Positions 1 through 64,000 of a stretch of 64,000 nucleotides of DNA are shown here, in pieces. This DNA comes from a virus. Positions within the stretch are counted from its first letter, which is position 1; every line of letters starts with the position of its first letter. The stretch lies in IMG/VR virus record IMGVR_UViG_3300035698_030167, positions 12,458 to 76,457 of that record; one strand, given 5' to 3'. The position numbers and the translations under genes were made by a program. A model generated the notes under the pieces. The model did not search any database, had not been told where the DNA came from, and saw only the letters and a program-made list of their open reading frames with translations.

Positions 1-4
1 AAAA

Positions 5-1144
5 ATGTTAACATTAACACTTAAGGAGTTTGAAGACCTTAATATATTTTCTCATAAAAATATGGAGGAAATAGCACGTTCACTAGTAAATAAATCTTCA
101 AACGCTAGTTTTGTAAGCATGTATGATGATTCTGTAATCCTTTTCGATCATGAAGAGGGACAATTTTACGCTTCTGATTACAAATTTGATGATAAAAAAT
201 TAATTTTTGAATTTATTAATTTTGAATCAGTTGAACTAGTAAAAGAAACAGGAGAATTTAGAGAAAAACTATATGAATTTTTTGATGATGAAAACGGATC
301 AGCTGTAGACCTATCGGAGTCTTATAAAAATGATGTCGTTTCTCAAGAGAGATATATCAATGAACTAATAAAAGATTCATTAGCCGCTAAAGACTTTACC
401 GAAACTATAGATTATTCTGAACTAGAGGGAATTAATGAAAGTGTTTCAATTTCAAATGAACCATTTTTTAAAAGCTATAAAGAAAGACTAAAAACTCATC
501 CATTGAATGAAATAAAATTTTTCAACTGGAAAGATGATGTTTATGTTTCTCTTGTAGAAACCGAACAAAAGAAATTATTGAAAGGAAACGCAGCGGAAAA
601 AGCTAAAGAACTTTGGAAAAGAGATAGTTTTAAAGAAAGTTTTGTTGAAGCTGCAAATATATTTACAGAAAATGTAGAAGAAGGCGCGGAAAAACTTAAA
701 GAACTTCTTGAAGAATATCCACAAATCTTTTTTCTTGACGCCGCTGATAGAAAAACTATGTTTGGAAAAGCCATCATGAGTTCAGTTGAATTAATAGAAA
801 ACATGGATGATCTTTTAGAAGGATTAAGCTTAATGTTTGAAAAATTTGATTTATCTGAAATGAGACAAGAGTATCTTCAAGATATAAACGAACAAGATGA
901 TGATGAAGAAGAAGTCGAAGAGCCCGAATCAAAAGAAGAAAAAGAAGAAAAAGAAGAGCCCGTTGAGCTATCTCCGGAAGATCTTAAAAAAATAGCAGAT
1001 CAATTAAAAAGCATAGCTGAAAAAATTGAAGACGAACCCTTAAAGAAAAAACTAGATGGCATTATTTCTAAACTCGAAAAAGGAAAAGAAGAAGGAACAA
1101 AACCAGAAGAAGTAAAAGAAGCTGTTGCTCTTCTTTCAATGTAG
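5..1144 (+). CDS. Acidic hypothetical protein upstream of the prohead protease; putative prohead core/head assembly protein
   Basis: 379-aa ORF, very E/D-rich; position is analogous to T4 gp67/gp68. Confidence 0.5.
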   Translation: MLTLTLKEFEDLNIFSHKNMEEIARSLVNKSSNASFVSMYDDSVILFDHEEGQFYASDYKFDDKKLIFEFINFESVELVKETGEFREKLYEFFDDENGSAVDLSESYKNDVVSQERYINELIKDSLAAKDFTETIDYSELEGINESVSISNEPFFKSYKERLKTHPLNEIKFFNWKDDVYVSLVETEQKKLLKGNAAEKAKELWKRDSFKESFVEAANIFTENVEEGAEKLKELLEEYPQIFFLDAADRKTMFGKAIMSSVELIENMDDLLEGLSLMFEKFDLSEMRQEYLQDINEQDDDEEEVEEPESKEEKEEKEEPVELSPEDLKKIADQLKSIAEKIEDEPLKKKLDGIISKLEKGKEEGTKPEEVKEAVALLSM

Positions 1145-1154
1145 GGAGAATTTT

Positions 1155-1823
1155 ATGGAAATTAAAGATTATGTAGTTCAAAAAGAAATAGAGCTAGAGG
1201 AAGGATTCATAGGAAATAAAGAACTAAAAATTTTGGCAAGACAAGGTGATAAATATGCAGCTCGATTACCAAAAAGAGATATGGGAAAAGATGTTGTTGG
1301 ATTGCCTCAATCTGATAGGCAATTTATTTCTTCATTTTATTCCAGTTATGTAAATAACGTAGATCATCTTAATAGTTTGAAACCAAAAATTGATCCTGTG
1401 AAAGATTCTGACACAGCTGGAAGAAAAGCTTTAAAAACTGGATTAACTGCTCTTAACGCAAAACTAAAGAAAAATTTTGAAGATATTCCAAAAGTTGAAG
1501 CAAAACTTAAAGCAGCTGAAAGCAAATCAGAAGTTTCAAAAAGTGTCACTAAAGAAAAATCTCGAATAAAGAAAACGCAAAAAGGCACTATGTTAGATAT
1601 GAAAAAGCAAGGTGAATCCGAAAAAAGAAGCAAACAAGAATCTGATGTTAGAGTTGAAAAAGCTAAGATAAAAGCAGCTGAGAAAAAAGCTAAGAAACAA
1701 GAAGAAATAGCCGCTAAAAAAGCTGCTGATAAAGGTGAAAGAGAAAAAGAAAGACTAGCTAAAAAAGAAAAAAGACAAAAATGGGTAGCGGATGTAAAAT
1801 CAAAGCTTAAAAGAGGTAAATAA
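1155..1823 (+). CDS. Lys-rich basic protein, possible internal head/DNA-condensing protein
   Basis: Start moved to ATG 1155 after GGGAG RBS; C-terminal half K/A/E-rich (KKAKKQEEIAAKKAADK); stop overlaps protease start. Confidence 0.55.
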   Translation: MEIKDYVVQKEIELEEGFIGNKELKILARQGDKYAARLPKRDMGKDVVGLPQSDRQFISSFYSSYVNNVDHLNSLKPKIDPVKDSDTAGRKALKTGLTALNAKLKKNFEDIPKVEAKLKAAESKSEVSKSVTKEKSRIKKTQKGTMLDMKKQGESEKRSKQESDVRVEKAKIKAAEKKAKKQEEIAAKKAADKGEREKERLAKKEKRQKWVADVKSKLKRGK

Positions 1824-2404
1824 TGTATTTAGAAGATTTTAATTTTATAGAGCAATATACATTAGTTGAATCAAGTGAAAACAAACATCTTCTTAGAGGT
1901 ATTTTTGGTAGATCTGATTTTGCCAATAAAAATAAAAGAGTTTACCCTAGGCCAGTAATGGAAGAATGTATAAATAGCCTACAAGAATCAATCTCTCAAA
2001 GAGGACTTGTAGGAGAGTTAGATCATCCACCTAGTCCAAAAATAAACGTTAAGGGAATTTCTCACATAATAACTAAACTAGCACTAGCTCCAGATGGAGC
2101 TTATATTGGTGAAATGGAAGCTCTTGACACTGATCCTGGCAAACACTTAAAAGAACTAATGAATTCTAGATTAAAACTTGGTGTATCTACTAGAGGTCTT
2201 GGAAATATAAAGCCTTATCATGGACCACTTGGAGAAGGATTAGTTGAAGTAATGCCAGGATATAGAATGAAAGCTATTGATATAGTATTTGATCCATCAG
2301 CGGATGCTTATCCAAAAGCAGTTATGGAAGATACTAATGTTATTTTAGGCTCAACAAATGAGTTTAGAAAAGTGTGGACAGAAGTATTTGGAGGATATTT
2401 TTAA
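1823..2404 (+). CDS. Prohead core protein protease (T4 gp21-like)
   Basis: Motifs NKNKRVYP, GELDHP, LGVSTRGLG, IDIVFDPS; upstream of scaffold and capsid genes. Confidence 0.92.
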   Translation: MYLEDFNFIEQYTLVESSENKHLLRGIFGRSDFANKNKRVYPRPVMEECINSLQESISQRGLVGELDHPPSPKINVKGISHIITKLALAPDGAYIGEMEALDTDPGKHLKELMNSRLKLGVSTRGLGNIKPYHGPLGEGLVEVMPGYRMKAIDIVFDPSADAYPKAVMEDTNVILGSTNEFRKVWTEVFGGYF

Positions 2405-2880
2405 TGAAACTTAGTTCAAGAATAAAAAGATCGGCAAGTTTAAATGAAGGTACTTTTGATGCGCCAATAAAATTTGCTAGGGCAGATATAATCGGAGCAG
2501 AAGCTCCAATAAAAGAAAAAGATTGGAGCGAAGCCGCTAAAATTTATGCAAAAAATGCATTAAAAAGGCTTGGAGAGAAAAATCCAGACTTAGATGAAGA
2601 AAAGCTAAAAAAGAGAGTTTTTCTTGGACTTAGCTCTACATTTTTAAAAGGTGGGCATGCTAAGGAAATAAAAGTTGGAGAAATAACACTTACTCCAATG
2701 GATGCTCAAGAATTTAGTGCGGCAGTAAAAAAAGAACTTGGAATAAAAACAAAAGCAAATAAAAAAGATGAAAGAGCAAAAGAAAAAACTGAAAAAGATA
2801 GTAAAGACTTTACCAAAGCGATGAAGCCAGTTGAAGAATCAATTTTTGCGCAATATATTTATAAAAATGCAGGGCTTTAA
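2404..2880 (+). CDS. Hypothetical head-module protein
   Basis: ATG 2404 overlaps protease stop after GGAGG RBS. Confidence 0.6.
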   Translation: MKLSSRIKRSASLNEGTFDAPIKFARADIIGAEAPIKEKDWSEAAKIYAKNALKRLGEKNPDLDEEKLKKRVFLGLSSTFLKGGHAKEIKVGEITLTPMDAQEFSAAVKKELGIKTKANKKDERAKEKTEKDSKDFTKAMKPVEESIFAQYIYKNAGL

Positions 2881-2897
2881 AAACCCTGTTTTTTTTG
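2870..2897 (+). terminator. Intrinsic terminator
   Basis: CAGGG-CTTTAAAAA-CCCTG followed by a T run. Confidence 0.6.
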
Positions 2898-2979
2898 CTA
2901 ATGAAAAGATAAAAGTATATAAAACTCTTGTTAAGAGAAATTTATGAAACAACCCCAAAAAATATAATCGGAGGATATA

Positions 2980-3762
2980 ATGGCTGATAATACAATCCTA
3001 GAAATGGATTTAAGTCCAAATGATGAAGAATTACTTAGAAGTTCTCTATCTGAATGGAAAGAAGAAGTAACTGCTAATCTTTTGGAAGAAGCTGAAGAAA
3101 TCAAAGAACAAAAACTTGAAGAACTAGAAGAAGCTAATATAGAATATCGTGAAAAAATGAAAGAAGAATTTGCGACAAAAATGTTAGAGGCTTTAAAAGA
3201 AATGAGAGAAGAGCTAAGGGCGGAAGTCATATCAGAAATGTATGACAACAATCCAGAACTAACCGTTTTAGAAAAAGTTAAAGAGCTTATAGCTCCTACA
3301 TTGAATGAAGATTATTTAGGTAATATGTATACTGAACAAATTGAAACTCTTGGCGAAAAGGTTAAAGAGCTTGAAGAAGAAAAAAAACTTGAAGAAGGCG
3401 CAAAAAAACTTGCTGAACTAATAGCACCATATTCTGAAAAAACTCAGAATATTCTTTTGTCTTTAATAAATGAAGGCGGACCAGACGAAATAACAGAACA
3501 ATTTTACGCTCTTATTGAAAATCTTGAAGAAGCTGATGATGAAGACGTTGACGACGAAGATGATGAAGATGATGAAGATGATGAAGATGATGAAGAAGAT
3601 GAGGAAGATGAGGAAGACGTTGACGATGACGATGACGAAGATGATGAAGATGTTGATGAAGATGAAGATGTTGATCTTGAAACTTACATCAAAGAAGATG
3701 ATGATGACGAAACATCAAAAAAAGCAAACTCTTTTATCGATCAAATAAGAAGCAGAATATAA
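2980..3762 (+). CDS. Prohead scaffolding protein (T4 gp22-like)
   Basis: Acidic coiled-coil ORF between protease and capsid gene; GGAGG RBS. Confidence 0.75.
   Translation: MADNTILEMDLSPNDEELLRSSLSEWKEEVTANLLEEAEEIKEQKLEELEEANIEYREKMKEEFATKMLEALKEMREELRAEVISEMYDNNPELTVLEKVKELIAPTLNEDYLGNMYTEQIETLGEKVKELEEEKKLEEGAKKLAELIAPYSEKTQNILLSLINEGGPDEITEQFYALIENLEEADDEDVDDEDDEDDEDDEDDEEDEEDEEDVDDDDDEDDEDVDEDEDVDLETYIKEDDDDETSKKANSFIDQIRSRI
3530..3710 (+). repeat. Low-complexity GAT/GAA tract encoding poly-Asp/Glu in the scaffold
   Basis: Tandem GATGAAGAT units. Confidence 0.85.
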
Positions 3763-3838
3763 AACAATACAGTTTTTTACATTTTTCTCCATAGTGTAAA
3801 GATATTTATGATGAAAAATATAATTACGGAGGATATAA

Positions 3839-5368
3839 ATGTATTTATCTAAAGAAGATCAAATAGCCGAAGAAAAACGCCTTCTTGAAAGATGGGCGTG
3901 GCTAACTGATGGCATTGAAGAACAAGACACAGTTTTAAACACCTCTTTACTTCTTGAAAACTCTTATGATAGAATGATCCAGGAAGATCAAGTATCAGAG
4001 GGCTTTCTTGAGACCATGCTTAATGAAGAAGAGCTAAACGAAGCTCCTGTACAATCAAGCGCGGTTGGAAGTAACTTAATTCCAAGAGTTATGTTTCCTA
4101 TGATTAGACGTGTTTTCCCGACACTTATAGCAAATAAGCTTGTATCTATTCAACCACTATCAGCCCCTACTGGTGTAATTTACTACATCAAATATACTTA
4201 CACTAACACTAAAGGAAGCATTACCGCAGCTGATGAATATTCAGCTTTAGCACAAGTGGATGATCCAGCTTATGCTACTCACTATACAAGTGAAAAAATT
4301 GGACCTTTTGAACAAACAATGGGAGATACTGATACCACAGTTGATTGTGGAGCAAAAATCAGCACTCTTTTAGGCGATTCTGCAGCTCCAACTCTTAAAA
4401 GAATTGAAGTTTACAACGCAGTTGCTGGAACAGCTTTTAGCACAACAATGATGACATCTGGAAGCGGTGCTCCAAGTTGGACCACTTCTACTAACACTTA
4501 TTATGATTGGCTAGCTGGCGATATTTATCTAAGAGATCCTGGCGATTCAGATTCAAGTTTAAACTTATATTCTACTTGGTCATCTGGCGACAAGTTAATA
4601 GTATTCTTGGTTTATAATCAAGAAGGCTCAAGTGACATTCCTGAAATGGAATTTAGTATTCAATCTGATACTGTTAGCACTGGCGAAAGAAAACTAAAAG
4701 TTAGATGGACAAAAGAGTCTGAGCAAGACATGAAAGCTTACCATAAAATCGATGTGGAAAGCGAACTAGTAAAAATGGCGTCTATGGAAATGAACTATGA
4801 AGTAGACCGTGAAATTATCACCTTTATTAGCGACAGAGTTATTACAGCTCTATCATTTATCCATGACTGGACAGCTGATGCACCTAATACTGGGAATAAC
4901 ACTAGCGGAAACTTTTTAGACAGACATCGTTCACTAGCTCAAAGAATTCATATTGTAGCAGCTAAAATTGCTCAATACAACAGACAAGGCGCGGCTTCCT
5001 GGGCAGTAGTTTCACCGGCCGTTGCTGCGATTTTACAAATGCTACCAGATTTTAAAGGCGAGATTTCTGCCAATAACTTCAATGTTACTGAAGCTGGAAA
5101 ACTTGGCGGAAATATGAGCGTATTTACCGATCCTAACAGAACAGGAACACTAGCTGACGAAATTCTTCTAGGCTATAAGAGCAATGTTACCGCTTATGGT
5201 TCAGGAGTTGTTTATGCTCCTTATACCAACTGGATGAGTAATGTTGTAACCGACCCTGACAACTTCAACTCTATTCGTGGATTTTTTACACGTTATGCAC
5301 TAAAAATGGTGCCTCGTGGACAATACTTCTACGGAAAACTAAGTGTTCTAAACTTTGTGAATGCTTAA
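3839..5368 (+). CDS. Major capsid protein (T4 gp23-like)
   Basis: MIRRVFPTLIANKLVSIQPLSAPTG, RKLKVRWT.E..QD, E...EVDREII, YAPY, GFFTRYAL motifs. Confidence 0.95.
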   Translation: MYLSKEDQIAEEKRLLERWAWLTDGIEEQDTVLNTSLLLENSYDRMIQEDQVSEGFLETMLNEEELNEAPVQSSAVGSNLIPRVMFPMIRRVFPTLIANKLVSIQPLSAPTGVIYYIKYTYTNTKGSITAADEYSALAQVDDPAYATHYTSEKIGPFEQTMGDTDTTVDCGAKISTLLGDSAAPTLKRIEVYNAVAGTAFSTTMMTSGSGAPSWTTSTNTYYDWLAGDIYLRDPGDSDSSLNLYSTWSSGDKLIVFLVYNQEGSSDIPEMEFSIQSDTVSTGERKLKVRWTKESEQDMKAYHKIDVESELVKMASMEMNYEVDREIITFISDRVITALSFIHDWTADAPNTGNNTSGNFLDRHRSLAQRIHIVAAKIAQYNRQGAASWAVVSPAVAAILQMLPDFKGEISANNFNVTEAGKLGGNMSVFTDPNRTGTLADEILLGYKSNVTAYGSGVVYAPYTNWMSNVVTDPDNFNSIRGFFTRYALKMVPRGQYFYGKLSVLNFVNA

Positions 5369-5384
5369 AATAAACAAATAAAAT

Positions 5385-5410
5385 AAGCCCTCTTTTGAGG
5401 GCTTTTTTTT
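5385..5410. terminator. Bidirectional intrinsic terminator between convergent + and - blocks
   Basis: AAGCCCTC-TTTT-GAGGGCTT with a T run downstream and A-rich flank upstream. Confidence 0.85.
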
Positions 5411-5572
5411 ATGTTTTTATATAGCCAATCATTACAGGTAAAATATTTTGGTAATTCAATCTGTTGCCATCCAACAGCTTCGCCAAGCCAATTGACACAC
5501 GTATCACCTTGTTTATTATAGCAAGTTGAGCATGTTTTGTTTTGAGAAATGTTTTTAGCAAATTTGAATAAA

Positions 5573-5797
5573 CTAACAAGATTTTTTATTTTTTTTAAGC
5601 CATTCATATCTAAAAGATTTGGCATTTTTTACAATCCATTCATCATAGATAATATTTTTATCTCTTTTATCTCCAATATTTCTTTTTTGTCGAAGATAGA
5701 TTTTCATTTCAGATATTTCGTCAAACAAATATTTTTTTATTTGCTTCGTTGTTAGGGTTTTCATACCTTTAACTTGGCAAATATTTGAATAGAGCAA
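5573..5797 (-). CDS. Hypothetical protein
   Basis: ORF in tightly packed - strand operon; start uncertain. Confidence 0.45.
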   Translation of the reverse strand: MLYSNICQVKGMKTLTTKQIKKYLFDEISEMKIYLRQKRNIGDKRDKNIIYDEWIVKNAKSFRYEWLKKNKKSC

Positions 5798-5814
5798 TCA
5801 ATACTTCTATTTTT

Positions 5815-6105
5815 TCAAAAGATTGTTTTCGAGATAAGTGAGAAGCTTTTGATCTTTGTTTGCGATAATCTAGCTTTGTCAACAATTTTGTCTTCTGTAA
5901 TGACGATTTCTTTTTCATTTTTCTTATACCATAATTTTATAGCATTTGCCATAACAACAGTTGCCTTTAATTTATGTGATGAAGAAATCTTTTTCATTAA
6001 GTCAGTAAAATTAGCATTTATAGAATGCTCTATAAATTTGTCATAAATAACAACTCTGCCATCATAACAAGAACCTTCAACTTTATCTTTATACTTTACT
6101 TTCAT
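5815..6105 (-). CDS. Hypothetical protein
   Basis: 96-aa ORF overlapping neighbour. Confidence 0.6.
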   Translation of the reverse strand: MKVKYKDKVEGSCYDGRVVIYDKFIEHSINANFTDLMKKISSSHKLKATVVMANAIKLWYKKNEKEIVITEDKIVDKARLSQTKIKSFSLISKTIF

Positions 6106-6463
6106 TTTCCTCTCTATATTTTTTTATTACATCAACAGAAATATTAATAATATTTTCATAGTTTCCATCTATAACTTTAAAAATTTCGTATTCTCTTTCA
6201 GCACTTTCATTAAATTGTTCTATATTGTCAAGTGTTATAGTTCCATTTAGTTTTCTAGCTTGCTTGAAAAATACTGTTTTCCAAACGTCATTTCTCGAAT
6301 CTTTTTTATCATCCTTTATTAGTAAGAAAGCAATATTATATTTTTCTGGAACATAACCTATTTCAAAATCAAATGTATTTTTAATTTTAGCTTCTAGCAA
6401 TTTATCTGGAACTTCCATAATATCTTCACTATTAGCTTTTGTGAATACAAGTTTTCTTCTCAT
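6089..6463 (-). CDS. Hypothetical protein
   Basis: 124-aa ORF with GGAG RBS. Confidence 0.6.
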   Translation of the reverse strand: MRRKLVFTKANSEDIMEVPDKLLEAKIKNTFDFEIGYVPEKYNIAFLLIKDDKKDSRNDVWKTVFFKQARKLNGTITLDNIEQFNESAEREYEIFKVIDGNYENIINISVDVIKKYREENESKV

Positions 6464-6561
6464 TTTTTTCTCCCTTTATTTTGGCTCCAAATACAATAAA
6501 TATGAAAAATAACATAAAGTAATAATATTATTAATAACCATTTAATCATTTTTTTATTCTC

Positions 6562-8121
6562 TTAATTTTGATATAAAATATAGTTTTCTTTTGGATAAAT
6601 CATATTTGTATTTCTTGTAAAATATAAAACATTTTTTTTATTTGTTTTATACGATAATAAACTTCTTTCAGAAAGATTGCTAAAAAAATAACCATCAGTT
6701 AAAAATATAAGTAATGGCAATTTTTTTTTGTTGTCAATAATAAATTTAACTCCATTTTCATTTATAACATACCATCCATTTTGTTTTTTGTAAATCTTTT
6801 GAAGGTATCTAAATACACATTTAGGATCAGTTCCACCTCCGCCGCGAAGTTTATATTTTTTCCAATCATCTTTTTGATATATTTTTAACCCTTCTTTTAT
6901 TTGGGTGTCCCATTGTATTGTAAGTATTTTTCCTTTTTTAGTATAAGAAAATTCTTTAGCCACAGATTCAACTTCTGTAAAAAACTTTTCCATTTCATAT
7001 TTATCATAAAAACAAGAACCACTTGTATCAACTGCAAAAATTATATATATTTGTTTTTTTATTAACTTTTCAATATGATGTTTACATAAAATGCCATATC
7101 TACTTTTTGGGTTCCACATATAATTAATAATGCTTTTCTTTTTTCCCATTTCGCCGCAATTATCAGAATGAAACATATTTAGCTTTCTTCTTAGTTCCTT
7201 CTTCCAATTTATTTTTGATTTTAAAATATTCTCTATTTTTGATAAAAAACTTTCACTTGAATTGCCGGCCATTCTAGAAAATTTGGAATGCTTTTCAATT
7301 TCTTGAGCTTGTTTTACTATTTTTTTAGTAAAAACTTCTGCATCTTCTTTATCTTCTTCTGACATATTAAAATGTTCATCCATTTGTCCTAAGCTTTCTA
7401 CATCAAAATCACAAGGAACACCATCTCCACTATTAGAGCTAAAAACAACTGGTATTAGTTCATCTTCGGTATATTTTCCCACATTGCCTTTATTTTTATT
7501 ACCATTATTTATTTCATCAATCATTTCCTCTTTTGACATTTCATTTACTTTATATTTATCATTCACAATACTTTCTATACGTCCATACTTATCAGTTCCT
7601 TTTACATGAACATATGAGCCAACTTGTAGTAAATCTTTTTTAGTTATTTTTTGTTTCATTAACCAATGATAAATACGTTCTGTAACATAAGCATCTTTTC
7701 CAATATTCCTATGTTCTTGTTTAAATTTTTCTGGAATGAGCGCTGCGGCAATCGGGCATTTTGGATGCAATCCATAACTAAAATTAGTAGATTTAATTTC
7801 TTCATTAATAATCATATCTTCAGCTATATTAGCTAATAAATGATTTTTAAAATTACCGTGCCTTTGTAAATGTTTTTTAAATATATGATAAGCTTCATGA
7901 AGAACAAGAAAGTAAAGTCCTTCAGCTGTCATATCAGAAAGCATTTCACTATTATAGTAAAACGAAACTCTTCTATCACTATAAGAAACACCAGCTGCAG
8001 AACCATAAGGAAGATTATTGTCTTTAATAAAATCAGAGTTAATTATAAATAAATATATTAATGGCTCTTTATCCATCAAATATATAGCTAATTTACTAAT
8101 GTTTTCTGGTCTTTGTTGCAT
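6562..8121 (-). CDS. Metallopeptidase-like (HExxH) plus vWA-like domain protein (DUF2201-type)
   Basis: LHEAYH, NIAEDMIIN, D.H, AVDTSGS MIDAS, DTQI, GGGGTD, FLTDGY. Confidence 0.85.
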   Translation of the reverse strand: MQQRPENISKLAIYLMDKEPLIYLFIINSDFIKDNNLPYGSAAGVSYSDRRVSFYYNSEMLSDMTAEGLYFLVLHEAYHIFKKHLQRHGNFKNHLLANIAEDMIINEEIKSTNFSYGLHPKCPIAAALIPEKFKQEHRNIGKDAYVTERIYHWLMKQKITKKDLLQVGSYVHVKGTDKYGRIESIVNDKYKVNEMSKEEMIDEINNGNKNKGNVGKYTEDELIPVVFSSNSGDGVPCDFDVESLGQMDEHFNMSEEDKEDAEVFTKKIVKQAQEIEKHSKFSRMAGNSSESFLSKIENILKSKINWKKELRRKLNMFHSDNCGEMGKKKSIINYMWNPKSRYGILCKHHIEKLIKKQIYIIFAVDTSGSCFYDKYEMEKFFTEVESVAKEFSYTKKGKILTIQWDTQIKEGLKIYQKDDWKKYKLRGGGGTDPKCVFRYLQKIYKKQNGWYVINENGVKFIIDNKKKLPLLIFLTDGYFFSNLSERSLLSYKTNKKNVLYFTRNTNMIYPKENYILYQN

Positions 8122-8124
8122 TGA

Positions 8125-8325
8125 TTATTTTTTTTCCTGAAATTTTAATTCTAGAAGTTTTTGCATTTGACCTTTAAACTTTATTGAGGAACAAGCAATA
8201 GCAATAATATTTTCTTCCATAACTTTTATTCTTGGAATGTTTTTTATCTTTATTTGTCCAGCAAATCTAGTAGTAATGTGTTCTCTATTAAATAACATTA
8301 CAAGAAATTTTACTTTACTTTCCAT
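8125..8325 (-). CDS. Hypothetical protein
   Basis: 66-aa ORF between ATPase and vWA genes. Confidence 0.5.
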   Translation of the reverse strand: MESKVKFLVMLFNREHITTRFAGQIKIKNIPRIKVMEENIIAIACSSIKFKGQMQKLLELKFQEKK

Positions 8326-9757
8326 TTTTCAATTCAATTTCACTAGTATAAAAATAACCGGAATAAGCATTTTTATATCTTTCGGAAATATCATAAAGAA
8401 CCTCATGTAATTGCTTACAAATTTCGTTTTTAGAAGTATCAAGTATTTGAATAAAAGCAACTAAATCTTCAGCTGGAATATCCGTATCTTGAATAAAAGT
8501 AGAAATGTTTATAGCAGACAAATTCATATCAGCTATTTCATCTAATACTTCAACATAGTATCCAATACCCAATAATAAATAAAGTATAACCCCTTTTCTT
8601 TTTTTTATTTCGTTTACTTTATTTCTAAATAATTTGTAGTTTAAAAGAATGTTCTCCGGAAGTATTCTATTTTCAGCAAAATAAATATAACGAGAAATAA
8701 TTTCACGAACAATTTTTTTCCCATCAAGCCCAAACTCAGGAGTTTGACTAGAAAGAAGTTGTATTTGTCGGCTTGGTTTATTCAAAAAAGTATCAAAATC
8801 TTCATATCTTTTTTGTTCTTCTTTTGATAGTTTACTCCATTCTTCTAGTCCGTCAAGTATCATATTGTCTGAAACTAAAGTCCAGCTTCTTGGAGACATT
8901 GTTCTTTCACTTCCTCCTTCATCTGGGCGAACAGAAACAGGAATAAGAAATGGATTTTTGTTTCCTTCTTCTAACATTTTATCCATTATAAAATACATTA
9001 TAATCGGCATTATTCTTGAAGAAAGATTTATTGCAGTCCCATTGAATTGAAAATTATATGGAAGCGAAGCATAACAACGAAGCCAACTTTCAGCATTATA
9101 ATCAAGAAAAAGAGTTCTATGAAATCTTTCAGAAGTTGCTGTATCCATTTGGTTTACAAGATTTAGATTTTCTACATTTTCTTGAACTTTGAAGTTCCCA
9201 GAACCAACAATAATAGTTTTTTTAGGAAGATGGTATTTTTCAGATTTGCCAGTTTTTTTATTATAGTCAGCTGCTCCACCTATTTCTCCAGTAAGAACTA
9301 AATTCATTACAGCTGCCATTTTATCACTTTCAGCTTTATTGAATTCATCTAAGTGAAGAAGCCAAACTTTTTTACTATCTGGATCTGGAAGCACGGTAGG
9401 ATGTGCTAATCTTACAACTTTTCTTCCTTCCCTATCTTCTAGATAAGGAAATCCCTCAAATTCTTCAATTGGAACTTTTTGTATTTCAAGCTTATGATAA
9501 ATACAACCATATTTTTCTGCCATTTGTTCTACAATTTGACTTTTGGCATTCCCAGTAGGTCCATAAATAAAAACAGAATGATAATTCTCAAACTTCCATT
9601 CTTTTTCTGTCAATCTTACAAGACGAGCTATTTCTTTTTGAAGTTCTTCATAATTTACCTCTGATGGAGCAATTTTATATTTCTCCTCTTTGCTGAGTCC
9701 AAACTTATCAAAGCCGGCATTTACCCTGTTTTGAATTTTGTAAAGATTTCTGTCCAA
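8315..9757 (-). CDS. MoxR-type AAA+ ATPase
   Basis: Walker A GPTGNAKS, Walker B LHLDEFNK, GSGN, SERF, SPRSW; next to vWA partner. Confidence 0.85.
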   Translation of the reverse strand: MDRNLYKIQNRVNAGFDKFGLSKEEKYKIAPSEVNYEELQKEIARLVRLTEKEWKFENYHSVFIYGPTGNAKSQIVEQMAEKYGCIYHKLEIQKVPIEEFEGFPYLEDREGRKVVRLAHPTVLPDPDSKKVWLLHLDEFNKAESDKMAAVMNLVLTGEIGGAADYNKKTGKSEKYHLPKKTIIVGSGNFKVQENVENLNLVNQMDTATSERFHRTLFLDYNAESWLRCYASLPYNFQFNGTAINLSSRIMPIIMYFIMDKMLEEGNKNPFLIPVSVRPDEGGSERTMSPRSWTLVSDNMILDGLEEWSKLSKEEQKRYEDFDTFLNKPSRQIQLLSSQTPEFGLDGKKIVREIISRYIYFAENRILPENILLNYKLFRNKVNEIKKRKGVILYLLLGIGYYVEVLDEIADMNLSAINISTFIQDTDIPAEDLVAFIQILDTSKNEICKQLHEVLYDISERYKNAYSGYFYTSEIELKNGK

Positions 9758-9819
9758 TTTTCCCTCTTTTTATTTTATTATACTATTAATTTTGTTTTTT
9801 GTCAAGAAATTTTTCTATT

Positions 9820-10347
9820 TCATTCATCATCACAAACAGTTTTTTCTAGTTCATCCATTATTTTATTAGGAATTTTGTCTAGTGAAAATTTTACAAATAG
9901 CGATACTCCCCAATAGCCTTGACTATCCGCATTTTCTGGCTGATACCTATTATTGGATTTGACTTTACTAAATCCTCTATAAACTTCAAGCTTGCTTGTA
10001 TCAAGATTTATAATATAAGCCCATTCGCAAAATAAACTATCTTTCATAAAAGGAGAAGCATCTATCATATTTGTAATTTTATTTTTATAAGCAGATAAAT
10101 CGCCTTGATAATTTTTTAGAGATTCGTAAATTTTTTTATTATCATCAACCAAAATTATTTTATCAAAAATTTCATTCATTTCTTCAACAGTAGTTGACTT
10201 TATAAAATTGACTATTTTATTACCAAGCTCGGATGGATAACTATCCCAATGATTGTAAGCGATTTTATTCACTCCATTTTTATAAAAACCAATTGCTCCA
10301 TTTGTTGACATTTTTTTTATCTCTTTCATCATGTTTTTTAGTGTCAT
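9820..10347 (-). CDS. Hypothetical protein
   Basis: ORF with YNHWDSYP and EWAYIINLD; likely start 10311. Confidence 0.6.
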   Translation of the reverse strand: MTLKNMMKEIKKMSTNGAIGFYKNGVNKIAYNHWDSYPSELGNKIVNFIKSTTVEEMNEIFDKIILVDDNKKIYESLKNYQGDLSAYKNKITNMIDASPFMKDSLFCEWAYIINLDTSKLEVYRGFSKVKSNNRYQPENADSQGYWGVSLFVKFSLDKIPNKIMDELEKTVCDDE

Positions 10348-10592
10348 TTTTTTTCTAAGTAGTTTAGTATATAATATAAACTTGTTTTTCTTGAACCCAT
10401 TAAAAAAATAAAATTATCGGTTATCATCAATCTATCAATTTCTTTAGCTTTGCCAAAAGCATTTATTAAAAACTTTATTTTATCCATAGTGTTATAATAA
10501 AACACCTTTTATAAAAAATTTTCTATATTTATAACTAGAACTTTTTAACCACATTACACAATTTTTGTTATTAAATAGTTTTATAAGTTGTT

Positions 10593-11087
10593 CTATTTTT
10601 TCCATTCTTCTAAAATTTCCTCAATTTTTTTTCTAGTGTTTGGATGAAGCTGAAGTTTATTTTTATTACTAGCATACCATTGATCTATTGTTCCACTTTC
10701 AAATCCTTGTGCTCTTCCAGCGCCAAGCCAATCGCAAAACATTTCAAGAATATATTTATCTGGCATTGGAAGAATAACTACTCCTTCACAATCATCTGGC
10801 TGAACCCACCATTGCCAATGATGTTTATTTCTTTTTTGGTGAAGAAGCCATGCAAAGTCAAATGCAGGATCGCCCGTATCCGTGGGCTTACAATATCCAG
10901 TTTTGTCCCTTGCAGGCTTTTTGCCTTTTGTAAAAAAATGATTAGCGTAAGGAAAAAATTCATCTGGAAAAAACTTGCTTAAATCATGCATAAGTCCTTG
11001 CCAAATAAGCCCTCTTTTAAAGCATTCAGTCATTACAAAAGTTTTATGTCTAATGAGATATTTTAGATATGTTATGTATTTCCCCAA
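10593..11087 (-). CDS. HD-like protein (DUF5662-type)
   Basis: RHK.FV, HDLSKF, HQKRNKHHWQWW, EMFCDW. Confidence 0.7.
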   Translation of the reverse strand: MGKYITYLKYLIRHKTFVMTECFKRGLIWQGLMHDLSKFFPDEFFPYANHFFTKGKKPARDKTGYCKPTDTGDPAFDFAWLLHQKRNKHHWQWWVQPDDCEGVVILPMPDKYILEMFCDWLGAGRAQGFESGTIDQWYASNKNKLQLHPNTRKKIEEILEEWKK

Positions 11088-11240
11088 TTGTTAATCTTCC
11101 TTCTTTATGATGTTGTTCAACACTATTTGCTCCACCAAAAACAAAAATAGGAAAAAAACATTCTTCAAAATTAGAATTAAATATTAATGTAAGTGCATGT
11201 ATTTTTTGTGATTTGTTCATAAATCTAAAAAACTCTTATT

Positions 11241-11522
11241 TTAATCCAACTGATCTGAAAAATCTATCCAATCATTAGCCTCGCAATATAAAATAAGATA
11301 ACCGATTAAATCAAATGTATCATTTTTTCTATGTTCTGTGGAACTTTTCACACGTTTTAATTTATCATCTAAACGCTGTCTTATTCCTTCTTTTGCGTCC
11401 AATTTGCTAAATATATTTATTGGTTCTAGTGCACTATTTCCATATCTTTTATTTTTTTCAATAACAGTTTTTTTTGCACTATCGCATATTTGCACTAATC
11501 TTTGTTGTGTTTCATTAATCAT
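11241..11522 (-). CDS. Nucleotide-modification-associated domain protein (DUF1599/Nmad1-like)
   Basis: KNKRYGNS, RLDDKLKR, DLIGYLIL. Confidence 0.7.
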   Translation of the reverse strand: MINETQQRLVQICDSAKKTVIEKNKRYGNSALEPINIFSKLDAKEGIRQRLDDKLKRVKSSTEHRKNDTFDLIGYLILYCEANDWIDFSDQLD

Positions 11523-11778
11523 CTAAATTTAAAAGTCCTTTATCTACGCCTGTAATAATCCAATGACACAATCTATAGAAATTATTAACAAATATAAGTG
11601 TGATAATTGGCCAAAATATTCCTATTATTATTCCTACTGCTATAACATCATCCCCGCCTTTTGGCTCAATTAGAAATGTTAACCATCTTGTGATATAAAA
11701 CCATGTTACAGCGCCACTAACAGTATATCCAATTATTTTGAGTACTTTATTTAATCGATAGCCTTGATCATTATTCAT
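11515..11778 (-). CDS. Small two-TM membrane protein; paralog of 37462-37725 and 37747-38004
   Basis: MNNDQGYRLNKVLKIIGY nearly identical to MNNEQGARLNKFLKIIGY. Confidence 0.65.
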   Translation of the reverse strand: MNNDQGYRLNKVLKIIGYTVSGAVTWFYITRWLTFLIEPKGGDDVIAVGIIIGIFWPIITLIFVNNFYRLCHWIITGVDKGLLNLDD

Positions 11779-11930
11779 TTTTTTCTTCTGTTTTTTCTAT
11801 TGTTATCCATTCACTACAACAAGGACAAAGCAACATAATATATTTTCCTATTCTTATTCCTTCTCTTAAATCTTTTTCTTCTAAGTCCATTCCACACTTA
11901 TCACAAAAATAATGGCTCAAAATAAATCTC

Positions 11931-12176
11931 CTATAAATCTAAAAGATATTGTTTGTTTTTTATTTTCGACCTGGAGTTAAGCTTTTTCATAATCTTAAAA
12001 GTTTCATATATTGTTTTTGTAAAATCTAGTGGTAAATATTTGGGAACAAAATATTCGTTAAAACATTCAAGATCCTGTGATAGCAGTTTTTCATCCATTT
12101 TTTTTTCATAATCAATTGGCAACAATTTATGATCAGGAAGACTATCAACAAATGCTTTAAAATCTATATTATTCAT
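11931..12176 (-). CDS. Hypothetical protein ending KNKQYLLDL
   Basis: 81-aa ORF with GGAG RBS. Confidence 0.6.
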   Translation of the reverse strand: MNNIDFKAFVDSLPDHKLLPIDYEKKMDEKLLSQDLECFNEYFVPKYLPLDFTKTIYETFKIMKKLNSRSKIKNKQYLLDL

Positions 12177-12187
12177 TTTTACTCCTT

Positions 12188-12259
12188 TACTCCTGCCCAG
12201 AATCGAACTGAGATTATGGCTTTAGAAGAACCATATTCTATCCATTGAATTACAGGAGC
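12188..12259 (-). tRNA. tRNA-Arg(TCT)
   Basis: Cloverleaf; loop CT-TCT-AA; GTTCGATTC T-arm. Confidence 0.9.
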
Positions 12260-12261
12260 GT

Positions 12262-12334
12262 TTAGCCCAGAAAAGATTTGAACTTTTTCTCTCTGATTCA
12301 AGGTCAGATGTGCAGCCATTACACCACCGGGCTA
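12262..12334 (-). tRNA. tRNA-Gln(TTG)
   Basis: TCTGA/TCAGA stem, loop CC-TTG-AA. Confidence 0.85.
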
Positions 12335-12472
12335 TTTTTTGAAAACATGTAACAGAAAGAAACTATAATCAAAGAACTACAATATACCATAACAGTATTA
12401 TGAAATGATAAAAATCCTAAATCAAATGAAAAAGCTGGAATAAAATAACACGCTAAAAATGATAAACTATAT

Positions 12473-12961
12473 TTAGCTATCATGTTTTACCTCACATTCA
12501 ACTTTATGATTTGTTTCAAATAAAAAATATAATACAATTTCTTTTAATAAATTAGTTATTCCGGTATTATAATCATTATGCATAATAGTAAAAGTTTCCA
12601 TTATAATATTATTTTTCTTTCTTGTTATCTTTATATTATTTTCGCATAAAACAATTTCCGCAAGTTCTTCGTTACTTATAATATTATTTACCTTTTCTAA
12701 AAGATTTTTATCTTCCATTACTGTTCTTTCTAGTGCTCCAAACCAAGAATCTTTAAATTCGCTTTCTATTATTTTTTTTACATATCCGGCATTATTAGTT
12801 AATCTTTTAGTTATTTCTTTTTGTAAATTTTTCTTATCAAACCACGTCCAATTATATTTACTAATGAGAGTGTGAATAAAATCATCATAATCTATATCAT
12901 GTATTTTTATAATATAAGAAGCGCTTGAACTATTACTAACAAAACCATTTCTTATTTTCAT
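12473..12961 (-). CDS. MKIRNGFVSNSSS-leader protein, copy 7
   Basis: N-terminus MKIRNGFVSNSSSASY; 162 aa. Confidence 0.85.
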   Translation of the reverse strand: MKIRNGFVSNSSSASYIIKIHDIDYDDFIHTLISKYNWTWFDKKNLQKEITKRLTNNAGYVKKIIESEFKDSWFGALERTVMEDKNLLEKVNNIISNEELAEIVLCENNIKITRKKNNIIMETFTIMHNDYNTGITNLLKEIVLYFLFETNHKVECEVKHDS

Positions 12962-13381
12962 TTAACAGTTTCTTGTTCCTGTGAATATTTTTATTGGCTT
13001 GTTAATTCCAATCTTTTTTTGAAACACTTTAAGTTTTTCTATTTTTTGTGATAAATCCATTTCTTTGCTTTCAAGATAATCGCCATCACCGTTAACATCT
13101 GCTAGTATTATTCCCATTATATTTTTAAAATCAAAGCCTTCCCAGTCAAAATAAGTGATTTCATAATTGCTATTGCCATTAGCGTAATCATGAAATAAAT
13201 CATTTATAACATCTTTTTTTATGGCATATTCATTTACACTTCTTCTAAACTCATCTTCTAAATCAAGTCCAATCATATTTATTAAGTATTTTTCTTTATT
13301 TATTGGCTTATCTAAATGAAATCCTAAAATTACAAAACTACTAGAAGAACTATTGCTAACAAATCCGTTTCTTATTTTCAC
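12962..13381 (-). CDS. MKIRNGFVSNSSS-leader protein, copy 6
   Basis: GTG start; MKIRNGFVSNSSSSSF; 139 aa. Confidence 0.85.
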   Translation of the reverse strand: MKIRNGFVSNSSSSSFVILGFHLDKPINKEKYLINMIGLDLEDEFRRSVNEYAIKKDVINDLFHDYANGNSNYEITYFDWEGFDFKNIMGIILADVNGDGDYLESKEMDLSQKIEKLKVFQKKIGINKPIKIFTGTRNC

Positions 13382-13719
13382 CCCATACTCCAGCTAAAAA
13401 CTTCTTTTTTGTTTTCATTCACAAGATTTTTATATTTATCGAATGCTTCACGTTCGCCATCTTCTTCTGCTTCATCAGAGCCTTTTTTATATTCTTTTAA
13501 ATCAATGCTCTCAAAAGTGTATGAGTAATCCATAGGGCATAAATCGCCAATATAAGCCACTTTTTTTTCTAGGAAACTGCCATAACAAACAATAGCTTTT
13601 ATTACTGCTTTCTCATAAGGACTTAGTTGCTCAAATGCTTTTTCATGATTTTCTTTTGTAGTCATAAGCAAAAAGCTTGAACTACTTGAATTACTAACAA
13701 ATCCATTTCTTATTTTCAT
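13378..13719 (-). CDS. MKIRNGFVSNSSS-leader protein, copy 5
   Basis: 113 aa. Confidence 0.85.
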   Translation of the reverse strand: MKIRNGFVSNSSSSSFLLMTTKENHEKAFEQLSPYEKAVIKAIVCYGSFLEKKVAYIGDLCPMDYSYTFESIDLKEYKKGSDEAEEDGEREAFDKYKNLVNENKKEVFSWSMG

Positions 13720-13720
13720 T

Positions 13721-13996
13721 TTATTCTCCCCAAGTTATATTTTTATCATTGATTCCTATCTTTGCTAAAAACCCATCCATATCAAAATTATTCATAAAAG
13801 TGTTTCCTTTTATTACTTTTCTAGTTTCACTAATACTCCATTTATCTTCACTATCATTAAAAACTTCAAACTCTATTCTTTTAGATTCTTCTATATGATT
13901 TTTAATTTGATATATTTGTTCAGGAGATAGATAAAATTTATCTATTATAAAACTGCTACTGCTGCTATTACTAACAAATCCATTTCTTATTTTCAT
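13721..13996 (-). CDS. MKIRNGFVSNSSS-leader protein, copy 4
   Basis: 91 aa. Confidence 0.85.
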   Translation of the reverse strand: MKIRNGFVSNSSSSSFIIDKFYLSPEQIYQIKNHIEESKRIEFEVFNDSEDKWSISETRKVIKGNTFMNNFDMDGFLAKIGINDKNITWGE

Positions 13997-14257
13997 TTAT
14001 TCCTCTGTATAATATACGTGATTTTCACTTACTCCTATTTTTTTTAATAAATTACTAAACTCTTCGCTATGGTTGCGAACATTATAGCCAGCAATGTAAT
14101 GTTTTTCATCGTAAAAATACATTCCTCCTTCGTAATCATCTTCAATAGAAACAGTCCAGTTTCCTATTTCTTTTATTTGACTTTCCGTTAAAAAACTTTT
14201 AGCTATAATAAAACTACTGCTACTGCTATTACTAACAAATCCATTTCTTATTTTCAT
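13997..14257 (-). CDS. MKIRNGFVSNSSS-leader protein, copy 3
   Basis: 86 aa. Confidence 0.85.
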   Translation of the reverse strand: MKIRNGFVSNSSSSSFIIAKSFLTESQIKEIGNWTVSIEDDYEGGMYFYDEKHYIAGYNVRNHSEEFSNLLKKIGVSENHVYYTEE

Positions 14258-14260
14258 AAT

Positions 14261-14515
14261 CTATTCCCCCAAGTAAACAAATCTTCTGTTTATGCCAAGT
14301 TTCTCTAAAAAATTCATAGCGCTTGGATCACAATAGTAAATATTACTACAAGAAACATAATTTTCTTCAATGCTTAATTTTAAGCAATCATCTTCATCTG
14401 ATTGAGTTTTTAGCCAGTTTTGAAGTTTTATTATTTGTTCTGGGTTTATAAAAGATTTTGCAATAACAAATGAAGATGAACTGCTATTGCTAACAAATCC
14501 ATTTCTTATTTTCAT
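14261..14515 (-). CDS. MKIRNGFVSNSSS-leader protein, copy 2
   Basis: 84 aa. Confidence 0.85.
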   Translation of the reverse strand: MKIRNGFVSNSSSSSFVIAKSFINPEQIIKLQNWLKTQSDEDDCLKLSIEENYVSCSNIYYCDPSAMNFLEKLGINRRFVYLGE

Positions 14516-14904
14516 TAATATCCTCCACCATGTTCCATTATTAAATCATCAGATTCGTAATTTATATTTTCATTGCAAAGCAATGGCTCTACTCCTTCGC
14601 CTTCACTACTAAAACTTCCATGATAAAGAATCATATCGTTTTTAATAATTTTTTTTATAACTTTTGTTACTCTATCTTCTCCATAACAATACTCTTTCAT
14701 GTATTCTTCAACTGAAATTTTTTCTGCATTGTTGTAAATGCAATTAATAAGTGAATTAAATATTGATTTAAATGGAGAATTTTTTAAGGCTTCTAACTCA
14801 ATCTTAAAAAGATCAATTAGTTTTTCTTTTGTTAGTTCATCTTTTACGCCAATAATAAAAGATGAACTCGAACTATTACTTACAAAACCATTTCTTATTT
14901 TCAT
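14515..14904 (-). CDS. MKIRNGFVSNSSS-leader protein, copy 1
   Basis: 129 aa; directly downstream of the radical SAM gene. Confidence 0.85.
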   Translation of the reverse strand: MKIRNGFVSNSSSSSFIIGVKDELTKEKLIDLFKIELEALKNSPFKSIFNSLINCIYNNAEKISVEEYMKEYCYGEDRVTKVIKKIIKNDMILYHGSFSSEGEGVEPLLCNENINYESDDLIMEHGGGY

Positions 14905-14913
14905 AACATTCTC

Positions 14914-15957
14914 CTAATATAAATCAAAATACGGACACATTCTACTTTCAAGCTCATTTTTTTTCATACTTTTTCTAAACTTTTTTGCTTCTTCGCTCAT
15001 CCACACATCTTCAACAAAATCATTAGCTTCTATTATATTTATGGGTTCATATCCTTTTTCGCCTTCAAGAAAACTACATGCATATACTTTTGCTTTAGCA
15101 TTTATGTAAATACTAAAATGGAAGCTTTCGCAAGGTTCAACAAAAAGATTGAAATTTTTATAATCTCCCATAGCTTTAGCTGCTTTTAATACTGTTGGTG
15201 CAGAACAACTGTCAAATCCAATTGATACATCTTTTCTTTTTGCGTATTCTATTAATAATTGCATTTTGTCGATAGATTTCATTGGTGTCAAAGTATTTCT
15301 TTTTCCTTTTGGTTTCAATAAAAGAAAAACAATAGCATTTAAATCTTTTAATCTATAATCTTCTTTTGCTTTATCTATTAGTTCCAAACAACTATCAAAA
15401 GTTTCTACTGATAAAAGTTTATGAATGTTTACTTGTTTTAGCCCATATTTTCCTAATTTTTTTATTGCTTCAAAACATATTTTATCATCATAATGAGAAA
15501 CAGCTACAGCTCCACAATATTTTACTAAAATTTTTGCCAAGCCGTTAGTTAAATTATAACCATTTATAGTTATGTTAGGAACAACATAGTTATAATCATT
15601 ATTTTTACAATAATGCATCATTTTAAAAAGATCTGGATTAGCCTCTAAATCACCTATACCAAATGCAATTTGCGTTAAACTTTTAGGAAGTTTATGAAAA
15701 ACTTTTTTAAAAGTTTCGAGATTCATGTTTTCACCTCTTGGTGTATTTGATTTATAACACCAAGTGCACGGAGTTCCAATTCCATGGCAAATAGTAGAAA
15801 CTTCAATATCTGCTATTTCTGGACCGAATGGAGAAAAATCTGGATCTTTTTGCATATTGCTTCCCCATCTCATAAAAAATCCAGTATTTTTATTAAATAC
15901 GTAGTTATATTTTGTGGATTTTAAAATTTTTGTATTTTTTGTTTCTATCATTTTCAT
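14914..15957 (-). CDS. Radical SAM protein with C-terminal SPASM/twitch-like domain
   Basis: CHGIGTPCTWC (CX6CX2C variant), IAFGIGD, NITINGY, C-terminal PCES...INAKAKVYACSF...C. Confidence 0.85.
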   Translation of the reverse strand: MKMIETKNTKILKSTKYNYVFNKNTGFFMRWGSNMQKDPDFSPFGPEIADIEVSTICHGIGTPCTWCYKSNTPRGENMNLETFKKVFHKLPKSLTQIAFGIGDLEANPDLFKMMHYCKNNDYNYVVPNITINGYNLTNGLAKILVKYCGAVAVSHYDDKICFEAIKKLGKYGLKQVNIHKLLSVETFDSCLELIDKAKEDYRLKDLNAIVFLLLKPKGKRNTLTPMKSIDKMQLLIEYAKRKDVSIGFDSCSAPTVLKAAKAMGDYKNFNLFVEPCESFHFSIYINAKAKVYACSFLEGEKGYEPINIIEANDFVEDVWMSEEAKKFRKSMKKNELESRMCPYFDLY

Positions 15958-16005
15958 AATATATTAAGTATTTACTGTCGTAACATTTATGTTATTTGTC
16001 CAGGT

Positions 16006-17529
16006 TCAATTAGTATCGTTTGTTGTGCTTCTCGCAACATAAGATTCACTCCAACAATTAGTAACAACATCAAGAGACTTTAAGTTAAACGTAAATTTTG
16101 AATCATATTTTTTCTTACATTCTGCGCAAAGCCATTTATCATATATAGATGTTAATGGATGTTCTCTTGAATTCCATTTTTCGCAATCGCTACATTTAAC
16201 AATATTTTCTATTTTATTTTGTTCTATACATTTATAACAATATTTTTTATTATTTTTTTTTATTGCCTTTTTTTCCAAAACAAAATTATTACAATAATCA
16301 CATTTCACTAAAATTTTAGCACAATCTTGACAAAAAAAGTTGCCATCTACATCTTTTTGCATTTGACTTTTCAACTTTATTGAGGAACAATTCACACATT
16401 GTCGAACTTCTTCTCTATAACAGTTTGCACAAATAATCTTTTTATCATCAATATAACAAATATTCGTTTCTTTTATTATTTTCTTGCCGCAAAGAGAACA
16501 TATTCCATAATAAATATTACATAAAGATATATTGCTTTTTATAAGATTGCTAAGTCCTTTTCTATATTCAAAAACTTTACTATTTACAATTTGTTTGTTT
16601 TCAAAAACTTGAACTCCGCCACCGCCATTGCGAGAAACAAGGTGCAAAGAAGGCAAAGAAAAGCTAACTTTATCATTATAAATAAAAGAACTTTTGTTAT
16701 TTTTAAAGTGTAATAAATCTATCGTGTATTTTGAAACAAAGTTATCATTTATTTCTACAACTTTTTTATTCATTATTTTTTGAATAGATTTGGTATTTAA
16801 AAGTTCTAGTGGAAAAAATTTAACAACATTTATATTATTTTTTGCATCTAGTAATGCCCAGCTCCTAGATATAAATTTATCTATTTCTATTCCGCTGTAT
16901 TCCTTTTTTACTCCATCTGTAATATATATCATTGCTCTATTTTTGTCGCTAATAATACCAGGCAATCCTGTCCATATAGCTTGAGAACTTTCAAGATTTA
17001 AGCAAGAAGACCAACTTTCAGCAGTAGAGCATAAAAACCAGTCTGCAAAGTTTAAAGAAAGAACTATTTCCATTTTTCTTTTTGGTAATTTTTTTACTCC
17101 TACAATTTCAGTTCTTTCCTTTATAACTTGCTCAATAACATTAATTGACAAAGTTTCTAAACCATCAATATAACGTGCTTCTTCATTTCCAGATTTAGTA
17201 TAATAATCTATCAAAGCTTTTTTAATTTTTATTTTTTGTTTATCAACACTAATTTTATTTTCTCCAAAATTTTCATAAGAAACATTATAATACAAGACAA
17301 AACTTTTAAAAAAATATTGAAATAATTTCCATCCTTCATCAAAATATTCCAAATTTTTTTCAGGTATTTCGAGTCTTTTCCTTAAATCTTTAGAATTTCC
17401 AAGTATTTCCTTGTAATAATTATCTACAAATGGATTGTATATTAAATACTTGAATTTTTTTAAGCTTTCTTCATCTAAATCAAAATGTTTTTCAACAATG
17501 TTAAAAATTTTGTTTAAATTAGAAATCAT
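16006..17529 (-). CDS. SLNFADWFLC/WSSCL family protein, copy A, with tandem CxxC C-terminus
   Basis: Conserved core shared with three other ORFs; multiple CxxC pairs; start moved to MISNLNK. Confidence 0.75.
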   Translation of the reverse strand: MISNLNKIFNIVEKHFDLDEESLKKFKYLIYNPFVDNYYKEILGNSKDLRKRLEIPEKNLEYFDEGWKLFQYFFKSFVLYYNVSYENFGENKISVDKQKIKIKKALIDYYTKSGNEEARYIDGLETLSINVIEQVIKERTEIVGVKKLPKRKMEIVLSLNFADWFLCSTAESWSSCLNLESSQAIWTGLPGIISDKNRAMIYITDGVKKEYSGIEIDKFISRSWALLDAKNNINVVKFFPLELLNTKSIQKIMNKKVVEINDNFVSKYTIDLLHFKNNKSSFIYNDKVSFSLPSLHLVSRNGGGGVQVFENKQIVNSKVFEYRKGLSNLIKSNISLCNIYYGICSLCGKKIIKETNICYIDDKKIICANCYREEVRQCVNCSSIKLKSQMQKDVDGNFFCQDCAKILVKCDYCNNFVLEKKAIKKNNKKYCYKCIEQNKIENIVKCSDCEKWNSREHPLTSIYDKWLCAECKKKYDSKFTFNLKSLDVVTNCWSESYVARSTTNDTN

Positions 17530-18811
17530 CTTCATCCTCATCTTCATCTTCATCTTCAAGATTACAAAAACAATATTTAAGCGAATCTTTTTCTAACTTA
17601 AGCAACCCTTTATAATATCTAAATCCAAAATCATCTTTACAATAATGCTCTTTTGTTTTTTTATTAACTACAATGCTTTGATGACCGTAATTACCTGATT
17701 TTAAGTATCCGCGTTTATTTGGAAAATATTTTGCCTTATTTTTTTTAGCTATAATAATGTTAGTCGTATCTTGATAAAGAAATGCTAAATATTCTTCAAA
17801 TTCATTAATATCGTGATAAAGAAGTTCCATATAATATCGTCCAACAAAACTAGAACTATCACTAAAACGCATATTAAAATATTTACTTGCTAAATTTTCT
17901 AAATTACAAAACAAAGGATATTCTCTTACAAAATGAAAACATTCTTTATTTGTTTCTTTTTCTCTAACAGTCAATATCCAACTTCTAGTTAATATTCTAT
18001 CTACTTTTATTTTTCCATACTCCTTCTTTGTTCCATCTGTAATATATATCATTGCTCTGTTTTTGTCGCCAACAAGCCCAGGCAGTCCTGTCCAAAACGC
18101 TTCTTCGTATTGACTTTCAAGACTTAAACAAGAACTCCAATTTTCAGCAGTAGAACATAAAAACCAGTCTGCAAAGTTTAAAGATAATACTAAATATAGT
18201 TCTTTATTTGGAAACTTTTGAGTTCCTATAATTTCAAGATTTCTTATTATTTTAGATTCAAGGATTTTTACCAATTCCTTATCTTTAAGAAGATCTTTAT
18301 AAAAAACTTCAATAATTTTTTTACCATTTTTTTCATGAAAAACTATTCTATCTTCTTTCGTAAAGTTTCTAGTCCCAAAATTAATTTTCTGCCCTTTTGA
18401 ATGTAAAAATTGTTGAATGTTATTATCAAAACTGAAATCAAAAATAGAATTAAACAAGTTATTTTTATAATAATCAACTAAAGCTTTTTTAATTTTAAAT
18501 TCCTGATTCTTGTATATTACTTTATTTTCATTAAAGTGTTTATATGTTATTCCTGTCGAACGGTAAAATGAATCAAAAAAATGTCGAAATGTTTTCCACC
18601 CTTCATCAAAATTGATAAGCAAATTACCAGATAGCGGGATTTTTTTGCGCAAATTTTTTGTATCGCCAAGTATTTTTTTATACATTGGGTTTACATTTGG
18701 TTCATAAAATAATCTATATTTAAATATACTCAAGCTTTTTTTTGTTAAACAAAAAAAATCTTTAACTAATCGATAAATTTCCAACTTATTGATGAGATTT
18801 TGATTAGCCAC
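17519..18811 (-). CDS. SLNFADWFLC/WSSCL family protein, copy B (no CxxC tail)
   Basis: Same core; ends in an acidic tail. Confidence 0.75.
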   Translation of the reverse strand: MANQNLINKLEIYRLVKDFFCLTKKSLSIFKYRLFYEPNVNPMYKKILGDTKNLRKKIPLSGNLLINFDEGWKTFRHFFDSFYRSTGITYKHFNENKVIYKNQEFKIKKALVDYYKNNLFNSIFDFSFDNNIQQFLHSKGQKINFGTRNFTKEDRIVFHEKNGKKIIEVFYKDLLKDKELVKILESKIIRNLEIIGTQKFPNKELYLVLSLNFADWFLCSTAENWSSCLSLESQYEEAFWTGLPGLVGDKNRAMIYITDGTKKEYGKIKVDRILTRSWILTVREKETNKECFHFVREYPLFCNLENLASKYFNMRFSDSSSFVGRYYMELLYHDINEFEEYLAFLYQDTTNIIIAKKNKAKYFPNKRGYLKSGNYGHQSIVVNKKTKEHYCKDDFGFRYYKGLLKLEKDSLKYCFCNLEDEDEDEDEDDF

Positions 18812-18965
18812 AAGTCTCCCTTTTTTTACTTTATAATATATTATAATATTTATTTACATTTTTGTCAATTATTTGGGCATAAAAAAACGGATCAAGTAAA
18901 ATATTGCTTTATAGCAATAATCAGACCCGTCAAAAAGAAGGGGTGAGGCTTTGCGCCTCGTGGGT

Positions 18966-19163
18966 TTATTTTTTAGCGTTTCCTTGAATTGCTTCAAGGC
19001 TTATTACAAGTCCATTAATTTTTGCTGGCTTAACTGTTTCTAGCGTTATTTCTTTACTATTTTTCACGCTAGCTGCTAATGCAACATTTTTTATTAATAT
19101 AGACTGTTTATTTATTACTGCTGGTTCTAATTCAATATTTATTGGCATAATCCACCTCAGCAA
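18966..19163 (-). CDS. Hypothetical protein
   Basis: 65-aa ORF followed by terminator-like hairpins. Confidence 0.5.
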   Translation of the reverse strand: MLRWIMPINIELEPAVINKQSILIKNVALAASVKNSKEITLETVKPAKINGLVISLEAIQGNAKK

Positions 19164-19168
19164 TATCT

Positions 19169-19474
19169 TTACAATTCTTCTTCAATGCCCATTTCTATTT
19201 CATCAATTATTTCTGTTTCGTTTTCATCAAGTATTTTATCATAAACTTCAGCTAAATCATCGTTATCATAAGATGAAATTTCATCTATGACAATCATTAT
19301 CAGCTCATCACTGAGCATTTCAACCTCTTTACTTGTTTTCTCTTTAAATGTTTTTTTAGAGATCTTTTCTTCATGTGGAAATATATCATTCCATAACCCT
19401 ATTAATTCATTTAAAGAAAATTCATTAATGCTATCTATAACATCAACAATTGCTTTTTCTCTTTGTAGTTTCAT
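19169..19474 (-). CDS. Acidic hypothetical protein
   Basis: 101-aa ORF with GGAG RBS. Confidence 0.6.
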   Translation of the reverse strand: MKLQREKAIVDVIDSINEFSLNELIGLWNDIFPHEEKISKKTFKEKTSKEVEMLSDELIMIVIDEISSYDNDDLAEVYDKILDENETEIIDEIEMGIEEEL

Positions 19475-19608
19475 ACTTTACTCCCTAAACAATAAAAATA
19501 ATCCAGTTAAAACTATGCTAGAAATAGCCACAGCTACAGCTGGAAATATTCCCATAATATATAAGACGCCAAGTAAAGTTATACAAAAAACTAAAATTTT
19601 CCAGAACA

Positions 19609-20586
19609 TTAAATAGTTCCATCAGGTTCATTAAAAATTTCTAATTCTTTATCAATATTATTTTCAGCAATCAAAATATTTTTATTTTTTTCTGATATTT
19701 CAGCGTATAATTCAATAAAACAATTTTTACATAAATATTTTTTTATTGTTTGTAAATAAATATTTTCCCATGAAAAAGATCCACAACTACTACATTTAAA
19801 ATCTTCTCTATAATCTTCATCTTCATAGACACTACCATAGTCACCACCATAATAACCATATTTTTTATACGATTGAGGAATTTTAAACTTTGTTTTTACA
19901 TTTTTAACTATTTGCCAAGTGAAGTCCATAGCATTCTTTAACTCATTTAATTTAACAAATTCAGACTTCATGTGAGGGTTATAATAACCGACACTTAAAT
20001 TAGCGACACTCATTTGTTCATTTAAATAATCAGCATCAGAAAAAGTGCCAACAGCAGATTTATACCCATATAATTTGCCAATCTCGGTTAAAGTATCTTC
20101 AAACTCTTTAACTCCATAATCATTTTTTTCACAAAGTATATCATTTCCGCCACGCCTATCAAGAACTATCCCATATGGAATATTTAACAAATCGTTGTTA
20201 GCGACAAATGTCATCATTCCGTTTCCACCACTTTCTTCTTCTACGCTAAATACAAAATTCAAATCTTTTTTTACTTTTAACAATTCTAAAATTATAAGAA
20301 TCCCGCATTTATCATCTCCGCCTATCACTCCATAACCAGATAGATAATTTCCATGAATATTGATAAAACTAGTTAATCTTGCATCGATTGCATCTTGAAC
20401 TGTATCCATATGAGCTGATAGCAATGGTGAATTTGAATTGCTTACATTATAAAGATTTCCTTTTGCATCAACAGAAAACGGAATGCGAAGTTTATTTAAA
20501 AACTTTTTTATAAAATCACGCATTTTACTTTCTTGTTTTGTTCTTGCCGGAATCTTAAAAATCTCTAGTAAAAGTTTCTTGTCCAT
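19609..20586 (-). CDS. M28/M20-family Zn peptidase with C-terminal CxxC..CxxC
   Basis: SAHMDTV, GGDDKCG, VEEESGG, DRRG, SDAD, NLSVGYYNPH. Confidence 0.85.
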   Translation of the reverse strand: MDKKLLLEIFKIPARTKQESKMRDFIKKFLNKLRIPFSVDAKGNLYNVSNSNSPLLSAHMDTVQDAIDARLTSFINIHGNYLSGYGVIGGDDKCGILIILELLKVKKDLNFVFSVEEESGGNGMMTFVANNDLLNIPYGIVLDRRGGNDILCEKNDYGVKEFEDTLTEIGKLYGYKSAVGTFSDADYLNEQMSVANLSVGYYNPHMKSEFVKLNELKNAMDFTWQIVKNVKTKFKIPQSYKKYGYYGGDYGSVYEDEDYREDFKCSSCGSFSWENIYLQTIKKYLCKNCFIELYAEISEKNKNILIAENNIDKELEIFNEPDGTI

Positions 20587-20651
20587 TTTTAATTTATTAT
20601 CCTTTATTATATTATCTCATAATTTTACTTTTTTGTCAATTTTTTATATCA

Positions 20652-22052
20652 CTAAGATGTATTTTCTTCTTCTTCTTTATATTTTTTATAACACTTGCTA
20701 CATAATAAATCTCCATCTGGAGTTTCATTTATTTCTTCATTTGGAAAAGCTTTGCCACAGTCATTACATAACGAATATACATATGAAAAACATTCTTCAC
20801 ATAAATCATTGTCATGCCATTCATCTTTATCTTTTATTTCTTCGCAACTACTACACACAAAAAAGAACTTATCAAAGCAGTAATGACAAAAACAACCATT
20901 ATTGGTAGGTATAACATTTTCTTTATAAAAAGATTCGCCGCATTGATCGCAAATTTCAAAATATTTAAAAAAACAATCTGAGCAATAATCATGACCATCG
21001 CATCCAGTAAAATAATCATCTTCGCGTATTGTTTCATAACAGCGATAGCACATTTTTCTATTAGTGGTATAATCATTTATTTCTTTTTCAGCTTTAACTA
21101 ATCTAGATAATCCATCATAGTATGAAATTGAAGTACTTTCAAAATAATCGCCTTGTTTATTACAAACATGCATTCCATTATCGCTAGAATATATTATTTT
21201 TAGCCCTTCTTCAAGATAACTACGATCTTGAAATATAAAACAACTTTCGCCGTGCTTATGAAATAATAAATTAACAGGATATTTAGAAATAAATTTAGAA
21301 TTGATTTGTTGAATGCTTAGCTTAGTATTTTCTTTTATTTCACGTGGTTTAATATATTTTACCGGATAAAATTTAATATAATTCATATTATTTTTTACAT
21401 CTAATAATACCCAACTTCTTGTTAAAATAGTTTCAACTTCAATTTCTTTATATTTTTTTTTTGTTCCATCTGTAATATATATCATTGCTCTATTTTTGTC
21501 TACGATAAGTCCAGGTAGTCCAGACCAATAACAACCACCAAAATTACTATCAACATTCAAGCAAGAAGTCCATTGTTCAGCAGTAGAACATAAAAACCAA
21601 TCTGCAAAGTTTAAGGAAAGCACAAAATATAGTTCTTTATTTGGAATTTTATAACTTCCTATTTTTTCCACACAAGCATTTAAATGAGTTTCACAGCATC
21701 CATTACAATGACAATCTATTGGAAGCAACTTTTTGTGCTCCATATAATAAGACTTTAGTAATTTAAATAATTTGTGTTCGTTTTTGCCAACTAAAATTTT
21801 ATTTTTTTTAAAATCTTTATATTGTATTTTATATTCTAAAATAAAATTAAAAAAATATTTCTTAAAATAAAGCCAACCTTTATCTACATTGCTAGATAAT
21901 GGTATTTTAACTTTATATCTAAGGTCTTTACCTATAATGTTTTTATATGCTTCATCTATATCTGGTTCAAATAAAAGTTTTTCAAATTTGTTTAAACTTG
22001 GACCATCAAGAGAAAAATAATTTTTAACAAGTTTAAATATTTTTTTTTGCAT
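20652..22052 (-). CDS. SLNFADWFLC/WSSCL family protein, copy C, with tandem CxxC C-terminus
   Basis: Conserved core plus many CxxC pairs. Confidence 0.75.
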   Translation of the reverse strand: MQKKIFKLVKNYFSLDGPSLNKFEKLLFEPDIDEAYKNIIGKDLRYKVKIPLSSNVDKGWLYFKKYFFNFILEYKIQYKDFKKNKILVGKNEHKLFKLLKSYYMEHKKLLPIDCHCNGCCETHLNACVEKIGSYKIPNKELYFVLSLNFADWFLCSTAEQWTSCLNVDSNFGGCYWSGLPGLIVDKNRAMIYITDGTKKKYKEIEVETILTRSWVLLDVKNNMNYIKFYPVKYIKPREIKENTKLSIQQINSKFISKYPVNLLFHKHGESCFIFQDRSYLEEGLKIIYSSDNGMHVCNKQGDYFESTSISYYDGLSRLVKAEKEINDYTTNRKMCYRCYETIREDDYFTGCDGHDYCSDCFFKYFEICDQCGESFYKENVIPTNNGCFCHYCFDKFFFVCSSCEEIKDKDEWHDNDLCEECFSYVYSLCNDCGKAFPNEEINETPDGDLLCSKCYKKYKEEEENTS

Positions 22053-22063
22053 TTATCTTTCTT

Positions 22064-23173
22064 TTATAGATCAAGTTTTAAGATATTTCTAATCTTCCAA
22101 GGAATCTGTTTTTCAATACAATCTACAATAATTTTTTCTCTAATACCACTATTAATCGACCTTAATGTTATTTCTTCAAATAACATTTCTAAAGTATCTT
22201 TAGTGATTATTTTTATTATTTTATCAAGATTAGGTTTTATTGGCAATATATTTTCTTTGATTAAAATAGACTTCCAATACGGTTCTGTTTGATCATCATT
22301 AGTATAATCAAGTATAAGTTTATAAGCTACATTAGCAGGACTTTGTTTATTAAAGACAGATGGCAATAATTTTATTTTTTTAATAAACTTTTTTGCCGTA
22401 ATTTTTGCTATTAATCGACTATCTATTAAATTATCACCTTTATATTCATCTTCAAGAATAGGACGAACTATTATACCAGCTATTAACTGATTCGCAAACG
22501 AAGAAAATTCTGAAAAACCATTTGCATAAGATTTTATCTTTTGTAAATTGAATTTACCAATATATAACTCTGGAGTAAAAGATAATTCTGATTTAATTAA
22601 AACACTTTTTGCATCTTCCCAATTCATCCAATTATCATTTAAAAAAATGTCATAAAATACTATTTTTTCTGTTTTTCCTGAACTCAAATAGCAAACTTCA
22701 TTTTCTGTTTTTTTGCTAACAATTTCCCCGAATAAAGTAAAAGGAACATGAAACAATTCTTTTGCAAGATTTATAAAGCAACTTTTATTTTTATTAAAAA
22801 TTTTATTAATTTCATAATATTTTTCATCAAATTTTAATAAACCACATTCAGAACCAATCCTAAAATCTAATCCGTTGTAATAAATTTTAAAAAATCTTCC
22901 ACTGACTTTTTCAAGAACTACAATATTTCTATTAAGAAAAGTTTTTTCTAAAATATCGTTTATTTCTTTTATTGCAGGATATATTTTTTCTTCATTTTGG
23001 CGATAAGAAAATGTTGTGCTTTCTTTTATAGAATTCATTTCTTGGTATTTGCCATTTGTATAAGTGTAAGTTTTTTTTAACATTTTTTTCCCTTTATTCG
23101 CCCAAAAATTTAAGAAGCTCCATATTAACGGTAATCCCATTATCAAGATGACCAACAATAATTCGCCCTTCAT
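22064..23173 (-). CDS. Rnl2-like RNA ligase homolog with a degenerate motif I
   Basis: EKVSG (instead of EKxDG), FGEI, FYDI, GIIVRP, AKITAKKF; N-terminal hydrophobic segment. Confidence 0.6.
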   Translation of the reverse strand: MKGELLLVILIMGLPLIWSFLNFWANKGKKMLKKTYTYTNGKYQEMNSIKESTTFSYRQNEEKIYPAIKEINDILEKTFLNRNIVVLEKVSGRFFKIYYNGLDFRIGSECGLLKFDEKYYEINKIFNKNKSCFINLAKELFHVPFTLFGEIVSKKTENEVCYLSSGKTEKIVFYDIFLNDNWMNWEDAKSVLIKSELSFTPELYIGKFNLQKIKSYANGFSEFSSFANQLIAGIIVRPILEDEYKGDNLIDSRLIAKITAKKFIKKIKLLPSVFNKQSPANVAYKLILDYTNDDQTEPYWKSILIKENILPIKPNLDKIIKIITKDTLEMLFEEITLRSINSGIREKIIVDCIEKQIPWKIRNILKLDL

Positions 23174-23303
23174 TAGCGGTTCCCACTTTTATTAGTTTGC
23201 CTTTAAACCCTCGATATTCTGCAGTTTTTCCCATAAGAGAAATGGCTTCTTCTTTATTCATAAGTAATTATAACATTTTTTTTATTTTTTGTAAAGGTTT
23301 TGA

Positions 23304-23375
23304 TGGACAGACTCGGAATCGAACCGAGATCAATGCGGTGCAAGCGCACTATAATGGCCGTTATACTATCCGCCC
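23304..23375 (-). tRNA. tRNA-Ala(TGC)
   Basis: Loop CT-TGC-AC; G3:U70 pair. Confidence 0.9.
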
Positions 23376-23377
23376 AA

Positions 23378-23448
23378 TGGCCCCTAAAAGAATTGAACTT
23401 TTACTTTCTGCTTGTAAAACAAATGTGCTTCCATTACACCAAAGGGCT
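23378..23448 (-). tRNA. tRNA-Val(TAC)
   Basis: Loop TT-TAC-AA; weak stems. Confidence 0.75.
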
Positions 23449-23454
23449 ATTTTT

Positions 23455-23527
23455 AGGAGCCTTGGGACTTGAACCCAAACATCACTGAGATATAAGCTCA
23501 GCAGCTTCACCAATTTGCTTAGACTCC
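23455..23527 (-). tRNA. tRNA-Ile(TAT)
   Basis: CTGAG/CTCAG stem, loop CT-TAT-AT. Confidence 0.85.
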
Positions 23528-23534
23528 AACGATT

Positions 23535-23608
23535 TGAGCCCAATAGGATTTGAACCTATGACTAACGCCTTAAAAGGGCGTTGCTCTACCAAGCTGAGCT
23601 ATGAGCCC
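23535..23608 (-). tRNA. tRNA-Lys(TTT)
   Basis: Loop CT-TTT-AA. Confidence 0.92.
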
Positions 23609-23666
23609 ATAAAACAAATGCCGCTATGTTGCGGCATTTTTACTTTTTCTACGCCAGGCAGATAAG

Positions 23667-24011
23667 CTATTCTTCTGCTGGTGCTTCAGGAAGTTTTGTA
23701 GAAACATCAATTTCTTTACCAAGACTTTCAGCAGTTCTTGGAATATCAATTGACAAAATTCCTTTTCTTAAAGAGGCAGAAAGCTCCTCAACGTCAAAAT
23801 CAGCCGGTACTATTACCTTTTCAGTAAAAGAATTTTTGACAAGACCAAGAACTTTATTCTTGTCTTTTGGTCTTCCTTTAATGACAATAACATTGTCGTC
23901 ATCTACCACTTTGGCTCTAACCTTGATTTCGCTGAGTTTAAAGCCGGGAACTACAACATTCACTCTCATTCGAGTATCAGTTTTAGTAGTCTTTAAAACA
24001 TTTTCATTCAT
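23667..24011 (-). CDS. Hsp20/alpha-crystallin small heat-shock protein
   Basis: VVPGFKLSEIKV, VIVPADFDVEELSASLRKGILSIDIP. Confidence 0.85.
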   Translation of the reverse strand: MNENVLKTTKTDTRMRVNVVVPGFKLSEIKVRAKVVDDDNVIVIKGRPKDKNKVLGLVKNSFTEKVIVPADFDVEELSASLRKGILSIDIPRTAESLGKEIDVSTKLPEAPAEE

Positions 24012-24104
24012 AATACATCACTCCTTTTTGTTTATTATATGAATTTTTTTTATATATTTATATTCTTTAAAAGTTTTTATAATTCTATACATAATATATC
24101 AAAG

Positions 24105-24368
24105 CTATGAATCTTCCACGAACTCTAAAAATTTTTCTAATCGAAATTTTAAATATCGAGATTCTTTAAATTCATCGCAATAGCCATATCTATTAATTGA
24201 CAACCTTCTTAGATTTTCTGTATGTTTTAGATGATTATATTTAAATTTAATACAAATTCCCCAATCTGAATTTTTATTTTTTATAAAATCACTATGCGCA
24301 CATATACCGCAACATTTCTTTATTGTGTATTTTATTGTACGAAGTTGCTTAAGTTTATTTTCATCCAT
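24105..24368 (-). CDS. Cys-rich hypothetical protein
   Basis: CCGIC, GYCDEF. Confidence 0.55.
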   Translation of the reverse strand: MDENKLKQLRTIKYTIKKCCGICAHSDFIKNKNSDWGICIKFKYNHLKHTENLRRLSINRYGYCDEFKESRYLKFRLEKFLEFVEDS

Positions 24369-24561
24369 TTATACAAAATAATCTTTACAGAACTTATCAA
24401 GTTCAATAGCTTTTGCTTTTACAAACTCTATATCATCACTACGAACTTTTATTGTCCAGTTATATCCTCTTGAATTTTTTACTGCTTCAAAAGAAAATAC
24501 TGGATCCTTTGAGATTATTGTTCCTTCTATTACTTTCTTTGCTTCTTCCATTTTTGCTCCT

Positions 24562-24960
24562 TTATTTAATAATATATCCTTTTTTTTCAGCTCTTTTTCT
24601 TCCATCCTGTATAGAGCAATCATTCAAGCTCCAAACATAATCCATATAATAATAATCAAATTTTTTCAGTTTCTTTTTTATTGGAATAAACCCTCCACAA
24701 CAAGAATATAAAGAAACTTTATTTCCAATTCCCTGAATTCTTGTATCTATAATATAGTAATAATCATCATCGTACTGATCTTTTGTCCAACCAAGAAGTC
24801 TTACTAATCTAAAATGATCTAACATAATTTCATTTCTATGCTTATTTACAAATTTTTGAATTAAATAGGCATTATCTCTTTTTAAGAGATTATCAATAAA
24901 TCCTTCTATTTTTCTTTTTGGTTGCTCAAAAAGTTTCCAATAAAATTCATGTTTTTTCAT
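24562..24960 (-). CDS. Hypothetical protein
   Basis: 132-aa ORF. Confidence 0.55.
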   Translation of the reverse strand: MKKHEFYWKLFEQPKRKIEGFIDNLLKRDNAYLIQKFVNKHRNEIMLDHFRLVRLLGWTKDQYDDDYYYIIDTRIQGIGNKVSLYSCCGGFIPIKKKLKKFDYYYMDYVWSLNDCSIQDGRKRAEKKGYIIK

Positions 24961-25149
24961 TTATTTACCCACGGTATACCATAAAAATACAAACCTAATC
25001 CTATAAAAAGGCTGGTTATTAGATGCATAATAAAACCAAGGACATTGTTCTCAAGACATCCCCACACGCATTTACTAAATGTTATCAATATACCAAAAAT
25101 TATTGCACCAATAATTGCTCTAATTATTTTCTTTTTTATCATTTTAATA

Positions 25150-25221
25150 CAGGTCCGCAAGGACTTGAACCCTGATCTTGCAGTTTTGGAAACTGTTATG
25201 CTACCATTACACCACAGACCC
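25150..25221 (-). tRNA. tRNA-Trp(CCA)
   Basis: Loop TT-CCA-AA. Confidence 0.88.
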
Positions 25222-25230
25222 ATTATATTA

Positions 25231-26247
25231 TTATTTTCTTTTTTTGTCAAGTTTTTTAAAACTATTTATCAACTCTTCTTTTATATCTCTCATTATGGCT
25301 TTACTAAATACATGTTTATCCTTTTTTTCTAGTTTGGAAAATTCATGCCCATTATCTTTTACAAAATCTTCCATTACATCTTTTATATAGTATTTCATAT
25401 AATTACCAAATAGATGCATATTATCAAGTCGTCCATATTTAGAAAATAAATCATGAGTTCTATTGTTATTTACGTAAGCAATGCCTAAATTAATCATATC
25501 CTGAACTTCTTTCTTTATTTTTATCGGTATTTTTTTCTTTTTAGGCTCATTATCTTTAAATTCAGGATTTTTCTTTTTTAAAAGAAAAAAGCTTTCTCCC
25601 ATTTTGTAGTTGTTCATAGGGCGAACAACAATACCCTCAATAAGATTTTTTTTAATCCCATAAGGAGTAAAAACGCTATTTTTGCGAATGTCTATACTAT
25701 CTAACATTTCCTCAAATGAAGAAAAATCTTTAATGTTTATAACGCCTAACACAGGAACTTTCAAATTCCATATATCAAAATTAGTTTCTTTAAAGGCGTA
25801 GTCTATAAATTCTTTTTGTTCGCCTATGGTATAGAAAAAAGTTTTTTCTTTAATAATTTCATAAATAGCAAACCAACGCCAGTGAACAGAATTGCCATAA
25901 TTTATTCTTTTTTGAATGCTTTGCCCAAAAAGCTCTCCAATAAATTGAACATTTATTTTATTTTTCTTGCAAAAAGAACTCATAATAGAAATAAAATCTT
26001 TTGTCTTTTCTTCTTTCATTGCTTCTTTATAGTTATAAAAACTATCTTCTGCAATACCACTTCTTTTTGAAAATTGTAAATGCCCGTCTTTGTGAAAAGT
26101 TATGCTAAAATTACTTCCATCAATTTTTTCTGTTATTTCGTATTTTTCATCAATAAGAAGATTTGGATATTGAGCAGTAAACTTTTCAATAAAATCAAAT
26201 CTATAAGAATTTTCTATTTCTTTCCATTTTTTAAACATCGAAATCAA
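25231..26247 (-). CDS. RNA ligase 2 (Rnl2) family
   Basis: TEKIDGSNF, GELFG, EGIVVRP, LKKKNPEF. Confidence 0.88.
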   Translation of the reverse strand: MISMFKKWKEIENSYRFDFIEKFTAQYPNLLIDEKYEITEKIDGSNFSITFHKDGHLQFSKRSGIAEDSFYNYKEAMKEEKTKDFISIMSSFCKKNKINVQFIGELFGQSIQKRINYGNSVHWRWFAIYEIIKEKTFFYTIGEQKEFIDYAFKETNFDIWNLKVPVLGVINIKDFSSFEEMLDSIDIRKNSVFTPYGIKKNLIEGIVVRPMNNYKMGESFFLLKKKNPEFKDNEPKKKKIPIKIKKEVQDMINLGIAYVNNNRTHDLFSKYGRLDNMHLFGNYMKYYIKDVMEDFVKDNGHEFSKLEKKDKHVFSKAIMRDIKEELINSFKKLDKKRK

Positions 26248-26482
26248 ACTCCATTTGCGAATTTATAAAAAATCTTGAGGTAAAAAATCCACTAGCTTCT
26301 GTAAACATATTAGTAAATCTTCTGTCTATAATTCTAAAATTACCATTTTCTTTATAAAGAACTTGAACTGTACCGCCTTTTAATTTTTCATTTAATTCTA
26401 ATAAACTTGGATACTCTGCATTTTTCTCATTAACATAAACATAATATGCTTTGCCTTTTTTTAGTTTCATTTTAAAACTCAA
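26231..26482 (-). CDS. Hypothetical protein ending QMEFDFDV; paralog of 26472-26711
   Basis: MKLKKGKAYYVYVNEK vs MKLKQGKNYYVYANEK. Confidence 0.65.
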   Translation of the reverse strand: MSFKMKLKKGKAYYVYVNEKNAEYPSLLELNEKLKGGTVQVLYKENGNFRIIDRRFTNMFTEASGFFTSRFFINSQMEFDFDV

Positions 26483-26711
26483 ACTCTAGTTGTATTGTTT
26501 GCCCTTTTATAATAAATCTAAATGTATAAAAACTTCCTTCAAAACATTCATAAATAGATAACCTTTGATCTATGATTTTTAAATAATGTCCATCATAATA
26601 AACCAATATTGGCTTATTTTTAAATTTTATAGCAACTTTCTTTAAAGAACGATTTATTATTTTTTTTTCATTAGCATAAACATAATAATTCTTTCCTTGT
26701 TTTAGTTTCAT
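26472..26711 (-). CDS. Hypothetical protein ending QLEFEF
   Basis: Directly downstream of a TTGACT-type promoter. Confidence 0.65.
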   Translation of the reverse strand: MKLKQGKNYYVYANEKKIINRSLKKVAIKFKNKPILVYYDGHYLKIIDQRLSIYECFEGSFYTFRFIIKGQTIQLEFEF

Positions 26712-26873
26712 ATTTTATTATACTCTTTTTTTTATTTTTAGTCAATAAAAAAACCCCCAGAAAGCTCTAGGGGCTATAACTAGTTTTGTGCTTTGGGTAA
26801 GATCTAGCAACTTGTTATCCCAAAGTCGTAGCGACTTAAGCCGCCATTAAAAAGTTGTCAGTTATTTTTATCT

Positions 26874-27059
26874 TTACTCTACTTCAACATATTCCATTAT
26901 TATTTGCAGTGCCTCGTCATATCCACCAGCATTAAAGACTTTATTTTTCATTTCTTCTGCTTCTTTTTTTAGCCCGATACTTACCAATGCTTTTTTTGCA
27001 ATGCCTAAAATATTAAATATATTTCCATTTTTACCAATAATTTTTGCTGTTGGTTTCAT
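26874..27059 (-). CDS. Conserved-looking small phage protein
   Basis: GKNGNIFNILG...YDEALQIIMEYVEV. Confidence 0.6.
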   Translation of the reverse strand: MKPTAKIIGKNGNIFNILGIAKKALVSIGLKKEAEEMKNKVFNAGGYDEALQIIMEYVEVE

Positions 27060-27304
27060 TATTTCTTCTTTTTTGTATTTTCTAACATGTTTTCTAACTC
27101 TGCCTCAAACATCATAAGTTCAACACTAGAAGCAGGCCGTATATGAACTTCTTTTCCCTCTTCAAGAGCAACCTCAACGAATCCCCAATCAAATCTTTCG
27201 CCATGTTCAGTATAGATTGAAGACATTACAGAACCAGACTTATTATAAAATTTATTACCAATAAAAATAAGTTTTACTTCTTCCATTTTTTCCCCCTTAA
27301 GCAT
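27059..27304 (-). CDS. Hypothetical protein
   Basis: ORF abutting neighbour. Confidence 0.55.
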   Translation of the reverse strand: MLKGEKMEEVKLIFIGNKFYNKSGSVMSSIYTEHGERFDWGFVEVALEEGKEVHIRPASSVELMMFEAELENMLENTKKKK

Positions 27305-27371
27305 CTAGCCGGAGTTGAACCGGCATCTACTGATTGGCAACCAGCTATAATAACCATTATAATATAGATGC
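27300..27371 (-). tRNA. tRNA-Gly(GCC)
   Basis: Loop TT-GCC-AA; U73. Confidence 0.88.
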
Positions 27372-27378
27372 AATAAAA

Positions 27379-27450
27379 AGCCAGCACCAGGAATCGAACC
27401 CGAATCAGAAGTATACAACGCTCCCGCTCTGCCAATTGAGCTATGCTGGC
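27379..27450 (-). tRNA. tRNA-Thr(TGT)
   Basis: Loop GT-TGT-AT; imperfect anticodon stem. Confidence 0.75.
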
Positions 27451-27644
27451 ATTACATACTTTATATTACATTTACGAGAACACTTACCAGTTTTTTTATA
27501 TTCATCGCTTTCCAAAAAATACTTTCCGCAAGTAGAGCATTGAATATACTTTTCTCTGCATAAACTTGAGCAATATCCATCAATGGTTTCTCTTCGCCAT
27601 GCAATATATTTTCCACAATTTCTACAACGAATATATTTTATCAT
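27441..27644 (-). CDS. Small Cys-rich (CxxC) protein
   Basis: CRNC, CSSLC, CSTC, CSRKC. Confidence 0.6.
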   Translation of the reverse strand: MIKYIRCRNCGKYIAWRRETIDGYCSSLCREKYIQCSTCGKYFLESDEYKKTGKCSRKCNIKYVMPA

Positions 27645-27646
27645 AT

Positions 27647-27731
27647 TACCAGTGAGAGGGGTCGAACCTCCATGGAATTTAATCCACTAGATCCTAAATC
27701 TAGCGCGTCTCGCCAATTTCGCCACACTGGC
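27647..27731 (-). tRNA. tRNA-Leu(TAG)
   Basis: Loop TT-TAG-GA; long variable arm. Confidence 0.92.
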
Positions 27732-27739
27732 ATGTAATT

Positions 27740-28069
27740 TTATTCTTCTATTCTAAGTATTTCATATTCCCTCCTGTCTTCGTAAAAAACAGAATATCCT
27801 GGATAATCATAAAAAGTTTCACGAACAATCATTGCTTTTTCGCAACTTACATTTACTTTCTCAAGTTCAAATCTTTTATATTCTAAGACAGAAACAACAC
27901 AACTATTTTTTGCTTTATTCTCCATCATTCCTGAAAAAATGGCTATTATAATAAAAAGTATAGAAACAACAAAAGCTGATACACTAAACTTATCAGAAAC
28001 CCAAAGTGATACAAATAAAATAATACAAGCAAGAGCAATAACTCCACTAATTACTAACAAAAATCCCAT
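27740..28069 (-). CDS. Membrane protein
   Basis: Two hydrophobic segments. Confidence 0.55.
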   Translation of the reverse strand: MGFLLVISGVIALACIILFVSLWVSDKFSVSAFVVSILFIIIAIFSGMMENKAKNSCVVSVLEYKRFELEKVNVSCEKAMIVRETFYDYPGYSVFYEDRREYEILRIEE

Positions 28070-28093
28070 ACAAATCCTCCTTTTTTTAATAGG

Positions 28094-28166
28094 GGTGTTT
28101 GGGGGAATCGAACCCTCGCCTTGACAGTCACAGTGTCATATGCTCACCAACTACACCACAAACACC
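28094..28166 (-). tRNA. tRNA-His(GTG) with encoded G-1
   Basis: Loop CT-GTG-AC; C73. Confidence 0.92.
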
Positions 28167-28172
28167 ATATTT

Positions 28173-28246
28173 TGGCGGGAAAGGGAATTGAACCCTTACG
28201 TATTTGCTTATGAGGCAAACCTTCTGCCAATTGAAAGTATCCCGCG
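28173..28246 (-). tRNA. tRNA-Met(CAT), initiator-like unpaired 1:72
   Basis: Loop CT-CAT-AA; C1:C72 mismatch; lacks the three G-C anticodon-stem pairs. Confidence 0.8.
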
Positions 28247-28252
28247 AAGTTT

Positions 28253-28325
28253 TAGGGAAGGCGAGACTCGAACTCGCGCCTACGTACTCCCAAAGTACGC
28301 CGTCTAGCCACTGACTCACTTCCCT
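28253..28325 (-). tRNA. tRNA-Pro(TGG)
   Basis: Loop TT-TGG-GA. Confidence 0.9.
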
Positions 28326-28364
28326 ATATTCTTATCTTTATTATATTATTTTATTTCATTTTTG

Positions 28365-29597
28365 TCAAACATTATATAGTTTTTTTAAATAGCTTATAAG
28401 TTCTTCATAGTGTTCTCCTAACTCTTCCCTTGAAGCTACATTTGTTTTCATAACTGATTTTGTAGGATAAGACTGAACAAAGTTAGTAAAATGTTTATCT
28501 ACAATCTCAGTATTGTAAGCGGCAGGATTATTATAAATGGGGCATCCTGGAAATGGAGTAAAAAGGGTAGCAATCCATTTATCAGGTTTTGCTTCTTCAA
28601 TAAATTGCTTTGTTTTTTCTATTGATTCCCATGTTTCGCCTGGCAATCCAGTCATAAGAAAAGCTTTTGCTCTAAGTCCAAAACTTTTGGCTAGTTTGAT
28701 AGCTCTTTTATGAACTTCAATCGTTTCTCTTTTATCTATTAACTTCAATACATTATTATCTCCACTTTCAACACCAAATCCTATTTCTTTACATCCGCTT
28801 GATACTAACAATCTACAAATCTCAGAGTCAAGTAAATCAGAGCGCGTTGAGCATCTATATTGAATATCTAAATTTTTTAGTTGTTCCGCCATTTTCCTAA
28901 ATCTTGGCTTATTGTTGATAAAGTTATCGTCAAGAAAGCGAAAATGTCTACAATTATATTTATCTATTATTTCCTTTATTTCTTTTATTACGTTTTCTAC
29001 ACTTCTAAATCTTACTGGCTGGGGTAAATTTGCGCAAAATGCGCATCTCCAAGGACATCCTCTACTAGTAATAATCGTAGTAGCAATAGGGCTATCATCT
29101 TTTCTAAAAATATATCCATCCCATAAATTTTTTGAAACTATTGCTTCATCATTCATTAAGTGTCTGGCGGGAAATGGTATTTTATCAACGTCCTTGTCAT
29201 TCTTTTTTACTAGATTAGAATTGACTATCCCGCGAACGCCATTATTTACAATATCTAAAATAACATCTTCGCCTTCACCAATAACAACTACATCAAAATG
29301 ATTTTTGACGCTTTCCGGAAGCCATGAAGCATGAGCACCTCCTATAATAGTTATTCCATCAACATTTTTAGAAACTTTTATTTCATTTTCAATTTGAGGA
29401 GTAGTAGCAGAAAAGCAATAAAAATCTGCTGATGGTATATTTTTGATAGTATTTTCATTTTTCCTCATGTCAAAAACACTAACTTCATGGCCGTTTTTTT
29501 CTAATACGGCGGCTATATAAAGCAAACCTAATGGAGGATACACCATAGGGTCAAAATCAAGTGCGTCTTTAGGAACTACTATAAGTATTTTTTTCAT
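28365..29597 (-). CDS. Cobalamin-binding radical SAM protein (class B methyltransferase-like)
   Basis: YPPLGLLYIAAVL, IIGGAHAS, TSRGCPWRCAFC, GVESG, FMTGLPGET. Confidence 0.9.
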   Translation of the reverse strand: MKKILIVVPKDALDFDPMVYPPLGLLYIAAVLEKNGHEVSVFDMRKNENTIKNIPSADFYCFSATTPQIENEIKVSKNVDGITIIGGAHASWLPESVKNHFDVVVIGEGEDVILDIVNNGVRGIVNSNLVKKNDKDVDKIPFPARHLMNDEAIVSKNLWDGYIFRKDDSPIATTIITSRGCPWRCAFCANLPQPVRFRSVENVIKEIKEIIDKYNCRHFRFLDDNFINNKPRFRKMAEQLKNLDIQYRCSTRSDLLDSEICRLLVSSGCKEIGFGVESGDNNVLKLIDKRETIEVHKRAIKLAKSFGLRAKAFLMTGLPGETWESIEKTKQFIEEAKPDKWIATLFTPFPGCPIYNNPAAYNTEIVDKHFTNFVQSYPTKSVMKTNVASREELGEHYEELISYLKKLYNV

Positions 29598-29812
29598 AGC
29601 AGTTTTTCATAAAGTCTGTTCATGTCAAAATTTAGTCCAGTTATTTTTATATTGTCTCCTTTATAGTCTTTCAATAATAATGCACTAAAATTTCCCATCA
29701 TTTTTTGCGGTTTACCAATAGGGTTAAATCCACTAAAAAAAGGCACTTCTTTTTTCATTTTTTTTATTAGAGCATCAATGTCTTTTTCTACGCGAAAAAC
29801 ATATAGTTTCAT
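29594..29812 (-). CDS. Hypothetical protein
   Basis: 72-aa ORF coupled to the radical SAM gene. Confidence 0.55.
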   Translation of the reverse strand: MKLYVFRVEKDIDALIKKMKKEVPFFSGFNPIGKPQKMMGNFSALLLKDYKGDNIKITGLNFDMNRLYEKLL

Positions 29813-29815
29813 ATC

Positions 29816-29887
29816 CGGCCTATAAGAGAATCGAACTCTTAGCCTTGGAGAGACAATCCAAAATGTTAGCCATTACACCAATAGACC
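29816..29887 (-). tRNA. tRNA-Asp(GTC)
   Basis: Loop TT-GTC-TC; G73. Confidence 0.85.
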
Positions 29888-29995
29888 ATTTTGCCAGGCT
29901 CAAACTGGCTCCGCGATATTTCCCACTCGCTTGATTGTTATTACTTATATTCCGCCTCGCATTAGATTTCATCTCTCGCTTAAGCGGTATAATTA

Positions 29996-30080
29996 CGGAA
30001 GCGGTAGGATTTGAACCCACGAAGCTTTCACCTTCTAGTTTTCAAAACTAGCGCCTTAAGCCAGACTCGGCCACGCTTCC
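29996..30080 (-). tRNA. tRNA-Ser(TGA)
   Basis: Loop TT-TGA-AA; long variable arm; G73. Confidence 0.92.
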
Positions 30081-30232
30081 ATTTTTCTCTTTCTCAACAT
30101 ATTCTTCTATAGTTTTTGCTATATATTGTTCTGCTGTAAGATTTATTTTCTTACCCTCTTTCTCAGCCATATCATATAGATCATGTTCTATTTTTACTTC
30201 TACTTCTACTTTTTTCATTATTCTATTTCCTT

Positions 30233-30303
30233 TACTCCTGCTCGGAATTGAACCGAGGTCTCCTGATAGAAAGTCAGATGTGCTACCTCTGCACCACAGG
30301 AGC
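30233..30303 (-). tRNA. tRNA-Glu(TTC)
   Basis: Loop CT-TTC-TA. Confidence 0.85.
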
Positions 30304-30308
30304 TAATT

Positions 30309-30536
30309 TTATAAATGTTTTCTTTCTTGAATAGTTAGCTTTTTTTTATTGCTAAGCCAATTAGAATGTCTTGGATTTCCGCATCCCTCGCAGCTACAAA
30401 TTTGCATATTTTCAGCTATTCTGTGAGCGTTTTGTTCTATATTTTTATAAGTATATCCCCAACTCTTTATTATCTTGACTGCTCTATTTATTTTTGCAAA
30501 ATGCTTTTTTCTTCTATAATTTCTTGTTCTATTCAT
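30309..30536 (-). CDS. Small basic protein with CSCEGCGNPR
   Basis: 75-aa ORF. Confidence 0.6.
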   Translation of the reverse strand: MNRTRNYRRKKHFAKINRAVKIIKSWGYTYKNIEQNAHRIAENMQICSCEGCGNPRHSNWLSNKKKLTIQERKHL

Positions 30537-30861
30537 GCTACAAAAATAGGATCATTACTTTTTATAGCTATTTTATGGCAAAAAGGGCATCTAAATCCTT
30601 CTAGTGGCATAACATAATACATTAGTGTCTCTTCGTAAATAATAAATTTGCCGCAATGCGGACAATAAATAGGAGTTTTATTTACCATATTTTCTCCTTG
30701 TAAAAAGTTAGGGCTTTACGTTATTACTAACACGGCAACTTTTTATTTATTGGTTTTGAAATAAAAGTATATTACTTTTTATCCCCTTTGATTTATCTTT
30801 AGTGCCTGCGAATAACCAAAACCCTAACTATTATTTATCTTATCATTTCTTTTGTTTTTTG

Positions 30862-31350
30862 TCAATCCCAAAGATTGCTAAAATACTTAGAGAAAAGTTT
30901 CATCCCTTTTTGATACCTTTCATCAAGTTCATTTGCTTTTTCTTTATTGTATTTTGGAATAAATGCTTTTTCTACGCCAAAAACATAACCACTAGCCGCA
31001 TAGTTAAAAGTCCAAATCATTTCATCAAGTGTTTTTTCCCAGTCTTTTAAGCCTTTTTCAAAATCTTCATCGCTAGCATTTTTGGAAAAATCGCATGGCA
31101 TGCTATGTCTTTCCATTTTGCGAAAAGCCTTCAATCTTTTTACAATAATCTCAGCTAAATGAGAATCTAATCCCCACAAATCACAATCACTATATCCTCT
31201 AAATAGTTTTTGAATATTCCATTTAGTATGTTTAGGAAAAAGTGGAATTTCTCTAACTAAAAACCAAAAAGCTGATTTGTACCAAGTTAATTTATAGCCA
31301 TTATCTATTTCATCCATAAGGTCTGAAACAGGGCGAAGTTCTTTATCCAT
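30862..31350 (-). CDS. Conserved-looking phage hypothetical protein
   Basis: RGYSDCDLWGLD...GMKLFSKYFSNLWD. Confidence 0.65.
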   Translation of the reverse strand: MDKELRPVSDLMDEIDNGYKLTWYKSAFWFLVREIPLFPKHTKWNIQKLFRGYSDCDLWGLDSHLAEIIVKRLKAFRKMERHSMPCDFSKNASDEDFEKGLKDWEKTLDEMIWTFNYAASGYVFGVEKAFIPKYNKEKANELDERYQKGMKLFSKYFSNLWD

Positions 31351-31362
31351 ATTTTATCCTTT

Positions 31363-31662
31363 TTAATAACCATCTAAAATCCAAACCCAACCAGAAACTA
31401 AAAAAGCTATAGTACTTAAAGTAGCCAAAATAATAAATATAATAACCCACCCAATGCTTTTTAGAACAATAAGAAAAAGTAATGGACTAAGTCCCAAAAC
31501 TATTAAAAATAAAGTATATAAAACACTAATAGCTACTTTATCTTCCATATTTTCAGCATTTTCCCATTTATTTCCAAATGCTAAAAAAGCTTTCTTAATA
31601 GTTAAAATTAAACTAAAAATAGGCAATAAAATTATTTTTACTATATTAATCAATGTATCCAT
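31363..31662 (-). CDS. Membrane protein; paralog of 47140-47433
   Basis: Shared EDKVAI..L.TLFLI. Confidence 0.6.
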   Translation of the reverse strand: MDTLINIVKIILLPIFSLILTIKKAFLAFGNKWENAENMEDKVAISVLYTLFLIVLGLSPLLFLIVLKSIGWVIIFIILATLSTIAFLVSGWVWILDGY

Positions 31663-31673
31663 ATTTCCTCCTA

Positions 31674-31761
31674 CGGAAAACCTGGGAGTCGAACCCAGTC
31701 GCCGGATATAAACCGACGCACAGTTTAGCGAACTGCTGCATTACCGTCCTGCCCGTTTTCC
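31674..31761 (-). tRNA. tRNA-Ser(GCT)
   Basis: Loop TC-GCT-AA; long variable arm. Confidence 0.88.
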
Positions 31762-32145
31762 ATAATATATTTACGAAATCTTAGCTTTTTTAAGCTGTTC
31801 AGCGGAACATTCTGACAAAAACTTTTTGCCAAGTTTTCTTAAAGAACGCGGGGCTAATTCTTTTCCACCTAATATTCTCCTAATTCCATAGGGATTACTA
31901 GAACTTTTTGATTTACCTGACGTTGCCATTTTTTATCTCCTTTAATATATCTTCTTCATTTTGCCAAATATAGTTTTTCAAATAAGAAACATGCCTACTT
32001 ATATAAGTTTCAATAACATTATTTTTTATATATTTTGACGCACAACTAGCTAAATAATCCTTTAGCCTGGCATCAACATTTAGTTCAACAATATTATTTT
32101 TACGAAACAATCCTTTTCTTTTTATTACAACTTTTATTTTCATAT

Positions 32146-32228
32146 TACCCCCACCCGGAATCGAACCGGGACGCATTTTTCAGCACAGATTTTAAGTCTG
32201 CCGACTAGGCCAATTCGTCTATAGGGGC
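32146..32228 (-). tRNA. tRNA-Leu(TAA)
   Basis: Loop CT-TAA-AA; long variable arm. Confidence 0.9.
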
Positions 32229-32545
32229 TCTTTATATTTTGAGTTTTTATAAACATTGAAATACTTATCTTTAAACGCCTCTATCCCCATAGCAAAGGCG
32301 GTAAATTTACGCTTACGCATTTTTTTTATTTCTTCAACAGATTTATTAAGCGACCCTTTTTTCAATCTTCCAATATATTCTTCATATTCTTTTTTAGGCA
32401 TCTCATAATTAGCCTTATATGAATAAAGAGTATTGTCCATATAGTTTTTCATAGTTAGTTTCATTAAGCGTCTCTTTTTATTATAATAAATATAAACTAT
32501 AAAGCATAAAGCCATTATTAATAAATAAATAAATCCTTTTATCAC
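32219..32545 (-). CDS. Hypothetical protein with N-terminal TM
   Basis: 108-aa ORF. Confidence 0.5.
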   Translation of the reverse strand: MIKGFIYLLIMALCFIVYIYYNKKRRLMKLTMKNYMDNTLYSYKANYEMPKKEYEEYIGRLKKGSLNKSVEEIKKMRKRKFTAFAMGIEAFKDKYFNVYKNSKYKEPL

Positions 32546-32997
32546 TTTATCTTTGCCTCAAATCGAATATAAAGCTCTTCGTAGTTTCCTTCATAATCTA
32601 GATCAGCATAATAAAAAATCAAATAAGGCATAATAGGATGCATACAATAATGTCTAAACCCAAGCGTCCAGCTTTTAAACTCAAACCCAGCATCAACTCT
32701 AAACAAAGCAGTATTTGGAAAAAATGTATAATCTCCTTCACTACTTAGCATACTAATCTTAGAACTTCCACCAACAAAAACATAATTAAATAAAACAAGG
32801 TGAACATCAAAATCAATATAAATAGAATGCTTAAAAGCCATATCTTCTACTATTATGTCTTCATTAATATTATAAATAAGAAATGTTGATTTTGGTAAAT
32901 AACCAATCTCAAACCCAATCGTTCCGGACAACCAGTCAAAAGCAAATGCCCCTGTTGCTATCAATAATAATAACATTATTAAAAATAATTTTTTCAT
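32542..32997 (-). CDS. Exported protein with signal peptide and amphipathic beta-strand pattern
   Basis: MKKLFLIMLLLLIATGAFA signal; alternating aromatic/hydrophobic strands. Confidence 0.55.
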   Translation of the reverse strand: MKKLFLIMLLLLIATGAFAFDWLSGTIGFEIGYLPKSTFLIYNINEDIIVEDMAFKHSIYIDFDVHLVLFNYVFVGGSSKISMLSSEGDYTFFPNTALFRVDAGFEFKSWTLGFRHYCMHPIMPYLIFYYADLDYEGNYEELYIRFEAKIK

Positions 32998-33059
32998 TTT
33001 TTCCCTTTTTTCTTTTTATTATAAATCTTTTTTTATTTTTAGTCAATTTGATTGGGCAT

Positions 33060-33118
33060 AAAAAATGCAAGTGCTATTTCAGGATGATTGATGATACAAT
33101 CATAGCACTTGCATTAAA
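33060..33118 (-). terminator. Intrinsic terminator
   Basis: ATGCAAGTGCTAT...ATAGCACTTGCAT followed by T run on - strand. Confidence 0.7.
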
Positions 33119-33393
33119 ATAAGGCTGAACTGATGCAATCCCACCGTTATATAGGAAAACATTCCTTGCCTTAGATAACTATTTCAATAAAAAATAAGCT
33201 AGGCGACTTCCAACGGAGTAGTCCTTCACAAAATACTAAATTATAATAATAGCGCTCTGGTCTTGTGCCTTATAAGATTTAGCGTCAATATTAATAATAT
33301 TTCGCTGCAACTTGACACGCCACCGCCTATGTCTGTCCATAAGTTAAGCGTCTTTCCGCTTTGTCATTTGCTATCATCTTTGACCTAGCTCTA

Positions 33394-33466
33394 TATCCCT
33401 TGCCAGATTTGAACTGAGCGTCTCCAAATTGAGAGTCTGGTATCCTATCCACTAGACGAAAGGAAC
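33394..33466 (-). tRNA. tRNA-Glu(CTC)
   Basis: Loop CT-CTC-AA. Confidence 0.8.
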
Positions 33467-33806
33467 ATAAATATAGGTTGATTTCGCTCAGCCTATGAAA
33501 GCGCTTCCATTACGTCGGAAAAAACGCTTAGATTTTATATCATCAAAACCATAAGAAAAAATGGATAATTGACGTTATCAACACGGCTGTTACTTACCAG
33601 CAGTAGCTATTTTGAAGACTGTCAAAATAACAAACAGGAACTTTATGACCGTTTCAGGCAACGTCTCTTGCGTTTGGTTAAAAACGTTTGAAAACCTCTG
33701 GCACTTTCGCCAGTAGTCAACTTATTCTCCACTAGTAGAAAATAAGATTTACAGGAGGGTTTTACGACCTCACCCCAAACGGCAAACTCTGCTCAACTTT
33801 TTCTCA

Positions 33807-33842
33807 TTAATTAATTATAAATCTTTTTTTATTTTTTGTCAA
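33807..33842 (-). promoter_or_regulatory. Sigma70-type promoter; 36-bp perfect direct repeat with 35067-35102
   Basis: TTGACA-N17-TATAAT; identical sequence at both sites. Confidence 0.85.
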
Positions 33843-33847
33843 ATAAA

Positions 33848-35050
33848 TTATCTTCTATAATTTATCGTTCCTTTTGTTTTAAGTCTAATTACTCTTTCAT
33901 TTTCTTCAACTAAAACTGGACTCTTTATAAAAATATTTCTACCAAGAGCAATATGATAACCATCTCTTTTTTCTGGATTTGTAATATCTTTTTCAATGAT
34001 AAATTTTTCTTGTTCTTCTTTTGTAATATGAACGATACAACACCACAACGCTGATTTCTTTAATATAACAGTGTCAAACTCACATCTACTTCTATAATCT
34101 TTTTGATTACCTTCAATTCCATTTATTATCCATAGTTTCTTTATATGACCATTATAATGATTCATTATAGTATCACCATTTACAAGAAAATAAGCGTCAC
34201 CCCTTAATTCAAATGATTTCTCTACAAAATCTTTAGTAATAGAAAACGGAATATTTCCAACAATGTGTTTTATATTATCTGGTAATGCATCTAATTCTAA
34301 AAAATTTTGTTTTGAAACGAAATTACTCATTGGTAATATATCACTTGATAAACCTTCTTCTCCAAGCCACCTTCCATCAAAAGCACAAGGATCGAAACAT
34401 TGTTTTCTATCAAGGTTTGAAGTTTCAAAAAATTGATCTATTATATGCTGTGGTGTAAGCCAAATATCTTTAAGTTGTGTTTTTGGACTACATACAGCAT
34501 CTCTTTCTTCTTTTGTTCCAAGAGAATTGAATCCAACAGCTTTTAATTTTTGATTTTCTTCTATTGTTATAAAATCAATTGATTGCTTATTTAAGATAGT
34601 TATAATATCTTCTGTCGTAATTTCCTTAGTATTATTATCTTTCTTTTTTTTCGCTAACTCATAAACTGTTGTTAATAATGATTTATTGGAAATGTTATGA
34701 TCTAATGTAATATAATGACCTACATTATGACATTTCTCAACTGTTTTAAAATTAGACGAGAAAAACTTCCCATATCTATTCTTTAATATTGCGCTATCTC
34801 TTCCAAGTAGAAAGAAATCAACAATTTTTACATTATGTTCTTGGCATAGTTTAAAAGCATCGTTTGAAATTCTTATATCTTCGATTGGCCTTGGCATTAA
34901 AATTTTTGTTAAAATTCCACCGTTGCTTCCGCCACCTCTCAAAATCTCTTTTGTTGCTTCTTTTGTAGTTTCTTTATCAAGAGCAATAGACATTACCACT
35001 CTAATATGCTCGGCACAAGCTCTTGTTAATCTCTTAGCGTTATTATTCAA
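33848..35050 (-). CDS. N6-adenine DNA methyltransferase-like protein with unknown N-terminal domain
   Basis: WLTPQ, FDPCAFDG (motif I variant), IVGNIPFS (motif IV variant). Confidence 0.65.
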   Translation of the reverse strand: MNNNAKRLTRACAEHIRVVMSIALDKETTKEATKEILRGGGSNGGILTKILMPRPIEDIRISNDAFKLCQEHNVKIVDFFLLGRDSAILKNRYGKFFSSNFKTVEKCHNVGHYITLDHNISNKSLLTTVYELAKKKKDNNTKEITTEDIITILNKQSIDFITIEENQKLKAVGFNSLGTKEERDAVCSPKTQLKDIWLTPQHIIDQFFETSNLDRKQCFDPCAFDGRWLGEEGLSSDILPMSNFVSKQNFLELDALPDNIKHIVGNIPFSITKDFVEKSFELRGDAYFLVNGDTIMNHYNGHIKKLWIINGIEGNQKDYRSRCEFDTVILKKSALWCCIVHITKEEQEKFIIEKDITNPEKRDGYHIALGRNIFIKSPVLVEENERVIRLKTKGTINYRR

Positions 35051-35066
35051 ATATTTGCCCTTTCCC

Positions 35067-35102
35067 TTAATTAATTATAAATCTTTTTTTATTTTTTGTC
35101 AA
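35067..35102 (-). promoter_or_regulatory. Sigma70-type promoter; second copy of the 36-bp direct repeat
   Basis: TTAATTAATTATAAATCTTTTTTTATTTTTTGTCAA on + strand. Confidence 0.85.
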
Positions 35103-35423
35103 TCGTTTTCGACATAAAATCGCCAAGATATATATTAACAATACATAAAACCGCGTTTATAAAAAAAACCGCAAAATTGCCACCAATTGCACCAACAATA
35201 GATGCAAGAAAACTTATTCCAGCAACAAAATAACAAAACTTACCTTTCATTTTAATTTTTCCTGTTCTTTTTTTGTTATAAAATAACCCATCCATACATT
35301 AAGAAAACACGCAAGTAAATTAAGCATACAAATCCAAGTATTACCGCCTACTATTATGAATGCTATAATTGCCATAAAACAAACACCAGCACAAAAAAAA
35401 TTAATTTGCCCATATTTATTCAT

Positions 35424-35657
35424 TTAGTTCCATCCTATATCTTTCATTACATCTTCTATATTTATTTCTTTTATTTCTAAATTTGGAAAAGATGTTTCCA
35501 ATATTGATATAGATTTCATAAATATGTTAGCTTGAATAGCCATTCCTTGGAAAAATATTTTTTCTTCTGCATTATCAGCAGCTTCAGATTTAATCATTGC
35601 CATTTTTTCAGCAAAGTCAAACATTTCTTTTAATTTTTTTATATCAACTTCTTTCAT
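35424..35657 (-). CDS. Hypothetical protein
   Basis: 77-aa ORF. Confidence 0.55.
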   Translation of the reverse strand: MKEVDIKKLKEMFDFAEKMAMIKSEAADNAEEKIFFQGMAIQANIFMKSISILETSFPNLEIKEINIEDVMKDIGWN

Positions 35658-35658
35658 A

Positions 35659-35730
35659 AGCGCTGAGCAGGATTTGAACCTGCGATTGAAGATTTGCAGT
35701 CTTCCGCCTTACCAACTTGGCCATCAACGC
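35659..35730 (-). tRNA. tRNA-Cys(GCA)
   Basis: Loop CT-GCA-AA; U73. Confidence 0.92.
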
Positions 35731-35734
35731 AAAA

Positions 35735-35766
35735 GTGCCCCCAAGTAATAAAACTTGGGGGTTTTT
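35735..35766 (-). terminator. Intrinsic terminator/hairpin after 35771-36100
   Basis: CCCCAAGT-AATAAA-ACTTGGGG. Confidence 0.6.
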
Positions 35767-35770
35767 ATAT

Positions 35771-36100
35771 TTATGCGGGCACCTCTTCGGCTTCGGCTCC
35801 AGGAATAGCTTTTCCCACAAACCGATGGAATTGGATAGCACGCTTGATGGTATCACCGTTATAGCCAAACTCAACGGTAAAAGTTTTGTCGTTAATTTTC
35901 GTAACGTCTCCAACTTCTTCACCATCTTTAAACTGAAAGGCGATGCGATCACCAACCGCTACCGTAGATTTAAAAGTATCTACAATAACGTTTTTTTCAC
36001 TTGCGAGCTTTTCTTTCTTATACTCTTTTACTTCGCTAACGAAAGTATCAAGCTCAGAAATACTCATCTCGTCAAGATTTTCCTTCATAAAATCGTTCAA
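35771..36100 (-). CDS. Helix plus SH3/KOW-like protein; paralog of 54381-54722
   Basis: LDEMSISEL...VGDRIAF...VTKINDKTFTVEF. Confidence 0.6.
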   Translation of the reverse strand: MNDFMKENLDEMSISELDTFVSEVKEYKKEKLASEKNVIVDTFKSTVAVGDRIAFQFKDGEEVGDVTKINDKTFTVEFGYNGDTIKRAIQFHRFVGKAIPGAEAEEVPA

Positions 36101-36826
36101 TATTTCCCCCTTATTTTTCCCATTAATTAATTATATTATTTTTTTCTTTTTTTGTCAATTTTGTATTCTTGTAAATCATAAACACAAGTAAATTTTCGTT
36201 CTGTTCTAGGAATTAATTCATTTGCCATTTTAGGTGAAGAGAATACACCTATTACCTTACCTTATCTTGTTTTCCACTAACGCTACTTTCTATAAGAACA
36301 TAAACTTTCATTTCATGAGTTCTCTTGGCTTACGAGCAGTTTTTTTACACTTTTCACATTCAGCAAAATGCTTTATTGCTCCGTTTGGAGCAACAGTTCT
36401 CATGTGAATAATTCCACCGCACAGACAAGTAAGAACCTCTCTTTCTGTTCTAGCTTTAGCCATTTTTTTCTCCTTTATTTATACTGAAAATAAATTACCA
36501 AATAAACTACCACCCAAAAAAATTAAAAAAAATATAAAAAACATTTTCCATTCTGGACGACCTTGCATTTCCGCATCAAGCCACATATATCCAGTTAGGC
36601 CTAAAAGTACTCCCATTATTGCTTTAAATATTACCATTATTTTTTAAAACCTGCTACCATCGCAATAATAATCAAAACTATAAGAAATAACCCCCAGGGT
36701 ATCCACATAGGAGCAAAAATCCACCACCAACTCCAGTCAATAACTTTCGTTAGTTTCAACACTAAAAATATTATAACTAATATTCCACCTAAATTTGGAT
36801 TAATGGTAATTTTTTTATCGCTCATT

Positions 36827-37234
36827 TTATTTATCCCTTACTTTCATTAAAATTTTTCCTAAATGATTTTGCCCAATACCATTGCATACACCCCAAAAAG
36901 TATCATTCCAATTATTACCTTCTACCAGCTCTTCATTTCCAGTAGCAAGAAGTTTTTGCATAAGTTTAGGGTTTTTAAATTTTTCTTTAACTAATCTTGT
37001 CATTATCCATTCTTTTACATCTTCCCAATCTTTTCTAAGATGAAGCGTTCTTCCTTTGCGCTTTGCCTGCCCAGGAGTTTTACATAATTGAATAGCTCGT
37101 TTTTCCAGCGGAAAAATTGTTTTTGCTGCTTGATAAGCATGTTCAACAGTAGAGTATTTCATTCCTTCCCATTCAATTTCACTTGAGTAAAAATTGCTGA
37201 GAAATCTATATTGTCCTATAAATTTATTTATCAT
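36827..37234 (-). CDS. NADAR (DUF1768/YbiA-like) family protein
   Basis: FLSNFY, TVEHAYQAAK, LVEGNNWNDTFWGV, GQNHLGKILMKVR. Confidence 0.9.
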   Translation of the reverse strand: MINKFIGQYRFLSNFYSSEIEWEGMKYSTVEHAYQAAKTIFPLEKRAIQLCKTPGQAKRKGRTLHLRKDWEDVKEWIMTRLVKEKFKNPKLMQKLLATGNEELVEGNNWNDTFWGVCNGIGQNHLGKILMKVRDK

Positions 37235-37235
37235 T

Positions 37236-37307
37236 TGAGCTGTGCAAGGATCGAACTCGCGTCGCTTGGTTCGTAGCCAAACATTCTATCCATTGAACTA
37301 ACAGCCC
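37236..37307 (-). tRNA. tRNA-Arg(ACG)
   Basis: Loop CT-ACG-AA. Confidence 0.9.
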
Positions 37308-37461
37308 TTTTATTTATAACCGCCAACAAACCAACCAATCAATCCGCAAGTTATTACTTGCATAATAAACCGCAAATCCAGATTTTCAATAGTATGTTGC
37401 CATATAAATAAACTTATAAATGCTAAGCAAAACACCACTGCCATTTTTATGATTATTCTTT

Positions 37462-37725
37462 TCATAAATCTAATAACCCCTTACTTTTTCCTGTGGCAAT
37501 CCATGTGTATACATGGTAAAATCCATTAGTTATTCCAAAAAAAATAAAAAATCCAATCAATCCTACCACTACTCCTATCATTATAATTTGTTCAATTTTG
37601 TCTAAATATGGCATAATCAAAGACATTATACTTTTTATAAAATATAGCCATGCAATAATTCCACAAATAATAATTCCGGTGACTATTGATGCTTTTTTTA
37701 GCCTTGCTTTTTGTTCTTTATTCAT
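37462..37725 (-). CDS. Small membrane protein (paralog family)
   Basis: Ends YTWIATGKSKGLLDL. Confidence 0.6.
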   Translation of the reverse strand: MNKEQKARLKKASIVTGIIICGIIAWLYFIKSIMSLIMPYLDKIEQIIMIGVVVGLIGFFIFFGITNGFYHVYTWIATGKSKGLLDL

Positions 37726-37746
37726 TTTTTTTAGCCTTGCTTCTTT

Positions 37747-38004
37747 TCATAAATCTAAAAATCCTTTACTTTTTCCTGTGGCAATCCAGGTATATGAACG
37801 ATAGCATACGTTAGCTATTATAAGAGCAATAATCGGCCAAAATATCCCTATTGGTATCGATACAAGTATAGCATCATCGCCGCCGCCTGGCACAACCAAA
37901 AGTGCCAATTTTTTAGTAATATAAAACCATACAATAACGCTACTAATAATATACCCAATAATTTTTAAAAATTTGTTCAGTCTAGCACCTTGTTCATTAT
38001 TCAT
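37747..38004 (-). CDS. Small membrane protein (paralog family)
   Basis: Ends YTWIATGKSKGFLDL. Confidence 0.6.
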   Translation of the reverse strand: MNNEQGARLNKFLKIIGYIISSVIVWFYITKKLALLVVPGGGDDAILVSIPIGIFWPIIALIIANVCYRSYTWIATGKSKGFLDL

Positions 38005-38005
38005 T

Positions 38006-38078
38006 AGGGCAATTGAGACTTGAACTCAAACATCACTCGGATATCAGCCGAGCGGCTTCACCAATTTGCCTATCGCCC
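38006..38078 (-). tRNA. tRNA-Ile(GAT)
   Basis: Loop CT-GAT-AT. Confidence 0.88.
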
Positions 38079-38323
38079 TATTTATATATAGCTGCTACCA
38101 GTCGCCCTCGCTCGTTTTTATATAAAAACTTGTACTGATACCTATATATCCATAATAATCGTCCCACAACAGCTATATTATTTTATTTATTGTCGTTGCG
38201 CAATAATCTGAAAACTTTACTGCTTCTATTGTCAATACTTTTACTGGCAAAACTTTCTCTTCTATTCTTTCATCCCTGGTAAAAAAAAGCATTGCTTCTT
38301 TATATTTTCTTATTTTACTTATT

Positions 38324-38617
38324 TTATCCATTTTTTTCTTTTTTGTCAACAACTTCCTTGGATACTTTTTTTACTTTATCATCAACAACAGGTATTGCAT
38401 CATACTCAACCGAGCTTTCGCGATCGTCTTCGTAATCTTCATCGTCCATTTCTGGAACTCCATGCAATCCTTCATAACTATCATAATATTGACAAGCGTT
38501 TTCCCAAGCATAAATAATAGCCGCATCCCTATTTTTGAAATCTTCTATTTCTTGCGGTTCATCCATATCAATATTATCGCCACCAACGCCACTTGCATAA
38601 TAAATTTTGAACTTCAT
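38324..38617 (-). CDS. Acidic hypothetical protein
   Basis: 97-aa ORF. Confidence 0.55.
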   Translation of the reverse strand: MKFKIYYASGVGGDNIDMDEPQEIEDFKNRDAAIIYAWENACQYYDSYEGLHGVPEMDDEDYEDDRESSVEYDAIPVVDDKVKKVSKEVVDKKEKNG

Positions 38618-39309
38618 TTTATTTCTCCTATATTTTTGTAATTAGCATAAAAATTATCTATTTGTCCTACCATATGATAGTGCCCAAAATGCCATTCTTT
38701 AAACTCTAACTTATCTTTCAGCATTTCAAAATAATCAGTAAGTTGATTTCTTGTTTTCTCCATTTGCGATATTTCGCATAATATATAAAATATAGAAGTA
38801 GGGCAAGCATGAGTTAAAACATAATCAACTTTCCAGTTATATTTTTCAAGAGTTTTTATTCCTTTTTTATATTCTGCTTCTGATGGCATTTCTTCTTTCC
38901 ACCAAGAAATATATTCTGTTCTCCACTCTTTATCCATACTATTTCCACCACCAAAAGTAAAAAACTTTTTACCATCAATAATATAAACTTCGCCCCTTTT
39001 TAAATGAAAAGTACTTTCATTTAATACGCCAACTTTTGAACCAAACATATTTGTTTGTGGCAGTTTATTTATTCTGTCAAAATTTTCATGGTTTCCATCT
39101 ATAAAAAGCGTAGTCCATGGCCTATTTTTTAGCCAAAGCTGCCAATGTTGTTCGCTTTTTTTACTTTCATTTACGTCCCACACTAAACCAAAATCACCAA
39201 GAACTATAACATAATCATTTTTAGTTAAAGTTTCTCCCTTTAAAAAATTTTTTGAATTAAGACGCAGTATCTCTAATGGACCGTGTAAATCGCCCGTATA
39301 ATAAATCAT
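38614..39309 (-). CDS. Calcineurin-like metallophosphoesterase
   Basis: GDLHG, LGDFG, DGNHE, LTHACP, FGHYH. Confidence 0.9.
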   Translation of the reverse strand: MIYYTGDLHGPLEILRLNSKNFLKGETLTKNDYVIVLGDFGLVWDVNESKKSEQHWQLWLKNRPWTTLFIDGNHENFDRINKLPQTNMFGSKVGVLNESTFHLKRGEVYIIDGKKFFTFGGGNSMDKEWRTEYISWWKEEMPSEAEYKKGIKTLEKYNWKVDYVLTHACPTSIFYILCEISQMEKTRNQLTDYFEMLKDKLEFKEWHFGHYHMVGQIDNFYANYKNIGEIK

Positions 39310-39572
39310 TATTCAAAATCCAAGAAATATTGTTTATTTTTCAAAACTGGGTTTAGCCAACTTTTATGCCAAGTCCAACCAAGTCCAGTATACCATTCTC
39401 CATTATGGTAATTTGTAAGTAGACTAAATTCAAAAGACCCTCTTCCGCAAAATTGTATCATGCCAGTATTGAAACAAGCTGCGCTTGCTCTAAATTTTTT
39501 TATATAAAGAATATCATTAATGTATACTAAGTCTTTTCTTATTTCTTTATAGCTTTTTATGTAAGTTTTCAT
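39309..39572 (-). CDS. WH.SWL-family small protein 1
   Basis: FCG.G.F...WY.G.GW.WHKSWL...KNKQYFLDFE. Confidence 0.7.
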   Translation of the reverse strand: MKTYIKSYKEIRKDLVYINDILYIKKFRASAACFNTGMIQFCGRGSFEFSLLTNYHNGEWYTGLGWTWHKSWLNPVLKNKQYFLDFE

Positions 39573-39832
39573 TAAAATTCCAATAAATATTGTTTATTTT
39601 TTAAAGCTATAATTAGCCAACTTTTATGCCAAAGATAGCCCATACTACCTCTAAAATAATCCTTTGCTCCACATGCATTATGCGACACGAAATCAAAAGG
39701 ACCTTTTTCACAAAATTCTTTCATAGACGGAATAAAAGCGATACCAGACTCTTTATTGGCGTAAATACGACCACCACAATGCAACACGCTAACTTTTCTT
39801 ATTTCTTTATATTTTTTTACAAAAGCTTTCAT
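39572..39832 (-). CDS. WH.SWL-family small protein 2
   Basis: Same pattern; ends KNKQYLLEF. Confidence 0.7.
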   Translation of the reverse strand: MKAFVKKYKEIRKVSVLHCGGRIYANKESGIAFIPSMKEFCEKGPFDFVSHNACGAKDYFRGSMGYLWHKSWLIIALKNKQYLLEF

Positions 39833-40086
39833 TCAAATCTCAATAAGTATTGCTTATTTTTTGTGATTGGCTTTAGCCAACTTATATGCCAGTTCCATCC
39901 TTGTCCTTCATACCAACCTTTTTTTTCATTCCTCAAAGGTTTAAACTCAAAAGGACCTGACCCACATTGATAAGTCATTGCTGTAACAAAAGCTGGTCCT
40001 GCTTTATCTTCTTTAGCGTGAAAATAACCATAATGCATTATGCTAACTTTCTTTATATCTTCATATCTTTTTATAAAAGCTTTCAT
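39829..40086 (-). CDS. WH.SWL-family small protein 3
   Basis: Same pattern; ends KNKQYLLRFE. Confidence 0.7.
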   Translation of the reverse strand: MKAFIKRYEDIKKVSIMHYGYFHAKEDKAGPAFVTAMTYQCGSGPFEFKPLRNEKKGWYEGQGWNWHISWLKPITKNKQYLLRFE

Positions 40087-40475
40087 GCGCCTTCACCATA
40101 AAACCATTTCTTCTCTTCTTTAAAATTGAAATCAATTTTGTGTGTTTCTTGCGAAAAATTTTCCGCAAAAGTTTCTTTTATAAAATTTTCTGCATCATCA
40201 TAGTCAATAAAACTATTATTAAATCTTTTGCCACAAGTTTCTTCACTATCATCATCCCAACATTTTCTCCAGCAATTTTCTTTTTTATCCCAAATGAGAT
40301 TATCTTCTTCTATAAGAGAAACATGAAAATGAACGCCAACACCATAATATTTATTTACTGAAACAGAAACTCTGCGTTTTTCATCGCAAGGAAACTTTCT
40401 TTTATGTGGCTTTGGCAAATCTTTTAAGTATCCGCCAAAACTTTCATTAACTTCCATTAATTTATTTGAACTCAT
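40083..40475 (-). CDS. Hypothetical protein
   Basis: Start moved to MSSNKL. Confidence 0.55.
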   Translation of the reverse strand: MSSNKLMEVNESFGGYLKDLPKPHKRKFPCDEKRRVSVSVNKYYGVGVHFHVSLIEEDNLIWDKKENCWRKCWDDDSEETCGKRFNNSFIDYDDAENFIKETFAENFSQETHKIDFNFKEEKKWFYGEGA

Positions 40476-41010
40476 ATCTAATCTCCAAAAAATCAAGAAC
40501 AGCTTGAACACGATGTATTATTGCCAGCTGAACTTTATTTATTAAACTATTTTCTCTTTTCAGATGTTCTAAAATATATTTAGTTTCTTTCCAATACCAT
40601 CTAATAAAATTTTTATCCGCTTCATCACCTTCAAGAAAAAGAACATTATGTAATCTATCAACAAGTTTTACCGTAAAAGCATCGCTACTCATTTTATTGA
40701 TAGAATAAGACATATAGGCTTTTTTGCCCATTTGTACTTTCAATATATTATCATTCGTTAGCTCATAAACTAAATCTGCTATCTTCTTACCAAAAACTTT
40801 ATTTATTTCTTCATAAGAAGTATCCGTATCTTCTATTACATCATGTAATAGAGCTACGATAACTAAATCTTCATCTTTGGTTAGCTCTTCTACTTTACGA
40901 GCAACCCATTTGGGATGAACAAAATAATCTAAATTGCTAAACTTACGTTTTTGCCCATCGTGTTTTTGCTTAGAAAAATTATATGCTTTTATTACTCTTT
41001 TCTTTATCAT
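40462..41010 (-). CDS. HD-domain hydrolase, RelA/SpoT-type (small alarmone hydrolase-like)
   Basis: HDGQKRK, YFVHP, ALLHDVIEDT, VKLVDRLHN. Confidence 0.8.
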   Translation of the reverse strand: MIKKRVIKAYNFSKQKHDGQKRKFSNLDYFVHPKWVARKVEELTKDEDLVIVALLHDVIEDTDTSYEEINKVFGKKIADLVYELTNDNILKVQMGKKAYMSYSINKMSSDAFTVKLVDRLHNVLFLEGDEADKNFIRWYWKETKYILEHLKRENSLINKVQLAIIHRVQAVLDFLEIRYEFK

Positions 41011-41048
41011 AATTTATTATAAAATAAATTTGTGTTTTTGTCAAATGA

Positions 41049-41888
41049 TTAGTAGTTAGTTATTACTAGCTCATTTTTCAGGCGGGTGTGTTTATTTCCT
41101 TCTTCATCTGTTTTGAAGGACATGCAGTATCTATATTCTTCTATGTTTATATTGAAGTTTTTATACCAATCTCTTAACGCTTTATTATCATTATAAGTTA
41201 GCATCCATTTAGCATTACATCTCAATATAACTTCAAAAAATCTTCTATGATTGAAGCCTTTATGAAGCTCTCCATTTTTGCCATATAAAGTATTTTTTAT
41301 ATCATAAGGCGGGTCTAAAAATATAAAATCGTTTTTAGTTGCTGACTTTATTTGTTCTTCATAATCAAGATTGGTTATTTCAAAATCTTGTATTAGCTTA
41401 GAAACAATATGAAGTTTTTCTATATTTTTTAAATTAAAGGTTTTTCTATAAGCATCTTTTGATAATGAGCCGTGCTCTGTCAATCCTGAAAAACTTATTT
41501 TATTCAAAACATAAAAAGCAATAGCTCTAGATATTTCATTATCCTCATTTATTACTTGTTGCATTTGCGCAAGTAATCTTTTTCCATGCTTTATATCATT
41601 AGGATCATTTGTTCTTCTAATAATATTGATAGCAGTAATCATTGAAATTTGAATATCTCGTAAAGATTTCCAAAAGCAATATAGATTATAGTTCAAATCA
41701 TTTATATAAAACTTTCTATCAGGATGCTTTTGCTTTTCCCAAAGCGCAACACTTCCTCCACCTATAAATGGCTCGTAATAGTTTTCATATTCTTCTGGAA
41801 TATATTTGTTGAGTATTCTTTTTATTACTTTGGATTTGCCCCCTGGCGTTCTAAGCGGAGTTATTATTTTATATTGAAAATCTTTCAT
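41049..41888 (-). CDS. Dam-like (D12 class) DNA adenine methyltransferase
   Basis: LRTPGGKS, EPFIGGGSV, IFLDPPY, ELVITNY. Confidence 0.9.
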   Translation of the reverse strand: MKDFQYKIITPLRTPGGKSKVIKRILNKYIPEEYENYYEPFIGGGSVALWEKQKHPDRKFYINDLNYNLYCFWKSLRDIQISMITAINIIRRTNDPNDIKHGKRLLAQMQQVINEDNEISRAIAFYVLNKISFSGLTEHGSLSKDAYRKTFNLKNIEKLHIVSKLIQDFEITNLDYEEQIKSATKNDFIFLDPPYDIKNTLYGKNGELHKGFNHRRFFEVILRCNAKWMLTYNDNKALRDWYKNFNINIEEYRYCMSFKTDEEGNKHTRLKNELVITNY

Positions 41889-42802
41889 TAATTATATCTA
41901 TATATTATTATTTCATGAGATTTTTTAATATGGCTATCTTTATTTTCTTTTCTATTTTTTCCTATTCTCGTTTCGCCTTGACCCATTGTATATTGCCAGC
42001 TTGGAAAATGCTGTTTATAATCTTTATACCATTCCCTTATTACTGGACAGTCATTATAGGATAAAATAAAGCCAGCTTTATGTTGTTTTAATAAATCTCT
42101 TAATAATTTGTGTTTAAATCCATTGTGATGTATAGGAATATTCCTCATTGGATATATTCCTTTAAACATTTTTGAGCCTTCGCCTATATAGTAAGGTGGG
42201 TCGCAATAAAAAAAATCATTCGGATATTTTTTAAATATTTCTTCAAAACTTGAACATCCAACTTTTAGATTTTTTGGTTTAAAATCTTTTACTCTTTCTA
42301 TTGCTCTATTATATTTATTTTTATTTAGATATATTTTTGAAGACCAACCTAAAAAACCAGGCCCATAAGATAAATTAAAATTAAAAAAGTAATAAGCAGC
42401 AAGCGTAAGAGCATCTAGTTCAATATCTTTATTCCAATGTTGCTTTAAAATTAATTTGATTTTATCAAAAGTTTCTTTATTGGGATTTAATTTTTTCAGC
42501 TCTTTATATAACAGCAATGGTTGTTCTATTTGTTGTTTCCAATAATTTGCTAAAATATCAAAAATATCATATCCAATAACCTCTAAATTTAAAAACTTGC
42601 TCATTGTTATTTCAATAGAGCCTCCACCAAAAAAAGGCGAAACAATTTTTTTTACGTCATCTGGCAATACTTCAATAATATTTCCAACCGCTAGACTTTT
42701 TCCACCTGCATACCGTATAGTAGAAGCAATTACTCTTTTGTATTTATTCATGCTATTTTTATTGGTACTTATTATTGAATCTAAAAAAATTTGTTTATCC
42801 AT
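41888..42802 (-). CDS. Dam-like (D12 class) DNA adenine methyltransferase
   Basis: RYAGGKS, SPFFGGGSIE, FYCDPPY, EIII. Confidence 0.9.
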   Translation of the reverse strand: MDKQIFLDSIISTNKNSMNKYKRVIASTIRYAGGKSLAVGNIIEVLPDDVKKIVSPFFGGGSIEITMSKFLNLEVIGYDIFDILANYWKQQIEQPLLLYKELKKLNPNKETFDKIKLILKQHWNKDIELDALTLAAYYFFNFNLSYGPGFLGWSSKIYLNKNKYNRAIERVKDFKPKNLKVGCSSFEEIFKKYPNDFFYCDPPYYIGEGSKMFKGIYPMRNIPIHHNGFKHKLLRDLLKQHKAGFILSYNDCPVIREWYKDYKQHFPSWQYTMGQGETRIGKNRKENKDSHIKKSHEIIIYRYN

Positions 42803-42862
42803 TATTTTCCTTTATTTATTATATATTAATTTTATTATCTTGTCAAGTAAAGTAAAATAAAA

Positions 42863-43615
42863 TTAAATCAAAAAATCATTTTGAGCGTTTCCATAAAAAA
42901 TAAGTTTATTCACTTCATAGCAAGGAGAAAGATTTTCCAACAATAAATTTAACATTTTTTCTTTGCTCATCCAGAATTTAACTTTTCTATAATGAACATC
43001 GCTATCATTCCTCATTTCTATTTCACCTACTGTTGTTCCATATTTAAAAATTACTTTTTGATTATCCCTTTGCAGCCTTGTTCTTGCTTTAGAGTTTCTT
43101 ACTTCTATATTAGAAAAAAGAGTTTTTATCACATCTTTGGCATTAAAAACATGAAAGAAGTTATTACAAAAAACAGTAAAATAATCTACTTCTTCATCAT
43201 TAAAAAAAGCTTTAAATAAAAAATTTTTTTTGTTTTTATCGTTTAACAAATAGTTTTTCAAATCCAACATATTATTAGCTAATTGGATTTTATAAACATC
43301 TTTATTGCTCAAATAGTCTTCTCTTTTTACTGGAAAACTATTTATACAATTAATAAAAATTTTTCCAATTTCTCCAAAATCTTCTTTAAATCTATTTTTA
43401 CCATAAAGAAAAATTTGCCATTTTTTTTGAGCTGCTTTAACCGAATGATTCTTTCCTGTTTTATCTATAACATCCGCTTTTCCTGTTCCTTTAACAACTT
43501 TTCCCTCAATTAAAAAAGCATACTTTTTTTCAACTCTATGTCCTTCTTTTTTAACATAGCTTGCTTTTTCAGAAGTCATAGCTCTTCTTCTATAAGTTCC
43601 CACACCTTCCTCCAT
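42863..43615 (-). CDS. Putative PD-(D/E)xK-type (restriction-like) endonuclease
   Basis: GH..E, KADV...HSVK pattern; adjacent to two MTases; inference only. Confidence 0.45.
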   Translation of the reverse strand: MEEGVGTYRRRAMTSEKASYVKKEGHRVEKKYAFLIEGKVVKGTGKADVIDKTGKNHSVKAAQKKWQIFLYGKNRFKEDFGEIGKIFINCINSFPVKREDYLSNKDVYKIQLANNMLDLKNYLLNDKNKKNFLFKAFFNDEEVDYFTVFCNNFFHVFNAKDVIKTLFSNIEVRNSKARTRLQRDNQKVIFKYGTTVGEIEMRNDSDVHYRKVKFWMSKEKMLNLLLENLSPCYEVNKLIFYGNAQNDFLI

Positions 43616-43645
43616 TATATCATTATTATTTAAAATCGTTAAGCC

Positions 43646-43837
43646 CTATCCTATAAAATCAAGCTCTAGTTGACAGCTTGTTTTTGGATATTTTCTATGA
43701 GTAAGATGCCACATCGTTGAAGTTATAGGGAGAACAAAAGTTTCATCTATAAATCCATTTTTTACAAATTTCCATAAACGGCTTCTGGCTTCTTCCAACC
43801 TATCTAAATCGCTTTGTGGAACAACAACATATTTCAT
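43646..43837 (-). CDS. Hypothetical protein ending QLELDFIG
   Basis: 63-aa ORF with GGAG RBS. Confidence 0.55.
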   Translation of the reverse strand: MKYVVVPQSDLDRLEEARSRLWKFVKNGFIDETFVLPITSTMWHLTHRKYPKTSCQLELDFIG

Positions 43838-43845
43838 TTTATCTC

Positions 43846-45258
43846 CTACGCAGCGAAATCAAACTTCAACTGGTATTTATCCATCAGTTTTCTATAACAA
43901 GGCTTACAAGTTTTTTTGTCATAGTTTTGTACAAACCCATTTTCTATATAACACCATAATTCACACTCACTACATTCATAAACTTTTTCATTATCTCGTG
44001 CATTTTCAAAACAACCTTCACATAAAGCACCGCCGGAAACAAAAACTACATTATCTTTATGCACGCTATCATTACATTTTTCACACTGAATATAAAATTT
44101 TTCAAAACAATTTTCACATACTTGACCGCTATCAACTGAGTTCCAGCTATATGCATTGAGGTGAACTTCGCCACATTCAATACATTCCATTGTGTAATCA
44201 TTCATGCAATTTTCACAGAAAAACGCTTCATCTACTTCAACTCTATCATAATCACGACGCCCACATTGCGGGCAAACTTCTTTGTTTGTGTTTTCAAATA
44301 TGTTTATATTTTCACTAGCCAACTCAGACAATCCGCCACCGCAATAAAATACATCATTAGAACTACGATGCATACTATTTTTGTCATAAAAATATATTCC
44401 ACAATCGCCATATTTTAACCATCCGCCCTTAAAAAATTCTGTTTTATCTTGATAAATAAAAGATGAATATCCATTAGTATGAAACAAAAAATCTACTTTA
44501 TGCTTAGAAGTATAATTACTACCTAAATCTTTAAATTTTTCAACATTAAAAATTTCATTTATTGTACTTTCATAAAGAAGATCGGCTGGATAAAATTTTA
44601 CTATATTTATCATGTCTTCTTTATTTAGTAAAAGCCAACTTCTTGTCAAAACTTTATCAACAACTATATTCTTATAGTTTTTTTCTTGTCCATTAGTCAA
44701 ATACATCATTGCTCTATTTTTATCGCCAACAAGTCCAGGAAGTCCAGCCCAATAAGCACCTTCATAATCACTATCAACATTTAGACAAGAACTCCAGCTT
44801 TCAGCAGCAGCACATAAAAACCAATCTTCAAAATTTAAAGATAACACCAAACTTGTTTGTTTTTTAGGATATTTTTTTGTTCCAATCACTTCTAACAATC
44901 GTTCAATGCGACACTTTTCCATTGAGTCCTTATAATAATCACACAAAGCTTTAAAAATTTTTACTTCTTGCTTGTTGATTTTTATTTTATTTTTTCTAAA
45001 ATTTTCATATCTTACACTATAGTTATTAACAAATGAATTAAATTGATATTTAAAATCTCTCCACCCCTGGTCTGCATCGCTCAATACTTCATCAGGAACA
45101 GGAAGTTTTATTCTGTAATCTTTACTATCTTTCAATAATTCTTTATATACTTCATCTATATTAGGTTCATAAAGATTTTTTTCAAATTTTTTCAAGCCAT
45201 CTTTTTCAAGAGAAAAGTACTTTGAAACTAAATTGAAAATAATTTCTTTGTTTGACAT
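43846..45258 (-). CDS. SLNF.DWFLC/WSSCL family protein, copy D, with tandem CxxC C-terminus ending QLKFDFAA
   Basis: Conserved core plus many CxxC pairs. Confidence 0.75.
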   Translation of the reverse strand: MSNKEIIFNLVSKYFSLEKDGLKKFEKNLYEPNIDEVYKELLKDSKDYRIKLPVPDEVLSDADQGWRDFKYQFNSFVNNYSVRYENFRKNKIKINKQEVKIFKALCDYYKDSMEKCRIERLLEVIGTKKYPKKQTSLVLSLNFEDWFLCAAAESWSSCLNVDSDYEGAYWAGLPGLVGDKNRAMMYLTNGQEKNYKNIVVDKVLTRSWLLLNKEDMINIVKFYPADLLYESTINEIFNVEKFKDLGSNYTSKHKVDFLFHTNGYSSFIYQDKTEFFKGGWLKYGDCGIYFYDKNSMHRSSNDVFYCGGGLSELASENINIFENTNKEVCPQCGRRDYDRVEVDEAFFCENCMNDYTMECIECGEVHLNAYSWNSVDSGQVCENCFEKFYIQCEKCNDSVHKDNVVFVSGGALCEGCFENARDNEKVYECSECELWCYIENGFVQNYDKKTCKPCYRKLMDKYQLKFDFAA

Positions 45259-45344
45259 TTTTTTCCTTTATAAATATCTTTTATCATTTATTCTTTCATT
45301 CATACTATATTATAATATAGTTTTATGTTTTTGTCAATTTTTTT

Positions 45345-45970
45345 AGCATAAAAAAAGGGAATGTTCACGCACGTTCCCAAAAGCGGGTGCTCTATCGATA
45401 ATCACCTATACGCCATTTTACTATCGTTGAAAATGGAAAAGTCTACGGCTTACAGCAAGGAAGCTACTCGTTACATCTTATGGTGATATAAAACCAGACG
45501 CCCAAAAATGAAAGTTTTACGCCCTCACCTTCAACGGCAAATTCTGCTCTTTTAATTTTCAGAGAGGATGCGAGTTTCAAACCTCTTACACCATTATATT
45601 TGTTGGCATATTCAAACTGCCTAACAAATATAAAAGTCGCCAAAACTTATCTCTGGATTTTCACCAGTATGTTTAGGATAGCAGTCCCTGGCTTGTTCAA
45701 ACTCACGGCATTTTAGTCTGCCAACTAAAATATATAACACCCTCTCAAAAAACTAAAAAAATGCGGTAGGTTATTTCGCAAAGCCACCCTAAACCATTTT
45801 ACATTCCGAACGCTAAACTCTAATGTGAGCGCTGAATATTGGGTGGTTCCCGCCATTGCATCTTTAAAAATTGATAATCGGTTTCATCTCAGCTTCCATA
45901 GATAGCCGACAACCCACAAGTTTCAAAGTCCTGATGAATAAAGGTTTACCCTCTATGTATCAATTTTTCA
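45345..45970 (-). ncRNA. Long ORF-free multi-hairpin region ending in a terminator; candidate large ncRNA(s)
   Basis: No ORF of 60 aa or more; visibly GC-richer; several perfect hairpins. Confidence 0.5.
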
Positions 45971-45974
45971 AACA

Positions 45975-46091
45975 AAAAGATTAGTTTATGTCCATCGTTA
46001 TGACAAAATCGAATGCGCTAGTCAACTCGCCTGGGCCGTCCTTTCTAGAATAGGAGTGAACATTGAACCATCAACTCAAAACTAATCTTTT
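45975..46091 (-). ncRNA. Structured ncRNA family X, copy 1
   Basis: 13-bp terminal stem, TGAGT/GTTCA hairpin, promoter immediately upstream. Confidence 0.7.
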
Positions 46092-46136
46092 CATTATCTT
46101 ATCATAATCTTTTTTTTCTTTTTTGTCAATAATTTA

Positions 46137-46208
46137 TGGAAGCACCAGGAGTCGAACCTGGACTCACAGATTTTCAGTCTGCTCTGCGACCGCTTACAGC
46201 ATACTTCC
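46137..46208 (-). tRNA. tRNA-Phe(GAA)
   Basis: Loop CT-GAA-AA. Confidence 0.88.
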
Positions 46209-46213
46209 GTTTT

Positions 46214-46292
46214 TGCAGGCACCGGAGTCGAACCGATTATTTCTGGCTTATGAGGCCAGCGTGATTTATACTTATCCATTTCACTCGCCTAC
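46214..46292 (-). tRNA. tRNA-Met/Ile2(CAT) with enlarged D-loop
   Basis: Loop CT-CAT-AA. Confidence 0.8.
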
Positions 46293-46294
46293 GA

Positions 46295-46371
46295 TGGAAG
46301 CGAAGGGAATCGAACCCTTGTCCTTGCTGAGCAACTATGCTTTTCAACAAGTCGAAACCATTTGCGCCCCC
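46295..46371 (-). ncRNA. Minimal tmRNA-like RNA (tRNA-like domain only)
   Basis: 5' GGGGGCG..GGTTTCGAC; 3' GGAC-AAGGGTTCGATTCCCTT-CGCTTCCA; G3:U70; no D stem, anticodon loop or tag ORF. Confidence 0.8.
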
Positions 46372-46372
46372 G

Positions 46373-46600
46373 TTATCTTTCGCAATTTTCCCAATGCTTT
46401 TCAAGTTCGCTGGATACTATTACATTAACTTGATCATTCAATTTGATTCTTTTTATAAAACGGTCAAGATTATAAAAATCTATTCTATCGCCATCAAATA
46501 AATTGCATTCTTCATAAACTTCTGTAATGCCATTAATAGTAACTGAACACCACGGAGGTTCGCCTTTTACTCTTTCTAAATCTAAATTAATGTTAGTCAT
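46373..46600 (-). CDS. Hypothetical protein
   Basis: 75-aa ORF. Confidence 0.55.
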   Translation of the reverse strand: MTNINLDLERVKGEPPWCSVTINGITEVYEECNLFDGDRIDFYNLDRFIKRIKLNDQVNVIVSSELEKHWENCER

Positions 46601-46612
46601 TTTTTTTCCCTT

Positions 46613-46694
46613 TGGGTCAGGTAGGACTCGAACCTACGATGTTTCTTTGTGGGGCGTTTACAGCGCCTTGCCCTCGCCACTGGACTACTGACCC
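46613..46694 (-). tRNA. tRNA-Tyr(GTA)
   Basis: Loop CT-GTA-AA; long variable arm. Confidence 0.9.
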
Positions 46695-46703
46695 TTATTT
46701 TTT

Positions 46704-46789
46704 CGCAGGAAGTAGGATTTGAACCTACGTAAACTTTTCAGCCCTCACGTTAACAGCGTGTCGCTCTGGCCAGACTGAGCTATTCCTGC
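46704..46789 (-). tRNA. tRNA-Asn(GTT) with unusually long variable region
   Basis: Loop CT-GTT-AA; G73; 16-nt variable region. Confidence 0.82.
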
Positions 46790-46795
46790 ATATTT

Positions 46796-47035
46796 TTAAC
46801 ACTCTTCTGTTTTTAACGTCCTTCTGCGTGGATTACTTTTTATTATAAAAGTAATCAAGTTATCTTTTCCCGAAGCTATTATATTAACAATATCAACAGT
46901 ATGACAATCACAATATTCATTTACTCTTTTTTCTAAATCTTCTATGTTTTCAGGCTTATCAGGATAAAGTCCTTCATGTTCACTTGCAGTTCCCATGATT
47001 TTTTTTTCCAGTTTTTGCTGAATAATCTTTATCAT
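46796..47035 (-). CDS. Hypothetical protein
   Basis: 79-aa ORF. Confidence 0.5.
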   Translation of the reverse strand: MIKIIQQKLEKKIMGTASEHEGLYPDKPENIEDLEKRVNEYCDCHTVDIVNIIASGKDNLITFIIKSNPRRRTLKTEEC

Positions 47036-47048
47036 TTTTTACCCTCTA

Positions 47049-47121
47049 TGACCGTGATAGGAATTGAACCCACGTTAACGAGATTAGGAATCTCGCGCAT
47101 TATCCGCTATGCTACACGGCC
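47049..47121 (-). tRNA. tRNA-Arg(CCT)
   Basis: Loop TT-CCT-AA. Confidence 0.88.
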
Positions 47122-47139
47122 AAATATTTGTTTTGAATT

Positions 47140-47433
47140 TTACCGTAATGTAATATATGTCCATTCAGATATTAATAAACAAACTTCTGCAAAAATATAT
47201 ATTGCAAAACAAATATCAGTTAAAATCCAATTATGTATAAAAATACATGGAATTAATACGACAACTGGAATAGTTATTAAAAATAAAGTAAATAAAAATC
47301 CAATAGCTACTTTATCTTCTATTTTATTAGATTTTTTCCATTTTTTAAAAAGCCATCTACGCCCTTCTTTTATTAAAGTAGCATAAAAAATAACTGGAAA
47401 TAATATTTTTTTTGTTATATTTAAAGTATTCAT
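47140..47433 (-). CDS. Membrane protein; paralog of 31363-31662
   Basis: EDKVAIGFLFTLFLI. Confidence 0.6.
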   Translation of the reverse strand: MNTLNITKKILFPVIFYATLIKEGRRWLFKKWKKSNKIEDKVAIGFLFTLFLITIPVVVLIPCIFIHNWILTDICFAIYIFAEVCLLISEWTYITLR

Positions 47434-47445
47434 TTTTTTCCTTTT

Positions 47446-47520
47446 TAGCCCAGATAGAAGTCAAACCTATAATCACAAAGTTTTGAACTTTATAGCGATG
47501 CCAGTTTGCGTTACTGAGCT
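47446..47520 (-). pseudogene. Degenerate tRNA-like sequence (anticodon CAA)
   Basis: Acceptor, anticodon and T stems intact; D-stem broken; T-loop TTTGACT; no long arm. Confidence 0.55.
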
Positions 47521-47524
47521 ATTG

Positions 47525-47597
47525 AGCGCCATTCGGGACTCGAACCCGAACTGTAAGTTTGGAAAACTCACGTGCTACCATTAAACACTAATAGCGC
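47525..47597 (-). tRNA. tRNA-Gly(TCC)
   Basis: Loop TT-TCC-AA; U73. Confidence 0.88.
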
Positions 47598-47722
47598 ATT
47601 TTAACAATCATTGCAATTTTCAATGGAGGCTAATCATACCGTCTTCGTGGTTTGCCTTTTCCCTCTATACTTTTACGGCTGCAGACCGTAACCACTTCGC
47701 AAAAAATCGCAACAACTGCTTT

Positions 47723-47822
47723 TAGCAAAAGCGGGATTTGCACCAGCACGCATTTCTGCATCCTGTTCGGCTGGCATTTGCCAGCCTACTGAGGACGTGT
47801 CTACTATTTCCACCATTTCGCT
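47723..47822 (-). ncRNA. tRNA-Leu-type body with an 18-nt hairpin inserted in the anticodon loop
   Basis: Leu-type D arm GGTGGAAATAGTAGACAC, long variable arm, A73; insert GGCTGGC-AAAT-GCCAGCC. Confidence 0.7.
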
Positions 47823-48144
47823 ACCAATTATTTATACGTCATAATCAAAGCCACTTATTAACCCATTAAGCTTGGGCGACTTTACGTGTGCGGAGCATAG
47901 TCATAAACTCCCGTTCCTTCATGTAGGAAAACACATTGTTTCACTTTTCTAGAGAGTGATAACTCTTATTTCTCTCTCCTTATCTTACTTCTTATATCAC
48001 GAGCCATAACATCATCAATTATTCTATCTTCAAGAACGCTAATGTCGCGCGCCCTAGCAAAAGTTTTAGTTTTTGTTTTCAAAAGATTTGCTAATGCTAT
48101 TTTTCGTCTTTGATTTTTACTAGTTGGAAAATTTTTAGTTTTCA

Positions 48145-64000: not shown

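What the first reader, a model, noticed from the sequence alone, without database searches (positions are those of the whole stretch)
46295..46371. 77-nt tmRNA-like gene with only the tRNA-like domain and no mRNA-like domain
Seen: GGGGGCG-CAAATGGTTTCGAC-TTGTTGA-AAAGCATAGTTGCT-CAGCAA-GGAC-AAGGG-TTCGATT-CCCTT-CGCTTCC-A inside a tRNA cluster. It carries tmRNA hallmarks: GG(T/A)TTCGAC in place of a D-arm, GAC before the T-stem, G3:U70 and A73 alanine identity elements. Helix 2 (CTTGTTGA/TCAGCAAG) is capped by a small hairpin instead of the long pseudoknot/tag region. Established: SmpB binds the tRNA-like domain, and the tag ORF is needed for trans-translation. Inference: an alanylatable SmpB decoy or dominant-negative inhibitor of host trans-translation, or a tag-less ribosome rescue RNA.
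Basis: partly seen in the sequence, partly recalled or inferred. Interest (0 to 1): 0.85.

Follow-up and report, generated by a model that had tools for sequence, protein, structure and literature searches.

The report
Phage tag-less mini-tmRNA gene
A large salt-lake phage carries a real 77-base gene for only the alanine-accepting, tRNA-like end of the bacterial ribosome-rescue RNA (tmRNA). This type is already known from mycobacteriophage DS6A, is common but unannotated in phages, and most likely interferes with the host's tagging of stalled proteins.

Summary
On the minus strand, 46371 to 46295, lies a 77-nt RNA gene with a complete tmRNA tRNA-like domain (TLD) and no tag reading frame or pseudoknots.

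- **Scores.** Rfam's tmRNA model scores it 59.7 bits (cut-off 47, E 7e-21). ARAGORN calls neither a tRNA nor a tmRNA there.
- **Family membership.** A covariance model built from 81 other phage copies, without this one, scores it 65.5 bits. The window's tRNAs reach at most 18.7. The same model scores the published "TLD only" tmRNA of mycobacteriophage DS6A at 60.7 bits.
- **Family features.** G3:U70 is kept in 84 of 85 and A73 in 85 of 85. Helix 2 covaries freely. A short A-rich hairpin cap recurs in 71 of 85.
- **Dependence on the host.** None of 50 carrier records encodes SmpB.
- **Clade context.** A relative of this phage carries a full-length tagged tmRNA instead. Another phage carries both forms.

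Most likely it is alanylated, binds host SmpB and EF-Tu, and competes with host tmRNA at stalled ribosomes, so that no degradation tag is added. That function is inferred, not shown here.

This scan has found the same kind before on other DNA: 53 notes in at least 48 genomes. It is a new member of a known kind.

The parts
46295..46371 (-). TLD-only mini-tmRNA gene, 77 nt from G1 to discriminator A73; no CCA encoded
   Evidence: Rfam tmRNA 59.7 bits. Leave-one-out family model R2 65.5 bits. Sequence read.
46365..46371 (-). Acceptor stem 5' strand GGGGGCG. It pairs with 46296-46302 (CGCUUCC): G1:C72, G2:C71, G3:U70, G4:U69, G5:C68, C6:G67, G7:C66.
   Evidence: Sequence. In the family, G1:C72 is kept in 85/85, G2:C71 in 84/85 and G3:U70 in 84/85. 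Positions 4-6 covary.
46351..46364 (-). Stemless D-loop analogue CAAAUGGUUUCGAC. It holds the equivalents of E. coli tmRNA U17 and G19, which contact SmpB.
   Evidence: Sequence. Alignment to the Rfam tmRNA consensus GGaUUCGAC. SmpB contacts from PMC8363625.
46323..46351 (-). Helix 2 (8 bp, CUUGUUGA with UCAGCAAG) closed by a 13-nt cap: AAA, then a 3-bp hairpin GCA/UGC with tetraloop UAGU. This replaces the roughly 300 nt of pseudoknots and tag frame of a full tmRNA.
   Evidence: Fold. Helix 2 covaries in 85 relatives when measured from fixed anchors. A cap hairpin is present in 71/85, against 39% of shuffled caps.
46303..46322 (-). GAC junction (with the preceding G it forms GGAC; its A is the equivalent of A334) plus the T arm AAGGG-UUCGAUU-CCCUU
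   Evidence: Sequence. Rfam alignment. PMC8363625.
46295..46302 (-). Acceptor 3' strand CGCUUCC and discriminator A73
   Evidence: Sequence. A73 is kept in 85/85 relatives.
46373..46600 (-). Upstream 75-aa ORF of unknown function. Its TAA stop ends 1 nt before G1 of the mini-tmRNA, so the two are probably co-transcribed.
   Evidence: No Pfam family.
46213..46293 (-). Downstream neighbour: an odd 81-nt tRNA(CAU) with a C1.A72 mismatch and a 16-nt D loop. It starts 1 nt after the mini-tmRNA's A73.
   Evidence: Rfam tRNA 29.3 bits. Cloverleaf fold. Not called by ARAGORN.

Best explanation
The element is a functional phage gene for a tag-less, TLD-only mini-tmRNA of the same structural family as the mycobacteriophage DS6A "TLD only" tmRNA.

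**Inferred life cycle**
1. It is transcribed with the neighbouring ORF and tRNAs as one precursor.
2. RNase P cuts at G1. The 3' end is trimmed and host enzymes add CCA.
3. Host AlaRS charges it with alanine through G3:U70 and A73.
4. Host SmpB binds the stemless D-loop analogue and the GGAC junction. EF-Tu binds the acceptor and T arms.
5. The complex competes with host tmRNA-SmpB for SmpB and for the empty A site of stalled ribosomes.

It has no resume codon or reading frame, so no degradation tag can be added. The net effect is suppression or pre-emption of host ssrA tagging during infection.

**Shown here:** the structure, family membership, selection on the alanine identity elements, and absence of phage SmpB.

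**Inferred:** expression, charging, SmpB binding and the effect on the host.
For: **Identity**
- Rfam tmRNA scores 59.7 bits, above the cut-off of 47.
- The leave-one-out model R2 scores it 65.5 bits and DS6A 60.7 bits. tRNAs reach at most 19.8 and full-length tmRNAs at most 23.5.

**Selection in the family**
- Among 85 unique phage copies, G3:U70 is kept in 84 and A73 in 85. Neither was forced by the search pattern.
- Acceptor positions 4-6 and helix 2 positions 1-7 covary with all pair types.
- The strict keeping of alanine identity points to charging. A pure SmpB sponge would not need it. Hudson et al. report that a similar molecule inhibited tmRNA whether or not it was chargeable (PMC4131195).

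**SmpB contacts.** The contact nucleotides U17, G19 and A334 are all present (PMC8363625; sequence).

**Competence on the ribosome.** A TLD-only tmRNA supports peptidyl transfer in vitro (Shimizu and Ueda 2006, as cited in PMC3895274).

**Dependence on the host.** No SmpB is encoded in this record or in 0 of 50 mini-bearing viral records, 15 of them at least 90% complete.

**Phage specificity.** The same pattern gives 115 minis among 121 matches in viral contigs. In bacterial and archaeal genomes it gives only about 11 of 119; most of the others are 3' ends of ordinary tmRNAs.
Against: - There is no expression data. No RNA run holds the locus, and only DNA contigs could be laid on it.
- The host is unknown. 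No close relative carrying this copy was found, so conservation of this particular gene could not be measured.
- G4:U69 next to G3:U70 is a minority form (4 of 85) and might weaken AlaRS recognition.
- One complete phage genome (G009) carries both a full-length tmRNA and a mini. That fits poorly with a simple shut-off of trans-translation.
- The inhibition experiment (Mao 2009) could not be read directly. It was done in E. coli with a different sequence.
Confidence: 0.6

Rival explanations
1. Tag-less ribosome rescue. The alanyl-mini-tmRNA with SmpB accepts the nascent chain on a non-stop ribosome. The peptidyl-Ala-RNA is then released by drop-off and Pth, by ArfB, or by a further round. Ribosomes are freed and phage proteins get one or a few alanines rather than a degron.
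For: - Alanine identity and the EF-Tu-binding arms are strictly kept, which implies action on the ribosome.
- Peptidyl transfer to a TLD-only tmRNA occurs in vitro (PMC3895274).
- CDS-less tmRNAs also exist in plastids, where rescue without a tag is the proposed role (PMC11915505).
- A mini coexists with a full-length tmRNA in G009.
Against: - No release factor, ArfB or Pth was found in the 78-kb record, though the record is only 38% complete.
- The host already rescues ribosomes with its own tmRNA.
- The only experiment reported showed inhibition, not rescue (PMC4131195).
Confidence: 0.25
2. Pure SmpB sponge. The RNA acts off the ribosome by titrating host SmpB, and charging is irrelevant.
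For: - Hudson et al. state that a similar molecule inhibited tmRNA whether or not it was chargeable, perhaps by titrating SmpB (PMC4131195).
- The SmpB contact nucleotides are present.
Against: G3:U70 (84/85), A73 (85/85), G1:C72 and G2:C71 are kept while neighbouring pairs vary freely. That is hard to explain if aminoacylation did not matter.
Confidence: 0.1
3. Decaying remnant. The element is a full-length phage tmRNA, like the one in the related phage G005, that lost its interior by deletion and is now a pseudogene.
For: A relative with 56% capsid identity has a 285-nt tmRNA with tag (A)DETETYYAQVA.
Against: - All TLD features and 8 of 8 helix-2 pairs are intact.
- Its length and A-rich hairpin cap match those of 85 independent copies and of DS6A.
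- The two genes are not syntenic.
Confidence: 0.03
4. An ordinary or degenerate tRNA, or merely a tRNA-like processing signal or an attP fragment of host ssrA.
For: It sits in a tRNA array, 1 nt after a stop codon and 1 nt before the next tRNA.
Against: - It has no anticodon arm, and ARAGORN calls nothing there.
- A normal tRNA-Ala(UGC) exists at 23302-23376.
- tmRNA-specific motifs are present.
- An attP fragment would hold only the 3' part of ssrA.
- No integrase is in the record, and the capsid is a distant T4-like gp23.
Confidence: 0.02

Closest known systems
"TLD only" (CDS-less) tmRNA of Mycobacterium phage DS6A (tmRNA Website tmID 11587 / Phage__Mycobacterium.9; Mao et al. 2009; Hudson, Lau and Williams 2014, PMC4131195; PMC11915505)
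   Same: - Phage-encoded and about 80 nt long.
- A complete TLD with G3:U70 and A73.
- Helix 2 closed by an A-rich short hairpin cap, with no tag frame and no pseudoknots.
- One family model that holds neither sequence scores both: 65.5 bits for this element and 60.7 for DS6A. The DS6A gene lies at JN698994:28478-28557 and is unannotated.
   Different: - DS6A is a 60-kb temperate, high-GC actinophage. Its gene stands alone between two protein genes.
- This copy is 51% GC, lies in a roughly 30% GC phage of about 200 kb with a distant T4-like capsid from salt lakes, and is packed into a tRNA array.
- The cap sequence differs: GCA-UAGU-UGC here, CCG-CACG-CGG in DS6A.
- This copy has a G4:U69 wobble.
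Standard one-piece bacterial and phage tmRNA (Rfam RF00023), for example the 285-nt tmRNA of the related phage record G005
   Same: It has the same TLD: the acceptor stem, the GGUUUCGAC loop, the GGAC junction and the T arm. It aligns end to end with the Rfam model.
   Different: The whole interior is missing: pseudoknot 1, the resume codon and tag frame, and pseudoknots 2-4, about 200-300 nt in all. It therefore cannot act as a messenger.
CDS-less tmRNAs of Mallomonadaceae plastids (about 65 bp; PMC11915505)
   Same: A TLD without a tag reading frame. Its function is presumed to need SmpB.
   Different: These are organellar genes inherited vertically, not phage genes. They were not compared by sequence here.
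tRNA-Ala
   Same: G3:U70 and A73 identity elements, a 7-bp acceptor stem, and a T arm.
   Different: It has no D stem and no anticodon arm. The family model gives the window's tRNA-Ala only 18.7 bits.

Membership tests
tmRNA tRNA-like domain (Rfam RF00023, ends of the model) | 7-bp acceptor stem with G3:U70 and discriminator A73 (alanine identity) | tested here: met
   Sequence. G3:U70 and A73 are present, and G4:U69 is an additional wobble.
tmRNA tRNA-like domain (Rfam RF00023, ends of the model) | Stemless D-loop analogue ending in GG(A/U)UUCGAC, and GGAC before the T stem | tested here: met
   The element has GGUUUCGAC and GGAC.
tmRNA tRNA-like domain (Rfam RF00023, ends of the model) | Score at or above the curated gathering score | tested here: met
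   59.7 bits against 47
Full, functional tmRNA | mRNA-like domain with a resume codon, a tag reading frame and a stop | tested here: not met
   Only 13 nt lie between the two strands of helix 2. ARAGORN finds no tmRNA or tag here, whereas it does in G005.
Full, functional tmRNA | Pseudoknots pk1-pk4 and long helix 2 | tested here: not met
   The Rfam alignment spans model positions 1-374 within 80 nt, so the interior is deleted.
Phage TLD-only mini-tmRNA (DS6A type) | A complete TLD with helix 2 closed by a short cap; total length about 65-95 nt | tested here: met
   77 nt. Most family members are 77-81 nt.
Phage TLD-only mini-tmRNA (DS6A type) | Recognised by a family covariance model built without it, well above tRNAs | tested here: met
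   R2: 65.5 bits for this element, 60.7 for DS6A, at most 19.8 for tRNAs
Phage TLD-only mini-tmRNA (DS6A type) | A-rich bulge plus a hairpin of about 3 bp with a tetraloop as cap | tested here: met
   AAA-GCA-UAGU-UGC here. Such a hairpin is present in 71 of 85 members.
Phage TLD-only mini-tmRNA (DS6A type) | Inhibits host trans-translation when expressed | not testable with these tools
   Reported only for a similar molecule in E. coli (PMC4131195, citing Mao 2009).
Phage TLD-only mini-tmRNA (DS6A type) | Expressed and processed to a CCA-ended RNA that is charged with alanine | not testable with these tools
   No RNA run holds the locus.
tRNA (RF00005) | Cloverleaf with a D stem and an anticodon arm | tested here: not met
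   ARAGORN makes no call. tmRNA outranks tRNA in the Rfam clan competition.

The most novel reading that the evidence does not exclude
The mini-tmRNA is not just a decoy. It is a charged, ribosome-acting tool that turns host trans-translation into tag-less release with an alanine cap, sparing phage proteins from proteolysis.

On this reading, phages of this distant T4-like clade treat full-length and mini forms as exchangeable or combinable modules. The relative G005 has a full-length gene with its own tag, this phage has a mini, and an unrelated phage (G009) has both. They would be tuning ribosome rescue rather than simply blocking it.
Probability: 0.2. Interest if true: 0.7.

Novelty: new member of a known kind. 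Interest (0 to 1): 0.42.

Why it matters
Trans-translation is nearly universal in bacteria and is a drug target. Only one natural phage RNA of this type (DS6A) is mentioned in the papers I could search. Standard annotation misses the class: ARAGORN finds nothing, and the GenBank records checked show "none" or "hypothetical protein" at these places.

This copy extends the class to a large, low-GC phage with a distant T4-like capsid and about 30 tRNA genes. Together with its relatives it shows three things:
- The alanine identity set is under strong selection.
- Carriers rely on host SmpB.
- Mini and full-length phage tmRNAs occur within one clade, and even within one genome.

That gives a clear handle for testing what phages gain by interfering with ribosome rescue.

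Tried and rejected
1. **Link between mini-tmRNA and the RNA ligase RtcB.** Both this phage and DS6A encode RtcB, but only 1 of 50 mini-bearing viral records does. Rejected.
2. **Orthology with the full-length tmRNA of the relative G005.** The flanking genes differ and the accessory region is scrambled. They are not syntenic.
3. **Close relatives carrying this very copy.** None were found by any of these:
   - megablast and blastn against cultured phages;
   - a neighbouring 470-aa protein in IMG/VR;
   - a copy-specific pattern in metagenome contigs.
4. **Expression.** No RNA run holds the locus. Laying four salt-lake DNA runs gave identical low-depth contigs and no variants, which says nothing about selection or expression.
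5. **Phage-encoded partners.** SmpB, RF-1/ArfB, the CCA-adding enzyme, Pth and integrase are all absent from the 78-kb record. The record is only 38% complete.
6. **Promoter and terminator scan.** Counts are no higher than in shuffles.
7. **Mao et al. 2009.** The paper could not be read. Its result is cited second-hand.
8. **Ordinary tRNA, attP fragment or pseudogene.** Rejected; see the rival explanations.
9. **Caveat on invariant columns.** The search pattern itself fixed TTCGAC, GGAC and GGGTTCRANTCCC, so invariance of those columns in my alignments is by construction and is not counted as evidence.

Full report
**What is there.** All 29 tRNA genes of the window lie on the minus strand. Read on that strand from 46371 to 46295, the finding is a 77-nt sequence with this layout:
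- a 7-bp acceptor stem, GGGGGCG with CGCUUCC, including G3:U70 and also G4:U69;
- a 14-nt stemless loop ending in GGUUUCGAC;
- an 8-bp helix 2, CUUGUUGA with UCAGCAAG;
- a 13-nt cap, AAA-GCA-UAGU-UGC;
- GAC;
- a T arm, AAGGG-UUCGAUU-CCCUU;
- discriminator A.

No CCA is encoded.

**Is it more than chance, and is it a tRNA?**
- Rfam's tmRNA model aligns to it end to end, with the whole interior deleted. The score is 59.7 bits against a gathering score of 47, E 7.3e-21. It wins the clan competition against the tRNA model.
- ARAGORN calls neither a tRNA nor a tmRNA there.
- A normal tRNA-Ala(UGC) exists elsewhere in the window.

**It belongs to a large phage family.**
- 115 of the 121 matches are complete mini-tmRNAs, giving 85 unique sequences, mostly 77-81 nt.
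- Features that the pattern did not force are nearly invariant: G1:C72 in 85/85, G2:C71 in 84/85, G3:U70 in 84/85 and A73 in 85/85.
- Acceptor positions 4-6, the outer two T-stem pairs and helix 2 positions 1-7 show every pair type.
- Measured from fixed anchors, with no alignment, helix 2 has 7 of 7 pairs in 42 members and 6 of 7 in 28. The mode is 3 of 7 when the strands of different members are mixed.
- RNAalifold finds 11 of 18 pairs with compensatory changes.
- The cap is also a recurrent module: an A-rich stretch followed by a hairpin of about 3 bp, usually with a tetraloop. It occurs in 71 of 85 members against 39% of shuffled caps, with 14 different complementary stems. The window's copy fits this.

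**Membership test without circularity.** Model R2 was built from 81 other copies and excludes both this element and DS6A. Its scores are:

| Sequence | R2 score (bits) |
|---|---|
| This element | 65.5 |
| DS6A element (JN698994:28478-28557) | 60.7 |
| Window's tRNA-Ala | 18.7 |
| Full-length tmRNAs | 22.5-23.5 |

The DS6A element lies between gp33 and gp34 and is unannotated in the record. It is the published "TLD only" tmRNA (PMC4131195, PMC11915505).

**The family is phage-specific and unannotated.**
- The same pattern in one genome per prokaryotic species returns mostly the 3' ends of ordinary tmRNAs. Only about 11 of 119 matches are minis.
- Among cultured phages, Streptomyces phages LuckySocke, GiJojo, pSt2308, BRock and Alone3, and Stenotrophomonas virus Jojan60, carry copies. 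The annotation under them reads "none" or "hypothetical protein".
- Rfam scores 49 of 50 tested copies above its cut-off. ARAGORN of 84 as a tRNA and none as a tmRNA.
- Surveys of phage tmRNAs that used ARAGORN (PMC7162821, PMC9004378) would therefore miss them.
- This scan has noted the same kind before: 53 notes in at least 48 genomes. I saw those notes after reaching the same reading, and they agree with it.

**This phage.**
- The window is part of a 78-kb IMG/VR record judged 38% complete, so the genome is about 200 kb.
- GC content is about 30%.
- The capsid protein is a distant T4-like gp23, about 26% identical to those of cyanomyophages.
- The same DNA is present in several salt-lake metagenomes.
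- The record encodes RtcB and about 30 tRNAs. It encodes no SmpB, ArfB or RF-1 domain, Pth, CCA-adding enzyme or integrase.

**Gene packing.** The TAA stop of a 75-aa ORF ends 1 nt before G1. An odd tRNA(CAU) starts 1 nt after A73, followed by tRNA-Phe. Co-transcription and processing by RNase P are therefore likely, but this is inferred. Only 11 of 84 other minis lie within 100 nt of a tRNA, and 65 have no tRNA in their locus. The array context is thus not a family trait.

**Relatives.**
- The nearest large relative is G005, 201 kb, with 56% capsid identity. It has a full-length 285-nt tmRNA with tag (A)DETETYYAQVA, next to tRNA-Cys.
- That gene is not syntenic with the mini here.
- An unrelated complete phage, G009 (123.6 kb), has both a 392-nt tmRNA and a mini. 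Their T arms are nearly identical, and the acceptor stems differ by a compensatory change.
- Minis therefore probably arise from phage full-length genes by internal deletion. The two forms can coexist.

**How it most likely works.**
- Established knowledge:
  - G3:U70 makes tmRNA a substrate of AlaRS.
  - SmpB binds the TLD elbow. Its Trp122 sits in a pocket formed by A15, U17 and A334, and G19 is needed for binding (PMC8363625).
  - A TLD-only tmRNA can receive the nascent chain in vitro (Shimizu and Ueda 2006, via PMC3895274).
- This element has the equivalents of U17, G19 and A334. Position 15 is U, as in most minis (59 of 85 read GGU).
- No mini-bearing phage tested encodes SmpB (0 of 50), so host SmpB must be the partner.
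- A similar molecule was reported to inhibit E. coli tmRNA whether or not it was chargeable (PMC4131195). Natural copies nonetheless keep the alanine identity set almost without exception.
- I therefore favour a charged competitor that acts at the stalled ribosome as well as on the SmpB pool. The outcome would be that no degradation tag is added.
- Whether the ribosome is then released (tag-less rescue) or blocked cannot be decided from sequence.

**Verdict.** It is a new member of a known but under-annotated kind, not a new kind. I put identity at about 0.95 and the specific mechanism at about 0.5.

Noticed in passing
window 46213-46293 (-): An odd 81-nt tRNA with anticodon CAU, a C1.A72 mismatch (an initiator-like trait) and a 16-nt D loop. 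Rfam tRNA gives only 29.3 bits and ARAGORN does not call it. It starts 1 nt after the mini-tmRNA.
   Followed up: partly
L130:1501-1785 (G005:C1:32523-32810): The related 201-kb phage has a full-length 285-nt tmRNA with the unusual tag (A)DETETYYAQVA. It lies directly after the stop codon of a 66-aa ORF and near tRNA-Cys.
   Followed up: partly
L138:17434-17508 (G005): The same relative encodes a tRNA with anticodon CUA (an amber suppressor type, which ARAGORN labels Pyl) and several tRNA(CAU) genes. This may point to TAG recoding in that phage.
   Followed up: no
L280:189-580 and L281:187-265 (G009, 123.6 kb, complete): One phage genome carries both a 392-nt tmRNA and a 79-nt mini-tmRNA. Their T arms are almost identical, and the acceptor stems differ by a compensatory change.
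   Followed up: partly
L278:28478-28557 (JN698994, phage DS6A): The published DS6A TLD-only tmRNA is not annotated in the GenBank record. DS6A also encodes an RtcB-like ligase (gp76), as this phage does. RtcB is nevertheless present in only 1 of 50 mini-bearing records.
   Followed up: yes
H1-H7 (Streptomyces phages LuckySocke, GiJojo, pSt2308, BRock, Alone3; Stenotrophomonas virus Jojan60): Cultured phages carry mini-tmRNAs that are unannotated or lie under "hypothetical protein" calls.
   Followed up: no
L170, L180, L187, L207, L211, L249, L255, L262, L266, L275, L276: About eleven bacterial genomes or MAG contigs also hold minis, among them Butyrivibrio, Pseudanabaenaceae, Saccharibacteria and Actinomycetota. 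These may be prophages or binned phage contigs.
   Followed up: no
L141:20044-20396 and L153:4561-4941: Two large phage contigs found through their RtcB homologues carry full-length tmRNAs within 10 kb of RtcB. Their tags are AENFDADFALAA and AKKVIEFPTASAVAA.
   Followed up: no
window 46101-46129 (-) and 46469-46497 (-): There are sigma-70-like promoter matches just after tRNA-Phe (TTGACA-17-TATGAT) and about 100 nt upstream of the mini inside the 75-aa ORF. The counts in the region are not above shuffles.
   Followed up: partly
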